Shown in pieces: positions 1-64,000 of a stretch of 64,000 bases of DNA; position 1 is the stretch's first letter, and each line of letters starts with the position of its first letter. Under the pieces are notes generated by a model that saw only the letters and a list, made by a program, of their open reading frames with translations, had not been told where the DNA came from and searched no databases. Made by a program: the position numbers and the translations under genes. Source of the DNA: Piedraia hortae CBS 480.64 (Eukaryota); NCBI GenBank assembly GCA_010093745.1, contig MU005966.1, positions 1-64,000 on the forward strand, in the 5' to 3' direction.

Positions 1-310
1 CAAGGTCTTGTCTGTTGCCAGGCTCAGAGCGCCCTGCAAGTCAGCGTTCCATGCCTCGAATGGCGTTCCAGCCTTGAGAATGACAGCTCTTTTTCTTTCG
101 TAGCTCATGGTCTCTGGAAGCTCCGCTTTCGCTTCGAGACTCAATTTGAATAGCGCTTGTTAGCGGTAGAGCCCGGGCTCATAACCTATTATAATTGTGA
201 GCAGATGTGTACCTGCATACAAATCTCTACGGAAAACTAGTTGACGCGTGAAGTCGAGAGCCGAGCGACGGTTACTAATAATGCGCGTAATATACCGCAT
301 ATTCACAACA
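1..310 (-). mobile_element. 5' end of a Ty1/copia element: short LTR (187-310), half-tRNA-iMet PBS (175-186) and start of gag (ATG 108), running off the window
   Basis: Minus strand reads TGTTGTG...TATAATA (decayed CACAACA), immediately followed by GGTTATGAGCCC, the complement of the tRNA-iMet anticodon arm used by Ty5/copia-type elements. Then MSYERKRAVILKAGTPFEAWNADLQGAL, which resembles a copia Gag N-terminus. Confidence 0.6.
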
Positions 311-503
311 GTTCTGTATTCCGTCTTAGGTATAACATCGTAGATATCTGTTGTCGTGGGTGTTCATTATTTTTGAGCTTTCTACAAGTTGGATGGGTGG
401 TTGATGAGTGCTCTTCAGAAAAGATGTCATCCTTCCGGGAGGGAGTTTGAGGGCTGGAGATTTCCCGTGATAGATCCCTTGGGTGTACATAGCGCTCGCC
501 GAG

Positions 504-731
504 TGTTACGGCGAGGCTGTGTGTGCGCGGGACGACCCGCGCCGCCTAAGTGCACAGGGAATTTGATACACCGACGCGCCCTGCTAGTTATTCATAGCTA
601 CGCTCGCTACCACGCGCGAATGAACGGCGCTTCTGGATTGGTTTATAGTATCCTAGCTTTCCAGTAGATAGGAGTCTGGATTGTCCTCGTTGTTGGGACT
701 TATTGAACTTTTTCCTCTGAGCACCGTAACA
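504..731. mobile_element. Solo LTR, family B (228 bp)
   Basis: TGTTACGG...CCGTAACA 8-bp terminal inverted repeat; flanks share CGAG; near-identical to 3963-4190, 31455-31682 and 40937-41164. Confidence 0.9.
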
Positions 732-2125
732 CGAGCTGCTTCGACCCCCTGCGTCTGTGATTTGTCACTTCTATGCCTGCAATGACGACCGAAGTAACTG
801 CAAAGTCCCAGCGACAACGCACGCCGACACCTTCAGTTGCCCGCCCCCCTGGCGGAACGACCAGTCCCATCCAGCTTCCACTGGTTGGGATGCGTTCTTT
901 GACTGCATGCAAACCTCCGGCCCTGCCGCCACTATGGACCGGTCCTGGTGTGCTTATACCTGGCGAGGCTGCATGCTTGCCCTTGGGCGAGCTTTTCTTG
1001 CCCGCCTTTCCGGCCTGCCTCGACAATTCAACATATGATGAGAGGTAGGCCGCTCTCGCGTTCCTGGGCAAACCAGAACGCGTGCGCCAATCTCTGTACG
1101 GGAGTTATAGCCCGGTACACAGGCTAATGACCTAGCTCCTCTAAGCATGAAACCGAACCAACTTAGCGAGATGTTATCAACGTACGTTTTACTTTCTACT
1201 CTAGGTTGGTGGGTGGCTGGAGCGGATGGAGTTTGGCAAATGAGTGAGGGTGGAGGATGGCAATATAAGGTTGGTTGCGCGCTGGTGTTCATGGTGGATG
1301 AGAGACTGGAAGCCTAGGGTAAGGGATCGGCTGGCAGCTACATTGTACATGGTCGAAAGGTTGCTATAATACATAATAGTGTTGAAATCGTGTCAGCAGC
1401 TGCCGCAATGAGCATAACAGACACATCATAACCAGTTCAAGTGCTAACATATTTGTTGCATTGCCGCTTTCCTTTTGAGCGACTTCCAGGAGCAGCTGCT
1501 AGCGCCCCATGTCCTCTAGAAGCCTGACATATAACGAGGGCTCTGATCAAACATTTTCTGGCCCCTTCCCCACGTGCCCTCAAGACTCAGCCTACCATGC
1601 AGAAGTAATTGCCATTGATTCCATTAGTCCAACAGTCTATATAGAGTGGCATAACACAAACATTTCCTTCTCAGTAGCCTCTTTGGCTGCATACTGTGGT
1701 GGAACCCCTTTTTCGTTTGAACTTGACAGACAATGTGGTCGCAGCGATTTAGCCCACAAGCCCGATGTCGAGGAACATGGCCTTATGATTGAAGGAGCAG
1801 AGGACTGGAATCTTCGTTTTGTTCTGGTTATCTTGCTTGATTTTGCTTTGCAGATGGGACTCGAAGCGATGAACAGTACCTGCATAATAAGTTGCGTTGG
1901 TGTTGTGACTAAGCCGACGCTGGTCATGTTGGACTCGCCAAGACCAATCGCACACTTACCCAATTTGGACTAGCTCCTCGGTAGCGCCCAGCACCAAATT
2001 GCCCTACGCACTAAGACAAATGATCTGCAGACGTCGGGGTGGCTAGAGAAAAGGCTGGTGAAGAGGTTGGAAAGAGGTTGGGCTTCTCAACGGAAGGCTG
2101 GGAGGCATCGGAGTTTAGTGTATAT

Positions 2126-2486
2126 TGGAGGTATTTAGCTCTCGTGGGTGAGAGTGCACAGCGACCCGAAGAGGGCGGAGCGATAGACGGAAACAGGGAC
2201 AGGAAAGATGTAGATGTATGTAAGTCAAAAATACCAGTTGCAGTATGGTAGTGTGAATTGACTATCTTTAATAAGGGGACGTTCAGAATGAAAATTCTGT
2301 TCCGGTGGGCCGGTGACGTCACGTCGTACACTAGCGGGCGTATTCACCATGTCACATATGACATGACCCTGAGGGAAAACCTCTGTGAGGCAAAAACCTA
2401 GGGTGCAGCTGGTAGTGTAGGAGGTATCGCTGACTTGCTATGCAAGTGCCCTGCATACGCGCTAGCGACGATGCTTGAATCCAACA
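2126..2486. mobile_element. Solo LTR, family A (361 bp)
   Basis: TG...CCAACA termini, perfect TSD TATAT (2121-2125/2487-2491); near-identical to 14417-14776. Confidence 0.92.
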
Positions 2487-3962
2487 TATATAAAGTCAGC
2501 CCTTGAGAGGAAGAGAGAGCGACTTACAATTTATCTTTTTACCCTCCTCCACAGTCGCCCAATCTTTCTATTCAAAACACCATAACATGCCACAAACAGA
2601 TGGAAAGCAGGGTAAGCCCCACCTTGCGAGGCAAACACCGCCTCCTTTTCCCTCAACCGCAAATAACTTTTGAACCTCTTTTGTGGAGTTTGCGACTGCT
2701 GGAGACCGACATATAATCAGCCGACCGCCCGCAAACCATCATCTCGACTGGTTGAAATACATTGTCTTAGGCGATGCGCGGCTCGATGAGCTTGTCTGGA
2801 CGGCAAAGCACGGTGTCCAATGTGACTCAGGTGTGAGAGAGGCAGACGGCAGGGGAAAGAGGAAACACCGATCCTATTAGCCGGGCAAGGATCAGATTAT
2901 AGATGGATTCCAGACTAAACGCGCCACTTTGACGCCACCTGCCCTCTATTCTACTCCTTTTGAGAGCCCTGAATTGTACGCCAATGGGCGCCATTCCTGA
3001 CCATCCGCTCTGTGGCAATTTCTTGACCCCATGCTCAGGTCGCAGATTCAGGATATCCCTTTGCCGGCGCAGGCGTTGCCTGATCGGAGGTCAGCATACA
3101 CAGTCAAGGTAGCGACAAATCTAAGAAACTGCTACTTGAACTCTGCGCCTCGAAACCTCTAGGGTGTTTTTGCGTGCTTCTCCAGTTCATCTATCCTTGC
3201 GGGAGGCATGAGACGATTCAATCGTCCGATAAATCCCACGGAAAAGAACACATGAGAGTTTTCCGGGGACGAGACAGGCCAAACGAATGAATTGACAAAG
3301 GGTGGAGCCAAAGAAAAAGAAGTTTGGAGCAGTAAAGAAACGAATGGATCATGCCACCGGGAAAAAAGATCAGGACGGAAGGGCGAGACGTGAGAGGATC
3401 CAAGCATTCTCCCTGCTGACAAAATATACGCTGTGCGCGCCAGAGCACCACTCATCTCGGTATAAACATGAACGCCTGCTTAGACCAATGGATTACCTCG
3501 AGAAATTAGCAGAAAGGGAACAAGCCCCTGGCCTCGGCGCCTTTTTTTCTCGATTCCCCACGGCTGCATCAGAAACGACTGCGGTGGATCGAAAAGGTTT
3601 GGGCGAGACACAATTCTGCAGCTATCCAGGAGAGTATCGACTACCATATATCCGGTAACATGTCTTTGTGGGTTCGGTTTGGCGACTGTGTTTCCAAGTG
3701 GTTGTCATTATTCCGCAAACATCTTGACGCAATAGCTCATACCAGGGATAAATGCTTATTGGCATCAGATCTCAGACATCCCAAGCTGTGGACAACCATA
3801 AGCGAGGAGGTCAATGACAATAAACCTATTACTGGGCGCGCAGTTGATTACAGCAACTAGACTTGGACAGAGAATTCTGTTTGAGTCATTCACAACTGGG
3901 CCCAAAGGAATTATATTTGCCGCAATGGTGTGCTAAAACTCGTTAATGAAATAGACTGGGGG

Positions 3963-4190
3963 TGTTACGGTGCTCAGAGGAAAAGTTCAATATGTCCCAA
4001 CAACGAGGACAATCCAAACGCTATCTACTGGAAAGCTAGGATACTATAAACCAATCCAGAAGCGCCGTTCATTCGTGCGTGGTAGCGAGCGTAGCTATGA
4101 ATAACTAGCAGGGCGCGTCGGTGTATCAAATTCCCTGTGCGCTTAGGCGGCGCGGGTCGTCCCGCGCACACACATCGCCTCGCCGTAATA
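3963..4190. mobile_element. Solo LTR, family B (inverted relative to 504-731)
   Basis: Reverse complement of 504-731; termini TGTTACGG...CCGTAATA; flanks GGGGG/GAGGG (4/5). Confidence 0.9.
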
Positions 4191-4490
4191 GAGGGTACTT
4201 GCGGGAAATATCGAATGACATCGCATTTCTTAAAGACACCAACACGCCAACTGATATGACATTAAACATACTTAAAGTGATCGGGCACATTAGCAAGGAA
4301 TATAGAATTGCTAGCGATGAAGCGAAGAAGCCGGTTGACTCATAACCTACTTTGAGTATGTATTCAATCTACACGTGGCTATTCGATCATCGCGTGGAAA
4401 ACATTACAGACAGTAGTATCTTACGAACCCAAATTCTAGGCGTAAGTTCTCTTATCTTTCCTTTTGGGCCCAAAGGTTCTCAGAATAATG

Positions 4491-5442
4491 TCAACCGTCG
4501 ACGCGCCTCCGTTTCGCTGCTTTCAGTTCCGAATTCTTCCATCGCTCCTTGGGGAGCCACGCCCTCTCATTGGCCCAGCTTGCATGATAGAGGTATCGAT
4601 CGCGCATAAGCAGCAAGATCCTTTCATGCTGTTCCACAACCTCACAATTCCCGAACGTTATCAGCAATTCCCTGAGATCCATGTTCAGCTGGGCCGCAAG
4701 CTCACACCACTTTCCCTGGCCAATGTACGGCCTGATATTTTCCGGCATCTGACTAGACCTCTCCATCCAGGCCCTCGTCAAATCCCTAAGATTTTGGACA
4801 TTCATGCCCAGGACGAGGTCTGCTGCAGTGCCATACAACGTAATGCTGATCCAGTCATAAGCCTTTAATCGCTCCTTTTTTTATATTTCCATCCAATCCT
4901 AAGTCTGTGTCGGGCCCCTTGGCCCTCTCAACCTCTCTCAGCGTCGCCTGAACTTCCTGCTTACCTTTCCCAACGTAACGTCCATAATTTCTCGAAAACT
5001 CAAGCTTTCTCAGCATGCTGTGATGCATAAGAATGTCATGGTTGTCTCAAGAGGTAGTGACAAAGCTACCCACGCGGGCGTCATGCGCCTTGTCCACGGC
5101 CTGAACGACAGCTATGGTGGCCCGCTTAGCAGGTCTGTCCATTTCCTCTGTGGCATTGAGGGCTTTCTCGTACGCATCCTTGTAAAAGCCCAAGAAGAGC
5201 TCTGTGCGAGTAACCATAGGCTCTTTGATCTTCGCATTGATGTAACGCAATCCCAGCTCCAAGCGGTTTGCGTTGTAGTCCTCCAAATTCGGTTCAGGCA
5301 GGGAATAATCGCAGATGTGGCTCCTAACGCGTCGGCTTACGAAAGCGGTTGCGGATGGTGGCCAAGTGCAATCGCGCACGTGCAGCATCTAGCGCACCTT
5401 TTCCGCGCACTCTTCGGACACTTTGTCGCGGATTAATTCCAT
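4491..5442 (-). pseudogene. Disrupted ORF of unknown function
   Basis: ATG 5442 MELIRDKVSEECAEKVR*MLHVRD... continues in frame through a TAG and a TGA (5047); a further protein-like segment lies at 4491-4838. No recognisable domain. Confidence 0.35.
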
Positions 5443-5806
5443 CGTATTGATTGTAGAAACGAGCTAGAATAAAGGAGGCGTAATGTGGTCATTGGCCACG
5501 AAGATTTGTAAGCGTGCTACGCTTTGCGACCAGAGAGTTTGGAGGGCAGGACCTGACTAAATAAACCCCATACGAACTCACCTTCTGCAACGTTTGTGGA
5601 TCGGGCTCCAAGGAAAATAAAACAAATCCATTGTGCTAGAAAGGCAATACAGCCCTGGAAGTAAACCCATTCACCCACCCGACTTCACCAACGCGCAACA
5701 AACAACTTCACATGGATGGACAACGCGAAAATGGAACAACACACGCGATCCATATTTTGATCCGCTCAACATCTCATCCTCACTCTCTTCCCAAACACAA
5801 TCCAAC

Positions 5807-6481
5807 ATGGATGGCTACGATCCCAACGACTACACTGAGGATATATTCATTCAACGTGAGACGCTCGCTGATCGTTGGCCTGAGCTATCTCCATGGGAGC
5901 GCTGCCTAATGTTCGTTCTCGGCCAACATCCGGTCACGAAATATCCAAAGGAGATAATAACGTGGATCAAAGAGGTCGTGGAACGCTACTTGTACATCGC
6001 GGCGACAGTTATCCCCACTATCGTCTTCACGCCGAAAGTGTGCAAGGAGTATGCTCTGTTCAAGCGCCAGGTGCTGGCGTGGACCAAGGGATCCGTTGAT
6101 CCGGAAGAGGACGAGGTTGAACGATTCCGTATCTCGGAAAGGGTGCCCGGTCTCTTGGTGGCGTTGGATGATGCCTTTGTCGCGCTGCATCAGTTGAGAA
6201 TGGAGAAGAAGGCGGATCTAAAGCTGGCGCTGAAGGTGGACAAAGGTGGAAAGTGGTTTGATCCTAAGCAGGCTTGCGGTGAAGAGAATAGCGCTCCGCC
6301 CTCCCACCCCTCAGCTTCTGGCAATCTGGAAATGATCTCATCTTCGCCCCCGAATCCCCCGCCGCCGCCACCGCCAACGCCTACCGGCGAGACGAAGCAC
6401 ATTGCAGAAGTCAAGCTGGCGGGCTGGAAGAAAGCGGTTGTTGAACTTGTAGCGATGCTCCTAGAGGCAAGACCGTTTTGA
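5807..6481 (+). CDS. Hypothetical protein (about 224 aa, Pro-rich segment near the C-terminus)
   Basis: Intact intronless ORF with CAACATGG start context and coding-like composition; no family recognised. Confidence 0.55.
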   Translation: MDGYDPNDYTEDIFIQRETLADRWPELSPWERCLMFVLGQHPVTKYPKEIITWIKEVVERYLYIAATVIPTIVFTPKVCKEYALFKRQVLAWTKGSVDPEEDEVERFRISERVPGLLVALDDAFVALHQLRMEKKADLKLALKVDKGGKWFDPKQACGEENSAPPSHPSASGNLEMISSSPPNPPPPPPPTPTGETKHIAEVKLAGWKKAVVELVAMLLEARPF

Positions 6482-7097
6482 CTGAGGATGCCCCATATGA
6501 TCGCTGACTCGGCTTAGGGTGAGAGTATCGATGCCAAAGAAAAGGACAAACTGGTTGTTAAGATGGTAAGTAGGACTATACTTTCTGCTTCCGATGTTAT
6601 CCGGGAAAATGCTGATTGAGATAGCCGGACAACGAGGCCATGCTCCAGTCTCTTGACCTTGAATACAATGTGCCTGAAATGGAAGACTTCACAGGCAAGA
6701 TACCTCCTGACCTGTGCCATGCGGTTGCCGCCGAGGTAAGTGCCTTCCTGCTGATTTGTTTTGACTAACATTCCCTTAGCTTAATGTCGATCTTCGTCCT
6801 GCTATCTGTGACGATCCAGACATGTTCTTCGAGGGCCTTTACGACGACTGAAAGAAGTGCAGATCGTGTAATCAAATGTGACTCGTGTAACTTTCGTTTC
6901 TGTTGTTGTTGTTGACTAAGTTGTCTATCTATTCCAGTGCTAAGCTGTGATCAATATACGGATGGTCCACATCTCAAGGATACAAAGTCCTGGCTTACGA
7001 TAGTCGCTCTTTATTAAAAGCACAACACATGAGCGGGGCAGAGTGGTGATCTTGTCAGAGGCCCCAATCGACAATTTCATTACTAAAGAGTCGTGCA

Positions 7098-7473
7098 TGT
7101 TGGCATGAAGTCTCGTTGCTATCAGTGTACGATGCCACTGCGCGACACCTCTTACACCAGCAGCTGCACCCTAGGTTTTGTCCTCACAGAGGTTTCCCTC
7201 AGGGTCATGTCGCATGCGACATGGTGAATGCGCCCTGCTACTGTTATGAGGTGAGTCATGGAGTAAGACTGCATGCTGACAGTCTTACTGCATGTATGAC
7301 CACTTGCTTATGGTCATACAATTGATGACTCTTCATACGAGGCTACGCACGGGCCTTCCAGCCCAGAATATATTCTCTGATGTTCCCTCGAAGATATACT
7401 TGTATTCACTCATAAAACACATCTCTACTTTCCATCCATCGTTCTCACTCATACATACTATCTGTCTTCGTCA
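7098..7473. mobile_element. Solo LTR, family C (376 bp)
   Basis: TGTTGG...TCA termini, perfect TSD GTGCA; homologous to 39101-39471 and 60955-61324. Confidence 0.92.
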
Positions 7474-7479
7474 GTGCAT

Positions 7480-8600
7480 ACTAAATTCTAACTATCCTTG
7501 CCGACAAACTCAGTACTATAATCTTGGTACCGAAACATTCTTTGATAGCCCTGTTAAGAAATCCATTCAATGTTGGTTTGGTAAACGTGACAGTGGCACA
7601 TCTGCCTCGATATGCAGTCCATAGTGTAGACCCTGTGTTTGAACCCGCATCCTGTAGAGCACAAAAATGGCAGGTAGTGCATGCACGATAAATAAATCGA
7701 CAATCAGAGAATCTGCTGTATGAAATTCTTTGATTGGTCGATACCTTTCCAGCTTCCATTGTCACGGCATGACTGGTTCAGTAGCCCCGTCTGGTCCAGA
7801 TGCATGAAGGCGTGTGACATTCCACATATTGCATTAAAGGTCCGATCCTTACAATACATTGGTCGCTATGCATTTGGTTATCATGAACAAACGTCGCATT
7901 AACTTAGATCATCGGCAAACCACGGTGGTACATGGATCCTGTGCAGGTACTTTGATCTTGCCGGCTGCTTGAATAATTTGATCAGGCGGTGCGAGCGACA
8001 AACGATGCACTCCTTCAAGTTCAGGATTGGCAATCTCTCCGGGTCGTTTTTGGGCCCATCAAAGAGGTTGTTTCCGAGCTTGACATTGTAAATCTGTGCT
8101 GATGCTGTTCGTATGTTGGTGTTAGAAAAGATAGTCCTCGATTCACGGTCTTACACTCTCATCCAGGCTCTTCTAAATATCTAATGTCTCTCGATGGTGC
8201 GCAGCGCTTACATGTATGGCTACATTCAATCCCATCGAAGTTTTTGATTGTTCGCCGGCTTCAGTAAGCAACGTCGAATCCACTAGAATCGGTCTTTTCA
8301 CAACAAGCAGCCTTACCTTCCACCAAAATTTTCAAAACCAGCCACCACTCGAGAATACGGAAAGCAAATTTACCGGAAACAGATGCATTTACCCAGCTGG
8401 TCGCGCCCTGACGGTCTCATAAAACTTTTTTGACCAGAATGCTGGAGAGCGTGTGTTCCCAAGTTTGGATCCTCGACGTAGGCTTTGCTGCTAATAGGAT
8501 CATTGCTCGTGTATTGTGAGACCGAAGGCTCATTGTGAGAAGCACATAGACGGCCCATAAAGTGGCAGAACCGTGTGTAGGTTAACTAAGAAACACCAAG
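7480..8600 (-). mobile_element. Highly degenerate Ty3/gypsy pol (RNase H/integrase) remnant
   Basis: Minus-strand fragments CHFC...YGLHI...MDFLTGLS resemble the gypsy integrase CxxC / MDFITGLP region; many stops. Boundaries approximate. Confidence 0.45.
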
Positions 8601-9069
8601 ACAGCTCATTAAGTGGCCGAGGTGGAGGTTTACTGGCTGGAAAACATGCATCCCTACCACTGCAAGAGTGTATGGGACTGGTCACCCGCGTCTGGCATCA
8701 GAAGACAGGCGGGAGCGACTGGAGACTTTGGACGCATTAAGATGCGGAAGATCGTGCGTTTCTCCGTTATTCATTTGACCGCCCTTGCCGTCAAAATTCA
8801 AAAACCTCGGCGCTGGCTTTCGAACTTTACTTGCTCTTGGGCACAAAGTTCGTTGGCGGAAAAGCGGACGCGGGCTTAATTGCTGCTAGGGGTAGGTGCG
8901 CGATGCGAAGGCCTGTCATCACTGCTAGCAATTGATCATAGTCGAGGAGCGTGGCTAAGCGCGCATTGTGGTAGTTCGCAAAGTGCGCTGGTGGTGGGCT
9001 GTGATATGTATGACGCTGAGCGGAAACGGGCCGGGCGTGAGTCAATCTTACTTTTTCGATGAGACAACT

Positions 9070-9370
9070 TGTCAGAAGGATGTGGCACCTACCATGGCCA
9101 GAACCTTACATAGAAGTCGAAATTTCTCAGGAATTTTATCTCTATAGAGGAAGTTTCTTCTGAGACGGGTCATTGTTTCGTTTAAAGAGCATGGTTCGCT
9201 GACCTTGTCCTGGCGAATGCGGTTAGACTGAGGTAGTGTGGGGAAGAGTTCAAACCTCACCTCACATAGATATAGATATCGACATTCACATTTTCAGTCA
9301 AATGTTGAGTGAAAACATTTGCCGTCAATATTCGCTCCCCTTTAGTCCTCGGAGGTTCACCTCTCCGTCA
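9070..9370. mobile_element. Solo LTR, family D (301 bp)
   Basis: TGTCAGAAGG...CTCCGTCA termini, perfect TSD CAACT; homologous (inverted) to 34393-34696. Confidence 0.88.
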
Positions 9371-11599
9371 CAACTCCTTGGTCATACTTATTCATAACAC
9401 TGATGTCTAACTAGACTCTTGACCTGCTTGACTGAACGAGCCCTAGCTAACGCACGCCCAGATTGCCATCATTCCGATCCCTCATGCTTTAATCTCCAGA
9501 ATGTCCGTCGCTAATGATGGCTGCACTTCAAATCATCGTCATGAGACTATCATTGTCAAACGGGTCCAGGCATTTTCTGCCAAATGGGAATCGGAGTGCC
9601 TGCTTAGTGTTCGCTTTTAAGCAGCCGATACCTCCCGTTACTCGCTTCTTTGCGGTGCGACCGGCCCCATCCAACTCATGCTGGTTGGGATGCATTTCTG
9701 TTCTCAAGTATACCAACGTCCATGGGCTTCAATGGGCCGCCTTGATGTTATACTCCTCTGTCAACGAGGTCCACTCTCTCTTGCTTTTTGATGAGACGTG
9801 CCTGCCTCTAGTTCCGTCTTAGCACAGGGACTGAGGAATCTGCAAAGTACAAATCGCACCAGCCTGAAAAGCATGAATGTGTTCGACAAGTGCTGTACGG
9901 AAAGCAGGCTCCGGCGTACAGATCGGTGCATTACTGGTAAGTTTAGATATTTCTTTCGAGCCTCAGCGACATCTTTCAGTGTAACGATGAAGGTACATCT
10001 TTCTCTCTGTTGATGAGCTGAAAATGGACCCCAGCTTGGTCTGGAATGTTCTTAACAGAGAAATTGCATATGGTGTTTGAGGTAGATTCGTTTCATAGAG
10101 AAGACATAGTTTACAAGTTGGGTATAAACATGATTGCTGGATTTTCAACTGCTTTGTTATCCCACTTTATGATTTAGGCAGACTTCTAATCGATCTCATT
10201 CTCTTGTCACTAAATCTTTGATCGGGCTCCTTACTTCTCTTTCAAAAAAAAAAAAAAAAAAACAAGTAAAAATGACTTACCGGAACATTAGGTTAGAGGT
10301 CCAGCCAGTCGCCGTGCTGACCGGGCGTGCAAGTCCGTATGACAGCAATTGCACGCTGCACAGAACAGTCACCTTCGCTTTCTGGCCTCCTCCCCAAGCA
10401 AGCGACACAATCTCATCTGTTACGATGGTCCTAATCCTGGTAGGTTGTGAACTGTTCCGGCCGTGGAGCAGTTGTTGGGTGACAAATGGCCCTCAGTGCA
10501 AGAAGAGGACTTCAGCTGTGATAACTCAATGAAGTGCGTTCAAACGAGTTAAATGCTCAATGAGACCCGGACCAGCGTGAGAAAAACGAGCCGGGCGACA
10601 GTGGGTGTTTGCCTTGCTGGTACCCACAAAACGCCGGCTAGGCACTCTTGTCATCATGGTATGACATTGCTCATAACTCCACGGAGCTTAGTGGAAGAGC
10701 TGTCGAGTGCACTTTTCGTCATATTTTCGGGCGCGCAGAGATCGGTTGAGGAGGGGTTGATAGGCGGGCTGAGGCTGGGTGAGGAGCTGAAACACAGTGA
10801 AGACTTTTACTGTGATGCCCTCAGAGAAGGACGGTTAGAGGTAATGGTGGTATCGTAATAGAAAGCTGTGGGGGCAAATATTTGTACACGATTCAGACCG
10901 GACTAAAAAATCCCCACTTACGAATTTGAGTTGCTCGCAAACACTTCGCAGTTAGACACAAAACAGCCAGCACCCAGCAATTCTAAAGCAAACCGCACTT
11001 CAGAGCTGACGCTTTCTCTAGTTACTTGCGTGGCCCTCAGCACCCCGGCTATCAATTCCGCAAGCCATTGTGCTGGCGCAGCAGCACTTCAAAACGTCAA
11101 GGGGGGCCGGGCGGCGTGTCGCCCGCGGCTCCCGGTCCCTAAATATAAATACTCACTGGGCTTGCAACAAAAAGCAGAGTAACCGCTCCGTCGTTCAATG
11201 ACCCGGATGGCCGAAACCTCCAGCAGCCGTACTTTGCGTACGGAGCGACCGGTCCCATTCAGGAACACCCGGTTGGGATGCTTCTATGGAGACGTCAAGC
11301 TTACGGCCTTGCCAGCTTCAGCATTAGCGTGGTTCCTTGGGGCTTTCTTTGGAGCAAGCCCTTTAAGTCCCATCCGATGAAGTCATTTTCTTTGACGAGA
11401 CTGGGGCTGCTATTACCTGGGTCGCCAGCATTTTGCATCGATGACTACTGCGTGAGATAGCAGTCTCGGTCCACAGATTGCAGCTTTTGCTGCCGTTCAA
11501 TCATTTGAAAGGAACTGAAGCGTAAGGCGACTAGTCGGAACGGGTCAATGTCATAGTAAGTTTGATTCTATCATTCCTTTTCCGGGGTTGCTAGGGCGC

Positions 11600-12480
11600 C
11601 AAAACTGTCATGCTGCTAGAGTCAAGAATTTGAATGAGTCGTTCGGTGAGCGATCCGCCTTGGGCGATTTAGAGAGCTTGTCTACAGTCATCTGTACATT
11701 CTGACAACGACTGCACGGTGCATGCTAAAATGTATCCACTTCTATGATGGACATGGAAACCTTCAACATGAAACAAAAGGAAGCGATGGGCAGGCTGGCT
11801 AGGGCCTTTGATCCCTATTGTACGTTGATTTGCCAGATTCTTTGCCAGCCTCAGATTAGCTCTTTCCCGTGAGATGTTCGGAAAAGAGTTTGCCAAGACC
11901 TGTCAAACTGGGTTTGAAAAAATTGATGGATCAATTTGCTTTCGAATTATGAGATATCTCTCCGTCTCCTGCACATCACTTACTTCGGGAGATATATGTA
12001 GCTCTTCGATCAGGGGATAGGAGAGAGTATAATGGGTTTTGAATTTTTCCGAGTAGATAGCAGCAAATCATCCTATCAAATTGTGCATTATCAAATCCCA
12101 GCCAGAGTGGCAGTCTACTATCAAACAAAACTCATCTGTTCTATGTGTTCCTCGAGAGAATCCTTTTGTTTTGGAGTAAGGTAACTCTCTGGCAATAGTC
12201 GAACCCTCACTAACTGGCGAAGCCAGATACGTCTCATTGCTGCCCTTCTCATCTTCTTTCCTGTCCACAGCCTACGAGATGGTGGCTAGTTTCGATCCTT
12301 GCCGTCACTGATAGATTAGTTGTTTCTTGTACATAGTTCCGCCCGCCGGCTCGGGCGGGCAGTCGCGTTGTCTTCCTTTCATCGCTGTTTTCTCTGTCCA
12401 CACCATTGATACAGCCACACTTTCCCAAGGTATCAACGGAACAAGCATCGTTCATGTCAACTTCATTCCTTCTTCCGATC
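11600..12480 (-). mobile_element. Degenerate Ty1/copia integrase remnant
   Basis: Fragments CSVDTLGK, FCLIVDCHSGW and ERANLRL occur in the order of copia CxxCxxGK, FxxIVDDYS and AERxNRTL. Boundaries approximate. Confidence 0.4.
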
Positions 12481-12585
12481 CACGTGACATCCGGCCATGA
12501 ACCGGACGTAGCTCCATCCTTACCTTACAATGAACTAGACCAGACCGGCCACCCGGATTTAGCAAAGATTCAGCCCCCAAAAAGA

Positions 12586-14278
12586 TGTTGGATTTAAAAT
12601 ATCCACTGGCGAGTGGGAAGACTCGATATATGGTCGAAGGGCACGGACAGCGCGAACGACGGCAAGGAGTTCCCGTTCTGACGTATTGTAATTACGCTCG
12701 GCCGGAGAAAGGCTCTAGGAGAGAACGGCAACGGGGCGCGCATTTTGGAAGGCCATGGCACCAGTGGCAAAGCCGGAAGCGTCTGTATAAATACGCATTG
12801 GTTGATGGGGATCGTGGAGGAAGATGGGCGTAGAAGACGCCAGGCAGGTCTTGACGGCGGAGAACGCCTGATCATGTTCATTGGACCACAGGAAGGGGCC
12901 AGAAGTGAGGGCGTAGAGTGGCGCAGCAGCGTCGGCCAGGGAGGGCGTAAAGTCTCGAAACCAATTGGCTGTTCCGAGGAATTGCTGGAGCTCACGTGCA
13001 GATGGCGGTGCTGGCCAGGACGCCATGGCGTCGATATCGGAGGAAGGAGCAATCCGATTGTGAGAGAAGACATGACCCAGGTATTTAACGGTGGAAAGCC
13101 CGATTTGCGCCTTGGTAGATGAGTACTCAAGATTACGAGATTCAAGGAGGGCAAGGACAGCGTCGAGCTTTTCCTGATGGTCGGCAGCGTTGTTGGCGAA
13201 GATAATAATGTCGTCAATATATGCCGAGGCGAATGAGGCAACCGGTTGAAGGAGGTTATCGATGAACTTTTGAAAGATGGGCGGCCCATTCGTGATACCG
13301 AAGGACATGACTAGGTATTCGAAATATCCTTGTGGTGTTTTAAAACTGGTAAGGTGCTCCTGGCCCGGTATGATACGGAAGTTGTAAAATGCGTTTTTGA
13401 GATCCAGCACCGAGAAGAGTTTTCCCTTGGCAGCTTTATGGAGCAGGTCTCCCAGTCGTGGTAGAGGGTACTTGTCTCTGGTGGTAATCGCATTAAGCGG
13501 CCGGTAGTCAATACACAGGCGCAGCGAACCGTCTTTCTTAGGCACAAAAAGAGGGTTGCAGCTTGTCATGGGGTTCGACGGACGGATCCAGTTGCGGCGA
13601 AGTGCGTCAGCAATGTACGCCGTCATGGCACGGTCCTCCGGGACTGAGAGCGTACGGAGACGCCCACCGTCTTCCATGGTTCCCTGTACGTCGAAAGAGC
13701 AGACCGCAAGTTCCTGTGTGGAGGCGAAGAATGGTTCGCCAAGAATGGCCTCTTCAAGGAGGTGAGGGACAAGGTAGAAGGTAAAAATTCTTCCGTTGAT
13801 GGTCAGGAGAGCTGACTCCATGTTGGTGGCCACGGTGTCCCCGGTGATGCCTTGAATAGATACGGTGGAGGGGGTGCGCGGTCCGTCCCACAACGTAGCC
13901 CTGAGGCAGTTCAATTCGGCGCCCGAGTCCAAAAGGGCGGTGACAGCATCGCCGCTAGCGCGTAAGCAGGGCACTTACATAGCAAGTCAGCGATACCTCT
14001 AACACTACCAGCTGCACCCTAGGTTTTCCCCTCACAGAGGTTTTCCCTCATGACATATGTGGCATGGCGAATGCGCCCTGCTAGTGTACGTGACGTCACC
14101 GGCCAACCGGTACAGAATTTTTATTCTGAACGTCCCCTCATTTTGAGATATATAGTCATTCACATCGACTCATATCCATCTGCATTTTTCTTGTCCCTGT
14201 TTTCAATTTTCGTCTATCGCTTCGTCCTCTTAGTTCGGGACGCTGCGCACTCCCATCAACGAGCGCCTTATCGCTACA
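12586..14278. mobile_element. Family-A-related solo LTR split by an inserted gypsy pol fragment
   Basis: First 11 bp of the LTR (TGTTGGATTTA, 12586-12596), then a 1348-bp insert, then the rest of the LTR (13945-14278, AGCATCG...CTACA); flanks AAAGA/GAAGA (4/5). Confidence 0.8.
12597..13944 (-). pseudogene. pol: Ty3/gypsy pol fragment: aspartic protease, reverse transcriptase, partial RNase H
   Basis: LLDSGAELN (protease); WIRPS, KKDGSLRLCIDYRPLN, DLKNAF, MSFGITNGP, YIDD (RT); TDASG, ERNY, RELLAVV (RNase H). One TAG at 12715-12717; no gag and no integrase. Confidence 0.95.
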
Positions 14279-14416
14279 GAAGACAGCCGAAGGGGAAGCA
14301 GAGCGTGTCATCAGCTATTGGGTTCTCGTCCCACCTGTTGACGAGACTACTTGCCTTCGCAGTGATCTTTTGGCCCAGATCGACTCTCGCCTGAGCGGTT
14401 CCATCATTGTAGGTTA

Positions 14417-14776
14417 TGTAGGTATTTAGCTCTCGTGGGTGAGAGTGCACAGCGACCCGAAGAGGGCGGAGCGATAGACGGAAACAGGGACAGGAAAGAT
14501 GTAGATGTGTGTAAGTCAAAATACCAGTTGCAGCATGGTAGTGTGAATGACTATTTTCAATAAGGGGACGTTCAGAATGAAAATTCTGTTCCGGTGGGCC
14601 GGTGACGTCACGTCGTACACTAGCGGGGCGTATTCACCATGTCACATATGACATGACCCTGAGGGAAAACCTCTGTGAGGCAAAAACCTAGGGTGCAGCT
14701 GGTAGTGTAGGAGGTATCGCTGACTTGCTATGCAAGTGCCCTGCATACGCGCTAGCGGCGATGCTTGAATCCAACA
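14417..14776. mobile_element. Solo LTR, family A (360 bp)
   Basis: TGTAGG...CCAACA termini, perfect TSD GGTTA (14412-14416/14777-14781). Confidence 0.93.
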
Positions 14777-16429
14777 GGTTATGCGTACTCCGAGGAGAGT
14801 AAAAATCATCACGGCTTATCAGACAATGCAATGCCGGAGGCGATGGAGGCGCGCAGAGCTCACGCAGCGAACAAGTCTCACGAGGACGATGGAAGTTGCA
14901 GAACCGGCGAAGCCTCTCCCCCTAGTGAATACAGGAATGGGAAGTGACATGAAGGACAATGTTGTTGCTACTTCCTTTTTCCTAAGACTCTAGAGGAGAT
15001 GAGGTTACTGGTCATCCTAGCCCTATCGGGACTGGCTCCCGACTAACATCAATACCCCCAACCCCCTTTGTTGCAACGTGCGTGTCGATTTTCGCTCGCA
15101 ACATTGCTGCTGTTGGTATGTGTGAAGCAGTCTTTCTGTCTCATCAGGTCCAAGAATCGAGGTTTCTATTTTCGTCGCGTGGAGAGCCCTCGGCTTGAGG
15201 GAACAGAGCTCATCCAGTTTTATCCTTGCTTGCAAGTGCTTCCAAACATTTCGGAGCATTTACCTGCATCTCAATCCAACCCACAAGAGATGAAAACCTT
15301 CCTCTTGCCGCGTTTGCTTCACTGGGCCTGGTTCTACCTCTACAAGAGGGTAACTAAATTTCTTTGAGCCGAATCATCAGTATGGATGAGCGCGGATCAA
15401 GACCAAAACCGCCGACAGCAGCAGCGAGGCTTTGTGTGACAACATCAAGATTGACCTACAAGAGAAAATCCCCCACAGTCGCCCCTCTCACGCAGAACAA
15501 ATTAGAGCAAAACTATTACTATTTTAGAAAGACTGAAGAAATTAGGTAATTCACAAGAATTTTATCAACACAATGAAGCACAAATTTCCTCTTTACGCAC
15601 CTACACCAAAGGGCAAGCCTGAACCGAAGTCTAGCGGCCATGCCAGCTCCATCCTGTTCGATAATTCGCCTGATCATTGGCCCTATTGTCAGTATGAACC
15701 ATGTTCGCTTCCTGGTAAACACCCTGCTACGAAGAAATGCACAGACTCTGAGGCTTGATTAATTCTCTCGGGATATTTCTATAACCTCGGGAGTAATATC
15801 TAATCTAACACAGCTCCGGAGGGATGGGCAAGTTCCTGCCAATAGGCTGCGGGCACGGGTTCCGCATAGCTGTTTCGCCGGCGATTTGCTGCAGAAGTGC
15901 TTCATACACAACTTTCGAGCGACGAAGTGACAGGTGGCAATAAACAAAGGCATATGGACCTGAGTATTACCATGGGAGGCATTATGGTAACTCCGAGCAG
16001 TTGGAGGAGAATGATAAGATTATTTGACTGAGCTTGGCGATCGAGTTTCCGTGCGGCATGGGCGAGATGCGACCGGGAAACTTTGTAGGAAGGCCGAGGA
16101 CTCGACAAGGTCCAATCCACAGTACAAGAGCTGTCGCGGCTTCTGCTGTTTGCGGACAAGACAGAACGGGCGTTTGGGAAATGAGTATTTTCTTCTTCCA
16201 AGGTACCATCAAGGGGCCACGTAAGAACCCGCTTGCTAACACGCAACTCCACCCTCTCCACTTCTACTTGAGGCAGAGAGGAAAGATGTTATAAAGGCGT
16301 CCTAACAACCTGAAAAAGCTCACCTTCCTATGCAATGCATCGAGGCTTGAAAGCACGGCACGGCTCATGGCAGTGATACATAACGTCCCATGCACTTTTT
16401 ATTCATTATATACATGCAAGCGGCCCTCG

Positions 16430-18184
16430 TCATATCTTTGCAATGTCATCTCTAGCTTCTGACCAAGCCTGGAGGTTTCTCTTTGACCATTCAAGATGGC
16501 ATTTCGCGAAATTGAGCTACTCACTGTTAGTTTCATGCCAATAATTTTGTAAAGACAATACCATGTAAGAACGCAAATCGTCCTCCTTTTGCGTCTGAAA
16601 ACGAGAGAGATCCTGTAGTACGCCGGCCGAGGTCTGCTTGACGTCAACCTGGGCGACTTCAAGCGCTTGTTCGAGATGTGAGAGCGACTCTTTGGTCTTT
16701 CCAAGAGCGTCGCGACGGGCGCGTTCGGGGTCTTGGTCTGTTACACCCTGTAGGGCCTGAGTGAAGCCTGAGAGTCGGCCAAGCAGCTTTGTGGCGACGC
16801 CGCTGCTAATAGAACGTTTGCGCGGCGTTGTATCATCAGTTGGAACTGAGGGCGAGACCGGCGACAGGTCCTGGGGAACCTGCTGGTCAGTGGGTGAAGA
16901 TTGAACACCAGATGTTGCCATGAACTGCTCAATTCGCTTGGCCTCCTTCTCACTGCGCTCCAGTTGATCGAGACTGGCGCGTTTCCGCTCTAGCTCGTCC
17001 CGCGTCATCTCCTCTTGCACGCGCTTGAGCACACGAAACTTGAGCACGCCGCGCACGACGCCCGCAAACTGTGCGTTTTCCCGCATTGGTTCCGCGAAGC
17101 CGGCGCTCAGCCCGGATGATAGATCGCGTAGGCTGATGTATGTGAAATCGCAGGATTGGCCGGCTTTTTCAATCGCCTGCGCCACCGTCGGCGATTGCTC
17201 CGAGAGGGAGAATGCGTTGTAGCGCGCTCCAAGGTCCATCAAGTCTTCTCCCAGCTGATAGAGGTGGCGCAGAAGCCGAGTGTTGACCTTCTCCATCGGC
17301 CCCGCCAGCAAGGTCTCGAGGTCCTTGCTGCTGCGCTCAAACGAGGAGAAATACGGATCCAACTCCGACTCACTGAGGTCTTCGGCTGACGGAGGGAATC
17401 GTGCGTACTGGATCTGAGGCTGGGAGTGAGCAGCGGCTGAAGGTAGAGAGGCAATGGCGGGAGGCGAAGTGGGTGTACCTGATGCGGACGTGGACGAGGA
17501 CGAACGCAACTTGGCGCTCTGACTAGGTACAGGAAGCCACTGATGAGCTGAAGTCGGGCTAGATGGGTCAAGCGGCGGTGCCTTGAGGTTGTTCTTGGGG
17601 ACACTGGACGCCGGGTGCGACTGCAGCACCTCGCTCCAGCTCACATTCGGGTCGAGAAAGCGCCACCAGACCCCATCGTCGCGAATCTCGCGCATGCGCC
17701 GACAGCGGTTCAGGAAGATGGCCAGCATGCGCTGTCGCAGCTCTATGATGGCCACATCCTCTTTAGCGCGCGTGGGCTTGGCAGCATAGTCGACGATGCT
17801 ATGCTTCTCGGGGATAGGCGGCACAATCAGAGTCGGGTGTAGGTGCACTAGCGTCAACCGCAGCGACGCGAATTCGCTGTACCGCCTCCGCACTTCGATG
17901 TCGCCTGTGCGGATGGTGTAGACAATGTAGCCGCCGCTGCCCTCGCTGTTCTTGCCGGCGTGCACAATTTGGATCGCCACATCCGGCTGCTCATGCAAAA
18001 TCTGCTGGATCCGGCTGTCGTAGCCGCCCTCCCTTGGCGCAATCGTCTCGGCCGGTGCACCTCCGTCCGTATCGTCTAGGCTCGTCGACTGGAGCACATC
18101 AGGGCTGTGCTGCTCGTCTTCGGATGATTCAGAGCTCCTGCGCTGGAATGATCCGTACGGGTTGTTATCCTCGTCGTCCCACAT
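16430..18184 (-). CDS. SNX41: PX-BAR sorting nexin, Snx41/Atg20 family (intron 16517-16561)
   Basis: MWDDEDNNPY start; PX domain (VRRRYSEF, PPIPEKH, RQRMLAIFL) and BAR coiled-coil; a GT..CTAAC..AG intron restores the C-terminus LNFAKCHLEWSKRNLQAW. Confidence 0.88.
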
Positions 18185-19515
18185 GGCTATGTTGGTTCCG
18201 TTGGTTGCAGATGATGTTGCAGTCTTCACACGGAACCTGCCGTGCTGTGGGGAAATTCTCCGATGAGTTGCGGGGTGGGGTGGGGGATCAGCAGAGTCTA
18301 ATTGTCCACTGTCACATGTGCTGTGCATGAAACCGGTACGGCTTTGGTTTGATGGCTACACCTGAAGCATGAAAATCACAAAGCAGCGCTACCGACTCTG
18401 GGTTAGCTGGAAGAGCTAGCAACTACCTTCGCCAAAGGCAAGCAAAGGCGTGAGAACTGGCTACGGCTTAATTTGCGAGGAGTGAGCAACGCAATTATGA
18501 AAGACTGTCGCCAGCTTAGCTCAAGCGATTTTGATCGCCCACTCTTATAGAATCACGATCCCGAGACTCCAGTGCACATCATGGACGAACGCGAGACGAT
18601 TACGAAATCATCAAACTCCAAGATGTGACGTCTCCAAGTATAGACTTTGGACCAGCCCGTGTCCTCGCCTGCTTCCTATTGCCCTTCAGATGATTTTCAG
18701 TATGTGTAGTGCGCTTTTCGGGCAGTCTTCTGTATGCTCGCCATGTGTTATGATCATCTTACAAGGGTTCAGAGCTGCCTGCGTATCAACTCGCGGCACA
18801 AGTGGCCTTTTTCATCCTCTTATCCTGTTTCATCGAACTGAGCATGCAATACCAGTCCCGCGTCACTAGAGGATTCTCAGTGGTGAAAAGACGCATTCGT
18901 TCGCCCGTATTTCCTTCGGTGCCTGCTCGGCACCAGCGAGCTTTCGATGCATCTTTCCAACTGAAACTGCGAAAAGTGGTCCGTTCGCAGATACGTAAGT
19001 CGAGCTCAAGGCCCATAAAAGTTCGGCCTCCCATCGTCCCAGAGCCTTCCATTTTCACTACGCTTAGAACCGCATCTACTCTATAAACTGGCCGAGCGAA
19101 TAGTGTTACGGGCTAGCCCTTTCGTCCAATGGTTGTTCCATGGGTGTGGTTTACCAGGCGCGCGCATACCGCGTACGCCCGCGTTTTTCTGTGCAGGAGC
19201 TCATGAGTATATAGCAGGCCCTCTTGCCCTCTATAGCTTCCATTAGAGACAATATCTTGCTCTAACCTGGGCCCGTGCATAAACCCCAGTGTTTCCCTTC
19301 ACAAATTGATAGGAGCAATGGATGTCGGGGTGATTTTTCTAGCATTCGTGACGAGCATGCATGCCTACTAGGTATACACACTACATCTCAGAAATAAGTG
19401 GTTTAAGGCCAGTTGACGCGGCTAACGCTGCTTATCTGAGGCGTGTCCAGATTGTCGCCATTTAGAGTTTCGGAGAATTTTCCTTCGGGATCGTGCGGGA
19501 AACATATTGATCCGC

Positions 19516-19989
19516 ATGTCAGCGACTTCGCATGCAGTAAGGGCGGGTGCAACAATGCTTACCGGTCTCTGCAGAGCATTGCGATATTCCAGAGTTCTTT
19601 TACGTCAACGAGTGATTGGTTACCCGGCATGGTACACGACACATGATGCCTCGAACAAGCCCTCAGGCGCAAGTCCAAATTCGGTCAGAGTCGAAGCCCC
19701 AGACTATCTGGACGAGCGCGAGCGCGTTGTTTTCAACTCCTTGAGCCAATCTTTGCGTCCATCTAAACTTGAGGTATGTCGCAGAGACCCTCGACCATTA
19801 CGTCACTCAAATCAGAAACAGGTGCAGGACATCTCGGGCGGCTGCGGATCAATGTATGCTATTGACGTCGTGTCGGAGCAATTCGCCGGTCTCCCAGTGG
19901 TGAAGCAGCATCGGCTTGTTAATCAAATTCTCAAGGACGAAATCAAGACTTGGCATGGTGTGCAGTTGAAGACCAGAGCTCCAACCTAG
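19516..19989 (+). CDS. BOL3: Mitochondrial BolA-family protein (Bol3-like); probable in-frame intron 19774-19821; start codon uncertain (19516 or 19555)
   Basis: VQDISGGCGSMY, QHRLVN and HGVQLKT motifs; Arg-rich N-terminal presequence. Confidence 0.88.
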   Translation: MSATSHAVRAGATMLTGLCRALRYSRVLLRQRVIGYPAWYTTHDASNKPSGASPNSVRVEAPDYLDERERVVFNSLSQSLRPSKLEVCRRDPRPLRHSNQKQVQDISGGCGSMYAIDVVSEQFAGLPVVKQHRLVNQILKDEIKTWHGVQLKTRAPT

Positions 19990-21060
19990 GTGTGAGAGCC
20001 TTGCTAGGGAAAGTGCCTCCAACACCACCAAACTTGCTCCGATATCGGTATGTTACATTGTAAGGTTCCTACATACTTGAGTGCTCAGACATGTGAATCA
20101 GTACGCGATCCAGTCTCTTGATATTTCGTAAACCTGCTGCACCGTAGACATGAAATTTGACGTCGTGTCACCAGACAGAGGAGCAAAGTGCCGGAAAATT
20201 CTTTCTCGCCAACGCGCCGTTACTTCTGCAGCTGATAACGTGCGATAAAGCGCCACACTGCCGAGCTGGATCCGGTGGCGCGGCGGCGCGCATGCATCTC
20301 GCAATACAAGACCTACAGTTGTTGGGACGCACGACTCTAACTATGGAAAACTTTGGAGAGTCAGAGCAAGACCCAATATTAGTTCATCAGCGCGAAGGTT
20401 TGTCGGGTTCTCACCGCGAACTCGAAGGAGATGCAGCCCCGGATAAATGTGCTGGGGGACCCACTGTGGAGTAGCATTCGAGACCTGCCCTATCACCGTG
20501 CTACTGGGATGACGCCACACAAACCATCCATCCCTCCTCATGGAACCGTCGAATAAGCGAAGCATAAAGTGCAGTCAGAGCTCAGAAATGCATTTCGTCC
20601 GTACGAGTTGGTGTGACAAAACTAGCTGAGACGAGCGGGTCACTCCACTGCCGTTGGGCCCATTAGATGGCATTAATCACTCCATCTTGCGCGTCAACAT
20701 GACAATCCTGACGATCCTTGCTTTGAACTGCTGCTCAACAGCAAATATAATACGCTATCTTCCCAACCTAACTGGGAAGACATAATTAGTTGGGAGAGGG
20801 TTGCGCGGCTGTCCATGCGCCATTTACCCCACCTGCCCCAACAAGCTTCTCCGCACACTTCTTTTTCTCTGTCGCCACCCCATTGTCCTCAGATTTTCAG
20901 TCTGCCCTTCCCCTCGAAGAGTGTGCTAGGTTGCTGCGGGTACGGGTACAGCTTTGGTCGGCGTCTGCCCTGTCCGCCTCCTTCTCCTTGTTGCCTTTCC
21001 CCTGTAGCCCCTCAGCCTCGCACTCACCAAGCCGTCGAGTTCATCCATTTCGAGCTGGCC

Positions 21061-23161
21061 ATGCCCTTCACTCCCGCTGTTTCAGAGACCACCAGCCCTG
21101 TCCGCAGCCGGGCTTCATCCTACTCAAACAAAGCCCAGGGCCAGTCGCCAAAGTTAGACGGCAGGCCACGTCTTCCCCGCTCTAACTCGGCTTCGTACAT
21201 GCACAGGCAACGCCGGTCACCATCCTTGACTGCGCCAGGGCAGACTACACCTCCCACAGAGACGACGACGGCCACGATCGACTTTGCCGCGCGCCCGGAG
21301 AGCACCAAGCACTCCCCGCCCTCTCTCAACTCGCCTGAGTTAGCGGTCGAAACGAATCCATCAACACCAGAGTCAGCCGAAAGCTCTGGATCTGACGAGG
21401 ACGCGGAAAGACACCGCGGACGCAACGAAGTGCCAGTTTGGATCAGGCTCAGAACGGCAGCATGCGGCATTGAGCAGGTCCGTGAAGGCTCACCCGAAGC
21501 AACACCTATACCCTTGCCCGACATGTCAGCAACGGTTTCCGTACCCCAGTCAACGTCACTGGCGGTTTTAACGCGGGAAGCACGGCGAATTTCACACTCT
21601 CGATCCTCTACCGAGACAGCCATTGCACGACCCAAGACTCCCGGGTTCGAGTCTTCATCTCCAACCGAGGAGAGCGAAGAGGAAACTATCCCCTTGCAAA
21701 GGCCACTGCTCCTTCGCAAGAAGTCTGGCGAATTGGTAAAGCCGGCTCTGCGCCCATCTCACAGCCGGCGGTATGCCAGCATGCCCGGCACGCCAACATA
21801 CAAGTCAGTACACTTCAGAGACAGCGACAACCAAACAAGGCATTTCCTCTCCAGGGATCAGCCCAGTGCCGTCAGCGCCAACACGTCACCGGTTGACACG
21901 TACGATAGCGAGGCCGAGTTCCCTCTATTCGCAGACAGCAAACCCAAGACTGTACGTGAGGTTCGCCTCTGCAATTTTCCAGGGGACACGATGGAACGAC
22001 GGACCCAAGCCGTGCGTCTCATTCGCCTTTTTCTGTCAGATGACAAGCAGACGTTGGTTGGCGTCGTTGCTGTGCAAAACCTACACTTTCACAAGGAGGT
22101 GCACGCTCGCTTTACAACTGATGGATGGAAAACGACCTCTGAGGTGGTTTCCGACTATCAATTTGGATCCCGCGATCCTGCGTGCGGCGACTGCGATCAG
22201 TTCAACTTCCGCATCAAGCTCTCTGACCAGGCCAACATTGATGCCAAAGTGCTTCTTCTCTGCGTGCGGTACAAGGTCAACGGGCAAGAATACTGGGACA
22301 ACAACAGAGGCTCCAACTATCGTGTCGAGTTTACAAAAACACCCCAGAAAATGACGATCCCCTCTGTCACTATCAACAAGTGCGAGGAGCCTCGCCTGCC
22401 TCGCAGTCGTCACACAGGGCCAGTGCCAACAACTCGGCGGGGACGGTCGCAGCACTTCGATGATGATCTGTCACACTACGGCGACAGCGATTCGGCGCCG
22501 ATCAGGATCAGAACTCGAGCGAGAGATGTGCTAGGCGACAATGTACATCCCGCTCATGGCCTTGGCGGACGATACAACTTCTCGGCTTCGCTCTCTGCAG
22601 CACTTAAATCGGCGCAAAACCAGCAAAACCAGCAACTTCCCAGCGGCGGCGACACACCTCCACGGACCTCTCGAAACGATGGCCCGGAAACGCGAATCGA
22701 CAACTTGTCAACTGATCGACCGGCAATGGGCTCAGACCAGTACCAAGATCTGGTGCAAAGATTTTGTTACGTAGGTTCCTCCATTCGCCGCTCGCCCACG
22801 GCATCCACTTAAACATCAACAAACTGACTGGCTGTGTCAGTTTACGTCCGGTTCCCGCCATGTGGCCACTCGATCATCTCGGTCGCCAACACCTGATGAG
22901 GCAGGAGAGGGGTCAATGCTATCGCGTACATTCAGCCCGCGACGAATGCCGAGCTCTCCGAAATTGGCAGCTCTCACTTCACCTAGATACAACCACGATG
23001 GGACGGGGGAAACCCCCGCTACCGAGGTCCCCTGTCCTGACGGCCATGCATGGCTGAGGCCAACTCTTGAAAACATTTGCAGCCTTGGACATTGCGAAGC
23101 CATGCTCACGACTAGTGCGAATGAATTGCATTTTTCTTGTACACACTGTTTTATTACTTGA
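21061..23161 (+). CDS. Protein phosphatase 1 glycogen-targeting subunit (CBM21; Gac1-like); intron 22771-22840
   Basis: RKKSGELVKPAL, RVxF motif KSVHF, CBM21 motifs VQNLHFHKEV, W and EYWDNNRGSNY. The last exon boundary is inferred. Confidence 0.85.
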
Positions 23162-23688
23162 GCGTGTAGGGGATACATTAGCATGGCGTTTGAGTTTGGG
23201 ACATAGATGGCTTTATGAGATGCATGTGTATAGGTACAGCAGTCCAGCGCATTGTCAAAAGTTTTCAGCCGGATATTTATTTCATCACAGTTTTCGACCG
23301 GTCGGGCCCAGACGTACATGTGAGCGGGGATGGTTGGCGTTGGTTGGCGGGGAACAAAGGTTATTGTTCTAGAGACGCAGAAACAAGCGCCGCCGCACTG
23401 CCTGCAGGAGCAGTAAACTCTTGCAAGGAAGGCAGTGACTCGAGCTATATTTGCGTATGGGGAGGCAGACAACCCCCAACCCAGTCAAATACTGAATCTG
23501 TAGGGCCGTTCTGTTAACCGTTCGGCGCGCGGGCGGCTCCCGCCTCTCGCATTCCTGCCTCAGGCAGCAAAACCCGACTGGGCTTGGCGCCCTCCCGCTT
23601 TCCGCTCCTCGCTTGGACACCTCCACCTCCCCTCCAGGCACCTTTTTACCTGCAAGACACCTAATACGCCGGCCACTTTAAATCTCCG

Positions 23689-25478
23689 ATGAGTTCGTCG
23701 GATGCGGCGCTGTCCAGAGCGCCCGCGTCAGGTACTGTCGTTTCTTGTGCAAAACGGAAGGGAAACATCGCTGACGCGCAGCAGATCCGACCCAGCCATT
23801 GTCACAACCTTCGCCTCCGTCGCTCGCGGCTACCGCCTCCGAACCTCCTCCGAACGTTTCGGTCGCCCCGAACTCCCAAAGCAAATTAGTTCCGCAGCAA
23901 CAGCGCCTGAATGTGGCCCCCAACCCCGCCGAGGCTCAACCAAGCGGCGGCGGGGACCAAGCACAGAGCCGGAGCTTGAGGCAGGATGTTGCCGGCAACA
24001 CCGGTCCCACACAGTCTGCCTATTCGACCGGTGTAGCAGATCGCGCAGAACAGCCGACGTTGTCAAATCAAGGTTCGGCGGCCGAAGCCTCGAGACCGAA
24101 ACGCAAGAATGGCTTCCTTTCTTTTCTTCTCTGTTGTGGTCGGTCGGACGAGGACCAGAATGGCGCGCTCGCTCCCCGAGCGACATCTCTCAAGCCACCA
24201 ACGGCTTCCACCCTGACCCCCGCCCAACAGCAACAGCAACAGGAGTCTCAAGAGCAGGCTCACCAAAACGCTGCCGCAGACAACGGTACGGACAACACGC
24301 CACAATCTACACAAGAGAAGGACGTCCCAACGGCAGCCGCTGCGCCGGTGCAGTCGTCTGAAGATCCGGAGAAAGCGATTATGCCGGAGGCCACATCAGC
24401 AGGATCTGAACCAGAAGTCGCGTCCTCGCCTCCCGGTAAGCCCGAACTTCGTTCGGTGGAACAGCCGCAAGAGATGGTGCTGGGCGAGACATCGACAAGA
24501 ACTTTACGTCCGACAGCCGCTGTCGTTGACTCGTCCGTCTACTCTCCGTCGGCATCGTCGGCAGCTGTAGAGGACCCGCTGGCCGGTGAGGAGCAGGTGA
24601 TCAGTGACCGCACTCCGCAACAGGCGGCTCTGGATGCAGACATTGAATCCAAGGACCGCGAGCCGCTCACGACTCAAGAGGCAAGTGCCATTGCGGGTGG
24701 CATTGGGGTCGCGGGCGCGGCTGGTGGAGCAGCTGCGCTTGCGGAAGCCTATCGCGACGACCTACACAGCAATATGCCTCCTCCTCCGTCCGAGCACGAG
24801 CGAAGTCAGCTCGTCAGCGTCAGGCAAAATAGCCTTCGGAGCCGAAGCTCAAGCATATCTGAGCAAGGTGAAAGCCGGCCATGGCTGCTTCCTCCGCTGA
24901 AGCCAGAGCTGCGCGGCCGAAAATGCCTGGTGTTGGATCTGGACGAGACGTTGGTGCATAGCAGCTTTAAGGTAGCTTGACCGTGCTGTTTGATCGCTGT
25001 TGCTGACAAAGGACAGATTCTACATCAAGCCGACTTCACGATACCAGTAGAGATCGAAGGGCAATACCATAATGTTTATGTTATAAAGCGTCCTGGCGTT
25101 GACGCTTTTCTCAAGCGAGTTGGCGAATTGTACGAGGTGGTCGTCTTTACCGCCTCGGTGTCCAAGTACGGCGATCCGTTGCTGGATCAGCTGGACATTC
25201 ACAATGTTGTCCATCACCGTCTTTTCCGCGAATCTTGCTACAACCACCAGGGCAACTACGTCAAAGACCTTAGCATCATGGGCCGCAACCTGTGGGAAAC
25301 GATTATCATAGACAACTCGCCCACCAGCTACATATTCCATCCACAGCACGCGGTGCCGATAAGCAGTTGGTTTTCCGACGCACACGACAATGAATTGCTG
25401 GACCTGATTCCGGTTCTGGAGGATCTGGCTAAGTCAGACGTGCCGGATGTGAGCCTGGTGCTGGACGTTGCATTATGA
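23689..25478 (+). CDS. PSR1: NIF/SCP-family HAD phosphatase, Psr1/Psr2-like (introns 23732-23784 and 24972-25016)
   Basis: [31 protein letters not shown] and IIDNSP motifs; LLCCG putative palmitoylation site; canonical introns restore the frame. Confidence 0.92.
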
Positions 25479-25787
25479 TGAAAATTTGAGATACCCCTGC
25501 GCTTACTGAATTTGCATCGAGGCTAGATTGTAAAGCAGCACTTTTTTTAATTATTGCGATCGGCACTCATAGTGGGTTGGGTTACAGCATGTATAGAAGT
25601 ATCTGTAGAGTATTGGAGTAATATGCCAATTTCTCTGGCTTTAGATCCTGACGGAGATAAATGCGTGGGAGTCTACAAAAGATATCTTTCTGCTGTTGTG
25701 GAAACGCCAGTGCGGGCGGTGGCGGCGGGGCTTGGCGGCGGGGCTTAGCGGCGGGAAGAAGCGGCAACTAAGCTAGAACTGGACTGG

Positions 25788-27341
25788 ATGATGCGCAATT
25801 GCGCAACGGGTCATCCATTTCATCAGCACGACAACCAAATGGACAGCGAGGATGAGCCGTTGAGCGATGTGCGGGCGCGGCTAATTGGTGATGGCGAGCT
25901 GAGGAAAGTGGGAAGGAACCGGGGCTTATTGTCCAAAGTTACGAACAAATGGCGAGAAGAGGAACCCGAGTTTCCAGACGCCGTGAAGGACGAGTCATTC
26001 TGGCAGATGGTTTGGCCCTCTGGTGCGCCGACAGAAAAGAGTCCAGACACAATCAAACGCAAGTTTTGGCAACGATGGCCCAGAACGCTGCTCAGCCTGT
26101 TGCACGCGCGCCGGCCTCGGCGAGCCTTGTGTATGCTCTTTCTCCTCGTCATTGTGATTGTAACTATCGTACACTATGTTCGCGCACCACGTCGCATAGA
26201 CTGGGACCTCAGCGGCTTCCTGCGCGCACAGGAAAAGGGCACGTTTGGTATCGCTGACGGGGGCGATTTCGACGGCACATTCCTCAAGGAACTCAGTTCC
26301 GATGTTCTGCCCGGCGGTCCTTTAGATCCCAAAGGACAGCGTCGCCTCATCTTTGTCGGAGACATTCACGGCTGCCGGTCCGAGCTTCAAGCGCTTTTGC
26401 GGAAAGCCAAGTTTGATCCAGCAAAAGACCATATCATTGCCGTTGGTGACGTTGTGTCCAAAGGGCCGGACAACGCGGGGGTCGTAGATGAATTGATAAA
26501 ACATAATGCACAGAGTGTCAGAGGGAACCACGAAGACCGAATCTTGTCCATTGCTTCCAGCCTCCACCCCGACAGTCATACCTCGGTGCAAGGTGACAAG
26601 TTATCTCAGCTGCTGCCACCAGTCGAAGCAGGTGTTACCAGCAAAAACTACTTTGATGACGCCACTGTTTTGAGGGTGCTTAAGCAAGAGCACATTCGCT
26701 ACCTGAAGCGCATGCCCCTAATGCTGCGCATCCCACCATTACCGCTTGCTGTGGCCGAAGCGAAAAAATCTGCTTCAGTCATTTCCAGCGAGATCGTTGT
26801 CGTCCACGCCGGCCTTGTGCCGCATGTCCCGCTCCTGCGTCAAGAGCCGTACTTTGTCATGAACATGCGCACCATTGACCGGGACACGCATGTCCCGTCT
26901 GCCTTGCGACAGCCAAGAGGCGGCCATTTCCAGCCATGGTCACATACCTGGAACTGGTACTGCGACAGGGTCGACCGGGGAAAATCCCTAACCAAGTTTT
27001 ACGATTTTACCCGAGGTGGTCCACCTTTTGTGCCAAAGCCGAAAAGAAAGTCGGCAAATGGCAAAGGCGCCAGTTTAAAAGAGGCCACGCACAGAGCAAA
27101 GGGAAAGCTCGCAGAGGTCATGGACGATGCGCTTGACACTGCGAAGCAGGCGCTCGGAAAGAATAAAAAGGTTAGACCGATTACGGTCGTTTATGGCCAT
27201 GATTCCCACAGCGGACTGAAATTGTCAAGATGGAGCAAAGGTCTCGACACGGGCTGCGTCAAAGGTGGTCATCTTACAGGCCTCATCCTTGACGCGACGG
27301 GTCACACTAGACTGGTGCAAGAAGTTTGTAGGGAGCATTGA
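25788..27341 (+). CDS. Membrane-anchored calcineurin-like metallophosphatase (Ppn2/ApaH-like)
   Basis: GDIHG, VGDVVSKGP, RGNHE, VHAG, YGH and LDTGC motifs; one TM helix before the catalytic domain. Confidence 0.87.
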   Translation: MMRNCATGHPFHQHDNQMDSEDEPLSDVRARLIGDGELRKVGRNRGLLSKVTNKWREEEPEFPDAVKDESFWQMVWPSGAPTEKSPDTIKRKFWQRWPRTLLSLLHARRPRRALCMLFLLVIVIVTIVHYVRAPRRIDWDLSGFLRAQEKGTFGIADGGDFDGTFLKELSSDVLPGGPLDPKGQRRLIFVGDIHGCRSELQALLRKAKFDPAKDHIIAVGDVVSKGPDNAGVVDELIKHNAQSVRGNHEDRILSIASSLHPDSHTSVQGDKLSQLLPPVEAGVTSKNYFDDATVLRVLKQEHIRYLKRMPLMLRIPPLPLAVAEAKKSASVISSEIVVVHAGLVPHVPLLRQEPYFVMNMRTIDRDTHVPSALRQPRGGHFQPWSHTWNWYCDRVDRGKSLTKFYDFTRGGPPFVPKPKRKSANGKGASLKEATHRAKGKLAEVMDDALDTAKQALGKNKKVRPITVVYGHDSHSGLKLSRWSKGLDTGCVKGGHLTGLILDATGHTRLVQEVCREH

Positions 27342-27684
27342 CTTGATGTAGATCTATGGTTCTTTGGGAATGGCATTCACTGGAATCCATCATGAAGATG
27401 GCGTAGTTGGGAGAGCGGCTGCTGTTGCGTATATGTCAATCTAACTTATGAATGATTAGTGGACTACGACTTGATTTGCTAAAGTGCAATGCCGACGCAT
27501 TGATTCCTTTTGAGAAGTAGTTGGTTCCTACCGCTACGTTGGATTGCATACATGTGCCTAGAGTTTGGGTCTCCGCGTCACTGACTCTTAACAGCCTCGT
27601 CTGATGAGAGCAGAGTCAAACGTGTGTATAAGTCACTCTCTAGACAGCCATAGGTTATTTGCCATGCATACATTTAACTGTCCG

Positions 27685-28021
27685 TGTCGGAGGATGGGAC
27701 AGGCAATGGTGTGTGAGGCAAATACATGTGTGACTATGTGCGGTTATGTGCGTTTGTTGAGGTGGAAAGGTGAGGTGAAGTGCGGAATTTCACCTCACGC
27801 TAACAGGGCATGAACGGCACCGTGCCTCGACCCAGGAAAACTTCCTCCTATGGAGGTAAAAACCCTGAGAAGCATCGGCTCCTATTTAAGCTCGCAGATG
27901 CGACTTGGACTGTATAAGTCTAAGGGCACGAAGTGATAGTATGAGTACACTAAGACATGAAAAATAGTATTGTTATATGTGCTGCATACGTAAGGACGTT
28001 GTACATGGCCATCACGTGACA
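27685..28021. mobile_element. Probable LTR, family E (related to D)
   Basis: TGTC...GACA termini; shares the TGTCGGAGGA end and the CAGGAAAACTTCCTC..GAGGTAAAA core with family D; no TSD found. Confidence 0.55.
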
Positions 28022-28149
28022 CATTCTTCAATTGTATACTATATGAGAGGGTTCACCGGCTCACAGTCCGCTGCTCGACTCAGCTGACAGGATCGTTGAC
28101 ACTGGGATGAACTGAGCGGCGGTAACGCTAGGCTGGGGAAAGGAATCGG

Positions 28150-29150
28150 CGATGATCTACTCAGTTTACGTACCCCCATGCAGCGAGAGCGCCCGGCCGA
28201 CTCTTCATTGATCGACGCAGGACACCCAGATCTCGTCATGACGGTTGAAGTCTGTGCACTCAGAATGGTCCGCCTTGAATACATGGTTCGATAGAGATAC
28301 GGCGTCCTAAACCATCTGGATGATCATATCACTTCTCACCCTCGGCACTCTTGTCTTGACCGAGATCAGCGAGTACCGTTATAGTGGGCGATCTCATCCT
28401 GCGCCACCCCATGGCATGAAAGGATATCCCATGATGTCCTTTCATGCCATGAAGGAATGGAAAAAGAGCATTTCGACCTGCTCCTCAGTTATTTTGATCC
28501 CTTGGAAACCATGGTGCGACGCCCGGACGACATCAATTGGCCGCTCCGCTCATAGCGTCCTCACCAAGCGTCAAGATTCTGTGTGAGGAATTTTGCTATG
28601 ATGAGTAGGATACGCCATCCTCCGACAGATGTTGGAACGATTGCATATCGCTACTCACTTCCCCGAGACAACGGCCGGAAGCAAATGGCGTGCTATTGAG
28701 ACATGGGACCGGACCGTGTCGCCTTGTTGACATGCGTGGCTTTTGGATAAATTGAAGGCCAGCTTCGGCAATCCAGATCCGAGGGGTATGGCACGGGTGG
28801 CTCAGAACGTGAGAGCATGAAAGCGCACTGTCGGGAAGAACACTCGCGTCGCGGCGGAGGCAAGAAGCCATGTGGAAAGTCATCGACTACCAAATCCCTT
28901 GGGTTCACGTCGAGCATGGGATATCGCATTGTGCGGCTGCTAGAAGTCAGAGTACGATGCAGGGGTGCCAAGTCCAAAGAGAGCGGAGATGCTGTGGACG
29001 ATGAAATTTTTGAAGCCTTCGGGCAGCAGTGCAGCGACGTTCACGCGGGTACAGAGCTTTCTAGGCTTCGTTAACTATTATCAGCGATTTATCATCGGCT
29101 CTCTATCAGCCAAGTGAGACCGGCGAGGAACAAGTTGCGTTCGGACCATG
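28150..29150 (+). mobile_element. Degenerate Ty3/gypsy pol remnant
   Basis: SLIDAG (protease-like), VIDY and VQSFLGFVNYYQRFI (RT thumb, about 29050-29095) in the expected order, with large deletions. Confidence 0.65.
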
Positions 29151-30439
29151 GATTCTTACGCTGTGGGCTGTGCTGGACGAGGCTCGGTCAAGGCGACATG
29201 ACATGAAGTACGTCGTCCTTGGGAGGTTACCATTCCAGAAGAGAGTAACCTAAAGAACAAAGCCTTTTTCTCTTGGAGAGACGATCTAATATGCTGTCAT
29301 GTATCGGCCACTTGGTCGTGGATACGAGCCATGCGCACCCTTGGAGGGCGCCTTGAGTCAGATTCCTTGTTTGTCTCACCACCAGCGGTGGTGCATTTAT
29401 TCATAGCCCAGCTGCTGCACAGCTTTCGTGTTGTAGCTTTCCCATTCAGTTCAGCTTTTCACCCAGCGTCTCACACTAGATATATCTGGGGACTGTCAGG
29501 CGACGCTGGATAAAAGCAAGTTCGATTTTAAGGTCTGTGCTGTGTCGACAGCATACCAACTACGTTGGACTTGATGGAAAGGTCATTGGGATAAAGATGG
29601 GGAAGATTGGGAGGTAAGACAATGGATAATGTATTCGCACTGTATTCAGTTGTTTCTTGATGCCACTATCTCGTTGCTGCGAAACAAAACTCTGCAGACT
29701 CAGAGATAGGTCTATGGTTTTCCAGCTCTGCGACGCGGAGATGATGATTGCGCTGTCCTCGGCCCGCTCCGGTCCGAATGGTCTTGGCACCCGCTTGACT
29801 TCGAAGCGGAGACGTTGAAACAACCTCTTGCGCGCTATATAAGCGCGCAATCAAGATGTTTGCCAACCAACTGCGAAAATTAAACCAAATTTTGCACGCA
29901 AATCAAGAATGTAACTCCGAGTAATTAGTTCTGTGAATCAACGCAAACTGGCGTCGAATTTGCACAGAGCTTGAAAAATTAAAAAGACTGCAATGCGCGT
30001 CCCGATGCAACACAGGAAATCGCAGCGCGATCCATGATGTGTGGTTGACACTCCTAGTCAGACTGTGGGAATGCTTGTTGCTGTTATTAGGGTTCATATA
30101 TGCGTACGAGTACGCACTCTGTGGAGATCTGCTTCCACCTACCAAACCGATGCTCTACACATATATCAACAGTGAGTTTCATCCCCATTTGTCTCACACA
30201 CCTTTCCATAAAGCAACACGCCTTACACCAAGCAACACCCCGCTAAGCAGTAACGCAGCGACTTTTACTGGTCGAACTCAGTGCCGAAGGGGACCCTACC
30301 GCTTTCAAGGTACCCACACACTTTTCCGCACTAGTATACAAACACACTATCGTTCCCTCTCCCACGCCCTTACTCTACTCGGATTTTTCGCTTTCCTTGC
30401 CTCTACACCACACATTACCAAGCTACCAAGCTACGAATG

Positions 30440-30830
30440 ATGCCTCTCCAAAACGAAACTCCTACGCTCCTAACAGAATTCGCTCTCGCCCCCTTCTCCG
30501 CAGAGGAGCGCGACTTCATGGCCCTTGTCTGACATTATATGGACAAAACCACCGCGGTACAGCCTCTTCCCATCCCCCGGATCCCCACATTGCTAACAAG
30601 TGTAGGTTAAACCTCGCGCCGTAGCACCGCTCAAGAAGAAACACTCCGCCGACGTGCACTCCGTTTTTGAGGGTCTCCCTAGCAGAATTTTTCAGCAAAA
30701 GGATTATCGCGCACGAAGATAAGGAAAAGGAACTCGCTGGACAGATGAAGCGTGCTGCAAAAAAAAACCGCTACGAAATATAATGGGGTGTCGGAAGGCT
30801 ACGCCGACGGAAGAGCCAAAGCAGGCCAAG
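30440..30830 (+). pseudogene. Pseudogene, unknown family X, copy 1 (intron 30557-30605)
   Basis: MPLQNETPTLLTEFALAPFSAEERDFMALV* is homologous to the 31204 copy and has the same intron position; contains a stop and frameshifts. Confidence 0.55.
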
Positions 30831-31203
30831 ACATCCAAGACGAACACCATGCCGGCCAATAAAAACACCCTGATTGAGAATATTGTTGTATTCTTGAGTC
30901 ATGTAGCGAAGACGTTCAAGAAATAGGAAGGGAGAGCGAGCCTGTCTGGAAAAGAGAAAGCTGTCTTCAATCAGAAACTCATGGAATACATCGCGTATGG
31001 GAATACCAAGCATGCTTACAAGCGAAGTGAACAGCACCAAGCTCCTATTTTGCCATCACCTGGGGAACCGCAGGCCAGTATCCACGCCCACAGCTTTTCC
31101 TTTCTACCTCGCTCCTTCTCCCCCATGGCACTTCCTTTCTGCACCTCTACACCAACTCCCGAGCCACTTGTTCCCTGACAACCTCCACCTTAAGCAAAGC
31201 CAT

Positions 31204-32132
31204 ATGTCTCCCCCGAACGATCTACCACTTCTCCCGACCCAGGTCTCCCTCGCTCCCTTCACCCCGGAAGAGCGTGATTTTGTGACCATGATCTGGCCTT
31301 TTCGTTGGCAACGACACGACAGTACGTTTTTCCCCGTCCCCTCTAACCCTCACCGCTAACTATGATAGGTCGACACGAAGACCATCACCCTGTGCAAGAA
31401 AAGGCGTCCCGCCAATGTAAGAAGAGCGTAGAATGATTTGTTAGATAAGGTTGCTGTTACGGCGAGGCTGTGTGTGCGCGGGACGACCCGCGCCGCCTAA
31501 GCGCACAGGGAATTTGATACACCGACGCGCCCTGCTAGTTATTCATAGATTCGCTCGCTACCACGCACGAATGAACGGCGCTTCTGGATTGGTTTATAAC
31601 ATCCTCGCTTCCCAGTAGATAGCAGTCTGGATTTTCCTCGTTGTTGGGACTTATTGAACCTTTTCCTCTGAGCACCGTAGCAGTTGCGGGGCAAAAGGTG
31701 CTGGAAGATGAGGCGAAGGAAAGTAAGATTGTAGAGAAAATGAGGTGCACGGCTAAGAGGAAGGCGAATAGGAAGGCTGCGAAGGGGGTTGAGCAGCAGC
31801 AGCAAGTGGAGGGCGACGAGGAAGACGTGGAGTATGAAGAGGACGGGAATTTCGAGGAGAATGGTCTAACGGCAGTGGATTCTACGAAGGAGGGCATCCC
31901 TCAGGGGTTGGCGACGCTGGAGGACTCCACGTCCCAGGTGACGGCCGTGTCGCAGCACAAGGCCACGCCACACCGATTGGCGGCGCCATGCAGAGTGGCT
32001 ACACAGACGAACATGAAGAAAGCTGCTGCTCGGCATAAGATGAAGAAGGACATCTCCGAGGCGAGGGCTAAGACGGCTTTGTTCCTGGGACAGGTGAAAA
32101 AGGCCTTGGCGGATGCGACGGCTGGGGAGTAA
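31204..32132 (+). pseudogene. Pseudogene, unknown family X, copy 2 (intron 31322-31368), interrupted by a family-B LTR
   Basis: MSPPNDLPLLPTQVSLAPFTPEERDFVTMIW...; the KVA|GQKV reading frame is rejoined after removing the LTR and one TSD; internal TAG. Confidence 0.6.
31455..31682. mobile_element. Solo LTR, family B
   Basis: Near-identical to 504-731; perfect TSD GTTGC. Confidence 0.93.
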
Positions 32133-32449
32133 GAAAACGGTACATCGGTCAAGGCCGTAATCGTCAATGCTGACTTCTTCTCAGTCAAAGTGGAGGGCTT
32201 GTATGGGCTCCAAAGGTCGATGAAATCCCATTCAATTCCGACTCACGCTCTCCGCGCTACCACTCTACTCTGTTACAGACTGACTTGCGAGTTACAAACA
32301 CTTTATCGATATAATTTAGAGTGTCCAGGCTTGACACATCACTGAAGCGGCTTCAACTTGGCATTCTCGTCCCTCTCTAAGTGCCGCCTGCAGGCGATTG
32401 AGCATGTGTTGTACCCTTTGGGCATCATTTTTGGCTGCCGAGGCCTCCC

Positions 32450-34392
32450 TTTCCTGTATTGCTGTCATGTGTGGTGACTTTGGACCTTAGTACTCTATTG
32501 GGTGGGTAAATTAATTGGCGGAACAAGGAGTTAAAAAAATATACGCAAACGGTATTGGTGTATCTAACGGCCCTGGCCTTCAATGCCAGCTAGCTCATAC
32601 AGCCACACAGTGCCATGCAGCGTATGCACCTTGAGTATTGGCTGACGGCATCAGAGGTGATCTTTCCCCGACCACCTTATTATACCGTTTTTATCATCTA
32701 AGAATGGGATGGTTAGTGAACGGAGATTCCTTCCAATGGTTACAAGATGGCGTGCATCCTGCGAGACAATTGGGATTGATAGCTCCGTCAGGACTTGATT
32801 GGCAAATCGTGCGCAAGTCTTATTAATGTGAGAATAGAGGCCTTAAACCTGAAATCATCAAAGCATCTGATGTGGATATGTGGATTAAACACACGAGATG
32901 GAGGTCATAATTAATCAAGTGCTCCATTGCAGACAGTATTTGGGCAACCAAGGCTTGCAGTTGCGTGAGTGTTCCAAGATTTCAAAGAGATGATTCAATG
33001 GTCGAAGCGTTGTGGTGGTATCCGAGGTCGACTTTCCAATCTTTGACATCCGGGCACCCGGATATTTGGGGCAAGTTGCGCCTAATCATCACTCCTACTT
33101 TGACGACCAAGGTTTCCACAGTTGGAACAAAATATTGTGAGACCTGGTGTTCCATATCCTCGTGTCTGGATCGTATCGGAGAGTCCTTAGCCGTGGAAAC
33201 GTAAGATTTTCAATCAGAGCAAATACATGGTATGGAGATGCTGGGTTCAAATTTATCCCACCCGCGAAACTCAATCCTGCGTGACATTAGGCCCCACTGC
33301 GGCCTGGCGGCAGCAGCTGCTCCGTAATTCCCCCGTGTGTGACGTGCACTCATGAGTTTGGGCTCTATTATAGTAAACCTCACAATAGGAATGGGCTTGT
33401 TGGGATCCCGGCGTGGCCATTACTAGCGGGTATGATAATGAATACTGCAGTATGAGAGGAGCCATCACACTGTTCATGCAAAAGTTTCTGTGGTTAGTTG
33501 GCGCTGAGAATTGTCCCCAGGCATTTTGATTGAAATATGCCCAGGGGTCTTGTTGCTGCATTACATTCACTCGGCACGTTTGCCGCCTGGCGACCAATGA
33601 TCTCCCCCACGACCACCCTCACGGCTACCACAGCTTCCAGACCTTAAAATCTCTGTGCGGACACTGGGGCCATCCATACCCTAGATCTCCGCACGTGAAA
33701 TAGGGGGTTCCCTCCTTACGGTCCCGAAATGCTTGTGTGCACAGACGCTGTCCGCTTGCCTGTGTCAGCACTGCATTCATCCTGTCGATATTCATTGGGT
33801 CGCCAGTCTTCATAGTCCTCGGCCTTTCCACCGGGTCAGGCAAATTCATCTGCTTTCAACCACGTTTGGTGTCTGCGCGACGCAGGCAGTCGTCAAGAAT
33901 GGCGTACAGCTGCATGTTTGTAAGCGTTCTTCGCGGGCGTTGAAAGTTGCAGAGCAACAGCGTCTGTCAGACGCTAGGTCATCCTCAAGGCAAGTCGTGA
34001 GACTTTTACATTATCATCATACTCCAGCTCAGATTGAGGTTCAGTAAACCTTGCAAAAATTTCGGGCTAGGTTCGGTTGTCCATGACATGTCCGGATCAG
34101 TTTGTGCCGATCTTTCAGTGCCTGGAGCATCGTACAAAGCGGCCATACCCTTCTACAGCTGCTCCACGATTTTATATTGCCATTGCATGTTTGGCAGCTT
34201 TAGCTTCCTCGCCCGTGTGACGGAGCCCGCCATTGCTAAAGCGCAGCCCTAGGGGCGCGACACGACATATTTAAGCTCGGCTTCTTCCGTGGGAACGGTG
34301 GGCATCAGCATCAAGCTTGTAGTCTCCGTCTCCACGTGCGGGACTCACGTTGTCTGCGATCCTCACCGCCGGAACCTTTAAATCTCTTGGGG
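32450..34392 (-). mobile_element. Degenerate Ty3/gypsy internal region (gag-pol) attached to a family-D LTR
   Basis: Gag-like GDPMNIDRM and a decayed zinc knuckle FTCGDLGYGWPQCP (33625-33849); GLYE-like RT remnant near 32600. Confidence 0.6.
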
Positions 34393-34696
34393 TGTCGGAG
34401 GAATGACCTCCGAGGACTAGAGTGGAGTGGATATCAACAACAAAACTTTTCACCCAACTTTTACTGAAAAAGGTGGAAATGTAGATGTCTATCTCTCTGA
34501 GGTGAGGTTCAAAACCTCCCCCACACTACCTCAGTCTAACCGCATTTGCCAGGACACCGTCAGCGAACCATGCCCTTAAGCATGAACGAGACAATGACCC
34601 GTCTCAGGAAAACTTCCTCTATAGAGGTAAAACCCGTGGGAAGTTTCGACTTCTATGTAAGCTTCTGGCCATGGTGGGTGCCACATCCTTCTGACA
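34393..34696 (-). mobile_element. Family-D LTR, probably the 5' LTR of the degenerate gypsy element to its left
   Basis: Reverse-complement homolog of 9070-9370; TG...CA termini; no TSD, consistent with a non-solo LTR. Confidence 0.85.
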
Positions 34697-35369
34697 CCAT
34701 GCATCTCCACACCGCTAAAAGCGACATATTGACGTTAAGCCCTTGTTCATAACAAGGGCAAGCGTATCGAATATGTTCTGAGAACAACTTTCAGAGGGTG
34801 GCCGTGCAAAAGACCAACATTGAGCAAAGGTATCAGGAGCGGAAGCTTGCTGCACAGGCCAAGCTTGCCGTCAAGAGGCAGGCGGCCAAGGCCGCAATCC
34901 AAGAAGCCGAAAAGAAGAGGCTTGAGGCCCTCCTTGAGCATGGCAGGATGTTTGCCTCGCATAAGAGAAACTGGGTAGGTTCAGGAGATTGACTTCTGAT
35001 CTGACTCGATGGAGTTAATCATGATGCCCACTTAAGCCAAATTCTACCAGCCACGCGATTATGGGATGAATATGCATCTTTGTCAAAAGAGTACCTGCTC
35101 CTCCTGATACGCATAGCACAGCAATATTAAACATTGACTGCTAATCAACGCCAGTTCGACGGTCGTCGGATTATTTGTCTGAGGAGGTAATGGGAGGCAT
35201 TGTGCGTACCTGAAATTGCATACCTGAACCGTCCATGACCAAATAACTCTGGATTCGCACGACAGCGTGGAGGAACCTTTTGCTGTGACAATTCAGGCTT
35301 AGATCAAAGCCGGACGACTGAACTCGAGTCTTGGTGCCAAGACTAAAGTATAATATCCTGCTCTGTCAA

Positions 35370-37000
35370 TTCATACCCGTCGAAAGGCGGTGAGTGCATT
35401 TGCTTTTGTAAAATTCCGAGACTTATCATCTCCTTGTATTCTCACAGGATTCCGAGTGTACTGTTCTTTGTCTTCAAGGTAATTGTGGTCTGTGCGGCAT
35501 TTTAGGCTCGAGATTGTTTGAGAAAATATATCTTGCCGATGATTGCTTCGGTACGGAAGGTAAATACCTGCCAAAAGTCTTTAAACAGAGAGGAATTTTT
35601 GCCAGAGGGCATTGCACTTACGTCCATTCTAAAGTGGCGGACGTGTGACACTGAAGCATTGCTCCTCGGCCACATCTGCTTCAATTGATTCGCGAGCCAA
35701 AAGCCCAAGAGCTATGGCATGGTTGATATCATGACCAAAAACTGGTTCATGTCCATCTAACCATAGCTGGGGCCTCCTCTCAAGGATGTAATAGAAACAA
35801 CACACGACTTGAACGAAAAAGTTTGGTAATACCGAGTCCTTAAGGCAGCAAGTATCTTCAGGGATCTTTGAGCTCCGGTTTGACTGATTACTCGCCTATC
35901 ATATTATTTTTAAATTCGTAAATCTCCGAAGGCCGGTTTCTTCGTGTAGGTCCTGCAGGGTCTGCAGCCTCTCACGCCTTACAGCGTGGCTTTTTCATGT
36001 TGCTGTGGCTTCAACAGCACCCATATAGTCAGTCATCGGAAGGTTCCCAAGTCCCACTGTCAGACCGGCTCACTGCTCTGACTCACGCGCCAAGCCTCGT
36101 CTTCCATAATTCACTTGGAAGGTGTTCCGTCTGGAATGGTACCGCAGAGTGTATTGCCTATTGTCCCTTCCCTGCTGTTAGACTCCATCGAGGAGTGGTT
36201 TCCGACTGCGGTAGTAGACGCGCTTCTGGGATTAGAGCGGCAACGAAGTGCTACGCGACAATTGTCATTGTATCGTATACCGGAGGCAGATTGTGCGCAT
36301 CCGGGCGAGGAGCGAAGTCCTTTTGTCGCGGCCTGTTTCTGTCTCGAATCGTAATGCAGCGCACGCTGTCGTTTCCTTACTGACCTTCACCCTCCGATGT
36401 ATTGCCGCTAAGTGCCAGCCACGAGGGTCTACCTCTGGCAGGCACCCATCCACTGAAAGCCTTTCATTCTGGTTGATGGAGTTATCTTTGCGCTGCGTGT
36501 GGAGCGGCAGCCGTGGTCTTGGCTGACAGCACAAAGCGCACGCGCCGACACCAGGAAATGACCAGTTCTCCCGAACAAGGTACTTGCGCTGTCAAATGAA
36601 GGAATTGTCACTACAGCAGGGCAAAGAACAAGAGTCCACTGGCCGTGGCATGAATGTAGCGCAGCGAGTGGACAAAGCGCATGACCGACTGCGTTCAACC
36701 GGGACAAACAAGGACAATTTCACTGTGGAACAAAAGTCAGAATCACAAAGACTTTGAGCGTACAAAATAGAGCTTCCGCACCAGACTCTCGGACCTCGCC
36801 TGAGCGTTGTCGGCGCAGCCGCTTACCAACCGGATGAATAAATCGCTTTCAGAACGCAAATCGGCAGCGAAACAGCCAGTTTCCGTCCCTAGTTTGCTAT
36901 ACAATCTAGAAATCATGTCATGCAGCTGGTTACATTGCCATGACCGTAGATGCCGTGGCCGCTCCACATTTTGTTGTCATGCTGCTTTATCACTCAGGAA
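35370..37000 (-). mobile_element. Degenerate Ty1/copia remnant (integrase to RNase H)
   Basis: DLRSES...QARSESLVRKL (integrase-like), FWLANQLKQM and NFTKA (RNase H-like) in copia order; weak. Confidence 0.35.
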
Positions 37001-37949
37001 TGAGCCTATTGCAGGAGTAGACCTCGTGGGGGGAATGCTGCTCTTCCCATCGGTAATGGTGTGCATTCGGCGCAAGGCTCAGTAAGTAATTGTTCACTGT
37101 ATCTCTGATAGCATTTACAGACTCTCAGCAGTCCTTTTTCCGTAATAAGCCAGCTCTGCCTCTTTCTACACGCTACAACAGAGATATGTACTTGAAGGCG
37201 ATGGTATCAAGTACCAAGAACCCGTAGTAGCAGCAAAGACTGGCATAACCAGATTGCCATGCAAAATGCAAAGGGTTTTGAAGCATGCCACCCCGCCTGA
37301 GTAATAAGACCTCAAAAATTACGCTAGGCTAGGAATTACAGTAAACATCTGGAATAGAACCACATGAGCCTGAGGCAGTCAGCCACGTCATTTTTTCTTG
37401 GCGCAGTGTCTGACTTCTCTCGCGCACTAGCATTTCACCACCAACTTTTACCCCTCAATCTTCTCATACACATTCGCCTCTTCTCTGGACCCCTTCGTTC
37501 TATGTCTTCCTCGATGGTGTAGTTTCATTCGTGCGACCAAACAATAGTAATTGCTTGTCCATGGGTACACTAACACCCGCACATCGGGTGACCCAAATCA
37601 AAAAGCTGTCGACCGCTCAAAGTATACACTATAACATGTCCCTCGGTGAGAAAACCGATTGGACATGGTTTAGGCCCATGGCAACAGGAACCGTACCTAT
37701 AATTCTCTCTTGGTTCTCTGGATTCGCACATCATGTGGGGAGGTGTCTATCAGTTTTGAGAGAAGAACTGCAAGATTCACAGCAAACGTACCAGCGCACG
37801 AACGGAGCGAAAACGACTCCAACTTTGACAGCGTCAAAATGGTGGGCCCATATGAGTCAGTGGCATCACCAGCAACAATATCGGCTATGTCCATGACACA
37901 ACAGATAGAGTCGACTGTATACACCAACCGGATGGTGGCAGGCTAGTAT

Positions 37950-40620
37950 CAAGACCTATGACCCAGGAAGTTCCCTGTCGGACGGGTGGGTTGTCTCAAA
38001 CATAATTTTCGAGGGACCGGTATAATACAACAAGATTATCAACGAGAGGCACTGTTTAACGGGAAGCACTGAGAGTATGGCACAGATCCGAGTTCGAACA
38101 GGATAATGTCTAGTATGGTAGCTCGAGAAGGTCGGGAGCCTGTTATGCACTCATGGGCTTTTCCATCAGAGCGCTTGGTCAGTATGGTGCATACGTACGC
38201 GGTACGCGCATGCCTGGCGAACCAGATCCGTGGAACAGCCATGAGACGAGAGGGTGAACCCTTAACACTCTGGTCCCGGATTTTCCAGACCGGAAGGGTT
38301 TCGTTCAGGATGGCGGGCGACGTTGACAAAGAAGGATTGCTGCGATGAAGGGGAAAGGAAAGGCTAAGTATAGCAAATTGGAAGCCCTTCTCTGGACGCA
38401 TAACGATCAACGCGCAAGTCACAGCGATTGAGGAACTTTCGTGCTTGGCGAGGTTGCAACTGCCAATTGGGCCCAACATAGCAACGTGGTGTAACAATTG
38501 GAACCATAAGCCAAACAAGCTACCGAGGGGTCCAATGTTGGAGGATGTGCGCCCTCAACGCAGAACGTTGACTTGCACGAAGCCCAGCTTTCCGCACTGT
38601 CAGGTTATGAGTCTGCGCCAACAACCCTCGGAAGGATAATTTTGCCTTAAATATGGAGCGTGGCAGTTTACCCTCCAGAATACATGTCAGATCCCAAATA
38701 GCCTGGTTTGGGCACAACAAAGGTTTTGGGGCACGATGTTGGTAGCCACGATCGATGCATCTCTACACTAAATTGGGCTGGCCAAGGAGAGAAGAACACA
38801 ATGTGACTTCGCGACATGAGTGAAGACCTCAAAAATTCACTGAGGATTTGGATAAATCCAAGGCTGAAGCTTTGGGAGCAACTCGTCCGCACGTCGATAT
38901 TTGGTTTGATCAACAAAGACGAAAGACTTTGACGTCCGTGGCCACCGCCCAAGATTCCTTCAAGCGGTGGAAGCCATGGCTGTACTTGGGCGTCTTCGAC
39001 TGACAACCCGTCCTCCCGCGTACGATACTAGCAAGGCGGAGTTCTGCCGGTCTTCCGGTAACATGTCGCAATCGAAAGGATGACATGCTGATGAAAGAAA
39101 TAAAAACAGGCGGTATGTGCGAGTGAGAACGATGGATGGAGAGCAGAGATGTGTTCATGAGTGAATACAAGTGCATCTACGAGGGGACATCAGAGAATGT
39201 ATTCTGGGCTGGAAGGCCCGTGCGTAGCCTCGTATGAGGAGTCATTAATCGTATGACCGTAAGCAAGTGGTCATACATGCAGTAAGACCGCCAGCATGCA
39301 GTCTTACTCGATGACTCACCTCTGCCAGTAGCAGGGCGCATTCACTATGTTGCATGCGACATGATCCTAAGGGAAACCTCTGTGAGAACAAAACCTAGGG
39401 TGCAGCTGCTGGTGTAAGAGGTGTCGCGTAATTGCATCGTACATTCATGGCAACGAGGCTTCATGCCAACAAGAAACACCAATCGACTGGGTGGTTGGCT
39501 TGCTTGATTCGTGAAGCAAAGCATTGCCGGCCAATAAGGGCATACAATTTCTTGGAACTCTCAGCGCAGATGACACACTCAGTGCTCGTCTTCTTATTCG
39601 GTGGTGCGATCAAGAAGTGCACCCCACTTTCGTCTCTGTCTGGAATGCAGTCGATGAGCTTGGCCTCAGCAAGAACAATCACAAAAACTCGCACTTGCAG
39701 ACTCTCTTTGTGCGGATGGGATGCGGAGAGTAATTTCCCTCTCATTCGCCGGCAAAGTTTTACTCGACTGCCAATAGCCTCCACTGTGAAAGCCAATCCA
39801 CAGGGCTTCCTCCTCGTGACCTGCCGCCGAAGTCTCACCTGGCTCCCGATGACTCCAAGGTCTAAATCATTTGTCTGCGCCAAATCAGAGGCTCAAACCG
39901 TAAAAATGTAGTGCAGACCAACTTACTCCACAGGCACACAGGTTTAGGCCAAAAACATGTAGTCTTTAAGTTAGTGTGTGGTCCCGGCTGCATTCTTCGC
40001 AAGAGCCTTTTCGCTGCCCGTCCTTGTTTTTTGGCTGGAGGAGTCAATTATCCTGGCTGGCTGTAAGAAATTTTTCACTGCGAAGAAGACGGTGAAAAAT
40101 CGAAAATTCGCCAAGGCCTCGGGGTCTCATGGTTCTTCCACCAAGTCTTCCCCAACACTGGAAAATCCTCAAGCGTGTCATCGCAGCAGAGTGTTCGGCT
40201 GCTAAGGACTATCAAATAATCCGAGCCGTGGTGTTCTTGCCACGCGCAGGGTCAAGCCTTCTGGGCCATTCAAGATTCGTTATCTCTATGCACCTGCGCA
40301 ATCTCGAGGTGAAGAGAGCACTTTTCATGCGAGTGGAACGCCAATCTGTCAGGAGAAGAGACTTGTCCTCCCTTGGACCGGACCGAACAAGCTTTTCATA
40401 TATCCACAAATACAAATGGCGAATTCCGAACCCAATCTCTCCATCTTCGCAAGCAAACCTCACTTCGATTAAATTTTCATGTCTGGCGGCCCAAGGCCCT
40501 CCTGCGTCAAACGCGTCTCGCAGACATTCAACGTCTGTCCGAATGCATGTGGCGGTCAAGCTCAGCCTGTGTGAGAGGTCTTTTCTGGTTTCAGATAAAC
40601 AGTGGCTTCTTTCGCCCATT
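37950..40620 (-). mobile_element. Degenerate Ty1/copia-like remnant interrupted by a family-C LTR
   Basis: TAYVCTILTKRSDGKAHECITGSRPS resembles the copia integrase C-terminal TAxYLxNR...TPxExxxGxxP; weak. Confidence 0.3.
39101..39471. mobile_element. Solo LTR, family C (inverted relative to 7098-7473)
   Basis: Homology to 7098-7473; perfect TSD AGAAA; left terminus decayed TG to TA. Confidence 0.9.
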
Positions 40621-40936
40621 TCGGGTATGAAGTCAGCTTAGAGGGTCATCGTGAAAGTGGGAAGTGTGGGCAGTAGATGCGTGGTGTTTGACCAAAAGCA
40701 AAGAATGTTCAAGATTGCTTCCTTTTTTTCCGCGTTGTTGCTGAGAGCCACTATTTCTCTCGCGCCAACGAGCGGGGAGAGGCTTGCCACACCTGGATGG
40801 AGAGATGTGACCTTACAGCTCAGCCTGCATGGGAGCCAAAGCCGACTTCCTAGTAAATAGTGGCCTCTTACATCTACATTGGCTACGAAGTCAGCATCAA
40901 TTTCGAGGACCCTGCGGCGTGGCAGATCCGGATTTG

Positions 40937-41164
40937 TGTTACGGTGCTCAGAGGAAAAAGTTCAATAAGTCCCAACAACGAGGACAATCCAGACTGCTAT
41001 CTACTGGGAAGCTAGGATGTTATAAACCAATCCAGAAGCGCCGTTCATTCGTGCGTGGTAGCGAGCGAAGCTATGAATAACTAGCAAGGCGCGTCGGTGT
41101 ATCAAATTCCCTGTGCGCTTAGGCGGCGCGGGTCGTCCCGCGCACACACAGCCTCGCCGTAACA
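40937..41164. mobile_element. Solo LTR, family B (inverted)
   Basis: TGTTACGG...CCGTAACA termini; TSD ATTTG/ATCTG (4/5). Confidence 0.92.
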
Positions 41165-41499
41165 ATCTGCTTCGTGGTCACCTCGTTTTTCACTAAATAT
41201 GAGCTCAAGATTACACCATTATTCCGTATTGTCGATTGGCAACTATTTAGTCTCTTCGGGCAGAAGTTGGCCTCGAAAAGACACTGTCGCAAGGTTCGTG
41301 TTAAGGCTGCACCAGAGCCACTACAATTCTCCAGTCCAGAGTGACGGTGGCACTTCTACGTCTATTAGGAATAAGAAGCCAACTTGCACTCCGCGGGCCT
41401 GTGCTGGGCAGCATATCCGGATCTAATTTGCTGACACACTGCTCCAGATCAAAAACATGTCGTGTTCAAGATTCCCTGTTATTTCCAAGTCATCGATTG

Positions 41500-42950
41500 G
41501 CTGTCGTTCAGCTTTTTGGGGCGGTAGATGGCTTTGGGAAAATCTCTGTCAAGAAGGCATGAACAAGCTCATTGAGCCTTGGTTTTTGGGTGGTTAAGTA
41601 AACGGCCTCACTCCAATTGGGATAGGTGACGCACCTTGGCTACATCGTGGCCCTATGAGTTAGTGAGGTAATGTCCAGTACAACCCGAAATTTTCCAAGA
41701 TGCAACACGGCCGAGTTCGCCATGGCGACGCTGCCACGCACAATCCTCCAAGGGATACATGCTTATGATATGGAATTCCTGGGTCTTATGACCTGCCTAG
41801 CCACACATTGCATGCCCGTGTGGCGCCTGACAGACCGCCATGACTGTCCTCTTCATTGTGCAGTGGCTCTTCGATGTCTTGACGGCTCGATAACTTTACG
41901 CTGTTAGTCGCGTCACGTTCGGTCCTCTCGGCTTTCGCCATGCCTCACATATCATGCATGCAGGTGGCCAAATTACCTACCGCTGATTCAAGGCTAAATG
42001 GCCTTTGTCTATCCCAGACCACCGGCTCCTTCACATCAATTGGCGCCATCTCGTTCAGAAACTTTCGGGCGATGAGGACACACAAGAGATGTTGCAATCC
42101 ATGGGTCACACTGCGGTGGGGTTAAACAATTTCTGATGACATGGAGGCAATGGCCTTTGACACACACCGTTTTCGGAGCATTGAGGATAATCGGACCCAA
42201 ATACCCACAATGTCATCTCGTACGCCTCAGTCGTTATCATTTGCAACGAGGTATTGATCTCATACATCGCATCCAAGGCGGTGTGGTCGGGCATCTTCTC
42301 AAATTACGCCTCAATCGAAAGAGGCGCACTTCCCGGTGGATCAAGGTCGAGATCAGATTTCCGCTCATCGTAGACGTCTACTTCGGTGCAAACGGGAGGG
42401 CATGGAGGATCGTTTACGCTTGAAGGCCAAAGAGCAAGAAGATCGTTGGCTGGTAAGTTTCGTGCACAAAGAAATATGACATATGTTCATTCCAACAAAG
42501 GTCTTAGGGGCTCGCAGTGTATTCCATGTACCTGGCCAGCAGCACCATTGGCCTGGAGTCTCCTAACCAGCTGACTCGGGCGGAAAAATTCGTCTTTGTG
42601 GTCTTCACCAAGGTATGCGTCCCGATTTTCCGAACTATGGTCCCGAAAATTGTGCAGTAAGTGTTCCCATAAAAGGCTCGGTTGTGTTCCAGAAGGTTAA
42701 CGATGTACAGTGGCTTGTTTTTGCTAAGGGCGCGAGCCTATCGGTCGCGACAGTGTAGTAGCCATGAGCGCAGAGTGGAGTGCCATGAAAGTCCCGTGAA
42801 AAGCCATCAAGAAGGGCACAAACTGTGTGGTGAGCCAAACGCTAAGGCTTGATACGGGTAAGTTGTCCTCACACCCGTACGCACCTGGAGTAAGTAGACT
42901 TGCTAACGCCAATCGAGGAGAAAAAGACTCATGCTGCTTCATGTGTCTTA
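41500..42950 (-). mobile_element. Degenerate Ty1/copia RT-region remnant
   Basis: DAMYEINTSL...LWVF (42106-42294) resembles the copia AMxxExxSL...KWVF; GAYGC lies upstream. Boundaries approximate. Confidence 0.4.
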
Positions 42951-45900
42951 TGCCGTAGACGCATTGTCGTTAAGGCCCGAACTGCGACCACAAAGTGTCC
43001 GACGGCTTGTCTCCAGACATGAATTCGGATTGAGACAGCACTGCTCCTTTGAGACAGCATTGCTTGTTTGATACAGCAAGGCGTGTCTGGGACAGCACTG
43101 CTTTGTCGGAGTCGGCGCCTCTTGCCATGGTCAGCGGTTTATAGGCATGGAGGCGCCCCAAGATAAAGGTCATCCTTTTGTGCTTTCTAGCTCCCGAGAT
43201 CACCTCTCTGTACGATCTGATATTATCCCGTCTGCCCAGTGTTCTAGACAAAGGCGGCGTCCAGGAAGCTTGACCCGGTGGTGGATTGCGAACTTCACAG
43301 ACCGCCCCATCCCGAATTTCAAGCAGAGCGAGAACCTTCAGGAGGATGAAGAGCGCGCCCCCGGAGACCGCCGCCGAATGGAATGCAAGTACGCCCGGAG
43401 AGCGGGATCTGCTCAAACGCTGACAGAGGCTTGTGGTACGAGATTTCCTTCTGTTCCTCACTCACCAATCACGATATTCTTGTCAAATAATCCGTTGGGA
43501 GGTGGAAGGGAATAGTAATTCGTTAACGTTATTCTTAGAACAACGAAAACATCTATAGAGTGTACGGTTCGGAGTGTACGATTTGTAGTGCCGTTATGGT
43601 GGAACATAATCTCTATCTCTCAAAGTAGAATGGCCAGTGCAATCGAGCAAGCCCATTGACTTATCTTTTGGACAAGCAGTACAGTTTCCGGATGGAATAC
43701 ACCACACGGCTGACAGAGTCTCTGCTTTCTGCTATGGATGTAGCCAAGCAATACTCGCGCGGTTTGGTGAGGGCAGACTGCGTGACTTCCAGTAATAGAT
43801 CTCCAGTACGCGCTTTCTCGGATTACTTGCAAGTGCCAATATTCATTTCCACGGCCTCTGGCCACTTTGGTCATTCAGAATGATCAAACGGCTGATATAC
43901 CATTTCCCAATGGTAAAGGTGTTATCAAATCCAGCGGTGAGGTACTGCAGCCAGTCTCATGGGAAGGAACTTCGAATGAATCAAATAGCCCAGCGGCATA
44001 TACTGGAGGACAATAAATGACTGTTGAATATATCGCGAGCGAGGCCCGTCTTCTCATGCTGTGGGTGTATGCCGTAGGGCCTGTACCGCGCGTTTCCCGA
44101 AGTGGATTTTGTCGCGTTCGCTCTAAGTGTCACAACGGACAGCTCGTTGTCACTTGTGCTCCGCCACCGCATCGTTATATAGTCCTTCCTGTTCGTAGCG
44201 TGCGATGAGGCGTTTCCATCTTAGTCATATAGGCTGTTTTCCTCCACACCGGGACGGCAGACATCATGTAAGACGCCATTCTGGGACATATACTCGCTCT
44301 TTTCTATTTTGTGATGAGGGAAAGGTGCTACAGAATCTCTCGAGTGCAGGCGGTACTATCACGCAATAGTATCCTTACCCAGCGTACACTATCGAGCCAT
44401 AAGCCACTAAATGCAGAACATCCATTAGTTTGCGCAGCGCAGTGGTCAATCGTTGGTGTGGAATCAATGGGTCCACGAGTCAGAATCACGCAAGGGCAGA
44501 ACACCCATTAGCTTCCACAAGAAAAGTTGCCAACGGTGCGTGGACGCCTTCGAAATTATTATAGGAGTTTAGAACAGAGCCAGTCCACCTGCCCTTAGCT
44601 TTACCACGAGTCAGAACATTCTCGTGACCGGAAACCCACTAGCTTCTGTGGTGGAGCGGCCAACAGAAGGGCTGTTCACTCACTCGAGGCGACGTCTTGC
44701 TGTCCAAAGATGCTCCGACAGTCGGTCCAAACCTGAACGGAGCTGTGGACACATCATTAGCAGACCAGCAGATTGTCCGTCCCCAACGGCATAGAATTTT
44801 CCATTTGCCGCGTCGCAACCGGTAATAGTCGCTTTGAAGCTCCGGAGCCGCTGACTTCAAGGTCCAGAACAACCGTCATCATCTCCATATCAAATTCCAC
44901 ATTTGACAGGTGTGGAGTGAGAAAAAACGAATCCTAGGCTGAAACGCGCCTCTTCAATGAACATCCATAGAGAAAAGAAAAATCGTGGGAAGGAAACTAA
45001 AAACGCCATACCGCTGAGTTGCCACAAGCAATGTGCCGGCTAGTGCTTCCCTGGCAAAACAAAGAAGGCACATCAACGGCGCCGTTGAGGCATGATCGTT
45101 GTGCAAACCCGCGAATCACAGAGCATCAGTGAGCGGGGTCTATATTAACCGCAAATGTATGGCACCGAGCATCCCCATATTGGTGGGCTGATAAGCAAGG
45201 AAAAAACCTTTCTCGGGCACCACTTCCATACGCCTGCTCATTAAATTGTGATCTAAAATCTAAAGATCAACGAGGCGGTATTACGCTTCCACGACATGAG
45301 CGGCGTCGCATTGCATTTGCAGTCATGCAGCCAGTGCTGCGACCTGCAAGAGACCGGTTCTTGTGGAACATAGGCTGCAGGCACACGCAAAGGCGTTAGT
45401 TTCCCAATCCCTCCCCAGGCTTGGGGGCCATCATGTATGCAGCATGCAGTAGTTGCAGATCATGGCATAGGGTAACGGTCGGGTAAGCGGCAGCAGCATC
45501 TATAACCTCATACCGAGGATCGCTTGTACACCTGGCGATTTCGCTTACGTGCGGAGAAGCGGTCGCGCGAAGGATCGTTGGGAGGTGAAAAGGACATTCG
45601 ATTCGACGTGTAGCATTGAAGTTCTGTGATCAACTGGTCGCAAGCACCGCCAGCTGTACCGCATTAGATAAGAGCATGAGCATCTTAGCTAATAGTAACC
45701 GAATATCTTGTTCACATCCCTGCACCCCCGGAAATAGACCCAGCTGTAATGGGCACGCCTGACATCATGACGATCATGTACCAAGGAACATACATAGTTG
45801 CACAACTGCCTTACTGGCCCTGTCGCAGGCGGAGTTGCAAAGACGGGATGAGACGGAATTGTAAGACGTTATCGCGAGCAGTGTTGCGGGCAGTTGTTCC

Positions 45901-46109
45901 CACGGGCGATGTCGGGATCTTGTTCCCAACCCCGCGGGTTCACCGATAACGTCGGAATCTGTTTCCATGGCTGTCGATCACGCCACTGCGGCTCACCAAC
46001 CAATGTACATGGCGGGGAGGAGTAAGATCTTCCTGTTCTCATCCCCAGACCAATATCAACTGTTGGGCAACTTTACAGGTAGGCAAGAAAGTTGGACAAA
46101 GTCCCGTCT

Positions 46110-46161
46110 TGTACCTGTGCTTGTGCCTGTACCTGTGCCTGTGCCTGTACCTGTGCCTGTG
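46110..46161. repeat. Hexanucleotide microsatellite (TGTRCC)x8-9 with 18-bp higher-order period
   Basis: tgtacc tgtgct tgtgcc tgtacc tgtgcc tgtgcc tgtacc tgtgcc tgtg. Confidence 0.95.
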
Positions 46162-47425
46162 GAGCGGGTCTCCATCCAGTAGGCAGACTATTTATATCCC
46201 TTCCTCTTAAGTCTTTGCGGGGAAGGGGCGAACCCGATATAATTAGCCCGCATAGGCAATGCACGTACGTAGCTCCGAGCCATTACATCTTGAATTTATG
46301 GAAAATGATGAGAAACGAGGCCAACCAACCAAGCAACATCATATACTAGCAGTAAACAACGATCCTCAACAAAAGATACGAACTAGAATCCAACCAAACA
46401 ACTCCTTAGCCACACCCCCAACCCGCGAATCCTAAGCGATATGGAAACTCCCTCCCCAACCCGATCGCAAAGAGTCCAATTGGCCACCATCCACCCCACA
46501 CACCTTATCCTTTCCCTATCTTACCCAGCCAAAAAAGAAAAGTTTGCAAAAACCCTCAATCTTCGATGCGATAGAATTATCCTCGCGCCACCGCATGTCT
46601 CTCACTAAAGCTCGCCACATAACGTGTCTAAGCAGCAAGGTATCACAAAGAAAACCATTTCCATGTTCCTCACGTCATACATCTCCAAAAACAGGCTCCG
46701 CCACCACCATACCACATAACCTTGCTTCACACACAACCACATCTTGCCACGAAGAAAACCGTTTCCGTGTCTCCCGACATCTCCAGAAACAGACCCCGCC
46801 ACCAAGTTGTTTGGAATGTTAAAATAGGAACAAGAAAACGTTCGGGTGAACACCGCCCTCGGCTTTTAAAAACAAAGAAAAAGGAATGTTTCCTGGGGTT
46901 GGGACCGGGTGACTTGAATTGGGCATTGCAACGATGATGTAGGAGGTGCTCTCGCACCGTGTAGGTAGGCAGGGAGTTGGGTAACGCAAAGCACGTGGCG
47001 GTACAGACAACTGAGAGAGGTAGGTACGCCCACGTGGGTGACACTGCTGGTGAGGCCAAAGTATGGGGTATTGTCGTCCCGTACATAGGGTGATGTTAGA
47101 GTCACATGGCGGTGTAGCAAGGAAGTTGCATAACGATGTACAAATGCATAGAACAGAAAGAATGACAGTGTAGGGAGGTAGAGTCAAAGAAAAATTTGAA
47201 GACAAGTGAAACAGTAGAGCCAGCCATTTTATCAACATTGGCAGGGTCATGGTATTTGCTTCCTCTCCCACACATCCACCTACACACCCCCCCACACCGA
47301 ACTGTCTTCGGCCTGTCGTGGTCATCTTCATAATCCCCACAATTGCCTCCTCCCTCACACCCTCCCAAATGGAATAGTAGATATAACCCTGTCAAAAGGT
47401 ATGTACAAGAAAGCAAAGAGATGTA

Positions 47426-50389
47426 TTACGCTTCAATCTTCTCCTCGTTATTATTTCTGTTGAGGACGATGGCCTTTCCAAATGGCGCCGTGGTCCTGCG
47501 TTTCGGTACGGGCTCGTGCTTGCTCCATCGATCGATATTGCGCATAAGAGCCTGAGTAGGGAATTCGAGCAGGGGTGTGAGGATGTAGGCAAGGAGGAAG
47601 AGCCAAAAGTAGGACGTAAGGAAGGTGATGATGAGATTCGCCCAATATGGAACGTGGGCCATGTGGAGTTCGACAGCCACCCACGCACCCCATGTCCACT
47701 GCACGAAGCCGTGAAGAAGGTAAATGGTCATGACATGCGGTCGCATCCAGAGGATGGGACGCAGAGACAGAAACCATTGTACCCAAGTAGACAGCTCGAC
47801 AAGAACTTGCAGACTGATGGAGAAGATGAGGATAGCCAGCGTGGGCTCAAAGTACTCGGGATAGATGCGGCCAATGGGTTTGCCAGTGAAGAAATTGGGG
47901 TGGATAGCGTTCTCATGCGACTCGAAAGACCAGACGCGGTTGGAGGCCCCGATGGCACAAGCCCCAAGGGCTAGAACGGTAGCACCGAGAATGATAAGAT
48001 AGCGCATCGGGGGACGCTGGTTCAGCGCTTTGCGCCACTTGTACGTGGCCTCCAGGTCGGAGAGCAGCAGACCGCACCAATGACAGGCGGCCCAGCTGCG
48101 AGCGTACCAGCCAAGGATGATGGCGAGGGCGTAGAAGCCGAAACGTTTGTATGGCGTGCAAATGTCACGAATCATGACAGTAGCAAGCAGGATCTGATAC
48201 GTGAACTGCAGCTGCACAGGAACGGTCCAGAGCACACCGACGCAATAATGGCTGACAATGGCCGGCACGGCGTTGGGCATCAGATAGGCCAGTTCGATGA
48301 GATTGTCCATGTAGACGCCAAAGTTGGGTGGTGCCACCACGTACGGCCACGTCGACCAAGACACCGATGGCAGATACTGCAACGCCGAAGTGATGTTCAT
48401 CGACAGCAGGAAATATTGGGCTGTGGCGATGATGAGGATGGGCACAAACAGACGGGGGGCACGGCGCAGCGTCTTCTTGGCCACGTCGTCCAGCCGCCCA
48501 TTCTTAAGGTAGTTTGTGGTCAAGAATCGCGTGGCAGTCAAGAAAAAGGGACCTATCCAGAGCTGTGTGAGGATGACGTTGCCGAGAATCTTGGCTAGAT
48601 ATTTTTCAGCCTTGGGGTAATGAGCAATCGGGCCAAAGTCCTCAGAGATGTACGGCCAGAAGGTCTGACAAAAATGATGCACTGACACGGCAAAACAGGC
48701 CACAGCAACCAGACCAGCGAGGTAGTCAATCTGCTTCTTGGGTGGAGGCGGAGTCTCGATGTGCAGTGGGTTGGTGACGCCCTTGACATCCGTCTCGGGC
48801 GGGTGCACGCGGACCTGGCCCTCCATCTCCTCGGCAGTAGGTGGTGCGCCCTGCTCCCTGAATGGCAGACCCGGCTGAAGATAGCTGGTGATGGTCGCGC
48901 TCTTCTCATCAAACGGGTTCTCGATGGCATGCGTGTCGGAGAAGGGATCGTGGTGCTCTTGCTGCGGCGCCTCATCGATGCGGCCAAGAACGGCAATTTC
49001 ATCCCCTCGGTCGCCCGAAGACCGCCCTTCGACTAGCGGACGCTCCTCCGGTCCGTTCTGCGGCGTGGAGGATCGCGGCAGACTGACCATACTAGCATAG
49101 GGAGGCACAGGCGTCTGTGCGCCCGAGCGCGGTGTGTGAAGACCGCTGTACATGGGCAGCGGGGTCTGGATACCGGGAGTCGAGTAGCCCGACGAGGTGC
49201 CAGACACAAAGTATCCCTTCTTGGTCGTCGAGCCATTTGACGAGCGCTGGTCCAGCGTGCCCTCGTTGGATGGCGGGGGCGCCCGCTTCGCGCGCCGATA
49301 CGACGGCCGCATCTTGTGGAACGGCGTACGGCGAAAGCAAGTGTTGATCAGCGCGAAGATGCCAAAGATGCTGCAGGCGGCCGCGACAACGCCAGCAAGA
49401 ACACGCAGACCACGCGGCCCACCCTCATCCTTCCACTTCCTCTCTGACTCGACGCCAAACGCGCTGTAGCCGCGCAAATCTGGGTCCTCTGTGGTGCACT
49501 GGGACTCGCCCGCGCAGCGTTTGTCGTAGTCGTGATGATCTGCGGCTGACATGGTCGACGAGTTGAAGAAGGCGCGCACGTAAAGCACGTAGGCTCGCGA
49601 GTTATCGCGCAGAGGCGGACCACCCATGTAGGTTGAGTCGCCGGTGGAGAAGGTGTGCAGAAACAGCGGCTGCCCAGCACGCGGCAGGGAGCGCTTCTTC
49701 TTGGTTAGCGACCGCGTGTTGTTGTCCGCGACCCAAAAGTCAACATTGGTCTTGTTCCAGTCCATGCGGACATGCGTAAAGTCGTCCCAGATGCGTACGC
49801 CGGCATGCTCGAGCGTTGTGAAGTTGGTGGTCCGCGTGGGATCGGGGAACTCCCCATTGACAAGGTACGCAGCTCGCGCCTCATCTGACGAATCCATGTT
49901 CATGAGCTCTGTACTGAGGCTCTCCGAGTCGTTGAAGCGCAGCTGGAAGGCGAGCGAGACACCGCCCGAAGCCGAGCCAGCGGGCCTCAGACCAGCACGG
50001 AAGGTGCCGTATTGGATATCCTGGCGAACAGAGCGGAGGCTGGCTCCGGTGACGAGATGATCTTGGGTTGCCGGGTCTGTCAACAACTCCAGAACCTGAT
50101 TTTCGGTGCTGAAGAAGGTGTTGCTGGTCAGCTTGACGTTATCCGGGCTCGCGCCGACGCGGTAGATGGAGTTCCATCCCTTCTCCTTGCGGTGCTTAAA
50201 GTCCTGCGCGATCCACTGGTCGGTGTCAATCGACTTGGACTCGTTGAAGTAGACGACGATGGCGTCAGTGAAGCGCTGCGAAGTCTTCGGATCACGGAAG
50301 CCGCAGGGGCAGTCCTTGGGCGACAGCTTGGCAGCCGACGCCAGCTGAGAGCCCAGCACCAGGCCACAGAGGCCCAGAGAGAGCAGCAT
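47426..50389 (-). CDS. Fusion protein: signal peptide, GH16/concanavalin-like domain, TM helix, disordered linker, acyltransferase-3 (OafA-like) multi-TM domain (987 aa)
   Basis: Hydrophobic signal peptide, CPCGF, DIQYGTFRA and RMDW...VDFWV GH16-type motifs; C-terminal ~10 TM helices with YLAGL...HHF, RRAPRL and LWTVPVQL; single intact ORF. Confidence 0.85.
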   Translation of the reverse strand: MLLSLGLCGLVLGSQLASAAKLSPKDCPCGFRDPKTSQRFTDAIVVYFNESKSIDTDQWIAQDFKHRKEKGWNSIYRVGASPDNVKLTSNTFFSTENQVLELLTDPATQDHLVTGASLRSVRQDIQYGTFRAGLRPAGSASGGVSLAFQLRFNDSESLSTELMNMDSSDEARAAYLVNGEFPDPTRTTNFTTLEHAGVRIWDDFTHVRMDWNKTNVDFWVADNNTRSLTKKKRSLPRAGQPLFLHTFSTGDSTYMGGPPLRDNSRAYVLYVRAFFNSSTMSAADHHDYDKRCAGESQCTTEDPDLRGYSAFGVESERKWKDEGGPRGLRVLAGVVAAACSIFGIFALINTCFRRTPFHKMRPSYRRAKRAPPPSNEGTLDQRSSNGSTTKKGYFVSGTSSGYSTPGIQTPLPMYSGLHTPRSGAQTPVPPYASMVSLPRSSTPQNGPEERPLVEGRSSGDRGDEIAVLGRIDEAPQQEHHDPFSDTHAIENPFDEKSATITSYLQPGLPFREQGAPPTAEEMEGQVRVHPPETDVKGVTNPLHIETPPPPKKQIDYLAGLVAVACFAVSVHHFCQTFWPYISEDFGPIAHYPKAEKYLAKILGNVILTQLWIGPFFLTATRFLTTNYLKNGRLDDVAKKTLRRAPRLFVPILIIATAQYFLLSMNITSALQYLPSVSWSTWPYVVAPPNFGVYMDNLIELAYLMPNAVPAIVSHYCVGVLWTVPVQLQFTYQILLATVMIRDICTPYKRFGFYALAIILGWYARSWAACHWCGLLLSDLEATYKWRKALNQRPPMRYLIILGATVLALGACAIGASNRVWSFESHENAIHPNFFTGKPIGRIYPEYFEPTLAILIFSISLQVLVELSTWVQWFLSLRPILWMRPHVMTIYLLHGFVQWTWGAWVAVELHMAHVPYWANLIITFLTSYFWLFLLAYILTPLLEFPTQALMRNIDRWSKHEPVPKRRTTAPFGKAIVLNRNNNEEKIEA

Positions 50390-50971
50390 TGCAGAGGGGA
50401 GAGCGCGGAGAGACAGAATGTAGAGAAGATCAGATTACAGGGCAAAAAACATGGGGGGCAGCTTGCTACTTCGGCTGCTTCCAGAGTGACACCACGCCCG
50501 ACGAGAAAGAAGACGGCGGAAAAGTGGGTCCAGCCGCCGCGGCAGGACCCAGAATGGAGCCGAGCGCTGATGACAGGGTTTGGATTGACGGAAATTTAGC
50601 TTTGTGGCGCGGGGCAAGCATGCCGTTGGGCTGCTCGTGAATATTGGTTTTGCGCAATTCTTTTTTGTTGTTTCATAAATAGCGCAATAGCGCGCGCATG
50701 GTAATTAACTGATAGTGAGCGCTGGGAAAGTCTGATAACCCGCATGATGACCCGTTTGATGGGATGGCCCGTTGGATGGCAATCAACCGCCACAGCACTC
50801 CAAGCTGCCACAACTCCTATACATGCTTTAACCGCGCAGCAGTAAAACTTCGAAGTGAATTTAGCCAACGTTGACACCCATCAGCCATACGTTAAGCTCC
50901 ACCAGCCATTGCAGCTCTCGTCAGCCACAGTGTTACACCCATCAGTCACGACATTCTCTCCAATTAACCAT

Positions 50972-52426
50972 CTACTCCATTAGCCACTCAAATGCCTTTG
51001 CCGCCAGCTTTTGGGATGGCCGGTCAATTGCCCGGTAGTACAATTCGGTCGCTGCAATGGTGGTTATCGCGCCCACCACAAACACGGCAAAATTTGCCAA
51101 AGCCGAAGACGTCCCATTCTCGGTAAGATGCAGGTAAAGTTTGATGCCAGCCGTCCAAAGAACGAGGCTTTGGGCGACAAAGATGCTCAAAGACCGCCGT
51201 CCGATCGCCGTAAGCCACCTAGCAGATAACACTCGCTGGGCTCCTGCAGTAGTCTCCACAACGAGAAGTAGGCCGAAGATGACGAGGAAATTGTCGAGGC
51301 GTGGCAGCGGGTCGTCCATGACAAAGTCTTTGAGCGTCATGTTCTCGTAAATATCGAGGTGAGGGTGGAGTATGAGTTCCTTGTTTGCATAGTGAGGCCA
51401 TACGCTCCAAATGACCTTGAAAATGAGCCCCGCCAGGAGCATTCCCGCCGCAGGAATCTTCACTGGGACTTTCCAATGTTCTGTTATCTCTACCCCCTCT
51501 TCGAGACGCTTTTTGAGGACAGGATTGATCATGTAGCTAGCCAATAGCAGCGCGGCTGCATCGTAGAAGCCCCAGGAAGCCATCCACCACGCCCCCAACG
51601 CGAACATGAAGATGTACGGGCGGTGCCAAGTCGGGCGCACATATGGCAGAACGACCATCAAAAAGTACACCGTCCATGATTGCTGGAAAATGAGAGAAAC
51701 ACTCCACAACGTATTGGTCGGCCAAAACTTGTTAGCCGCCTGCCAAAAGTAGGATCGCACGACCCAGAAAATTCCAAACATGGAGTTGAAGGCAACGAGC
51801 GCGCTGTCCGGAACGTCCGGAGCTGGCAGCGAATCGTTAGGACGTCGCTCCTTGAACTTTTCAATGTAATGAACACCAAGCCCAGCGAAGATGGCCATGC
51901 TGAGGCCAGAAGCGATGGAAACGGCAATAGCCATGCGAATGATGCGGCGGATGACGGTACCGCTGAGACTGATGGGCGTTGGGTTCGTCAAGAAGAGAAT
52001 GCAGATAGAACGGGCGCTCAAGACAAAGAAAAAGGAAGCGATGAGCGAAGCGTTCCAAGCCCAAGAGGAGAGAACGATGCGGACCACGCTCATGCCAGTA
52101 GACGCATTGTGGCCCGGGTAGATGATGCGAGGGATAAAAGTCGCGAAAAAGGTCCAGAAGAAGCTTGAAAGAACGATGATACCGCGAAGTCCGTCGAGGT
52201 GTTTGTGCCTTGGCGCATTGCCATCAGCCAGATCAACAGCAGTGGAGTCATTGGCAGGCGACGTCGACGGCTTCATCGCGCGCAACCGCGACATGAGGCC
52301 CGACGACGTCTTCTCCTGCTGACCCGACATGGCAGATGTCTCAGTGGGCGTGCTAGTCCCGGTGTTTGGGTTTGGCGAGGCCAGGGGGAAGGAGGCCATG
52401 GGCGTGCTCTCCTTTGGGGTGTCCAT
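50972..52426 (-). CDS. Acyltransferase-3 family membrane protein (about 484 aa)
   Basis: LDGLRG, FFVLS, RRIIRM, LWSVS, IGRRSLSIF and YRAIDRPS motifs; ~10 TM helices; likely start MDTPKE at 52426. Confidence 0.87.
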   Translation of the reverse strand: MDTPKESTPMASFPLASPNPNTGTSTPTETSAMSGQQEKTSSGLMSRLRAMKPSTSPANDSTAVDLADGNAPRHKHLDGLRGIIVLSSFFWTFFATFIPRIIYPGHNASTGMSVVRIVLSSWAWNASLIASFFFVLSARSICILFLTNPTPISLSGTVIRRIIRMAIAVSIASGLSMAIFAGLGVHYIEKFKERRPNDSLPAPDVPDSALVAFNSMFGIFWVVRSYFWQAANKFWPTNTLWSVSLIFQQSWTVYFLMVVLPYVRPTWHRPYIFMFALGAWWMASWGFYDAAALLLASYMINPVLKKRLEEGVEITEHWKVPVKIPAAGMLLAGLIFKVIWSVWPHYANKELILHPHLDIYENMTLKDFVMDDPLPRLDNFLVIFGLLLVVETTAGAQRVLSARWLTAIGRRSLSIFVAQSLVLWTAGIKLYLHLTENGTSSALANFAVFVVGAITTIAATELYYRAIDRPSQKLAAKAFEWLME

Positions 52427-53301
52427 TGCGGCGACGGGATGTTGGGAGAAGAGGTGAGGTGAACAGAACCAAAGAGGAAAGGGTGCCTGAGTGGGGGCGG
52501 ATGCTAAATGTGGCCCGAGCGGTGCGGAATTCGGGGCGGACAGCGTTTTCGCCGGACAGACGAAAAGCCGCTCCATGCCCTAACGCCACCGCAGGTGCAT
52601 TCACGCTTTCCTGTTTGGGCCGCATCGCGTGTCGCAGGTTGGGAGCATCACTACCACTTTCAGACCCGTGGTGTGAGCTGCATCGTGGGGCCGGGGAATG
52701 AGCTGTGTACCTGGCACGTCCAATCGTGCCTGCGCTAGCCTCCTGACTCGTCGACAGCGTCGGCGCTGTCAACTCGTCGCTGTCGCCCGCCTGCCAACCC
52801 CTTTCCCCTGCCAATAATAGCCACCCCCACCCCTGTCAGATACCACTGCCGTCAGCGTCTCCACCTTCGTCACTCCACATGTGTAGTTCCCCACCCAGCT
52901 GTCATTTACGCAGGCAGAAAAACAACAAAAACCTAACGACCCCTGCACGTGGCGTTGCTGCCAATCCCGGCAAGCATAATCAATTCCGGGGCTGCCAATT
53001 CGCTTTCCCCACTTGACCCAATCATTGCTCGGCCGATTCCGCGCCGCTACCTTAATTACGCGGGCTTATGTTGCTGCGGGTGGGTCCGTATCTTTGCAAG
53101 AAATCCATCGTTTGGTTCTTCACTCTTTCCTGCCACCCTCACCCACCCACCGACTCTCGTTTTTTTCCTTCTCAACCCCTCAACGCTTCCCCTTGTTTGT
53201 ATCTCGCACCGACCCCGCGTCTTTTAACCACTTTGATTTTGCCGCCGACTTTCCCAAGAACATCACCCAAGCGCCGCTCCGGCTGCCCACGCTCGCTCAT
53301 A

Positions 53302-54965
53302 ATGTTTCCGCGTCTTTTCCGCTCCCACGGGGCCTCGAACCTCACTGAGCTCTCTCCGTTGTCCGACGATGGCTCTCCGCACAGTTCCAGCTTTCCGCTG
53401 CCAGCGCAGTCACAGGCGCCAGCCTCCCAGCCCAAAACTTTCAAGAAGGCGATGCTCTCGATGCGGGACCACTGGATGCGCTTCTCGGACTGGCTGACGG
53501 AATGGACGCCCGTCATCCTTGTCACCAGCTACTGGGTCGTTTGCACTGCCATCTTTGTCATGTGCAATGAGCCAGCCATTCGTTTCTTTTATTACTTTTA
53601 CATGGTGGTCAATCTGTACATTGCCGTCTGCGCCGCGGTGGAATCGTTTCTCGGCTTGACGCCTGTGCGAGATGCTGCCATGGCCGCCGACAAGGCCGAT
53701 GCCACGGGCAAGTTTCCCAGCTCCGACGAGGCTCTTCCGACTCTGGACATGGTTATGGTTGCATACTTGCCCAACGAAAAAGACATCGTTGTTGGACAAG
53801 TTATGTACGCGCTTGAGGAGCTCAAGTACCCGCGCGAGAAGCTGCGAATTAGTGAGTGCTTGCTGGTGTCAGGTGGATTTGACTGACCATCCAGACCTTG
53901 TTTATAACACTCCGAAGCCCATCGAACCGGTCGAGACGCAGCTGCGTGAGCTGGACGAGCAGTACGACCAGCTGCGGGTCATCAAAGTGCCCAACTCCAA
54001 GTCCAAGGCCGACAACCTCAACCATTTCTTCTCTCTTCCACCCTCTGGCGCTGATTACACGGGCGTCTTCGATACCGATCATTGCCCTCACCCGTACAAC
54101 CCCCGCTGGGCTGCCGAGCGTTTTATCCTCGACAAGCCCGATATCGTGCAAGGCCGCTGCATCGTCTACAACACCAACGAGTCGTTCTGGGCGAAAATGA
54201 TTGCGATTGAATTCGACAAGATCTATGCCATTGCGCATCCTGGCCGCAGCCGCATGTTCCAGTTTGGTCTCTTTTGCGGCAGCAACGGCTGGTGGCGATC
54301 GGAGGTGCTGCGTGAGCTGAAGATGCACGGCGAGATGTTGACTGAGGACATTGACTCTGCCCTGCGCGCATACGGTGACGGCAACCGTGCCGTCCACGAC
54401 ATGAACGTGCTGTCGTATGAGCTTGCGCCTAATTCGTTTGGAGCTTTCTGGAAGCAGCGGATGAGGTGGACCCAGGGTAAGTTTTGACGTCATAGGCTGG
54501 ATTGGCGGCCGCTTACGAAGTTCAGGCTGGACGCAGGCTTCAATTGTTCACTTGCCGCTTATCTGGACTAACCCGCCCCGTGGCCATCGTGTGCCGCAGG
54601 AGCGCCTCGGTCTCTTCTCGCTGCTCTTTGTGCGTGAGCTGAGCTACTACTTTGTCTCGCAGCACACGTGTCTCCTGCTCAGTTTCATCATCACGGGCTG
54701 GCCGAACGATGCCGGCAGCTTTGTGCGGCTCATTTTCTTCCGCTACCCGATGGCCGAGTGGTTCTTGTTCATCACCATTCTCTGTCTTATCTTCACTCTT
54801 TGGTTCACGGATCGCGTGCGCAGCGAATTCACCAGCTGGCGGGCGATGATTGTCTTCTCGATCATCTACACGCCCTACCTGATCCTGCAGAGCACCATGG
54901 GTCTGTTTGGACACGCAAGAGAACTGGTCAAGTACTCTTCGTGGAATCCGACGACGAGAGGGTGA
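53302..54965 (+). CDS. Processive GT2 glycosyltransferase, cellulose-synthase-like (523 aa; introns 53852-53894 and 54477-54525)
   Basis: Two N-terminal TMs, YLPNE, KADNLN, FDTD (DxD), LTED, QRMRW (QxxRW) and C-terminal TMs; both introns are canonical and give a continuous frame. Confidence 0.92.
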
Positions 54966-55246
54966 ATGAAGAGGCGGGTTATATGCTTTCAATGACGGGG
55001 CACGCAAGGGAATCTGGGAACAAAGGATGGCCGAGAATGGTCACATGGATCATGTCAGGAGGACAAAATCGATGCCAACGCTGCGCCGCGGCGAAGATAG
55101 AGGAGTTGGGGGATGGCGATAACGCGATAATCATAAAATTATTCACCAATTTCAGTCGTAGCGGCTGCTGCCAGCCTGCAAGGTGAAACAGCGATATGAA
55201 GTGACGTTTCCTACATTTTGCATTGAGAGGGATTTGTGCAACCCAA

Positions 55247-56488
55247 ATGGCAACAAAGAGTAAGTTGGACCGCATCGTGTTGATGCCCGTAGGCACGATT
55301 GGATGCGGCAAGACGACGCTCGCAGCAACGCTGCAGAAGCTGTTTGGCTGGGCTCACGTCCAGAATGACGATGTGAACGTCAAGTCGGGCAAGGCGCGTG
55401 CGTTTGCCATGTCCTGCGTGCAGGAGCTGAAGAGCCACGCAGCGGTGGTGGCAGACCGCAACAACCACCTGCGGCGGGAGCGAGACCAGCTGATGGTCGA
55501 CGTGGCCGCCAAGGTGCGCACGAGATTGGTGTGTCTGCATTACGTCCATGATGTAGCGAACGTTGGCCGCATCCAGAGAATCACGCAGGCCAGGGTCATT
55601 GAGCGCGGCGACAACCATCAGACGATCAAAATGTCGAACGGCGTTGAGCAGGTCTTCGATATCATGAAGGGCTTCATCGACCGCTTCGAACCGGTTAATG
55701 TCAAACAGTCGCCTGACGATCAATTTGACCTCGTCATCAATCTCGACCCGTGTGCATCGACCGCCGACAACGTGGAAGTTGTACTGCGAGACATGTGCAA
55801 GGCGTATCCAGGTCTTATCTCCAACGTACCGAATAAGGCTGCAATTCATGCAGCTGTCCGGGGTAAACATATACCGTCAGGGCCTGCGCTTACGACCCAG
55901 CCATCTACCCTCCAGGTAGGACTGTCTGCACCCAAGGTAGAGCAGTTACCCAGGGGACCGCCATCCGCTTTCGCGGTACAGCAGAAGCTGCAGCCGCCTG
56001 CAATGAAAGTTGTGTATTTTGCCGTGCACGTTCCGTCTGATCGCGTGGTTCAGCTCCTGGACGACGTCTTTCGCGACGTCGAGGCCCAAGTTAGCGACAT
56101 GTACCGAATGCTGAAGAAGGGTAATCGTTTACAGCGCACATTTCACGTCACGCTCATCCACCGAGCATCCTCTGGACAGCATGCTGATTATTGGAACAAG
56201 TTGATGAAGCAGCAGCAGCTCACCAACGGCCCGCTGGGCCAGTGTCGCGTGCGCATGGAAAGGGTTGTATGGGACTCTGAAGTCATGGCGTTTGTTGTGC
56301 GTCTCGAAGGGAGATTTCGCTCAGTTAACAACGTTGCGCATATCACGGTAGGGACGGTGTCAGACGCGGTGAAGCCGGCTCAGGCGAATGTTATGCTGGA
56401 CAAATGGCTTAGGGAGGAGGGTGGAAGTGATATCATGGTTGATGGCGTGGTCGAGCTGGAGGGTGCAGCAAAGGCGTTTACGTATTAA
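55247..56488 (+). CDS. Trl1-type polynucleotide kinase plus 2',3'-cyclic phosphodiesterase, lacking the ligase domain (413 aa)
   Basis: P-loop GTIGCGKTT, HVQNDD, ADRNNH, RGDNHQTI and two 2H motifs (FHVTL, HITVG). Confidence 0.85.
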   Translation: MATKSKLDRIVLMPVGTIGCGKTTLAATLQKLFGWAHVQNDDVNVKSGKARAFAMSCVQELKSHAAVVADRNNHLRRERDQLMVDVAAKVRTRLVCLHYVHDVANVGRIQRITQARVIERGDNHQTIKMSNGVEQVFDIMKGFIDRFEPVNVKQSPDDQFDLVINLDPCASTADNVEVVLRDMCKAYPGLISNVPNKAAIHAAVRGKHIPSGPALTTQPSTLQVGLSAPKVEQLPRGPPSAFAVQQKLQPPAMKVVYFAVHVPSDRVVQLLDDVFRDVEAQVSDMYRMLKKGNRLQRTFHVTLIHRASSGQHADYWNKLMKQQQLTNGPLGQCRVRMERVVWDSEVMAFVVRLEGRFRSVNNVAHITVGTVSDAVKPAQANVMLDKWLREEGGSDIMVDGVVELEGAAKAFTY

Positions 56489-56665
56489 TCTGCATGTATG
56501 CTGCAGGTCCGACATTCCAACATGAATGACCAACTCGATGGTACCATAAGCGTTCAGGCTGATGGAACGCCGAGGACAGGCTAGATAACGCCACCAGGTA
56601 AGCACGCTATTCAAAAGGCCCTTTTGCCCCCCCCTTCCTCCCCCTCCTCCCCCCCCCCCCTTACA

Positions 56666-58072
56666 ATGGCGATTTTCGGTGATCCAGAAAAAGGGGAGGA
56701 TAAGTTCAAGGCCGAGGACGATGGGTCGCCAATTGACACAATTGCGGCGCTTGTGCAGGAAGATCACCAGCATGATATCAAGTTGCGCACAATGTCTTGG
56801 CAAAAGGCCGCTTGGCTTCTTGCCGGCGACCAGGTCTGTCTTGCTATCATGGCCCAGACATGGTCACTGTCGGTATTGGGCTGGGTGCCGGGACTCATAA
56901 CAATGCTGGTAGCTGGTGTCTTCTTCTGGTTCACTTCGATGACGATGCACAAGTTCATCATGAGGCACAGCCATATTCGCGACATTTGCGACTTTGCGTC
57001 GTACTGCGTGGGTGGCTCGAGGATTGCGTACGAGGCAGCAGGCGTGATGCTCACTATCAACAATGTCATGATCATCGGCTTTCACATCTTTACCGGTGCA
57101 AAAATAATCAATACACTGAGCGACCATGCACATTGTACCGTCATCTACTCCGTCATTGTCATGATATTGGGCATCATTATGAGCCTGCCTCGCACCTTGC
57201 GCCATGTCAGTCTCATGAGCATGTTTTCAGCGGCCTGTATGGCCCTTTCTATCTTGCTGTTTGTCGTCTACGTTGGCATCGAAGACGCTCCATCCAATGG
57301 ACCTGGCAAAAAGGTCTACCCCCAACTTGGGCCGGTAAAATCTTACAACTACCCACCCAAGGGGACCAGTTTCGTCGGCATTATGAATGCCGTCTTAAAC
57401 ATCACCTTTCTCTGGGTGCCTCAGATCCTGTTTCCGACCTTTATTGCGGAAATGGAACGGCCTCAGGACTTTCCAAAGGCTCTTGCCGTGCTGACAGCCA
57501 TCTCGGCTGTGCTGTTCACCGTTCCGCCCGCCATTGGCTTCTACTTTCTTGGGCAGTACTCGACTGCCCCGGCATTTGGCAGCCTCGGCCTGCCCAAGTT
57601 CAAGAAGTCGTCGTTTGCGTTTGTCATTGTGCCGACGCTTGTCATTGGCGTCATCTATGCAAATGTCAGCGCAAAGTTCATCTATAACCGCATCATGGGC
57701 TCGTCAAGACATGCGCATAGCCATACTGTCACCGGCTGGTCGGCATGGATCGCGGTGATGGCGACCATCTGGGCTGTGGCCTTCATTTTTGCTGAGGTGA
57801 TTCCGTCCATGGGCGATTTCTTGTCTCTGCTCGGCGCCGCTTTTGACTCTTTCTTTGGATTCATCTTCTTTGCGCTGGCATATTTCAATATGCATCGGGG
57901 CAACTACTTTGCTGGGGCAAAGCGGTCGCTTGCAACTATTGGTCACGTCCTCGTTATGTTGGCGGGTTTGTTCTTGCTTGGACCTGGCCTCTACGCTGCC
58001 GTTGATGCCATCATAGATGATTATTCCGGGTCTACAACGCCTGCCTTTACGTGTGCAGATTCGTCTCTGTAA
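56666..58072 (+). CDS. Amino acid/auxin permease family (Aa_trans), Mtr-like neutral amino-acid transporter
   Basis: RTMSWQKAAWLL, LGWVPG, IRDICD, SLPRTL and AEMERPQDFPKAL motifs; ~11 TM helices. Confidence 0.88.
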   Translation: MAIFGDPEKGEDKFKAEDDGSPIDTIAALVQEDHQHDIKLRTMSWQKAAWLLAGDQVCLAIMAQTWSLSVLGWVPGLITMLVAGVFFWFTSMTMHKFIMRHSHIRDICDFASYCVGGSRIAYEAAGVMLTINNVMIIGFHIFTGAKIINTLSDHAHCTVIYSVIVMILGIIMSLPRTLRHVSLMSMFSAACMALSILLFVVYVGIEDAPSNGPGKKVYPQLGPVKSYNYPPKGTSFVGIMNAVLNITFLWVPQILFPTFIAEMERPQDFPKALAVLTAISAVLFTVPPAIGFYFLGQYSTAPAFGSLGLPKFKKSSFAFVIVPTLVIGVIYANVSAKFIYNRIMGSSRHAHSHTVTGWSAWIAVMATIWAVAFIFAEVIPSMGDFLSLLGAAFDSFFGFIFFALAYFNMHRGNYFAGAKRSLATIGHVLVMLAGLFLLGPGLYAAVDAIIDDYSGSTTPAFTCADSSL

Positions 58073-58324
58073 TTTTGAACCGTTTATGCTTAGACATATT
58101 CTTGTGCTCCCGTACATACCCAGATCAGATAAGACTTGGTCTTTCAAGCAATATTCGCTGTCACATCTAACGATTCGACTCATTAAAATTGACACCTTGG
58201 TGCAAACCTTTCAGCCCCGTTCCACTCACTGTCCACTCAACACTGCAACCTATTAGTCTGAAGGCCAACCATCAAGATCTACCCTCTGTTATCTTACCAC
58301 TTTGTAATTCACCATTTATTAGAA

Positions 58325-59437
58325 TCACCGCGTCCCATTAACCCCCTTCCTCCCCTCTCCCAACTGTCCAGCAACGCATGCCGCCTCCCTGACCGCTCTG
58401 GCGACCGCACCTCTCACATTCCCCTCCTCCAGCACCAGAAGCCCACCAATCGTACACCCTCCGGGGGTGCAGACTTTATCCCTCAGCACAGCGGGATGTT
58501 CCTTTCCCTCGAGCAGCAACGCCGTAGTACCGCGCATCGTCTGCGTCGCCATGATATAAGCCTCCTCCCTAGGAACACCCATCGCGATCGCGCCAGCAGC
58601 CATACTCTCCACCAGCAACGCCACAAAAGCAGGCCCAGATCCACACAACGCCGTGCAAGCATCCATGCAGCTCGCCGGTAAGCTCACCACCCGCCCGATC
58701 TTCGAGAAGATATACTCCACCACTGCGCGATCAGTAGTCGTTACTGCTGTTCCACCTTTCCCTTCCCCATTCTCAATCGAAACAACAGACATACTCTCCC
58801 TCACCGCAGCAGCCGTATTGGGCATGACCCTCACAACCCTACACCCCCCATCCAGAAACCCACGAATCGTCCCCTCCGTAATTCCCGCACATATACTAAC
58901 CAGCAACTTCCCCCTCAACGCCTCACCAATTCCATCACCACTCAACACCTTCTCCACAGCATACGGCTTTACGCAAAGCAGAACCACATTCGCGGCGCGC
59001 AGCGCGGGGAGTATATCCCCTACATGGACCGTAACCCCCGACGCGAGCGTGCCAAGTTCGGTTTTTATGCGCCCCGCACCCCGCGCGCTTGGCACGCACG
59101 CGTGGAATCTCGTAGGGATGGGGAGGGCTGAGTCGTTTCGCGCGGGTATGCCCGCATCTGAGCTGGAGAGGAGACCCCGCAGGATCGCGATGCCCATTGT
59201 TCCGCAGCCGAGAACGGTTAGTGTTGATTCATTCCCAGTGGGGTTGTGGGTATGAATGCTATCGCTGGAATTGGTGTTGGAATCCATGGTATCGCCGTTG
59301 CTGGTGGTCGTTTTGCTATTGCCGCCGGCGTAGGGATGCAGTTCCGCAAACTTCTTCCGTAGCTCGGCTTCTTGCGCAGCGAGAGTTGCTTCGAGGATCC
59401 AGTTGGGTGTTAGTTCCCGTTCGGGTTGTTCAGGCAT
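58325..59437 (-). CDS. PRO3: Pyrroline-5-carboxylate reductase (start 59437 or 59287)
   Basis: GCGTMG, LCVKP, SICAG, VRVMPNTA, ALCGSGPA and VCTPGGCTIGG motifs. Confidence 0.93.
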   Translation of the reverse strand: MPEQPERELTPNWILEATLAAQEAELRKKFAELHPYAGGNSKTTTSNGDTMDSNTNSSDSIHTHNPTGNESTLTVLGCGTMGIAILRGLLSSSDAGIPARNDSALPIPTRFHACVPSARGAGRIKTELGTLASGVTVHVGDILPALRAANVVLLCVKPYAVEKVLSGDGIGEALRGKLLVSICAGITEGTIRGFLDGGCRVVRVMPNTAAAVRESMSVVSIENGEGKGGTAVTTTDRAVVEYIFSKIGRVVSLPASCMDACTALCGSGPAFVALLVESMAAGAIAMGVPREEAYIMATQTMRGTTALLLEGKEHPAVLRDKVCTPGGCTIGGLLVLEEGNVRGAVARAVREAACVAGQLGEGRKGVNGTR

Positions 59438-59454
59438 CTTTTTTTTTTTTTTTT

Positions 59455-59694
59455 NNNNNNNNNNNNNNNNNNNNNNNNNNNNNNNNNNNNNNNNNNNNNN
59501 NNNNNNNNNNNNNNNNNNNNNNNNNNNNNNNNNNNNNNNNNNNNNNNNNNNNNNNNNNNNNNNNNNNNNNNNNNNNNNNNNNNNNNNNNNNNNNNNNNNN
59601 NNNNNNNNNNNNNNNNNNNNNNNNNNNNNNNNNNNNNNNNNNNNNNNNNNNNNNNNNNNNNNNNNNNNNNNNNNNNNNNNNNNNNNNNNNNNNN
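59455..59694. other. Assembly gap (240 N) next to a poly-T run
   Basis: Run of N characters. Confidence 1.
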
Positions 59695-59949
59695 AAGGTT
59701 TAAAAAGTGTGACTGCATGATGGTTTATTCCTTGTCTGTGAATAGCGATTAAGCAGAAAAAAATCTCGGCGTCACAGCTCCCTGCTCCGCATCTATCACG
59801 ACAGGTTGCGGTATATCTCGATGGTCGTAGCACTTGGTACATAGGGGGGACTTCAGGTTCTGATACGGAGTGGAGACACAGTAGTACCACAGTGAGTAGG
59901 GGAGGTACGTGTCAGAAGCTCAGAGCACGTCACCGTAGTGTAATTTTCG

Positions 59950-60883
59950 AGCACCGTGGCACCATAGCGTCAAGTGACTTGACACACTTATCCAAAACCT
60001 GGAGTTTCTCCTAAATAGACTTTTGCGTGTCGTAGCACTTGGTGAGGTCTTCGCATCTTGGCCAATGCAATGCTTTCACAATTGGCAGATGCGTGAATCA
60101 GGGGTCCAAGAACACCGAAAGTGAATGGTCGTTCCCAGTAAGTGTAGAGATTTGGCTCTCGTGGGTGAGAGTGCGCAGCGACCCGAAGAGGACGGAGCGA
60201 TAGACGGAACCAGGAACAGGACAGTTGTAGATGTGTATGAGTTCATATTAGTGTCGATATGACAGTGTGAATGACCTGCTATGCAAGTGCCCTGCATACG
60301 CGCTAGCGGCGATGCTTGAATTCAAGAGTAAGTGCGAGGAGCGATTAGGAAAAAGTGAACCAGATTCGGAGCGAGAAATGAGGCCGATTTTACTGGCTGA
60401 CGATGAGAGGCAATACTGCTTGCTGCAGGTCCAACCCCACATAAAACTATCCCGGAGACGCAGCAGCCAATGGGATAATTACGGCTTCGTTGCCGTTCAG
60501 GAAACGGACTCCCTAGTTTCCCCTTGTGCGGCGCTAAGAATCATGCTGGAGTGCCTTGATAAGACGGTCGTTCTGACGAGAAATTGCAGCAAGTCCAGCT
60601 GCTGGAATTGTACGAGCAGAGTAATGTTCCACAAAGGATATGGATAAGGAACTACCAGACTTTGATTGCCGAAATCCATGAACGAATGGTTGTGGACTCC
60701 ATGATTTTCAACGGCGACGCCCATCGAGTCAAGCTCATCAAGCGAGAGGTTAATTGCAAGGCCGGGCGCTACCACCATTATCCATTCGGTGGCACAAATG
60801 CACTCTGGGTCCGCAGTTTGGCAGAAGCTGTGCAAACTTTAGGGAAACATAAGGTACATGTCGAAAGACGGATGGGGAAATAG
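59950..60883 (+). pseudogene. Pseudogene, unknown family Y, interrupted by a deleted family-A LTR
   Basis: C-terminal ORF 60584-60883 is homologous to 61945-62259; frameshift near 60585; 5' boundary uncertain. Confidence 0.55.
60143..60327. mobile_element. Internally deleted family-A solo LTR (185 bp)
   Basis: Both ends of family A joined at a TGAC microhomology; perfect TSD GTAAG. Confidence 0.88.
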
Positions 60884-60954
60884 ATGGGGACGATTGAAAC
60901 GGTCGATACAGAAGCTCAACAGCAGTTGTGATTCACTTAGATAGACGTAAAATG

Positions 60955-61324
60955 TGTTGGCATGAAGCCTCGTTGCCATGAGTGTACGATGCCACTGCGC
61001 GACACCTCTTACACCAGCAGCTGCACCCTAGGTTTTGTCCTCACAGAGGTTTCCCTTAGGATCATGTCGCATGCAACATAGTGAATGCGCCCTGCTACTG
61101 GCAGAGGTGAGTCATCGAGTAAGACTGCATGCTGGCGGTCTTACTGCATGTATGACCACTTGCTTACGGTCATACAATTGATGACTCTTCATACGAGATT
61201 ACGCAATGGCCTACCGGTCCAGAATATATTCTCTGATGTCCCCTCGTAGATAAACTTGTATTCACTTGTACACACATCTCTACTCTCCAGCCTTCGTTCT
61301 CATTCGCACATATGATCTGTTTCA
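60955..61324. mobile_element. Solo LTR, family C
   Basis: Homology to 7098-7473; perfect TSD AAATG. Confidence 0.92.
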
Positions 61325-61944
61325 AAATGAACAGCAACAATAACTGAGAGTTGTATGGTCGATGGCTTTGTGCATGTCAAGAGTCTACGCACTTATTGAG
61401 TCCTCCGTCGACGAGCGACTGGTTCGTTTTGTTATTTAGCCATGTCTTTGCTATGTCTTTGCTGATCTTCTCAGCTTGTGGAGAGAGGGGGTTAGCACTC
61501 GAATCAATAACTGGAGGAAGAAGATTGCTAAGTGTTCGACCACCCTATACCATCATGATTGGCATGGTAGAGTTCCATTTCGTTTGATTCAGGGGTTGCT
61601 TCCTGTTCCAAGAGTCCATACAAACTACAGTAAACAATTAAGGTCTTTCAGATCGATGACCATACATGTTAAGCTTAGACGGCGAACGTTTGCCGCTAAG
61701 TAGCTTTAAACCAATGATTTGAGCGAGTATCATAGAAGATCATACAGTGCATCCAACCTAAACACAAGCGATCATTATCTGTTTGGCCATGCAATAAATC
61801 AGGCGCTTTGATTGCTTTCACTATCCCATCAATTATTGCGGTGTTTCCACGATAGAATGATGCATGAGTGCTAGGCTCTTACAGTCTAGGGATCACGGAT
61901 ACATAAACGTTTTGATTATGGATACGCATACCGGAAACTAACAT

Positions 61945-62707
61945 TTACCTATTGTCATCGACGCTTGGAACCCAACTTGGCGAGTGTATGCTATTTATAC
62001 CCAGCGTTCTGACAGTCTCACCCAGGCTCCGTGCCCAGTAAACACCCGCGCCACCCCTAGGATAGATGCGGTATCTACCAAACTCTCCACTAAGCTTTCC
62101 AGGAATTAATTCGCAAGGGGGAGTTTCCTCTCCAGTGTTCAAAGCGTTGGGAATAAAAAGCTCCTGAATCTCCTCAACCAGAACACTGTAGTTTCTTAAC
62201 CGGAAACAAGAAGAAAGGTGCTTAAGGCAGTGAATTTCCAGCACTTTAACTTCTCTCACCTGGTTTCTTCCAACGGTAAATGCAGCTTGATAAAACCAGC
62301 AATGCTTCTGCAGAAACTCTTACCGAAAGTCGATAGGTTGAATCTCCAACTTTAGCAAGTCGAGATGGAGGTTTGCGCATTCAAAAGGCAGGCCCCACCA
62401 CGCCTGGCCAATAACCGCGCGGTCCTTTCTGGACGCATCGACAAGCAGTGTTAGTCTCTTGATTGAGGCAAAGGTATCTGGCTGTAAACGTTTCACTCTC
62501 ATCGCGAATGTCAGCGGAAGACACCGACTTCTTCATGCGAAGGGAGGAACGGTGGAATGCAAGAAGTCGAGCCTCGTTGTTGATCTATTTGCAGGCAAGG
62601 AGGAGGGAAAGGTCTTTAGCGCTGCTGGCTTCTTCGAACGCGAGCGCGTAGATTTCATTGCGGATCTCCGGCGGCATCGTTAATAAAGACATTGCGTCGG
62701 GAATCAT
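61945..62707 (-). pseudogene. Pseudogene, family Y, with an F-box-like N-terminus
   Basis: MIPDAMSLLTMPPEIRNEIYALAF...LLLACK*INNEA fits the fungal F-box-like LPxEIRxxIY / LLxxCxQIxxEA pattern; internal stops. Confidence 0.6.
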
Positions 62708-64000
62708 AAAAGGCCGCTGGATAGAGAAAATGTTGGCTAAATAAGGTTGTCGAAGCGTAGTGTTATGCGTACGAATCGACGCCCACGGTAAGAGTGACAG
62801 AAAGTGTGGAGTGCAGTGTGTGGAGTTGGGGGTACGACGTACTTAGGTAATCTAAGCCCCACTGATTTGTGCTCGGCCACCGATCTGGAGCTTAAAAGAG
62901 TCAGTGCGTGGAGAACCGGCCATGGTACCGGAATGCCAAGGGGGCTTAGTCTCAGCTTTGGTGTCAACCAGAGTCATAATTATGTTTCATTTTACTCTAC
63001 CCCGTGCTGTCAGTCGACATGTCAGTTCCGTGAACCGTACTATGGTTCAGCAAGTGGAGGTTTTCCTACAATAGCAGGGAAACCTTCACAGGGGAAGAAA
63101 CCCAGATGCTCCTGAGATACCTATATGCTCACGTTCTCACAGCAACACGGCTCAAAGCCAATTATTGATAAGATAGCGGTATTCATCAGGTTGCCTGGTA
63201 CATGGCGAAGAGAAAAAGTGGATAATCACTCATGTATCGTTTGTTCAATTTTATGTTGGCGTAAATAGCTCATTCTTGCCTGCTTAGCAACAAACGTACT
63301 GCTTCAGATTTCGGCAGTGCATTCGACATGACGACGTCCTTTGACGCGACCACGACCCATGGCGAACAACTTCGGTGAGGTAAAGACCTAGGATGTCCGG
63401 TACCCTATCTACCTCAGTCAAGCGTCTGATAACTTATTATGACATCAGGTGGTGGCGAAACTGAACACCAATTGAGAATATTGCCCCAAGCTTCTGGGGT
63501 TGATACTGATCCTTTTGAGCTATAGCATGATCAACTAACAGGACGAGCCAATTTGTCAATGATATAATGTTTAACTAGTGGATGGCTTGTTACATGCACA
63601 AAGCCATTGACCACACAAAGTTTGCCAACATTCAACTGTCTTCATCTCAGGGTGTACGCCATTTCGCAGTCTATTCCATGTTTCGAGCCCAATATACGTC
63701 TACACCGCTGAATGGGTATATATGATAACGCCCGAACTCGAGACCAATCTCTGCCTGAACTAACCCGATTTGAGGAGCATCACCTTGAAGAAACATGAAG
63801 TCTGCGTAAAACCTCCACGCTGTCTAGAATGTATGAATAGGCACAAAGATAGCTGACATCCAACTGTCGCCATCAAGGCTTGGTATCCGATTTTGGAACA
63901 TACTGCCCGTCTCTCTCAGCATCTCGAAAGTATCGGCCACACTCCGTACCCAGTGTACGCCCGCGCTGCCTAGTGGGCGAATGCGGTATCGTCCAGACCC

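Follow-up and report, generated by a model that had tools for sequence, protein, structure and literature searches.

In staphylococci the icaADBC locus directs PNAG, a polymer of beta-1,6 linkage, and pairs the processive GT2 synthase IcaA with IcaC. The latter is a stand-alone AT3 protein (PMC9833829). The three-gene locus of Piedraia hortae considered here likewise combines a candidate processive GT2 with a stand-alone AT3, but it lacks an IcaD- or IcaB-type neighbour, possesses two diverged AT3s and a dead GH16 domain, and belongs to a fungal host. The bacterial cellulose synthase BcsA/BcsB is another close system: its DxD, TED, QxxRW and FCGS motifs recur in our GT2 protein (C), and the transmembrane-anchored domain of the fused protein (A) could take the part of BcsB, whereas C has YNTP in place of the DD motif, no PilZ, fewer transmembrane (TM) helices, and AT3 partners. 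Among fungi, the Aspergillus galactosaminogalactan cluster also brings together a synthase with modifying and glycan-binding partners; it is composed of a GT4-type synthase, a deacetylase, active hydrolases and an epimerase, and none of its families is a constant neighbour of our trio. Cps1/CpsA/ZtGT2 and CelA/Tft1 are, like C, fungal membrane-bound members of the GT2 family; here C was compared with the other GT2 genes of the same genome. Finally, Kre6/Skn1 share with A a TM-anchored GH16 domain tied to glucan synthesis (PMC11620752), but, compared by features, A has an N-terminal signal peptide, a fused AT3 and no catalytic motif.

The window, a stretch of 64,000 nucleotides of the P. hortae genome, contains the trio at 47426..54965, and its coordinates, strands and intactness were all confirmed. 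It had been described from the bare letters as three adjacent intact genes, a GT2 gene being divergent from two tandem AT3 genes over a gap of about 875 bp, and this arrangement holds together with the reading frames. We consider that the trio is probably a synthase-dependent pathway whose product is a beta-glycan, O-acylated and either extracellular or part of the cell wall; the glycan is most likely a beta-glucan, and beta-1,6 is our first choice of linkage. The original prediction of a self-contained acylated-glycan pathway is, in this respect, partly supported: the pathway is retained and the role of the GH16 domain as a hydrolase is not. The features are as follows.

47426..50389, minus strand: gene A, 987 aa in a single open frame, with signal peptide, catalytically dead GH16 domain, TM helix, disordered linker and AT3 domain
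47522..48727, minus strand: AT3 domain of A (aa 555-956), which keeps His572, RxxR 643-646, ExxxHP 826-831 and YLxH 890-893, the TM1 Arg being changed to Val561
48737..49312, minus strand: linker of A (aa 360-551), unconserved and of low confidence
49328..49414, minus strand: predicted single TM anchor of A (aa 326-354)
49430..50311, minus strand: GH16-fold domain of A (about aa 27-320), with conserved Cys, six N-glycosylation sequons and a catalytic strand (aa 157-162) without ExDxE
50333..50389, minus strand: signal peptide of A (aa 1-19), from hydropathy and hydrophobic N-termini in relatives
50972..52426, minus strand: gene B, 484 aa, AT3/TmAT-fold paralogue of the AT3 domain of A
52427..53301, no strand: divergent intergenic region between B and C, 875 bp, a presumed shared promoter
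53302..54965, plus strand: gene C, candidate GT2 synthase, 523 aa, exons 53302-53851, 53895-54476 and 54526-54965
53852..53894, plus strand: intron 1 of C, 43 nt, GT..AG, a spliced joint in public run X1
54477..54525, plus strand: intron 2 of C, 49 nt, GT..AG, in agreement with the public protein model and absent from the joints listed for run X1
55154, plus strand: poly(A) loose end in one contig, 189 nt beyond the stop of C

The spliced model of C is identical to the public protein P0040 from Met59 onward, and a 129-nt stretch in the linker of A, which is treated as an intron by the public model P0001, is coding in relatives. Run X1 consists of contigs that cover all three genes, with a depth unfit for ranking expression; expression at the locus is indicated by the intron joint and the poly(A) end in this run, and none of the matching public runs listed is on record as RNA. 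When 27 divergent intergenic regions were scanned for 7-mers, no conserved promoter motif stood clearly above shuffles (best 16 versus 11). Atlas searches confirmed the same families and nothing beyond them.

B matches the Pfam AT3 family PF01757 weakly (E 0.008), and the AT3 domain of A does so at E 2e-6, both below the curated cut-off; the two align to each other with probability 98.7 and E 2e-16 (hhalign). With the B model as query, Foldseek matches all stayed above E 0.001, HGSNAT being on top at E 0.09, and a wider structural search of the predicted fold then recovered the transmembrane acyltransferases HGSNAT (Z 13.5, 292 aligned residues, rmsd 5.1) and GWT1 (Z 9.9, 284 aligned, rmsd 5.4), the next row being at Z 6.4. 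RxxR of TM3 is present in both proteins (R643/R646 in A, R161/R164 in B), and so is an outer-loop ExxxH (350-354 in B), whose His is found in 32/32 A rows and 40/43 B rows. The R-X10-H motif of TM1, described as absolutely conserved and essential in AT3 proteins (PMC9833829), is incomplete in both: A reads V-X10-H and B reads R-X10-T. His572 occurs in 30 of 32 A rows and the TM1 Arg in nine of them; B keeps Arg81, and the TM1 His is seen in none of 43 B rows. O-acylation is therefore less secure than originally predicted, as in Pezizomycotina A is deprived of the Arg and B of the His.

It may be proposed that in these ascomycetes the polymer is made without acylation, and that A and B are retired AT3 folds serving as scaffold, exporter or chain-length control. 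The missing half of the motif in each protein, the Pfam scores below cut-off and the other dead enzymes kept in the system (the GH16 domain and the GT2 of a second trio) are in line with it. However, A keeps His572, RxxR and YLxH, the outer-loop ExxxH is near-invariant in A and B, A of a smut fungus retains the full R-X10-H, and the weight of the broken motif against acylation is softened by GWT1, which is functional without the His (PMC12423673); we regard the loss of acylation as rather unlikely. If the glycan is acylated, as we prefer, A would, from its residues, be a likelier catalyst than B, since the outer His is kept in A.

The motifs of C are YNTP, KADNLN, DTDH (243), FCGSNG, TEDID (333) and QRMRW (371), with TM helices at both ends, and its GT2 exon matches PF13632 (E 9e-14). 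C had been predicted to be a processive GT2 with the D,D,D,QxxRW signature, and DxD, TED and QxxRW are indeed kept in 47/47 fungal and bacterial GT2 rows (one of them with CED), but the first D motif is not: in 47/47 rows it is changed to YN[TS/C]P, with N for D, and the DD of BcsA aligns to YNT of C. Among solved structures, cellulose synthases come closest to it (BcsA, E 2e-12), FCGS also being kept. C remains below the cut-offs of TIGR03030 for cellulose synthase BcsA (66.9 bits, cut-off 699) and of TIGR03937 for PgaC/IcaA (53 bits, cut-off 422), though the latter is among its best NCBIfam matches. Seven other PF13641 matches in the genome have no real similarity to C (tblastn, best E 0.003), and two of these may be Cps1-like, as judged by a motif.

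The nearest non-fungal relatives of C are bacterial REC-GGDEF-GT2 fusions, whose receiver and GGDEF-like domains are N-terminal, with 35-46% identity over the GT2 and the same motifs (YNTP, TEDIDS, QxxRWxQG). In a GT2 tree built by a quick method, unrooted and giving no direction of transfer, 18 fungal and 29 bacterial rows are separated with SH-aLRT 100. Among the best 80 of 131 bacterial loci by GT2 similarity, a choice that may pass over a GT2 which is diverged and unlinked, a same-strand AT3 comes after the GT2 in 62, and in 59 it lies directly downstream within 300 bp. The bacterial operon is uncharacterised, two-component-linked and common in Streptomyces, and a malonyl-CoA ligase hints at malonyl as its possible acyl group. 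The fungal trio differs from it by the lack of a REC-GGDEF control domain, by the duplicated AT3 and by the added GH16 module. The bacterial AT3 is one canonical copy with a distant resemblance to the two fungal ones (hhalign E 7e-4 and 0.016, versus 2e-16 for A against B), and no matches to the fungal GH16 and AT3 queries were obtained in the bacterial loci. A joint transfer of GT2 and AT3 out of bacteria was also considered and is unsupported, the bacterial AT3 being just remotely like A or B. From its sequence, we infer that C is a processive GT2 synthase of an uncharacterised clade common to fungi and bacteria.

Few TM helices and an altered first D motif in C, together with the two-component-type control of the bacterial GT2 and the occurrence of fungal AT3s in small-molecule clusters (PMC12423673), would also be compatible with a short or lipid-linked product, such as a glycolipid bearing acyl groups or a short osmoregulated glucan like that of OpgH + OpgC, instead of a long matrix polymer. 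Such a product is unlikely in our opinion: C keeps QxxRW, TED and FCGS of processive synthases and has BcsA as its best solved match, a polysaccharide-binding fold is fused to A, and there is no transporter, synthase backbone or lipid gene as a constant neighbour.

The N-terminal domain of A matches PF00722 (E 3e-5, over the cut-off), and its predicted fold resembles GH16 lichenases (Foldseek E 1e-11, target TM-score 0.77), the closest matches being beta-1,3(4)-glucanases. The length-limited searches for relatives of A covered its fused forms; in 0/30 A rows with sequence at this place is the catalytic ExDxE/ExDxxE found, in either possible register. An AT3 gene fused to a secreted GH16-like domain had been predicted, of which the fusion and the fold are confirmed, while the domain, instead of being secreted, is held by a TM helix and has no catalytic motif. 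The loss of ExDxE in 30/30 relatives argues for a membrane-anchored module with a putative binding function and not for a hydrolase. An active hydrolase or transglycosylase, trimming or grafting the polymer as proposed for Kre6/Skn1, TM-anchored GH16 proteins on which beta-1,6-glucan depends (PMC11620752), could be supposed from the full GH16 fold and from two carboxylates retained on the catalytic strand in some rows; with the motif gone from every row, the strand unconserved and one Glu left of three catalytic positions in Piedraia A, it is very improbable.

Of the fungal metagenome loci in which the GT2 is flanked by 5 kb or more on each side, 21/21 (16 groups at 90% nucleotide identity) have all three genes, and 26 groups are distributed over three gene orders (16, 8 and 2). 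A fourth constant gene was not found, other flanking families appearing in at most 3 of 52 representative loci. Two of the sampled loci are close to Aureobasidium and Alternaria alternata. The trio has locus tags or accessions that run consecutively in Meristemomyces, Neophaeotheca, Acrodontium, Hortaea, Alternaria and Curvularia; it extends across several Pezizomycotina classes, and A and B occur in smut fungi as well. A second, diverged trio with a fourth gene order and a dead GT2 lies elsewhere in the same genome. The linkage is far beyond chance, and the three genes are a true cluster. The self-contained gene set of the original prediction, against which unlinked orthologues would have counted, is thus upheld, and the bacterial GT2 relatives are AT3-paired too (62/80, best 80 of 131). 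That the adjacency is an accident of the genome or of shared ancestry, without a common pathway, is hardly credible: many sampled loci do belong to related Dothideomycetes and A and B seem unlinked in Tilletia walkeri (tags far apart), but the trio outlasts four rearrangements with wholly changed flanks and the GT2-AT3 pairing is met again in bacteria. No published account of this cluster was found in the literature searched.

Luteic and islandic acids are malonylated beta-1,6-glucans of Penicillium/Talaromyces, and no paper with those terms was among those listed in our literature search. The pustulan of Lasallia is partly acetylated. Linear beta-1,6-glucan has been reported from lineages to which Lasallia, Phyllosticta and Neofusicoccum belong (PMC7389562, PMC6268985), and reviews know of no synthase for beta-1,6-glucan in fungi (PMC6962315, PMC11620752, PMC7389562); in the literature examined, no genes were assigned to the beta-1,6-glucans, linear and partly acetylated, that lichens and Botryosphaeriales produce. 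Single members of the trio are among our matches in these lineages (A in Lasallia, C in Phyllosticta and Neofusicoccum), and presence in pustulan producers discriminates little because the cluster is widespread. The GT2 is also present in Bipolaris sorokiniana, the matrix of which is not reported to be rich in 6-linked glucose (PMC9252488); the idea that this matrix is rich in beta-1,6-glucan is not borne out by that paper. In nine of the 80 bacterial loci (best 80 of 131), from four unrelated lineages, a GH30 is located nearby, and both GH30s compared match best 5NGK, a GH30_3 endo-1,6-beta-glucanase (PMC5481569). This clue to the linkage is indirect. Points against the beta-1,6 linkage are the absence of GH30 from the other 71 of these 80 loci and the GH16 fold being closest to beta-1,3(4)-glucanases. 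We tentatively suggest, as a possibility, that C is the synthase of a pustulan-type beta-1,6-glucan. In such a machine, whose GT2 clade is common to fungi and bacteria, the dead GH16 would guide the chain, two AT3 paralogues would share out the catalytic motif, and the second trio's dead GT2 would be a subunit for regulation or scaffolding.

The genes, their domains, residue states and tight linkage are observed, and from them we infer the following steps. C would polymerise a cytosolic UDP-sugar and thread the chain through the membrane. The non-cutting GH16 domain of A, held on one TM helix outside or in the secretory lumen, may bind and guide the emerging chain, as BcsB does for cellulose synthase, and the AT3 domains would take an acyl group from acyl-CoA in the cytosol and pass it through the membrane to this chain. 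B, His-less throughout and with the CoA-side arginines kept, may be an obligate partner for donor handling, for a second acyl group or for structure.

Taken in this way, the trio looks like an undescribed membrane machine for a decorated sugar polymer, and it is a defined three-gene candidate for a fungal surface polysaccharide pathway. Even if the linkage proves different, it would be the fungal equivalent of operons in which bacteria join a synthase to an AT3, and its AT3 proteins, whose active-site motif is split in an unusual manner, would have a fungal glycan as their substrate. The black-piedra fungus forms nodules cemented to hair, and if a matrix polymer is made by these genes, it could bear on this cementing.

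The positions that the original prediction gave for the three genes were borne out, each gene being found where it had been placed:
50389..47426, minus strand: gene A, a single open frame of 987 aa
52426..50972, minus strand: gene B, a stand-alone AT3-fold gene of 484 aa
53302..54965, plus strand: gene C, the GT2 synthase, 523 aa in three exons

B and C are divergent, with 875 bp between them, and the nearest named proteins are Piedraia hortae KAF2862309 (A) and KAF2862311 (C). In the public model of A an in-frame intron takes 43 residues out of the linker (window 48737-49312, minus strand); since relatives retain this part and it has no counterpart among the listed joints, it is probably coding. 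In one public run of contigs (X1), whose RNA nature is presumed and whose depth is unsuited to ranking genes, a GT..AG joint marks GT2 intron 1, and there is a poly(A) end at 55154. A 2.6-kb contig of that run covers 45500-47269, downstream of A, where there is no long ORF. Elsewhere in the window, 55247-56488 (plus) holds a 413-aa frame of a fungal tRNA-ligase-like protein with kinase and phosphodiesterase domains, no ligase domain and scant room upstream for one; 56666-59425, flanking the cluster, holds an amino-acid transporter (plus) and a pyrroline-5-carboxylate reductase (minus), beyond which a run of N lies near 59430-59700; and 12594-13974 (minus) holds a retrotransposon protease/reverse-transcriptase-like fragment in overlapping frames.

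We infer for every step of the following scheme, and consider it fairly probable as a whole, that C would polymerise a beta-glycan and export it, that the dead GH16 domain of A would keep the chain at the membrane surface, and that the AT3 domains would acylate it from cytosolic acyl-CoA, A being the catalytic AT3 and B its obligate partner.

The predicted model of B (pLDDT 62) has the TmAT fold, the structural search returning HGSNAT (Z 13.5, 292 aligned, rmsd 5.1) and GWT1 (Z 9.9, the following row 6.4), and B is a paralogue of the AT3 domain of A (probability 98.7, E 2e-16). The R-X10-H motif in TM1, described as absolutely conserved and essential in AT3 proteins in the accessible part of PMC9833829, is divided between the two: A has His in 30 of 32 rows and Arg in 9 of 32, mostly in smut fungi, and B has Arg or Lys in 43/43 rows and His in none of the 43. 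Both retain RxxR and have a near-invariant ExxxH in common. The broken motif might be taken to mean that the AT3s are retired and the polymer non-acylated, which seems unlikely to us; GWT1 is functional without the His (PMC12423673, accessible part), so that loss of activity in A or B does not follow. Acylation by A and B is nonetheless less secure than their Pfam labels would imply.

C matches PF13632 (Pfam, E 9e-14), and among solved structures its profile finds cellulose synthases only (6 sequences, best E 2e-12). It lies far below the curated cut-offs for both BcsA and PgaC/IcaA, and none of the seven other PF13641 matches in the genome is related to it (best E 0.003). Among the rival readings, a product that is short or lipid-linked seems quite unlikely. 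The later motifs of the predicted D,D,D,QxxRW signature stood (DxD, TED and QxxRW are retained, as is FCGS), but the first D did not: the position of the first DD motif of BcsA reads YNTP, which we regard as a clade mark and not as decay, since it is present in 47/47 fungal and bacterial rows of the alignment.

A consists of a signal peptide, a GH16-fold domain (Foldseek E 1e-11 for its model against lichenases), one TM helix, a linker (aa 360-551, pLDDT under 50) and the AT3 domain. Read by eye, the catalytic ExDxE is missing in 30/30 rows of A relatives with sequence there, two of the 32 aligned rows being left out as they have no such region. The GH16 domain is therefore a putative tethered binding or scaffold module, and the secreted hydrolase that had been proposed, alongside a lectin role, gives way to a TM-tethered domain; an active GH16, for all the resemblance of its fold to lichenases, is very improbable.

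Scanning metagenomes with the GT2 alignment gave 131 relatives, and among the best 80 the full trio (B, GH16 and the AT3 of A) occurs in 21/21 loci flanked by 5 kb or more on either side, forming 16 groups at 90% nucleotide identity, the other 59 being too short for this count; the refuting outcome named at the outset, orthologues that are unlinked, did not occur in these informative loci. With 3 kb, B and GH16 are found in 27/27, and with 2.5 kb on one side a partner gene is found in 47/48. Gene orders over 26 groups are A- C+ B+ (16), A- B- C+ (8, as in the window) and B- C+ A+ (2), and no other constant flanking family was found (maximum 3 of 52 representative loci). Chance adjacency is hardly credible. 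The trio has consecutive locus tags in Meristemomyces (LTR85_010641-3) and Neophaeotheca (g6658-60); Acrodontium and Hortaea have two trio genes each with consecutive tags or records, and Alternaria arborescens has consecutive records for A and C. Public models merging C and B occur in Curvularia (adjoining A) and Cryomyces. Such GT2/B fusions (protein models P0214 and P0144, the Curvularia one also taking in a transporter) are probably annotation errors, given the tight tandem layout. Further cluster members come from Endocarpon, Lasallia, Candelaria, Chaetothyriales and Leotiomycetes. Searching by profile gave 517 proteins, of which 150 were listed; the 20 of these looked up by organism included A-type proteins of Meira, Violaceomyces, Jaminaea, Tilletia, Thecaphora, Sporisorium and Candelaria and B-type proteins of Ustilago, Tilletia, Exobasidium and Clarireedia. 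For these basidiomycetes the records cover A-type and B-type proteins, and in Tilletia walkeri the A- and B-type locus tags are far apart.

The same genome holds a diverged copy, in a fourth order:
G000:C13:283752-289720 (loci L176, L177): second trio A', C', B', within about 6 kb

A' is a 924-aa open frame. Since A' and B' resemble proteins of Alternaria, Endocarpon and Curvularia more closely than they do A and B of the window, the duplication is, by these comparisons, old. C' is still open over 390 aa, with 22-23% identity, but has lost DxD, TED and QxxRW, and B' has one frame change, either assembly error or decay; this trio may be dying, or a dead C' may persist in a scaffold role.

A prokaryote genome scan with the GT2 gave 418 relatives; the 80 retained, mostly Actinomycetota, are 34-46% identical and have receiver and GGDEF-like domains fused at the N-terminus. 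A same-strand AT3 gene is present in 62/80 loci, at most 300 bp from the GT2 stop in 59, though many of these are from related Streptomyces and so are not independent. A malonyl-CoA ligase family is present in 15/80, exclusively in Streptomyces (E 1e-238 or better for the two tested).
L083-L162, e.g. L107:9311-10534 with the GT2 just upstream: receiver-GGDEF-like-GT2 plus AT3 operon, common in Streptomyces, uncharacterised
L137:5044-6498, L146:2771-4186 and 13 further Streptomyces loci: malonyl-CoA ligase gene near this operon

The ligase is a weak hint of malonyl as the acyl group, and its proximity may be mere shared chromosome position; a MatC dicarboxylate carrier accompanies it in some loci. 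Histidine kinases or response regulators adjoin the GT2 fusion in several loci without AT3. The AT3 of the bacterial loci resembles the fungal pair only remotely, so GT2 and AT3 may have been paired on two occasions; a quick GT2 tree, unrooted, splits fungi from bacteria and does not give the direction of transfer.

As to product linkage, beta-1,6-glucan is our first choice, tentatively, on account of bacterial GH30_3 neighbours and of cluster members in lineages reported to make the linear polymer. GH30 genes occur in 9/80 bacterial loci of four unrelated lineages, doubled in two, and among the scanned neighbours (a subset of 828 ORFs, chosen as family representatives) no other glycoside hydrolase family recurs from one lineage to another. 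Both GH30s tested match best 5NGK (E 2e-84 and 3e-53), a GH30_3 endo-1,6-beta-glucanase (PMC5481569, accessible part). In the accessible parts of the sources, linear beta-1,6-glucan is reported for Umbilicariaceae, where the pustulan of Lasallia is acetylated in part (PMC7389562), and for Guignardia and Lasiodiplodia (PMC6268985); the cluster members concerned are individual genes, A in Lasallia and C in Phyllosticta and Neofusicoccum. Against it, most bacterial loci are without GH30, the GH16 fold is nearest beta-1,3(4)-glucanases, and the Bipolaris sorokiniana matrix is reported to be mainly of 2,3-type hexoses (PMC9252488, accessible part). The fungal beta-1,6-glucan synthase is stated as unidentified in what is accessible of PMC6962315, PMC11620752 and PMC7389562, statements mainly concerning the wall glucan of yeast, for which the route may be a different one.

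The gene set is not described in the accessible parts of PMC8355462, PMC13390465 and PMC13509883, a bioRxiv paper on a Ustilago GH30_3 gave no match, and no publication on the set was found among titles and abstract openings, a scope lying outside most subscription journals; supplementary fungal cluster catalogues could list the trio without a function. The galactosaminogalactan cluster, the layout of the ica operon, the role of BcsB and the luteic and islandic acids form the general background for comparison. The trio is a real, strongly conserved three-gene fungal cluster, apparently undescribed, and is best placed among synthase-dependent acylated-polysaccharide systems.
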